A stretch of DNA of 63,623 nt, counting the filler, from Octopus bimaculoides (taxonomy: Eukaryota): NCBI RefSeq assembly GCF_001194135.2. It is 5 parts of 5 records of this genome, joined end to end, with 100 filler letters (N's around TTAATTAATTAA, not from the genome) between each part and the next. Parts side by side here need not be neighbours in the genome. Positions count along the whole stretch, not along the records: positions 55,955 to 63,623 come from NC_068993.1; 4 more parts are not named here. The stretch is one strand, 5' to 3'. The position numbers were made by a program, and so were the translations under genes. Positions 1 through 63,623 of this stretch are shown here, one piece after another (the stretch's first letter is position 1; each line of letters starts with the position of its first letter). The notes beneath the pieces were generated by a model. That model worked only from the letters and a program-made list of their open reading frames with translations. It was not told the origin of the DNA and searched no databases.

Positions 1-41164: not shown

Positions 41165-41367
41165 TCACGTTGCTCCAATCCACTCAGCTGGCAGAAACAA
41201 GTTGTACCTGTATTTCAAAGGGACTTGTCACATTCTGTGTCACGGTGAATCTCCCTAAGGTCTGTGCTAATGGTACGCATGTCTGTGGAGTACTCATCCA
41301 CTTGCACATTAATTTTACGCACAGTTTCTTCTGATGATCGAGTCAACTGGAACCTTCGTCGTCGTAA
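41163..41367 (+). mobile_element. SINE family C body/tail truncating the hAT fragment
   Basis: TTTCACGTTGCTCCAATCCACTCAGCTG is shared with the 8345-8375 and 8505-8530 fragments. The hAT frame stops here. Confidence 0.55.
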
Positions 41368-41379
41368 ATATATACGTGT

Positions 41380-41813
41380 GTGTGCGTGTATGAGAGAGTG
41401 TGTGTGAGAGAGAGTGTGTGAGAGAGTGTGTGTGTGTGTGAGGGAAAGAGAATGTGTGTGAGAGAGAGGAAAAGAGAGAGTGTGTGAGAGAGAGTGTGTG
41501 TGTGTGTATGAGAGAGAGAGGGAAAGAGAGAGTGTGTGTGGGAGAGAGAGAGTGTGTGTGAGAGAGAGAGTGTGTGTGTATGTGTGTGGGACAGAGAATG
41601 TGTGGGTGTGTGGGACAGAGAATGTGTGGGTGTGTGAGAGAGAGAGAGCGAGTGTGTGTGTATGAGAGAGAGTGTGTGTGAGAGAGTGAAAGAGAGAGTG
41701 TGTGCATGAGAGAGAGAGATTGTGTGTGTGAGAGAGAGAGGGAAAAGCGAGTATGTGTGTGAGAGTGCGTGTGTATGTGTGTGTGTGTGTGAAAGAGAGA
41801 GAGTGTGTATGTG

Positions 41814-41844
<31 letters not shown>

Positions 41845-41845
41845 T
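41380..41845. repeat. Compound (GA)/(GT)/(GCGT) microsatellite
   Basis: Direct reading. Confidence 0.9.
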
Positions 41846-42550
41846 TGTGTGTTTCAGAAAGTTTGGCAGGATTTCCACGTCGAAACTACAGAATTTGCAA
41901 CTTCAGAGTTTTACAGAATCACCCACATCCCGTGTCCCGGATATCAGAATACAGACCTCACCCTCATACCAGCGTTCAGGACGGTTTTAAAAGTCGACCA
42001 TATATCTGCGCGTGCGTGGTGGCTTGTCGAACCAGCAGACGAAACAAGAGACTCCTCAATGTGGTTAATCCACATGCTTGAAATAACAGTCAGATATTCG
42101 TAAAGTACTTTTTTTTTTCCTAAAGTTTCAATTGTTTAAATCAACCTCCCTCCAAGCAGTAGAATAACAATACCCATAGCGCGTGTGTCAATGCCTGTTG
42201 AACGTGCAGACGATATAAGGGAAGCCGGGCATTCTGGAAATTATAGCCTAATCTCTCTTACGAAATAACGATAGCCATCATCAAAAATATGGAATATCAA
42301 GCACGGATGTCTGGTTAAGAAGCAATCATGAACCAACAGACGAAATGAGAGAAGCCTCAACGTGGTCACAGTGTATGCTAGAAGTAACAGCCAAAGCGCT
42401 ATTTTGGAATAACGATAGCCACTCACGAAAATACTGGGTGTCAAGCATGGGTGTGACGGTAAGAAGACATCAGGCTGGGACACCGCTTCAAGACCTTTGT
42501 TGTTGAATGAATTTTTTTGAAGCCTGTTGCTTATACTATCTGTATCTTAA

Positions 42551-42836
42551 GCTGAACCTCTAAGTTACGGAGACGCAAACACACCGACGCCGGTTGTCAA
42601 ACGGTGGTGGAGCACAAGCAGACAGGGCATACACACACACACATATACACACATACACACAAGCATATATATTTATATACACAACGGGCTTCTTTCAGTT
42701 CTCGACTACCAAATCCACTCACAAGGATTTGGTCTGCCTGAGGTCAAAGATGACAGTTGCCCAAGGTGCCTCGCAGTAGAACCGAACTTGGAATCAAGTG
42801 ATTCAGAAACAAACTTCTTACACACAACTATGCTTA
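42551..42836 (-). mobile_element. SINE family A (head + internal microsatellite + part of 3' module)
   Basis: RC homology to 30302-30570. Confidence 0.85.
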
Positions 42837-42997
42837 TAACCAGTTCCCAGTTGGTTTGGAACAGCACAGTTCATAAATCTGTATCTAAAGATTCCAGAAA
42901 TTCACAGTCTCATTCTCAAGAATTGTTGAATGTATTAACGCAGGCGTGGCTATGTTGTAACAAGCTTCCTTCGCAAGCAAATTTACGAATACATACA

Positions 42998-43040
<43 letters not shown>

Positions 43041-43444
43041 ATAGATAGATAGATACATACATACATACATACATACATGCCATACATATATATATATATA
43101 TATATANNNNNNNNNNNNNNNNNNNNNNNNNNNNNNNNNNNNNNNNNNNNNNNNNNNNNNNNNNNNNNNNNNNNNNNNNNNNNNNNNNNNNNNNNNNNNN
43201 NNNNNNNNNNNNNNNNNNNNNNNNNNNNNNNNNNNNNNNNNNNNNNNNNNNNNNNNNNNNNNNNNNNNNNNNNNNNNNNNNNNNNNNNNNNNNNNNNNNN
43301 NNNNNNNNNNNNNNNNNNNNNNNNNNNNNACAACGTGAAGCATATTTACCACTTAAACGTGGCTAACCACTATGAGTGGATGTTATATATATATTTGTGG
43401 CTAACCACTAAGAGTGAATGCTATATATATATATTTCCCACATA

Positions 43445-43590
43445 TGTGGGAAATTCTGTCTGTGGGTGTGTTTGTGGAGTTGTTAGCTAAGTTCTCCTAC
43501 AGCGTTTTATCAATTTTGATGAAACTTGACACGTGACGAGAACTCATGTCTGGAAACTTCATGGCATGCTCAAATTGTTGAAAAAATCGA
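43445..43590 (+). mobile_element. Possible Helentron/HINE-like fragment
   Basis: CTGTCTGT...ATCAATTTTGATGAAACTTGACAC motif. Confidence 0.35.
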
Positions 43591-44273
43591 TAATAGAAAG
43601 AAACCTTATATATATTTAATATATTTTATTTCAAAAACCAAGGGAAATAACCCATTCATTTTCCTAAATTATTTGGTAAAAATGAACTTGAGTATGCTTA
43701 TTTCTTAGTATTTGAATTGTTAAAGTTATTTTCGCAATTTATCCAGTACAACTCTTAAACAAGTAAATAGTATTTTCCTAAACAATACATCCACTTATTT
43801 CGCTTTGTAACTTATTCACGAATATACCAACACTAGCGCCCCTAAAGGTAATATTCTCTGAGAACGCACAAAAGCCTTTTCAGAATTATTTACTTTGAAT
43901 CGTTACTATCTCATATCTGATTAGCTTGTTATTACATAACATGCTTCACGATTTTAGTATACATATATTTTTGTATTTCCTCCTATATTCTATATACACT
44001 GGGAACGTATTAAAGCCCTTTTCGGTGCTACTATCGGGTAACTAATTTCATGTTATATAACTGTCTTCACATTTTGGGTATTCATAACTTATTGGGAATT
44101 CCTAAAAACAAGATCCTGTGTAAGACTGTTCAGTATTCTCTGTAAATGCGCAAAAACCGTTTTAAGGGCTACATACTTTGTACTGCAGTTATTGACTTAG
44201 CGACACAGTTATGAGAACGGAACCAAGGACAAGCCCCACTTTCCCTGGGAATTACTGGGTACGTCAGCTAGTT

Positions 44274-44306
<33 letters not shown>

Positions 44307-44406
44307 NNNNNNNNNNNNNNNNNNNNNNNNNNNNNNNNNNNNNNNNNNNNTTAATTAATTAANNNNNNNNNNNNNNNNNNNNNNNNNNNNNNNNNNNNNN
44401 NNNNNN
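44307..44406. other. Synthetic assembly spacer N44-TTAATTAATTAA-N44
   Basis: Same 100-nt layout. Confidence 0.9.
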
Positions 44407-44770
44407 GATGGCAAGGACAGGGTAAGAAAGGGAGAGGGAGAGAGCGAGGGGGGGCATTGGAGAGTTGGATTTTGGTGCGGGGGGGGGGATAAGGGGAGGA
44501 GAGGGAGGGAAGAGGTGATGAAAGATGAATTAGAGGGAACGTATGGGAGTTGGTGAGAGAGAGAGAGGGAGAGAGAGAGAGAGAGTTGGTGTGAGATGAT
44601 AAAGTTGGGTCAAACGAAAGGATAGAGAGCAAGATTAAAGTGTATATGTGTGTTAATAGATATTATACACACACACGCATACACACACACATAGACACAT
44701 ATATATATATCTATAGGTATGTATGTATACATACAGACGTATATATTATACTTATATACATATATGATGG

Positions 44771-44803
<33 letters not shown>

Positions 44804-45297
44804 TANNNNNNNNNNNNNNNNNNNNNNNNNNNNNNNNNNNNNNNNNNNNNNNNNNNNNNNNNNNNNNNNNNNNNNNNNNNNNNNNNNNNNNNNNNNNNNN
44901 NNNNNNNNNNNNNNNNNNNNNNNNNNNNNNNNNNNNNNNNNNNNNNNNNNNNNNNNNNNNNNNNNNNNNNNNNNNNNNNNNNNNNNNNNNNNNNNNNNNN
45001 NNNNNNNNNNNNNNNNNNNNNNNNNNNNNNNNNNNNNNNNNNNNNNNNNNNNNNNNNNNNNNNNNNNNNNNNNNNNNNNNNNNNNNNNNNNNNNNNNNNN
45101 NNNNNNNNNNNNNNNNNNNNNNNNNNNNNNNNNNNNNNNNNNNNNNNNNNNNNNNNNNNNNNNNNNNNNNNNNNNNNNNNNNNNNNNNNNNNNNNNNNNN
45201 NNNNNNNNNNNNNNNNNNNNNNNNNNNNNNNNNNNNNNNNNNNNNNNNNNNNNNNNNNNNNNNNNNNNNNNNNNNNNNNNNNNNNNNNNNNNNNNNN

Positions 45298-45363
<66 letters not shown>

Positions 45364-45941
45364 TGTATGTATATAGTGAGAAAGAGGCAAAGAAAGTGGG
45401 GGAGACAGAGAAACACTGAGAGAGATAGACTGACACCAACAGACAGACAGACAGACAGACAGATAGATTGAGAGATTGGTGGTACAGTAGACAGATGGAG
45501 AGTGAGCAGTGCAAATTGATTTCACTGCAACAATAAAAGAGAAAACAAATGCTTTGGAGATTGTCTTGTAAACCCGTGGAGACATCTCTTGTCACAAATC
45601 CATGTACTTGTCGTCTACTTCCGGTGGAACTCTTCAACGTCGCGAAAAGATTTGGTCTTCTGATTCATTTTATCAATATTGGATGCCAGCACTGGTCACG
45701 TTGTCTCGCACACAAATACAAATAAAAAAAAATGTGTATAAATATATGTACGTGTGTATGTGTGTGTGTGTGTTTATGTATGCATGCATATATATCTATA
45801 TTTTATTTATGAATGTAAATATATATACATTCATATACACATGTATGTATCTTTATTAATTCATAAAGATTTTTAAAATATCCACAAACACACATATATA
45901 TGTAAATGCATATATGCATATCTATGTATAAATGTATGTAG

Positions 45942-45985
<44 letters not shown>

Positions 45986-46154
45986 TACGATGAAAATTTT
46001 CTACACAGGCATATGTATTTGCGTTTTTGCATATCCAAGTCATTATCCCAGTCGTTTTTCATGTCTGCATGTATATACCTACACATATATACATATACAT
46101 AAATGTATATGTATGTATGAATGTATGTATGTATAGATAAAATGATAGATATAC

Positions 46155-46215
<61 letters not shown>

Positions 46216-46431
46216 GCACATGTATTAATGGCGTGCATCTGTTCCGTTATATACCAATGTACCTACGTCTTTCCGTCAATTTGGTTTTCAATCTAAATAT
46301 TCAATTATTTATTTATCTATGAACATTTTTTTTATTCATTTATCGCTGTGTTTACTAATTTAACTCTATAAATATATATATATATATATATATCTGTTTG
46401 TCATCTTTATTCATCTTTTTGTTTAATATTA

Positions 46432-46992
46432 TTGCTGTCGGCCGAGTCTGTCGTGAAAGTTGCTCCGCCACCTTCCCTTATTTGGGTAGACAAGGCAGTG
46501 TTCATCGTACTGGTGGCCATGGTGAAAGAATATGTGTGGTGGACACGAGCGAAAGGTTTAGTGACAAACACTTTCCTCTCTGGCCATCAACTTTTTCAAG
46601 CACCACTTAAGAAGTAAGGTGAGAATAGAGAGGCAAGTTTTGTCTCGTGAACGATTCAATAAAAGGTGGGTGAATGTAGCAAAGATGGTACGTGCGAATG
46701 ACAAAACCACTTTGAGCATGATCCTGTAAATCGAAAAATGAGAGGGAGAGAGCACTTTGCTCTCATGTGTTTATTCCCTTCCTGCCTGAGGTTACCGTGG
46801 TCTTTTCCGTAGGCTTTTCGTTGCACGAATAAACCTAATATTTCTTTTTTACATTTTTAATATTTTCTGTGGTACACGACCCCTTTTGATCGGAATTTTA
46901 TTTTTTTCCTTTTTTTCTATTTTCGAAAAGACAAGCTCATAAAATTGTATTTTGCACCCTCTATGTTCGGCCCTCTGTGGCTAATAAAGAAG
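46432..46992 (+). mobile_element. 3' end of a Tx1/L1-like LINE ORF2 plus 3' UTR
   Basis: AVFIVLVAMVKEYVWWTRAKGLVTNTFLSGHQLF / (frameshift) KHHLRSKVRIERQVLSRERFNKRWVNVAKM...IL*, resembling Tx1-clade C-termini (AK..IW..R...F...W). Ends near AATAAAG. Confidence 0.65.
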
Positions 46993-47479
46993 CGTATCTA
47001 GCTGTGTTCCAAGCTATTTCACAATNNNNNNNNNNNNNNNNNNNNNNNNNNNNNNNNNNNNNNNNNNNNNNNNNNNNNNNNNNNNNNNNNNNNNNNNNNN
47101 NNNNNNNNNNNNNNNNNNNNNNNNNNNNNNNNNNNNNNNNNNNNNNNNNNNNNNNNNNNNNNNNNNNNNNNNNNNNNNNNNNNNNNNNNNNNNNNNNNNN
47201 NNNNNNNNNNNNNNNNNNNNNNNNNNNNNNNNNTATATATATATATATATATATATTTCTATCTTTCTATCTCTCTCTCTCTCTTTCTCTCTCTCTCATT
47301 TTTCTCTCTATCTCTCACTCTCCCTCTGTCCAAACTTTGACTTACAACAGTTTAACATTATAGCAGCGATATATATATATATATATATATACACATACAC
47401 ATACATGCATATATAAATCCATGCATACATACATTCATTTATGAATCGGTTTATATATTTCTCTGTATCTATTCATTTT

Positions 47480-47653
47480 TTGCTATCTATCTATCCATTT
47501 GTCTATTTATTTATCTATCTATCTATCTATTTGTCTATTCAACTATCTATCTTTCTATCTATCTATCAATTTATCTATCTCTCTATATATCTGTCTATCT
47601 ATCTATCTATTTATCTATTTATCCATCTATCTATATATCTGTCTATGTATTTT

Positions 47654-47719
<66 letters not shown>

Positions 47720-47725
47720 CATCTA
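47480..47725. repeat. Degenerate (TATC)n microsatellite
   Basis: Direct reading. Confidence 0.9.
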
Positions 47726-48054
47726 TTAGTCTATATGCGCCTCTCTATTGCAACCTTCGTCGCTCCCTGCACACAAACTGTTTTTGTATTTAGTATAGTT
47801 ACGTAGTGTAAAGTGTCATGAAGGCAATTGTCCCGACGAGGGATTCCAAGGTTCACCACCATCTGTCCCATAAAATTATCACGTGATACCGCCAGCACGC
47901 GCCAAAATCTCGTAATGGAGCTTCGAGATTCAGCCATTATCTAAAAAGTGACAGTTCCTTATAAAACTTGATTTTTATGTCTGCATTTGCGTGAATGCAT
48001 AACTTCCACCCATACCACCACACATATTTACGCACATATATACACGTACTTGTA

Positions 48055-48096
<42 letters not shown>

Positions 48097-48228
48097 TATA
48101 CATACATATATATGTACATACATATACACATATATATATACATATATATGTATATATGTATGTATATGTATTTACNNNNNNNNNNNNNNNNNNNNNNNNN
48201 NNNNNNNNNNNNNNNNNNNNNNNNNNNN

Positions 48229-48281
<53 letters not shown>

Positions 48282-49077
48282 ATCTATATATACATATATA
48301 TGTACATATACACACATATATGTGTACGTGTGTGTGTGTGCACAAACACAAGGATATATTTCATACGATATATACCCCACACAACATATGTATGTATGTC
48401 TCTGTATGCATACATACATACATACATACACACATTCATACGTACATACATACATACTTACATACATACATACATACATACATATATACATACTTACATG
48501 CATACATACATATATACATACATGCTTATGTACATACATACACACATATATGCATACATACATACATACATACATGCATACATACATACATACGTACGTA
48601 CATACATACATGCAAACATGCGTATTATATGAATTTAAAGTTCGACCTCACAAGTGGCCCACTGTTTCACCGTGTTATCACAGTCTCGTCAGAGGTCACA
48701 ATGTCAAAATCAACAGCTTTCATCTTATTTATGCAGGTCACATTAAAAAAACAGAAAAGACAACAAAACGACGTAACTGGAAAAAGAAAAAAAACACATA
48801 CACATACACAGTTGGGAGGAAATTGATTTTTAATCAATAAAACAACAATGGAGTCGGCACAGCGCGAACCGTTAGTAAAACCAATATTCCGATTTTAACT
48901 TAACATTCGCTTATAATAGGAAGAAGTAAAGTGTGAAAGCTATTCAAAGAGGGCGGCGCAATGTTTGTAAAGATGGCGGGAGGGTTACTAATAATTATAA
49001 CCAATATTTCACTTCAAATGGTTTAACTATTGAATTAGTATTTAAGAAAACTTAATATCTCGTTTGACCTTTTTAAA

Positions 49078-49300
49078 GTTTTTATTTCTTTTACAAGTTT
49101 TAGCGGTTAGGATTCGGCCATGCTGGAGCACCACCTTTTAGCCGAACAAATTGTCCGCAGTGGTTATTAATTTTTAAGTCAGATAATTATTTGATCCGTC
49201 TCTTTTGCCGAACCGCTGTGTGGCGGGGACGTAAACAAACCAACAGTCACCAAGCGGTGGGGAGACAAACACGGAGATACACACGCAAGCAGACACACAC
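49078..49300 (-). mobile_element. SINE family A 3' module
   Basis: GGCCATGCTGGAGCACC...CTCTTTTGCCGAACCGCT...GGGGACGTAAAC. Confidence 0.85.
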
Positions 49301-49322
49301 ATACAAATAAATACATATACGC

Positions 49323-49379
<57 letters not shown>

Positions 49380-49511
49380 CGTGTGTGTGTGTGTAATGAA
49401 ATAAAATTAAAATAAAACACACAAAAAAGAAAAACACAAGTCTAGAGCACGTTCAGACTTGATATTATTGGGTTGACGCTCGGAGAAAGAAAAAGTTATA
49501 TTGTGCAATAG

Positions 49512-49657
49512 CGGTTCGACAAAAAAGACCGATAGAATAAGTACTAGACTTACAAAGAATAATTGCTGGGGTCGATTTGTTCGACTAAGAGTGGTTCTCC
49601 AGCATGGCCGCTGTCAAATCACTGAACCAAGTAGAAGAGTAAAAGAATAAAAAGAAT
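49512..49657 (+). mobile_element. SINE family A 3' module
   Basis: GCGGTTCG...GATAGAATAAGTACTAG...GGGGTCGATTTG...AGTAAAAGAA. Confidence 0.88.
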
Positions 49658-50557
49658 ATATATAAACGTGTGTGTGTGTGTATGTGTGTATGTGTGTATG
49701 TGCGTGAGTTTGTGCGTGTGTGTGTAGTTTGTGTATAGTGTAATATCGTACGAATGAATAGGTGAGGATGATGCTTGGTTTAAAAATATAGATTCGAAAA
49801 TTCACCGTTAGTTCGAAGAATATTCAGATTGGGCAGCGGCGGCGGTGAAAAGCGTGAAAACATAATTCCGTCTGGCAAATTAAAATTTAAATTTATGAAT
49901 TTAATAACATTGAAATGTTTTAGTCCTCTTTCAGTATCAAAGACTCTAATGAATATAAACGTAACTCTATGAATATTTAAATTTAATATCTTACGTAAGA
50001 TAGAAGTTAACGTACTACTTTTCTAATAATTTATTTCAACAGTCTTTTTACAAGAAAAACTTATACTATATTCTCTTGTAAATTTTAGTTTTGTCTCTTT
50101 AATTAGAGAATTATTTTATATATTCTTTATTTTTTCACTGAAAAATATGTTTTTCAATATATTTTGCCTAATGGTAACTAAATTTAAAACATCAGGCTTT
50201 TTTTTTTTTAAATAACAAATTTAACCGACAGATAATTTAAATGAGTTATTGATTTGAATTATTAATAATAATAACGCTACCCTCTTATAAACATAACACA
50301 ATCCCATCACATCATTTCATATTCTTTTTCTTCTTATTATTAATCGATACAAAATATTATTTCAAGCACGTTATTTCGTTCCGTTAATGTTCTTCAATCT
50401 ATGTCTACGCCGTATTTCAATGTTAGTCGAATGCAAGCTTAACTAATACAGCTTCAACAACATAGATTAAATTAGATTACTCCATTCCTCCATCTTTTTT
50501 TTTCCTTTTTACAGCTAGGCTAAATGCCGAAATGAAACAAATTTGCATATATATATA

Positions 50558-50615
<58 letters not shown>

Positions 50616-51471
50616 CATGTATATATACATGTATGTATACNNNNNNNNNNNNNNNNNNNNNNNNNNNNNNNNNNNNNNNNNNNNNNNNNNNNNNNNNNNN
50701 NNNNNNNNNNNNNNNNNNNNNNNNNNNNNNNNNNNNNNNNNNNNNNNNNNNNNNNNNNNNNNNNNNNNNNNNNNNNNNNNNNNNNNNNNNNNNNNNNNNN
50801 NNNNNNNNNNNNNNNNNNNNNNNNNNNNNNNNNNNNNNNNNNNNNNNNNNNNNNNNNNNNNNNNNNNNNNNNNNNNNNNNNNNNNNNNNNNNNNNNNNNN
50901 NNNNNNNNNNNNNNNNNNNNNNNNNNNNNNNNNNNNNNNNNNNNNNNNNNNNNNNNNNNNNNNNNNNNNNNNNNNNNNNNNNNNNNNNNNNNNNNNNNNT
51001 ATATATATACATTAATACATATATATATATAATATAAATAATATATATATATATGCTTATATACATACCTATATGTACATACTTACAACTATACGTGTAT
51101 ATATATATATATATATGCATATGTGCGCATAGGACTTCACGAAACGTGTACAACAAAAAATACGAAGTATGAGTACATGGAATATGAACTATTCTTTTGA
51201 ACAACGAAAGACACAAATGGAAAACAAGACAAACCACATAAAGAACGACCCTTCATCAGTTGTTAGGTGTTTTTCTACTCTCGAATTTCGAGTATTTAAC
51301 AACAATATACGCTTTTGATAAAACAGTTGCTCCAGCAAAGCAAATTGAATAAAATTTGGGAGTTGTTTCGATGCAACGTAGTTCTCCGAGAATACAAGCA
51401 TTCTTCAGGCGATATACGAGTGTCGTCAGACAGACAGACAGACAGACAGAGGGACAATCGGACGGACGGAC

Positions 51472-51536
<65 letters not shown>

Positions 51537-53203
51537 AAGGTTTTGGTGAGTGTATATATATTTTTATTAATCTAAAGCTGCAGCAAAAGAGTGACTCAAG
51601 GGTCGACAGTTTCGTGTGTTGGTATTTATCAAAGTTGCATAAACAGCTGTGCATGTGTGTATATATATNNNNNNNNNNNNNNNNNNNNNNNNNNNNNNNN
51701 NNNNNNNNNNNNNNNNNNNNNNNNNNNNNNNNNNNNNNNNNNNNNNNNNNNNNNNNNNNNNNNNNNNNNNNNNNNNNNNNNNNNNNNNNNNNNNNNNNNN
51801 NNNNNNNNNNNNNNNNNNNNNNNNNNNNNNNNNNNNNNNNNNNNNNNNNNNNNNNNNNNNNNNNNNNNNNNNNNNNNNNNNNNNNNNNNNNNNNNNNNNN
51901 NNNNNNNNNNNNNNNNNNNNNNNNNNNNNNNNNNNNNNNNNNNNNNNNNNNNNNNNNNNNNNNNNNNNNNNNNNNNNNNNNNNNNNNNNNNNNNNNNNNN
52001 NNNNNNNNNNNNNNNNNNNNNNNNNNNNNNNNNNNNNNNNNNNNNNNNNNNNNNNNNNNNNNNNNNNNNNNNNNNNNNNNNNNNNNNNNNNNNNNNNNNN
52101 NNNNNNNNNNNNNNNNNNNNNNNNNNNNNNNNNNNNNNNNNNNNNNNNNNNNNNNNNNNNNNNNNNNNNNNNNNNNNNNNNNNNNNNNNNNNNNNNNNNN
52201 NNNNNNNNNNNNNNNNNNNNNNNNNNNNNNNNNNNNNNNNNNNNNNNNNNNNNNNNNNNNNNNNNNNNNNNNNNNNNNNNNNNNNNNNNNNNNNNNNNNN
52301 NNNNNNNNNNNNNNNNNNNNNNNNNNNNNNNNNNNNNNNNNNNNNNNNNNNNNNNNNNNNNNNNNNNNNNNNNNNNNNNNNNNNNNNNNNNNNNNNNNNN
52401 NNNNNNNNNNNNNNNNNNNNNNNNNNNNNNNNNNNNNNNNNNNNNNNNNNNNNNNNNNNNNNNNNNNNNNNNNNNNNNNNNNNNNNNNNNNNNNNNNNNN
52501 NNNNNATACATACATGCAAACACACATACACGCATACATACATACATATATATATATACATACATTACATGCACACACATACAGACATATATACATATAT
52601 ACATACACGCATACATACAAGCACATGTATACATACATGCATGTATGCATACATACATAAACGCATACATACATACATACATACATACATACGTACGTAC
52701 ATGCATATATACATTACATACACACATACATATATACATACCCACACATCCATACACACACACACACACTATCGTAACACTTGTATTCTGAATGTTTATG
52801 TAAGAAAGAAAGAAAGAAAGAAAGAAAGATAAAAAGAAAGAAAGATAAAAAGAAAGAAAGAGTAGAAGCGTCGTGGGAGGGAGTGTAGAAGTGACTTTTG
52901 TTTTATTATTATTGGCGAGAGATTAAATAAAGTCTATTGGTGAGCAAACTTCTGTTTCTGGGTGGGGAAAGGGGTGGCGGGTGGCGGCGAATGAAATTAC
53001 TTTATCGATTAGTCAGTCCTGAAAGTTCATTTTTCCCAACATTGACTGCTATTAAGTTGTATAAACAGTCTGGAATGGCATGGAATTAAGAGTGTGGTGT
53101 CGATTCACCTGTGTCACAGAATTGTGTGAGAGGAATTATGGGTACACACGATAATGGCGTTAGGCGCTTTCATAGATAATACAACGTTCAACACACACAC
53201 ACA

Positions 53204-53243
<40 letters not shown>

Positions 53244-54181
53244 TACCTCACGCAAATAACTACACAAAGACCCGAATGCACACACATACACACATATAGA
53301 AGCACACACACGCACACACACACGGGCTGTTTATACATTATTGTTGTNNNNNNNNNNNNNNNNNNNNNNNNNNNNNNNNNNNNNNNNNNNNNNNNNNNNN
53401 NNNNNNNNNNNNNNNNNNNNNNNNNNNNNNNNNNNNNNNNNNNNNNNNNNNNNNNNNNNNNNNNNNNNNNNNNNNNNNNNNNNNNNNNNNNNNNNNNNNN
53501 NNNNNNNNNNNNNNNNNNNNNNNNNNNNNNNNNNNNNNNNNNNNNNNNNNNNNNNNNNNNNNNNNNNNNNNNNNNNNNNNNNNNNNNNNNNNNNNNNNNN
53601 NNNNNNNNNNNNNNNNNNNNNNNNNNNNNNNNNNNNNNNNNNNNNNNNNNNNNNNNNNNNNNNNNNNNNNNNNNNNNNNNNNNNNNNNNNNNNNNNNNNN
53701 NNNNNNNNNNNNNNNNNNNNNNNNNNNNNNNNNNNNNNNNNNNNNNNNNNNNNNNNNNNNNNNNNNNNNNNNNNNNNNNNNNNNNNNNNNNNNNNNNNNN
53801 NNNNNNNNNNNNNNNNNNNNNNNNNNNNNNNNNNNNNNNNNNNNNNNNNNNNNNNNNNNNNNNNNNNNNNNNNNNNNNNNNNNNNNNNNNNNNNNNNNNN
53901 NNNNNNNNNNNNNNNNNNNNNNNNNNNNNNNNNNNNNNNNNNNNNNNNNNNNNNNNNNNNNNNNNNNNNNNNNNNNNNNNNNNNNNNNNNNNNNNNNNNN
54001 NNNNNNNNNNNNNNNNNNNNNNNNNNNNNNNNNNNNNNNNNNNNNNNNNNNNNNNNNNNNNNNNNNNNNNNNNNNNNNNNNNNNNNNNNNNNNNNNNNNN
54101 NNNNNNNNNNNNNNNNNNNNNNNNNNNNNNNNNNNNNNNNNNNNNNNNNNNNNNNNNNNNNNNNNNNNNNNNNNNNNNNNN

Positions 54182-54248
<67 letters not shown>

Positions 54249-54265
54249 CATTATTATTATTATCA

Positions 54266-54326
<61 letters not shown>

Positions 54327-54648
54327 ATGAGAGAGAAGTGCACACCATGAAAGTGACGCTGGGACAAAATTTACGAAGCCCAGTATACTTAACATGACTA
54401 CTTGTCTAATACGAGTACACCTGGCACGTGCATCACAACCATATGTGCGCGACATACTGATATCATATCAAGATAAACAGCTGATGACATCGCAGGTGGG
54501 GACCCAGCTAGAATTTTCTTCAGGCCGAGTAGCCCACTCCGCTCAAAAGATTCCTGAATAAGAGTTGTTTAAGGATGTTGAACGAAACAACAATATTTCC
54601 GGAAGTGAATTACTCAAACGCCAAAGAATTCCTCTCAACACATGGCTA
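54182..54648 (-). mobile_element. Unclassified retroposon-like element (~320 nt) with an (AAT)n 3' tail
   Basis: Unique-looking moderately GC block 54326-54648 directly abutting (TTA)n, consistent with a minus-strand tail. No second copy in the window. Confidence 0.45.
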
Positions 54649-54713
54649 TGTATATATAAATATATGTATATATAAATATATATACATATATATGTATACA
54701 TACACACATATAT

Positions 54714-54776
<63 letters not shown>

Positions 54777-55384
54777 NNNNNNNNNNNNNNNNNNNNNNNN
54801 NNNNNNNNNNNNNNNNNNNNNNNNNNNNNNNNNNNNNNNNNNNNNNNNNNNNNNNNNNNNNNNNNNNNNNNNNNNNNNNNNNNNNNNNNNNNNNNNNNNN
54901 NNNNNNNNNNNNNNNNNNNNNNNNNNNNNNNNNNNNNNNNNNNNNNNNNNNNNNNNNNNNNNNNNNNNNNNNNNNNNNNNNNNNNNNNNNNNNNNNNNNN
55001 NNNNNNNNNNNNNNNNNNNNNNNNNNNNNNNNNNNNNNNNNNNNNNNNNNNNNNNNNNNNNNNNNNNNNNNNNNNNNNNNNNNNNNNNNNNNNNNNNNNN
55101 NNNNNNNNNNNNNNNNNNNNNNNNNNNNNNNNNNNNNNNNNNNNNNNNNNNNNNNNNNNNNNNNNNNNNNNNNNNNNNNNNNNNNNNNNNNNNNNNNNNN
55201 NNNNNNNNNNNNNNNNNNNNNNNNNNNNNNNNNNNNNNNNNNNNNNNNNNNNNNNNNNNNNNNNNNNNNNNNNNNNNNNNNNNNNNNNNNNNNNNNNNNN
55301 NNNNNNNNNNNNNNNNNNNNNNNNNNNNNNNNNNNNNNNNNNNNNNNNNNNNNNNNNNNNNNNNNNNNNNNNNNNNNNNNNNNN

Positions 55385-55433
<49 letters not shown>

Positions 55434-55606
55434 AGAGAAAGAAGTATGGCACGAATATACAAGGTGTCCGCTTTAAGACGCTTGCGTGTTTGGACATGAC
55501 ATTTCAGAGTTTAGAATGCCGAGAAAGTGAACATCGTTTAGAATAACGACAATAGCAAGAACAATAACGAAGCAACAACAACAGCAACAACGAAGACAAC
55601 ACCTAC

Positions 55607-55641
<35 letters not shown>

Positions 55642-55787
55642 TGGTCGTGGTGGTCGTGGTGGTCGTGGTGGTCGTGGTGGTAGTGATGTCACCGCCGGTG
55701 GCGGCGATGTTTTTCTTTCCAAAACTTATAAATAATGAGTGAAGGAATTGTAAGAAAAGTAGTCTCTTTCGAATAATAATAATGATG

Positions 55788-55829
<42 letters not shown>

Positions 55830-55854
55830 TCGAAAACTACTACAGGAATGAGAA

Positions 55855-55954
55855 NNNNNNNNNNNNNNNNNNNNNNNNNNNNNNNNNNNNNNNNNNNNTT
55901 AATTAATTAANNNNNNNNNNNNNNNNNNNNNNNNNNNNNNNNNNNNNNNNNNNN
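55855..55954. other. Synthetic assembly spacer N44-TTAATTAATTAA-N44
   Basis: Same 100-nt layout. Confidence 0.9.
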
Positions 55955-56570
55955 ATATATATATATATATATATACACATACACAAACATAAATTTGACA
56001 TGGGCAATTCTTTCTTGTCTTTGAACTGCACAAAACATTACACAGATGTGTAGAATGATCTGGTGGTGCTGCTGGGCTTTGTTTCATAGCTCCCATGGTT
56101 ACCGAGACAATCTACTATAATAATACTCTTGTGTTTATGAATGAGAAAGGAAGGCGTGATGTCATACTTGGTAGTGGTATGATGAAAATTGTATGCTGGA
56201 AAAAATAAATCAAACAGCGTTTCAACTCTGTGTGAATATATGTATGTGTATGCAAAAGTGGCGTATGTGAATTTGTATGTGTGCATGTTTGTGTATGTGT
56301 GTGAGTGTGCAGGCAAAATGGAAGTGGGATGGTTCATCTTTGTTCGCCTAGTATTTGGGTTTATTTTTTGATTTGGTTCAATCCTAGTCGTTTTTAATTT
56401 TTGTTTGTCAGTTATTTTTTGCATTTTGACAGAAAATAGTAATCCGAAAATTGTTTTTTAATGTAAGTGTGCCCAAACAAATCGAATGCTTACATAGAGC
56501 AGGTTTTACAGCCACATCATCCAAACCCACCAGGTAAAACAGGGCTTAGCTGATAGTGTATATATATAAT

Positions 56571-58177
56571 ATCATCATCATCCTCAGCATCATCACTTAA
56601 CGTCCGCTTTCCATGCTAGTATGGGTTGGACGATTTGACTGAGTACTGGTGAACCAGATGGCTGCACCAGGCTCCGATCTGATCTGGAAAAGTTTCTACA
56701 GCTGGATGCCCTTCCTAATGCCAACCATTCTGAGAGTGTAGTGGGTGCTTTTACATGCCACTAGCATGAGGGCCAGTCAGGCAGTACTTGCAACTTCCAC
56801 ACTCAAGTGGTGTTTTTTATGTGCCACCAGCACAGGAGCCAGTCCAGCGGCACTGGCACCAACCTCACTCAAATGTTTTTTCACGTTCCACCGGCACAAG
56901 TGTCAGTAAGGCAACGTTGGTAACGATCACGCTCGAATGGTGCTCTTAGCATTCCACTGGCATGAGTGCCAGTCATTGAATTTTCGAATTTGATTTGATT
57001 TCGATTTCACTTGCCTCAACAGGTCTTTGCAAGTAAAGTTTAGTGTCCAATGAAAGAAAGGTATGCATAAGTGGGCTGGTTACACCCCTGGCATAGGCTA
57101 CAGGTTATGGTCTCACTTGGCTTGCCAGGTCTTCTCAAGCACAGCATATTTCCAAAGGTCTTGGTCACTAGTCATTGCCTCGGTGAGGCCTAAAGTTCGA
57201 AGGTCGTGCTTCACCACCCTGTCCCAGGTCTTCCTGGGTCTACCTCTTCCACAGTTTCTGTCAATAGCTAGGGTGTGACACTTTTTCACACAGCTATCCT
57301 CATCCATTCGTACCACATGACCATACCAGCGCAGTCGTCTCTCTTGCACACCACATCTGATGCTTCTTAGGTCCAAGTTTTCTCTCAAAGCACTTATACT
57401 CTGTCAAGTATGCACACTGACATTACACATCCATCGGANNNNNNNNNNNNNNNNNNNNNNNNNNNNNNNNNNNNNNNNNNNNNNNNNNNNNNNNNNNNNN
57501 NNNNNNNNNNNNNNNNNNNNNNNNNCTTCATTCCTTGCAAGCTTACGCATATCCTCAGCAGTCACGGCCCATGTTTCATTGCCATGTAGCATAGCTGTTC
57601 ATACAGTCTGCCTTTTACTCTGAGTGAGAGGCCTTTGTCACCAGCAAAGGTAGGAGCTCTCTGAACTTTGCCCAGGCTATTCTTATTCTAGCAGCTACAC
57701 TTTCAGCGCAACCCTCCCCCATTACTGATTTGGTCACCTAGGTAACGGAAGCTATCAACTACTTCTAGTTTTTCTCCCTGGAATGTGGCGGAAATTGTTC
57801 TCTGCCCATTTTCAGTGTTTATTTCTCCTGAACATCTGCCACATACAAAAACTATCTTCCCAGTTAGCCTTCCTTTTATATTGCTGAACCTCTTATCTGT
57901 CCATAACTTACACTGGGTACATCTTATAGAGTTTCTACCTACACCTTTTCTACAGATCAAGCAGGGCCATCTACCTGAAGGGATTTGTGGTTTGTCTGCC
58001 TTTCTACTTATTAGGACTTCAGTTTTAGTTAGGTTGACTCTAAGGCCCTTTGATTCTGATTCTTGCTTCCACATCTGAAACTTCTCCTCTAGTTCTGATA
58101 GTGATTCAGCAATTAGAGCAAGGCTGTCAGCATAGAGGAGCTACCAAGGGCATCCTGTCTTGAATTCCTCTGTTATT
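56571..58177 (-). mobile_element. RTE-clade LINE, 3' portion (RT C-terminus with Cys-rich finger, 3' UTR, (ATG)n tail)
   Basis: LLYADS (YADD), KGLRVNLTKT, EVVDSFRYLGD, MLHGNETWA, RRLRWYGHVVRM, GRGRPRKTW. 3' GTTGGCATTAGGAAGGGCATCCAGC and (CAT)n on the plus strand. Confidence 0.92.
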
Positions 58178-58915
58178 NNNNNNNNNNNNNNNNNNNNNNN
58201 NNNNNNNNNNNNNNNNNNNNNNNNNNNNNNNNNNNNNNNNNNNNNNNNNNNNNNNNNNNNNNNNNNNNNNNNNNNNNNNNNNNNNNNNNNNNNNNNNNNN
58301 NNNNNNNNNNNNNNNNNNNNNNNNNNNNNNNNNNNNNNNNNNNNNNNNNNNNNNNNNNNNNNNNNNNNNNNNNNNNNNNNNNNNNNNNNNNNTGATTAAT
58401 AATTAGTCTTTATTGTTTATAATATCGTTAAAGGTTTTTAATTAAAACTTTGTATATATATATAAAGTTTAATCTTTTATTCTTAATAATTTTTTTCTTT
58501 CCTAATTTTTTCATTCATATTTTTATTTCTACGTTTGTAGAAATAAATATTTTTCTATTTTTCTATTATTCAATTGATTTTTAATGACAATTAAATAAAC
58601 ATTTTTAGTTTTAAATAGTATAGCTTTAACTATTACACCGGTTAAATATGTACTAATTTTATCTTCATTACTATTTTAAACTTAAACTTCGTTCAAATTG
58701 TATTTAAAACAATGATAATTTACGTAAGCTGGTTTTTGTATATAATATACATGTTAACATATATTATAATGGATGAAGGGATGATTATTGAATGTTTATT
58801 ATTTTGATATTTTGATACTTAAAAAAATTTTTCTATCTTTATAAAATAAGTATTTCATATAAATTCATTTGATACTTATTGTTGGCTGATATATATATTT
58901 ATTTATTTTAATTAT

Positions 58916-59031
58916 TGACCTGATGATTAGCTATATTTTTGAATAGAATTTATTTTCGATAATTTCAATCGATTTTAATCGATTTAAATTTCCTTTCTAT
59001 TTGAAAATTAGTTATGAAACACGTGTAGTCA
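58916..59031 (+). ncRNA. Candidate type I hammerhead ribozyme with extended stem II
   Basis: TGAC-CTGATGA-[~20-bp stem II]-GAAAC-ACGT-GTA-GTCA. All core nucleotides are present, stem I is TGAC/GTCA and stem III is palindromic (ACACGTGT). Confidence 0.7.
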
Positions 59032-59286
59032 TTTTATTATCTTTATCTTATGATATTTACTTTGTTTTATATTATACTCATTTATTGTGCTTTTAATTAT
59101 TAATTTTTCTATATGTGATAGTGGATTTTCATCGATGAGTTCTTGAAACTTGGTTATTTTGCTTAAAACTATATATTTTATATATATATATACATATATA
59201 CAAATATATAAATATATATTATTATTTTGTAGCTTCAGCTCAGAGCTGTGGCCATGCTGGAGAACTGCCGTTTTGCTATACTGTTA

Positions 59287-60793
59287 TTACTGAGAGCGTC
59301 CTCTAATATGTGGCACTTGGTGAAGAATGGAGTTTGTTGTAGCTACCCTCATTTGCACCTCTTGCTGTGAGGTAGGTTCATCTGGGACTCTTGACAGGAA
59401 GTGATCCAGCCTTGATTTGATAAAGCCTACATCTACTTTGTGCAGGTTCCTCAGGCTCTTTGGGAGAATATTAAAAAACTGTGGGCCCCTGAAACCCAGG
59501 TTCTTGCAGTAACTGGTCCTGAAGCATGATAGCATTGCTAGGATCTTTGGCACTGTGCAGTGTTGACCTTTTCTGGCATTATTGTTGCTTTCAATGCCAA
59601 AATTTGGCACAATTCCTTCCAGGATCTTCCAGATGTATATTATGCATACCTCTCCTGTCTTCACTCCAGGGAGTAGTGTCTTAGCTGTTTCAGCCTTTCC
59701 CAGTAGCTGAGCTGTTGCAAAAAGACAATCTTCTTTGTGAAGCTTCGCTGGATTGCTTCCATGTCCGCTATTAATTTTACACTGTTGGGTGACCATAGCT
59801 GGGAGCAGTAATCCAAGCAACTGAGGATGAATATCCTCTAGAGGACCATTATGGTTTCCTTTTCTCTGGTTCTGAATGTTCTCAGGATCCATCCATCCAG
59901 TCTCCACTTTGTCGCCATCCTGGTAATGTGCACTTGGAAAGAGGTATCATCACACATGTCAATACCCAGGTTCCTCACTGATTTAGGCTCTGGGATTGTA
60001 ATTCCCTGTGGACCAGTGTACCCTGTAAGTTTCATATTCATCCTTGGGTGCTGGTAGCGCAGGGCTTGGTATTTTTGAGCATTAAACTGCATATTATTAT
60101 CGTCAGCCCATCTGTAAACTGAGTCCAACACTTGCTGCAGATGTGCAACATCGCTGGGGTTAAGTATTTTCTGTGAGACTTTTGTATCGTCTTTGTTGCT
60201 AGCAAGGGTGACTATCTGGGCAGTTGAGGGCATATCTGAGAGTGCCACTATGAAAAGCAGTAGTCCCAAGACAGTGCCCTGTGGAACACTGCTCACTATT
60301 TGTGTTTTCATTGATGTGGCTCCATTGGCCACTACTACCTGACTTTCAGAAAGTCATGTAACCACTCTCCAAGTTTTCCAGCTATACCAAGATCATGCAG
60401 TTTGTGGCATATCATACCTTGATCCACTTTATCGAAAGCTTTTGCAAACTCAAGGTATATTACATCCACCTTTGAGTTGTTGAGTAACTGCCTCAACACC
60501 CAGTCATAATGTTGTAAGAGCTGCATCAGACAGCTCCTATCTGGTCGAAAGCCTTGCTGGGTATCACTAAGCAAGTTTGTTTTCTTCAAGGAATGCGATT
60601 AGTTTCCCTCTGACTATCCATTCCATGACTTTGCTGATGTATGAAGTCAGAGATAGGTCTTTAGTTTTTGGCATCTGCTCTGCTTTCCCTTTTATGGATT
60701 GGGCATATTATTTCCTCCTCCAGCTTGCTTGTCAGTCTGCCATTTGCAAGAAAGCTCTGGAAGAGAATCTGGAGAGGTTTTGCCTGGGCACGC
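59287..60793 (-). mobile_element. CR1-clade LINE, 5'-truncated, frameshifted RT
   Basis: RPISLTSYISKVME, QQGFRPDRSC, VDVIYLEFAKAFDKVD, SVPQGTVLG, DDTKV, FNAQKY, LGFRGPQFFNILPKSLR. Confidence 0.92.
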
Positions 60794-60951
60794 TTGTATA
60801 ACCTACCACAGCTCTATGGGATGGAGTACACACAGTCTTTGGTCATATTCTCTTCCATTCGTGGTTTTACTCGAAGGAGATATTTGCAAAGTGTTGTATT
60901 ACTCTTGAATACTGTCCTGATGTCATATGGGCTGCATATCTTTTGTAACTT
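60794..60951 (-). mobile_element. Inverted 5' segment of a Penelope-like element (linker + start of GIY-YIG)
   Basis: RC translation LQKICSPYDIRTVFKSNTTLCKYLLRVKPRMEENMTKDCVYSIP*SCGRLYK. Confidence 0.8.
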
Positions 60952-61265
60952 AGCAGCTGTGGTAGGTTATACAAAGGCGAAACATGCCGGCCCCTCAAAA
61001 TAAGGGGAGATGAATATTGCAAAGCTGTGACATGAGGAGATATTGATAAATCGGGTATAGCTGATCATGTATGGAAAAATGGAGACCACCTCCCCCTGTG
61101 GTTGAACTCAAAATAATAGATAGAGAACACCACAGGAAAATACCAAAACTAAAAGAAGCAGCACATATGTTAGGACACAACAACCTCCTAAGCGAACCGA
61201 GTGCAGATATGAGCAGCATATGGGAACCGGTATTAAAGAAGGAAAGGAAAATATTATACTTATAA
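60952..61265 (+). mobile_element. Penelope-like element GIY-YIG endonuclease C-terminal part
   Basis: SCGRLYKGETCRPLKIRGDEYCKAVT*GDIDKSGIADHVWKNGDHLPLW / (frameshift) ELKIIDREHHRKIPKLKEAAHM...: YxGET-R-L-x-R, SxIAxH and KLKEA motifs. Confidence 0.85.
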
Positions 61266-61294
61266 GCCCTAAAATTCACTCCATAATTGCCCAC

Positions 61295-61525
61295 GGGCAT
61301 ATGTCGTTGTGGTTAAGAGCGCAGGCTACAAACCCCAAGATTCTGAGTTCGATTCCAGGCAGTGACCTGTATAATAATAACGTCAACAAGTACCTTAGTA
61401 ATGAGAACCTAGGTTCGAATTTTCCCCCAGACACCTGATAAAGGCTGGAGGGTATATCAGCTGAAAGGTTGTGTTAACAACAAAGAAGATGAGGACAAAT
61501 ATCAGTCAAATGTAAATAATGTGAA
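61295..61525 (+). mobile_element. tRNA-head + hammerhead unit (family D) directly 3' of the PLE ORF
   Basis: A-box-like TGTCGTTGTGGTTAAG and B-box GAGTTCGATTCC, then (AAT)n and a hammerhead motif. Homologous to 8572-8756. Confidence 0.8.
61431..61474 (+). ncRNA. Degenerate minimal type I hammerhead ribozyme motif
   Basis: ACAC CTGATAA A GGCTG GAGGGTATAT CAGCT GAAAG GTT GTGT. Three substitutions relative to the two-copy consensus. Confidence 0.55.
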
Positions 61526-63435
61526 AAATATTTGAAAATGGGGGTGGGGGTGAAATTGCCGAGGGTTCCACATCCCCCCACCCCGTTTCCCGGACCCCCA
61601 AAAGGGGGGGGGGTCACCGGAATTCAGTCAACGAAAAGAAAAAAATTCCAATGATTCCGGGATAGCGGGGTGATTTCCACCCCCTCCCCACTACCACCAC
61701 CTTTTTTCATAACAAAAATAAGTAGTTTGCAGCATATTAAGAAATCAGGGTACTTGATAACATGCAAAAAATCAGAGTTTTTTTTTGTTTTGTTTTTTTA
61801 GTGAAAATCGTGCGGATAACAAGACCAAGATTCACCTGTTTTGTCAAAGACAGACCTATGGTGTTAAGCTTCAGAAGGTACGTCAGAAGCTTTTTCTGAC
61901 TTATAACTTTCCCACTTTATCCTTGTTTTATTTATTTATTTGGTACAACTTAAATATAGAGGTCACTTAACGGTGCTACTTAAATATAGGTGTTACGAAC
62001 AAAACATTTTAAATGTACGCTGTGTAGACGTGTAATGACATCATAACCCTAACCCAAAGACTAACTTTCCCCTTCATATAGTTACGTAGATACATCGGGA
62101 CCTTTGCATTTAAATACTGACATTTACTTTTTTATTAGTCTCCTTACTTTATTTATGTTTTTAAAGACAACTGGGTGTGATTTAAAAGATGATTTAGCTG
62201 TTGCTTGGAGCACATCGAGCGATCGCGTCTTGTTATTTACATCCTTATGAAATAGTTTGTTATGCATTTATCATTTATAATATTTCGCTCCACATTAAAG
62301 TTTACAATACCACTTTGTATTAGAGAGAGACAGAAGAAAAGAGACTAACCTTGTTGTGTTAAGAACAATTCGGTGCCAAGAAAACAAATAACAAACAGGA
62401 ACACTAATGTAGCAGCCATGATCGCTAAGCCTGCCTCAGCCAGGAAATGTTACTGACGGTGTAAGAGCAATTTTATGACAATATTTTATTTGTTCCTACA
62501 AGATAATTGCTATAAGCAAAATTATAAACAAGGATAAGAAGGTTGATTTTAAATTTGAGTGCATAGCATCACATCTCAGGGTGGGAGCTAGTCGATGCCA
62601 TTCACTCCAGCATTTGACTGATAGTGTATGTGTGTATGTATGTATGTACCTATGTACGTATGTTACGGCTCTCTTTCAGTTCTCGTGTATCGAATCCATT
62701 GGCCGGGGCCAAAAGGACATTTCCCCAAAAAGTGGCTTGGTGGGACTGAACGCGATATCATATTGATGGGAAGCGATCTTTTTAACCACTCATCCGTGCC
62801 ATACATACTCTTTTTTTCTTTTTTGTTTCATGCATTGCGGGCATGCTGGGGTACTTTTTAGTCGAACACACACACACCACACACACACATTTTCATATAC
62901 ACACTTGTGTGAGTGTTTGTGAACGTGTATATGTATCTGTGTGTAAGAACTTGGTTTAATTTCACAAGGGTCGGCTGTTACCCGGTAAATTCTTTGAACT
63001 AAATCAAGTTATAAAGGAAATAGATATTTTGTTGGAATATTATAACGAAACCAAAAAAGCAAAGAAACAAACAAATAATTCTGTTGTTTCTGTTGAAAGT
63101 GAAAATTTTGCGATCTGGTTTAATTTCTTCCAGTCGATTGAAGTTTTCAGATTTTCTCCAGATTATTTTTCAAAAATGTAGTGTTGATATAGATTTGTAT
63201 GCTGATGCATATCTAGATAAAATGAACTCGTTTACATTTTTATCTGGAAATTAATGATAAATAGGTGCAGGATTGCTTCTCAGTCTTGTGGCTATGATCA
63301 AGGTCTAATGGAAAGACTTCCGCCCGTCCCCACCCCCATTTTCTCCCAAATTTATTTATTTTTGCAATTTTTTTTTTGCCTAAAATCTCCGTTTTCGGAA
63401 AATTGCCAAAAATCGGCATTGTGAATTTTTCCCCA

Positions 63436-63540
63436 ACACTAACCCTAAAACCCTAATCCTAACCCTAAAACCCTAACACCCTAATCCTAAAACCCTAACC
63501 CTAACACTATCCCTAAAATTGTAACCCTAACCCTAAAACC
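63436..63540 (-). repeat. Interstitial degenerate (TTAGGG)n-like tract
   Basis: About 14 CCCTAA/CCTAA units with AAAA and other spacers on the plus strand. Confidence 0.8.
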
Positions 63541-63549
63541 GTGACCGTA

Positions 63550-63623
63550 ACTCTTTTTACTCTTTTATTTGTTTCAGTCATGAGAATGTGGCCATGCTGG
63601 AGCACCGCCTTTAGTCGAGCAAA
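63550..63623 (-). mobile_element. SINE family A 3' tail (runs off the window end)
   Basis: CTCTTTTTTACTCTTTT...GGCCATGCTGGAGCACCGCCTTTAGTCGAGCAAA. Confidence 0.88.

What the first reader, a model, noticed from the sequence alone, without database searches (positions are those of the whole stretch)
58916..59031. Stand-alone hammerhead ribozyme candidate with a complete core and a ~20-bp stem II
Seen: stem I TGAC (58916-19) pairs with GTCA (59028-31). The core CTGATGA is at 58920-26 and GAAAC at 59016-20, followed by a palindromic stem III (ACACGTGT) and a GTA triplet with predicted cleavage after 59027. Stem II is TAGCTATATTTTTGAATAGAA paired with TTCTATTTGAAAATTAGTTA (~20 bp with G:U pairs and one bulge). 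Known: metazoan minimal type I hammerheads have short palindromic stem IIIs and cleave as dimers. Inference: this is a possibly still functional ribozyme unrelated in sequence to the 61.4-kb family. Caveats: U-U rather than R-Y closes stem II, and AT-rich DNA pairs easily by chance.
Basis: partly seen in the sequence, partly recalled or inferred. Interest (0 to 1): 0.72.

Follow-up and report, generated by a model that had tools for sequence, protein, structure and literature searches.

The report
Hammerhead-like motif on an AT-rich hairpin
A complete hammerhead-ribozyme consensus does sit around a long AT-rich hairpin in junk-like animal DNA, but every check I could run for a real ribozyme family failed, so it is most likely a look-alike and only possibly a weak, solitary ribozyme.

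Summary
It reads TGAC / CUGAUGA / U / 87-nt hairpin / U / GAA / ACACGUGU / A / GUCA at 58916-59031 (+). All hammerhead core positions are present, and so is the short palindromic helix III typical of animal type I hammerheads. Two copies are predicted to fold, unconstrained, into the classic double hammerhead. The U-U next to the core is a known, tolerated natural variant.

Every test of family membership that I could run was negative:
- No Rfam hammerhead model matches, even at E<=10 in a 171-nt search.
- There is no second copy, no tandem unit, and no Penelope-like or retrozyme context.
- No related sequence turned up in the public collections I could reach.
- Helix II is 20+14 bp, against the usual 4-8 bp, so the usual loop-loop contact is impossible.

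Loose complete-core motifs arise by chance about 3 times per Mb. Motifs with a palindromic helix III arise tens of times per genome. The long hairpin is not a hammerhead feature.

My odds are about 0.6 for a chance look-alike built on a real AT-rich imperfect palindrome, and about 0.25 for a solitary or relic member of a true hammerhead lineage. The source genome was not available, so conservation could not be tested. Interest is low.

The parts
58916..58919 (+). Helix I, 5' strand (UGAC; positions 2.4-2.1)
   Evidence: Read directly. It pairs with 59028-31 in the monomer MFE and with the partner molecule in the dimer MFE.
58920..58926 (+). Core C3-U4-G5-A6-U7-G8-A9 (CUGAUGA)
   Evidence: Read directly. 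It is one of only 6 CTGANGA heptamers in the piece.
58927..59015 (+). Helix II. A U58927-U59015 mispair (10.1/11.1) closes an 87-nt hairpin. The outer stem is 58928-48 with 58995-59014 (20 bp, one bulge, three G-U). The inner part is built on the palindrome 58961-90 and a 10-nt tandem unit (ATTTNAATCG x2.8).
   Evidence: RNAfold gives -20.6 kcal/mol on the + strand and -13.2 on the - strand. TRF shows the tandem unit at 58962-89. blastn shows the self-complementary stretch 58961-90.
59016..59018 (+). Core G12-A13-A14 (GAA)
   Evidence: Read directly.
59019..59026 (+). Helix III, ACACGUGU. In a monomer it gives 2 bp (A15.1-U16.1, C15.2-G16.2) plus the tetraloop ACGU. Between two copies it gives a perfect 8-bp duplex.
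   Evidence: Read directly. The duplex energy is -10.3 kcal/mol and the helix forms in the unconstrained dimer MFE.
59027..59027 (+). H17 (A). The predicted scissile bond lies between 59027 and 59028.
   Evidence: Position follows from the hammerhead numbering. Cleavage was not tested.
59028..59031 (+). Helix I, 3' strand (GUCA; positions 1.1-1.4)
   Evidence: Read directly. The pair next to the core, G1.1-C2.1, is standard.
58393..59225 (.). AT-rich non-coding block (17.5% G+C) that holds the motif. An assembly gap (58178-58392) lies on its left and a (TA)n run (59170-59219) at its right end.
   Evidence: Composition profile, TRF. There are no ORFs above 47 aa and no internal tandem unit.
59287..60589 (-). 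Context: a decayed reverse-transcriptase gene of a LINE-type retroelement, split over three ORFs, on the opposite strand
   Evidence: Pfam RVT_1 matches at E 6e-6 and 8e-5, below the gathering score. The only protein relatives are two RT fragments.
57113..58074 (-). Context: a second retroelement ORF remnant, on the opposite strand, interrupted by an N gap
   Evidence: ORF list. No Pfam hit. The LINE-tail reading is from memory of such proteins.

Best explanation
This is a hammerhead look-alike, not an evolved ribozyme.

The real feature is an AT-rich, nested imperfect palindrome at 58928-59014. It probably arose by local inverted duplication and slippage of a palindromic 10-nt unit. It lies in a non-coding spacer between decayed retroelement fragments of an animal genome.

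By coincidence its two feet carry CUGAUGA and GAAAC. These are followed by an 8-nt palindrome and a 4-nt complement, so the whole reads as a type I hammerhead.

Shown: the motif, the hairpin, the predicted dimer fold, and the absence of any Rfam match, paralog, tandem unit or ribozyme-bearing element.

Inferred: it has no biological self-cleavage role. If it is transcribed at all, that would be by read-through. Its many internal T runs argue against polymerase III. As a monomer the RNA would be almost inactive. As a dimer at high Mg2+ it might cleave slowly, as any sequence with a correct minimal core can.
For: - No Rfam hammerhead family matches at E<=10, in the 7.7-kb search or in a focused 171-nt search.
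- There is no second copy, no tandem unit, and no similar sequence in the piece.
- Two metagenome scans were empty. A viral-contig scan gave only chance core pairs without helices.
- No Penelope-like (GIY-YIG) ORF is present, and the flanking RT remnants lie on the other strand.
- Loose complete-core motifs occur about 3 per Mb in matched random sequence. Palindromic-helix-III motifs occur about 0.35 per Mb, or about 0.02 per Mb with a flush helix II >=4 bp. That is tens per genome.
- Helix II (34 bp in 87 nt) is far outside the 4-8 bp of natural animal type I hammerheads. G10.1-C11.1 is missing, as is the extra base after A9 that marks Penelope-type motifs (PMC4209133).
- Perreault et al. reject any mispair next to the core. 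They also state that consensus matches are expected by chance in large databases (PMC3088659).
- Only 0.4% of the monomer ensemble is hammerhead-competent. In longer context, part of the core pairs with upstream sequence.
Against: - At its full 'quality' (8-nt palindromic helix III, flush 20-bp helix II) the motif is expected less than once per genome by chance, about 5e-7 per piece.
- The palindromic helix III is a hallmark that the field itself uses as an argument against randomness (PMC4209133).
- U-U is the one mispair at 10.1/11.1 known to be tolerated and seen in nature (PMC3088659, PMC7229834).
- The hairpin is strand-specific. All three non-Watson-Crick pairs are G-U on the + strand, giving -20.6 against -13.2 kcal/mol.
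- Cephalopod genomes do carry type I hammerheads. The giant squid has 235 Rfam Hammerhead_1 loci (PMC6962438).
- An assembly gap 520 bp upstream could hide repeats.
Confidence: 0.6

Rival explanations
1. This is a genuine member of the animal type I hammerhead lineage. It would be a solitary or relic copy derived from a Penelope-like element or a non-LTR retrozyme. Its loop 2 would have grown into a long AT-rich hairpin, and it would self-cleave after A59027 only when two transcripts or copies pair through the palindromic helix III (a double hammerhead).
For: - The core is complete and the pairs next to it in helices I and III are standard.
- Helix III is 2 bp plus a palindromic tetraloop, and helix I is 4 bp, as in minimal Penelope-type motifs (PMC4209133).
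- The dimer MFE is the double hammerhead, 10.5 kcal/mol better than two monomers.
- A U-U at the base of helix II occurs in about 60,000 axolotl HHR_Amex2 copies that cleave, better as dimers (PMC7229834).
- All wobble pairs favour the + strand.
- The chance expectation for this exact quality is below one per genome.
- Hammerhead_1 loci exist in a cephalopod genome (PMC6962438).
- A (TA)n run, a favoured target of some Penelope-like elements (PMC8557442), lies 140 bp downstream.
Against: - No Rfam hit.
- No partner copy within 2.9 kb upstream or 4.6 kb downstream, and no tandem unit of 400 bp or less in the 833-bp block.
- No Penelope-like ORF or pseudo-LTR.
- A helix II of 34 bp is unprecedented for this group and rules out the loop 1-loop 2 contact.
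- G10.1-C11.1 and the extra base after A9 are absent.
- Single minimal motifs showed no detectable cleavage, and dimers only low cleavage, in vitro (PMC4209133).
Confidence: 0.25
2. The 87-nt hairpin is itself the functional or mobile unit. It could be a microRNA-like precursor or a small foldback or MITE-like DNA element. The hammerhead core words at its feet would then be incidental.
For: - It is the most stable local fold in the block, about 3 SD beyond the other windows.
- It is strand-specific through its G-U pairs.
- Its length and stem are in the range of hairpin precursors.
Against: - No Rfam miRNA family matches beyond noise (MIR161, 13 bits, E 3.3 in a 171-nt search).
- There is no second copy in the piece, no terminal repeats and no target-site duplication.
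- AT-rich DNA with a palindromic 10-nt tandem unit makes such hairpins cheaply.
Confidence: 0.1

Closest known systems
Canonical animal type I hammerheads (Rfam RF00163 Hammerhead_1): newt satellite 2, Schistosoma Sm-alpha, non-LTR retrozymes
   Same: Type I topology, a complete core, a 1-2 bp helix III capped by a palindromic tetraloop, predicted action as a dimer, and low-G+C surroundings.
   Different: - It does not score with the Rfam model.
- Helix I is 4 bp without loop 1, against 6 bp.
- Helix II is 34 bp in 87 nt, against 4 bp.
- No loop-loop contact is possible.
- It is not in a 150-450 bp tandem repeat.
- It has U-U in place of G10.1-C11.1.
Minimal hammerheads of Penelope-like elements (Cervera and de la Pena 2014)
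   Same: A short helix I (4-5 bp), a helix II longer than canonical, sometimes with a bulge, palindromic 15.2-16.2 and loop 3, low activity, and dependence on a dimer.
   Different: - Those sit in the pseudo-LTRs of elements with RT and GIY-YIG ORFs and occur as families with covariation.
- They keep G10.1-C11.1 and an extra base between A9 and 10.1.
- Their helix II is 6-8 bp.
- None of these features is present here.
Axolotl HHR_Amex2 and other natural U10.1-U11.1 hammerheads
   Same: A U-U mispair at the base of helix II with an otherwise intact core, and a 2-bp helix III with a tetraloop.
   Different: Amex2 has about 60,000 copies in 350-bp tandem repeats, with normal helix sizes and loop 1-loop 2 contacts. 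This motif is a single copy.
Chance matches to the hammerhead consensus in large databases (noted by Perreault et al. 2011)
   Same: It is solitary, has no conserved relatives, fails the curated filters (mispair next to the core), and sits in non-functional-looking DNA.
   Different: It is unusually tidy for a chance match: a perfect 8-nt palindromic helix III and a helix II that starts flush with the core.

Membership tests
Hammerhead ribozyme (any type) | Core C3 U4 G5 A6 N7 G8 A9, G12 A13 A14, A15.1-U16.1, H17 | tested here: met
   CUGAUGA 58920-26, GAA 59016-18, A59019-U59026, A59027.
Hammerhead ribozyme (any type) | Standard pairs directly next to the core (1.1-2.1, 10.1-11.1, 15.1-16.1), the curation rule of Perreault et al. 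2011 | tested here: not met
   G59028-C58919 and A59019-U59026 are standard. U58927-U59015 is a mispair. Natural U-U exceptions exist (PMC3088659, PMC7229834).
Hammerhead ribozyme (any type) | Match to an Rfam hammerhead covariance model (RF00163, RF00008, RF02275-7) | tested here: not met
   No hammerhead family matches at E<=10 in the 7.7-kb search or in the 171-nt search. The 87-nt helix II may cost score.
Hammerhead ribozyme (any type) | Site-specific self-cleavage after H17 | not testable with these tools
   This needs in vitro transcription or mapping of RNA ends.
Hammerhead ribozyme (any type) | Relatives that conserve the core and show compensatory changes in the helices | tested here: inconclusive
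   None was found in the piece, in JGI metagenomes or in viral contigs.
Canonical animal type I hammerhead / non-LTR retrozyme | Sits in tandem repeats of about 150-450 bp | tested here: not met
   TRF and self-blastn show no such unit in the 833-bp block. The assembly gap 58178-58392 limits the view.
Canonical animal type I hammerhead / non-LTR retrozyme | Helix I about 6 bp and helix II about 4 bp, with loop 1-loop 2 tertiary contact | tested here: not met
   Helix I is 4 bp with no loop. Helix II is 20+14 bp.
Canonical animal type I hammerhead / non-LTR retrozyme | Helix III of 1-2 bp capped by a small palindromic loop, able to form a dimer | tested here: met
   ACACGUGU is at 59019-26. The dimer MFE is the double hammerhead.
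Penelope-like-element minimal hammerhead | Located in the pseudo-LTR of an element encoding RT and GIY-YIG endonuclease | tested here: not met
   Fifteen ORFs were scanned with Pfam. Only weak RVT_1 matches appeared, on the opposite strand, and no GIY-YIG.
Penelope-like-element minimal hammerhead | Extra base between A9 and 10.1, G10.1-C11.1, and helix II of 6-8 bp | tested here: not met
   The sequence reads A9-U-U-A-G-C ... G-U-U-A-U-G12. There is no G-C at the base, and helix II is 34 bp.
Box C/D snoRNA (considered because of UGAUGA and weak Rfam hits) | C box near the 5' end, D box CUGA near the 3' end, and a terminal stem | tested here: not met
   No CUGA lies before GUCA 59028-31. The Rfam snoRNA hits score 15-18 bits against gathering scores of 50-75.

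The most novel reading that the evidence does not exclude
A working, solitary hammerhead in an animal (probably cephalopod) genome. Its helix II would have expanded to an 87-nt rod, and it would act only in trans as a homodimer through an 8-bp palindromic helix III. It would represent a so far undescribed AT-rich hammerhead-bearing element, or a domesticated copy.
Probability: 0.1. Interest if true: 0.5.

Novelty: not a real feature. Interest (0 to 1): 0.2.

Why it matters
If it were real, it would extend the known shape range of natural type I hammerheads to a giant helix II, U-U at 10.1/11.1 and a solitary genomic setting. It would also add a cephalopod example outside tandem repeats and Penelope-like elements.

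As it stands, it is mainly a worked example of how complete a hammerhead consensus can look without any supporting evidence. It also shows that an in vitro cleavage test alone would not settle biological relevance.

Tried and rejected
- Rfam at permissive thresholds, on the whole piece and on 171 nt: no hammerhead. The snoRNA, CRISPR-repeat and miRNA hits are noise.
- Box C/D snoRNA: no D box.
- Tandem repeat or retrozyme: TRF and self-blastn are negative. Weak direct repeats with spacings of 142, 153 and 238 bp are AT-rich noise with no common period.
- Penelope-like element: no GIY-YIG or other domain in 15 ORFs.
- Fetching the source genome. Four exact-protein look-ups of window ORFs found nothing. 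A protein search with the RT ORF gave only two short contigs at 61-70% identity, SRR11869391 and ERZ23578778. The species is therefore not in the collection, and I did no further look-ups.
- Pattern scans. The two metagenome scans were empty. The viral scan gave 5 co-occurrences of the two core halves, with helix II of 1 bp and helix I of 0-3 bp, which is a useful empirical null.
- The idea that the AT-rich block with (TA)n is a nuclear copy of a mitochondrial control region: no way to test it here.
- Ferbeyre et al. 2000, on chance hammerhead motifs in GenBank: the paper is not held.

Full report
**What is there**

The piece 55955-63623 is a draft scaffold of an animal genome with two N gaps, 57439-57525 and 58178-58392. 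Its contents are:
- decayed reverse-transcriptase ORFs on the minus strand (Pfam RVT_1);
- microsatellites;
- a U2 snRNA-like fragment;
- degenerate CCCTAA repeats.

The SINE-like fragments remind me of octopus repeats. That is memory, not a test.

The finding lies in an 833-bp non-coding block of 17.5% G+C (58393-59225). This block sits between the second gap and a (TA)n run that abuts the 3' end of a LINE-type remnant on the other strand.

**Check of the observation**

- UGAC at 58916-19;
- CUGAUGA at 58920-26;
- U58927;
- a hairpin at 58928-59014;
- U59015;
- GAA at 59016-18;
- ACACGUGU at 59019-26;
- A59027;
- GUCA at 59028-31.

A further 14 bp sit around an inner palindrome (58961-90) made of a 10-nt tandem unit.

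The hairpin energy is -20.6 kcal/mol. It is the most stable local fold in the block, and the 116-mer has z = -2.63 against shuffles.

A descriptor I wrote for type I hammerheads finds this site and no other in the piece. Only six CTGANGA heptamers exist in the piece, and none is near 61.4 kb.

**How it would work if it were a ribozyme**

- As a monomer, the hammerhead fold is 2.3 kcal/mol above the MFE and makes up 0.4% of the ensemble. In the MFE, part of the core is paired.
- For two copies, the unconstrained cofold MFE is -54.7 kcal/mol, against -44.2 for two monomers. That MFE is exactly the double hammerhead: an 8-bp intermolecular helix III, both helices I intermolecular, and both cores open.
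- This is the mechanism described for newt, viroid and Penelope-type motifs (PMC4209133, PMC6155905).
It is the best tolerated mispair and occurs in natural hammerheads (PMC3088659). It also occurs in the cleaving axolotl HHR_Amex2 family (PMC7229834).
- A helix II this long cannot bring loop 2 next to helix I. At best this would therefore be a slow 'minimal' hammerhead.
- Single minimal motifs from Schistosoma showed no detectable cleavage, and dimers only low cleavage (PMC4209133).

**Tests of family membership**

No hammerhead model appears at E<=10, in the 7.7-kb search or in a 171-nt search where weaker scores would pass.
- The second check, paralogs and covariation, found nothing. There is no similar sequence in the piece and no tandem unit. 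Two metagenome scans were empty.
- A viral-contig scan returned five co-occurrences of the two core halves. None has helices, so they serve as an empirical null.
- The source genome could not be reached. Conservation is therefore untested rather than refuted.
- The usual homes of animal hammerheads are absent. There is no 150-450 bp tandem repeat, no Penelope-like ORF and no pseudo-LTR.
- Of the four features that Cervera and de la Pena give as arguments against randomness, only one holds here, the palindromic helix III. The extra base after A9 and G10.1-C11.1 are missing. Family covariation is untestable.

**Chance**

I estimated how often such motifs arise in first-order Markov sequence matched to the block or to the rest of the piece.
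- Loose complete-core type I motifs arise about 3 times per Mb over both strands. That is 0.025 per piece and about 0.2 per 63-kb window.
- With a Watson-Crick palindromic helix III of 4-8 nt and a 4-bp helix I, the rate is about 0.35 per Mb. A semi-analytic estimate and a 30-Mb simulation agree on this.
- To add the helix II requirement, I multiplied by the observed fraction of sequence brackets in this piece that delimit a helix. This gives 1.2e-4 per piece for helix II >=4 bp, or roughly 40-80 per 2.7-Gb genome. It gives about 5e-7 per piece for helix II >=14 bp.
- The full configuration is thus rare under chance. It is also rare for real hammerheads, whose helix II is 4-8 bp, so the long hairpin does not discriminate between the two readings.

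Weighing the discriminating features:
- For the ribozyme reading: the palindromic helix III counts strongly.
- Against it: the U-U, the solitary context, the short helix I and the Rfam failure.
- Prior: chance motifs are at least as dense as real atypical ones. The giant squid has only 235 Rfam Hammerhead_1 loci (PMC6962438).

This leaves me at roughly 0.6 for a chance look-alike on a real hairpin, 0.25 for a true hammerhead lineage, and 0.1 for the hairpin being another kind of element.

**Points that keep the ribozyme reading alive**

- All three non-Watson-Crick pairs of the outer stem are G-U on the + strand. The hairpin is -20.6 kcal/mol on the + strand against -13.2 on the - strand. That is a 1-in-8 event if mismatches fell at random.
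- The assembly gap 520 bp upstream could hide repeats.
- A (TA)n run, a favoured target of some Penelope-like elements (PMC8557442), lies 140 bp downstream.

**Verdict**

The structural reading is correct. The claim of a functional ribozyme is unsupported by every test I could run. Perreault et al. note that consensus matches are expected by chance and that relevance needs conservation or in vivo evidence.

In vitro cleavage of a dimer would show competence only. Conservation in the source genome and its relatives, or in vivo RNA ends at 59027/59028, would decide the matter.

Novelty and interest are low. If it were real, it would be a new variant of a known kind.

Noticed in passing
window 63272-63551: The first ~35 nt match the 5' end of U2 snRNA (Rfam U2, 31.9 bits, E 0.0015, below the gathering score of 46). 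A T/C-rich stretch follows, then about 120 bp of degenerate CCCTAA (reverse telomere-type) repeats. It looks like a U2-derived pseudogene or SINE-like element next to interstitial telomeric repeats.
   Followed up: partly
window 61534-61700 and 63322-63343: This block has long G and C runs. The sequence 'gaaaatgggggtgggggtg' at 61534-52 looks like the reverse complement of 'cgtccccacccccattttc' at 63322-43, 1.8 kb away. The repeat finder did not report a pair at seed 10 and length 18.
   Followed up: partly
window 61295-61365: A tRNA-like stretch (T-arm-like 'gagttcgattcc') suggests the head of a tRNA-derived SINE. ARAGORN calls no tRNA and Rfam gives no tRNA hit. It contains no hammerhead core.
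   Followed up: partly
window 59240-59275, 63590-63623, 56600-56640, 62560-62860: These are fragments of abundant interspersed repeats ('ggccatgctggagcaccgcc', 'ccatgctagtatgggttggacg'). From memory they resemble octopus SINEs. This is the only hint to the organism, and it was not tested.
   Followed up: no
window 62866-62945: An imperfect (CA)n/(TG)n palindrome gives the best Rfam hit of the piece (mir-3149, 38 bits against a gathering score of 100). This is a simple-repeat artefact, not a microRNA.
   Followed up: no
window 59124-59150: 'CATCGATGAGTTCTTGAAAC' contains GAUGAG and GAAAC only 6 nt apart, and 'GATTTTCATCGAT' repeats 58971-83 at 92% identity. There is no C3-U4 and no possible helix II, so I take it as coincidence.
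   Followed up: partly
window 57439-57525 and 58178-58392: Two runs of N (assembly gaps) break the retroelement remnant and bound the AT-rich block on its left. The left context of the motif is therefore unknown beyond 520 bp.
   Followed up: yes
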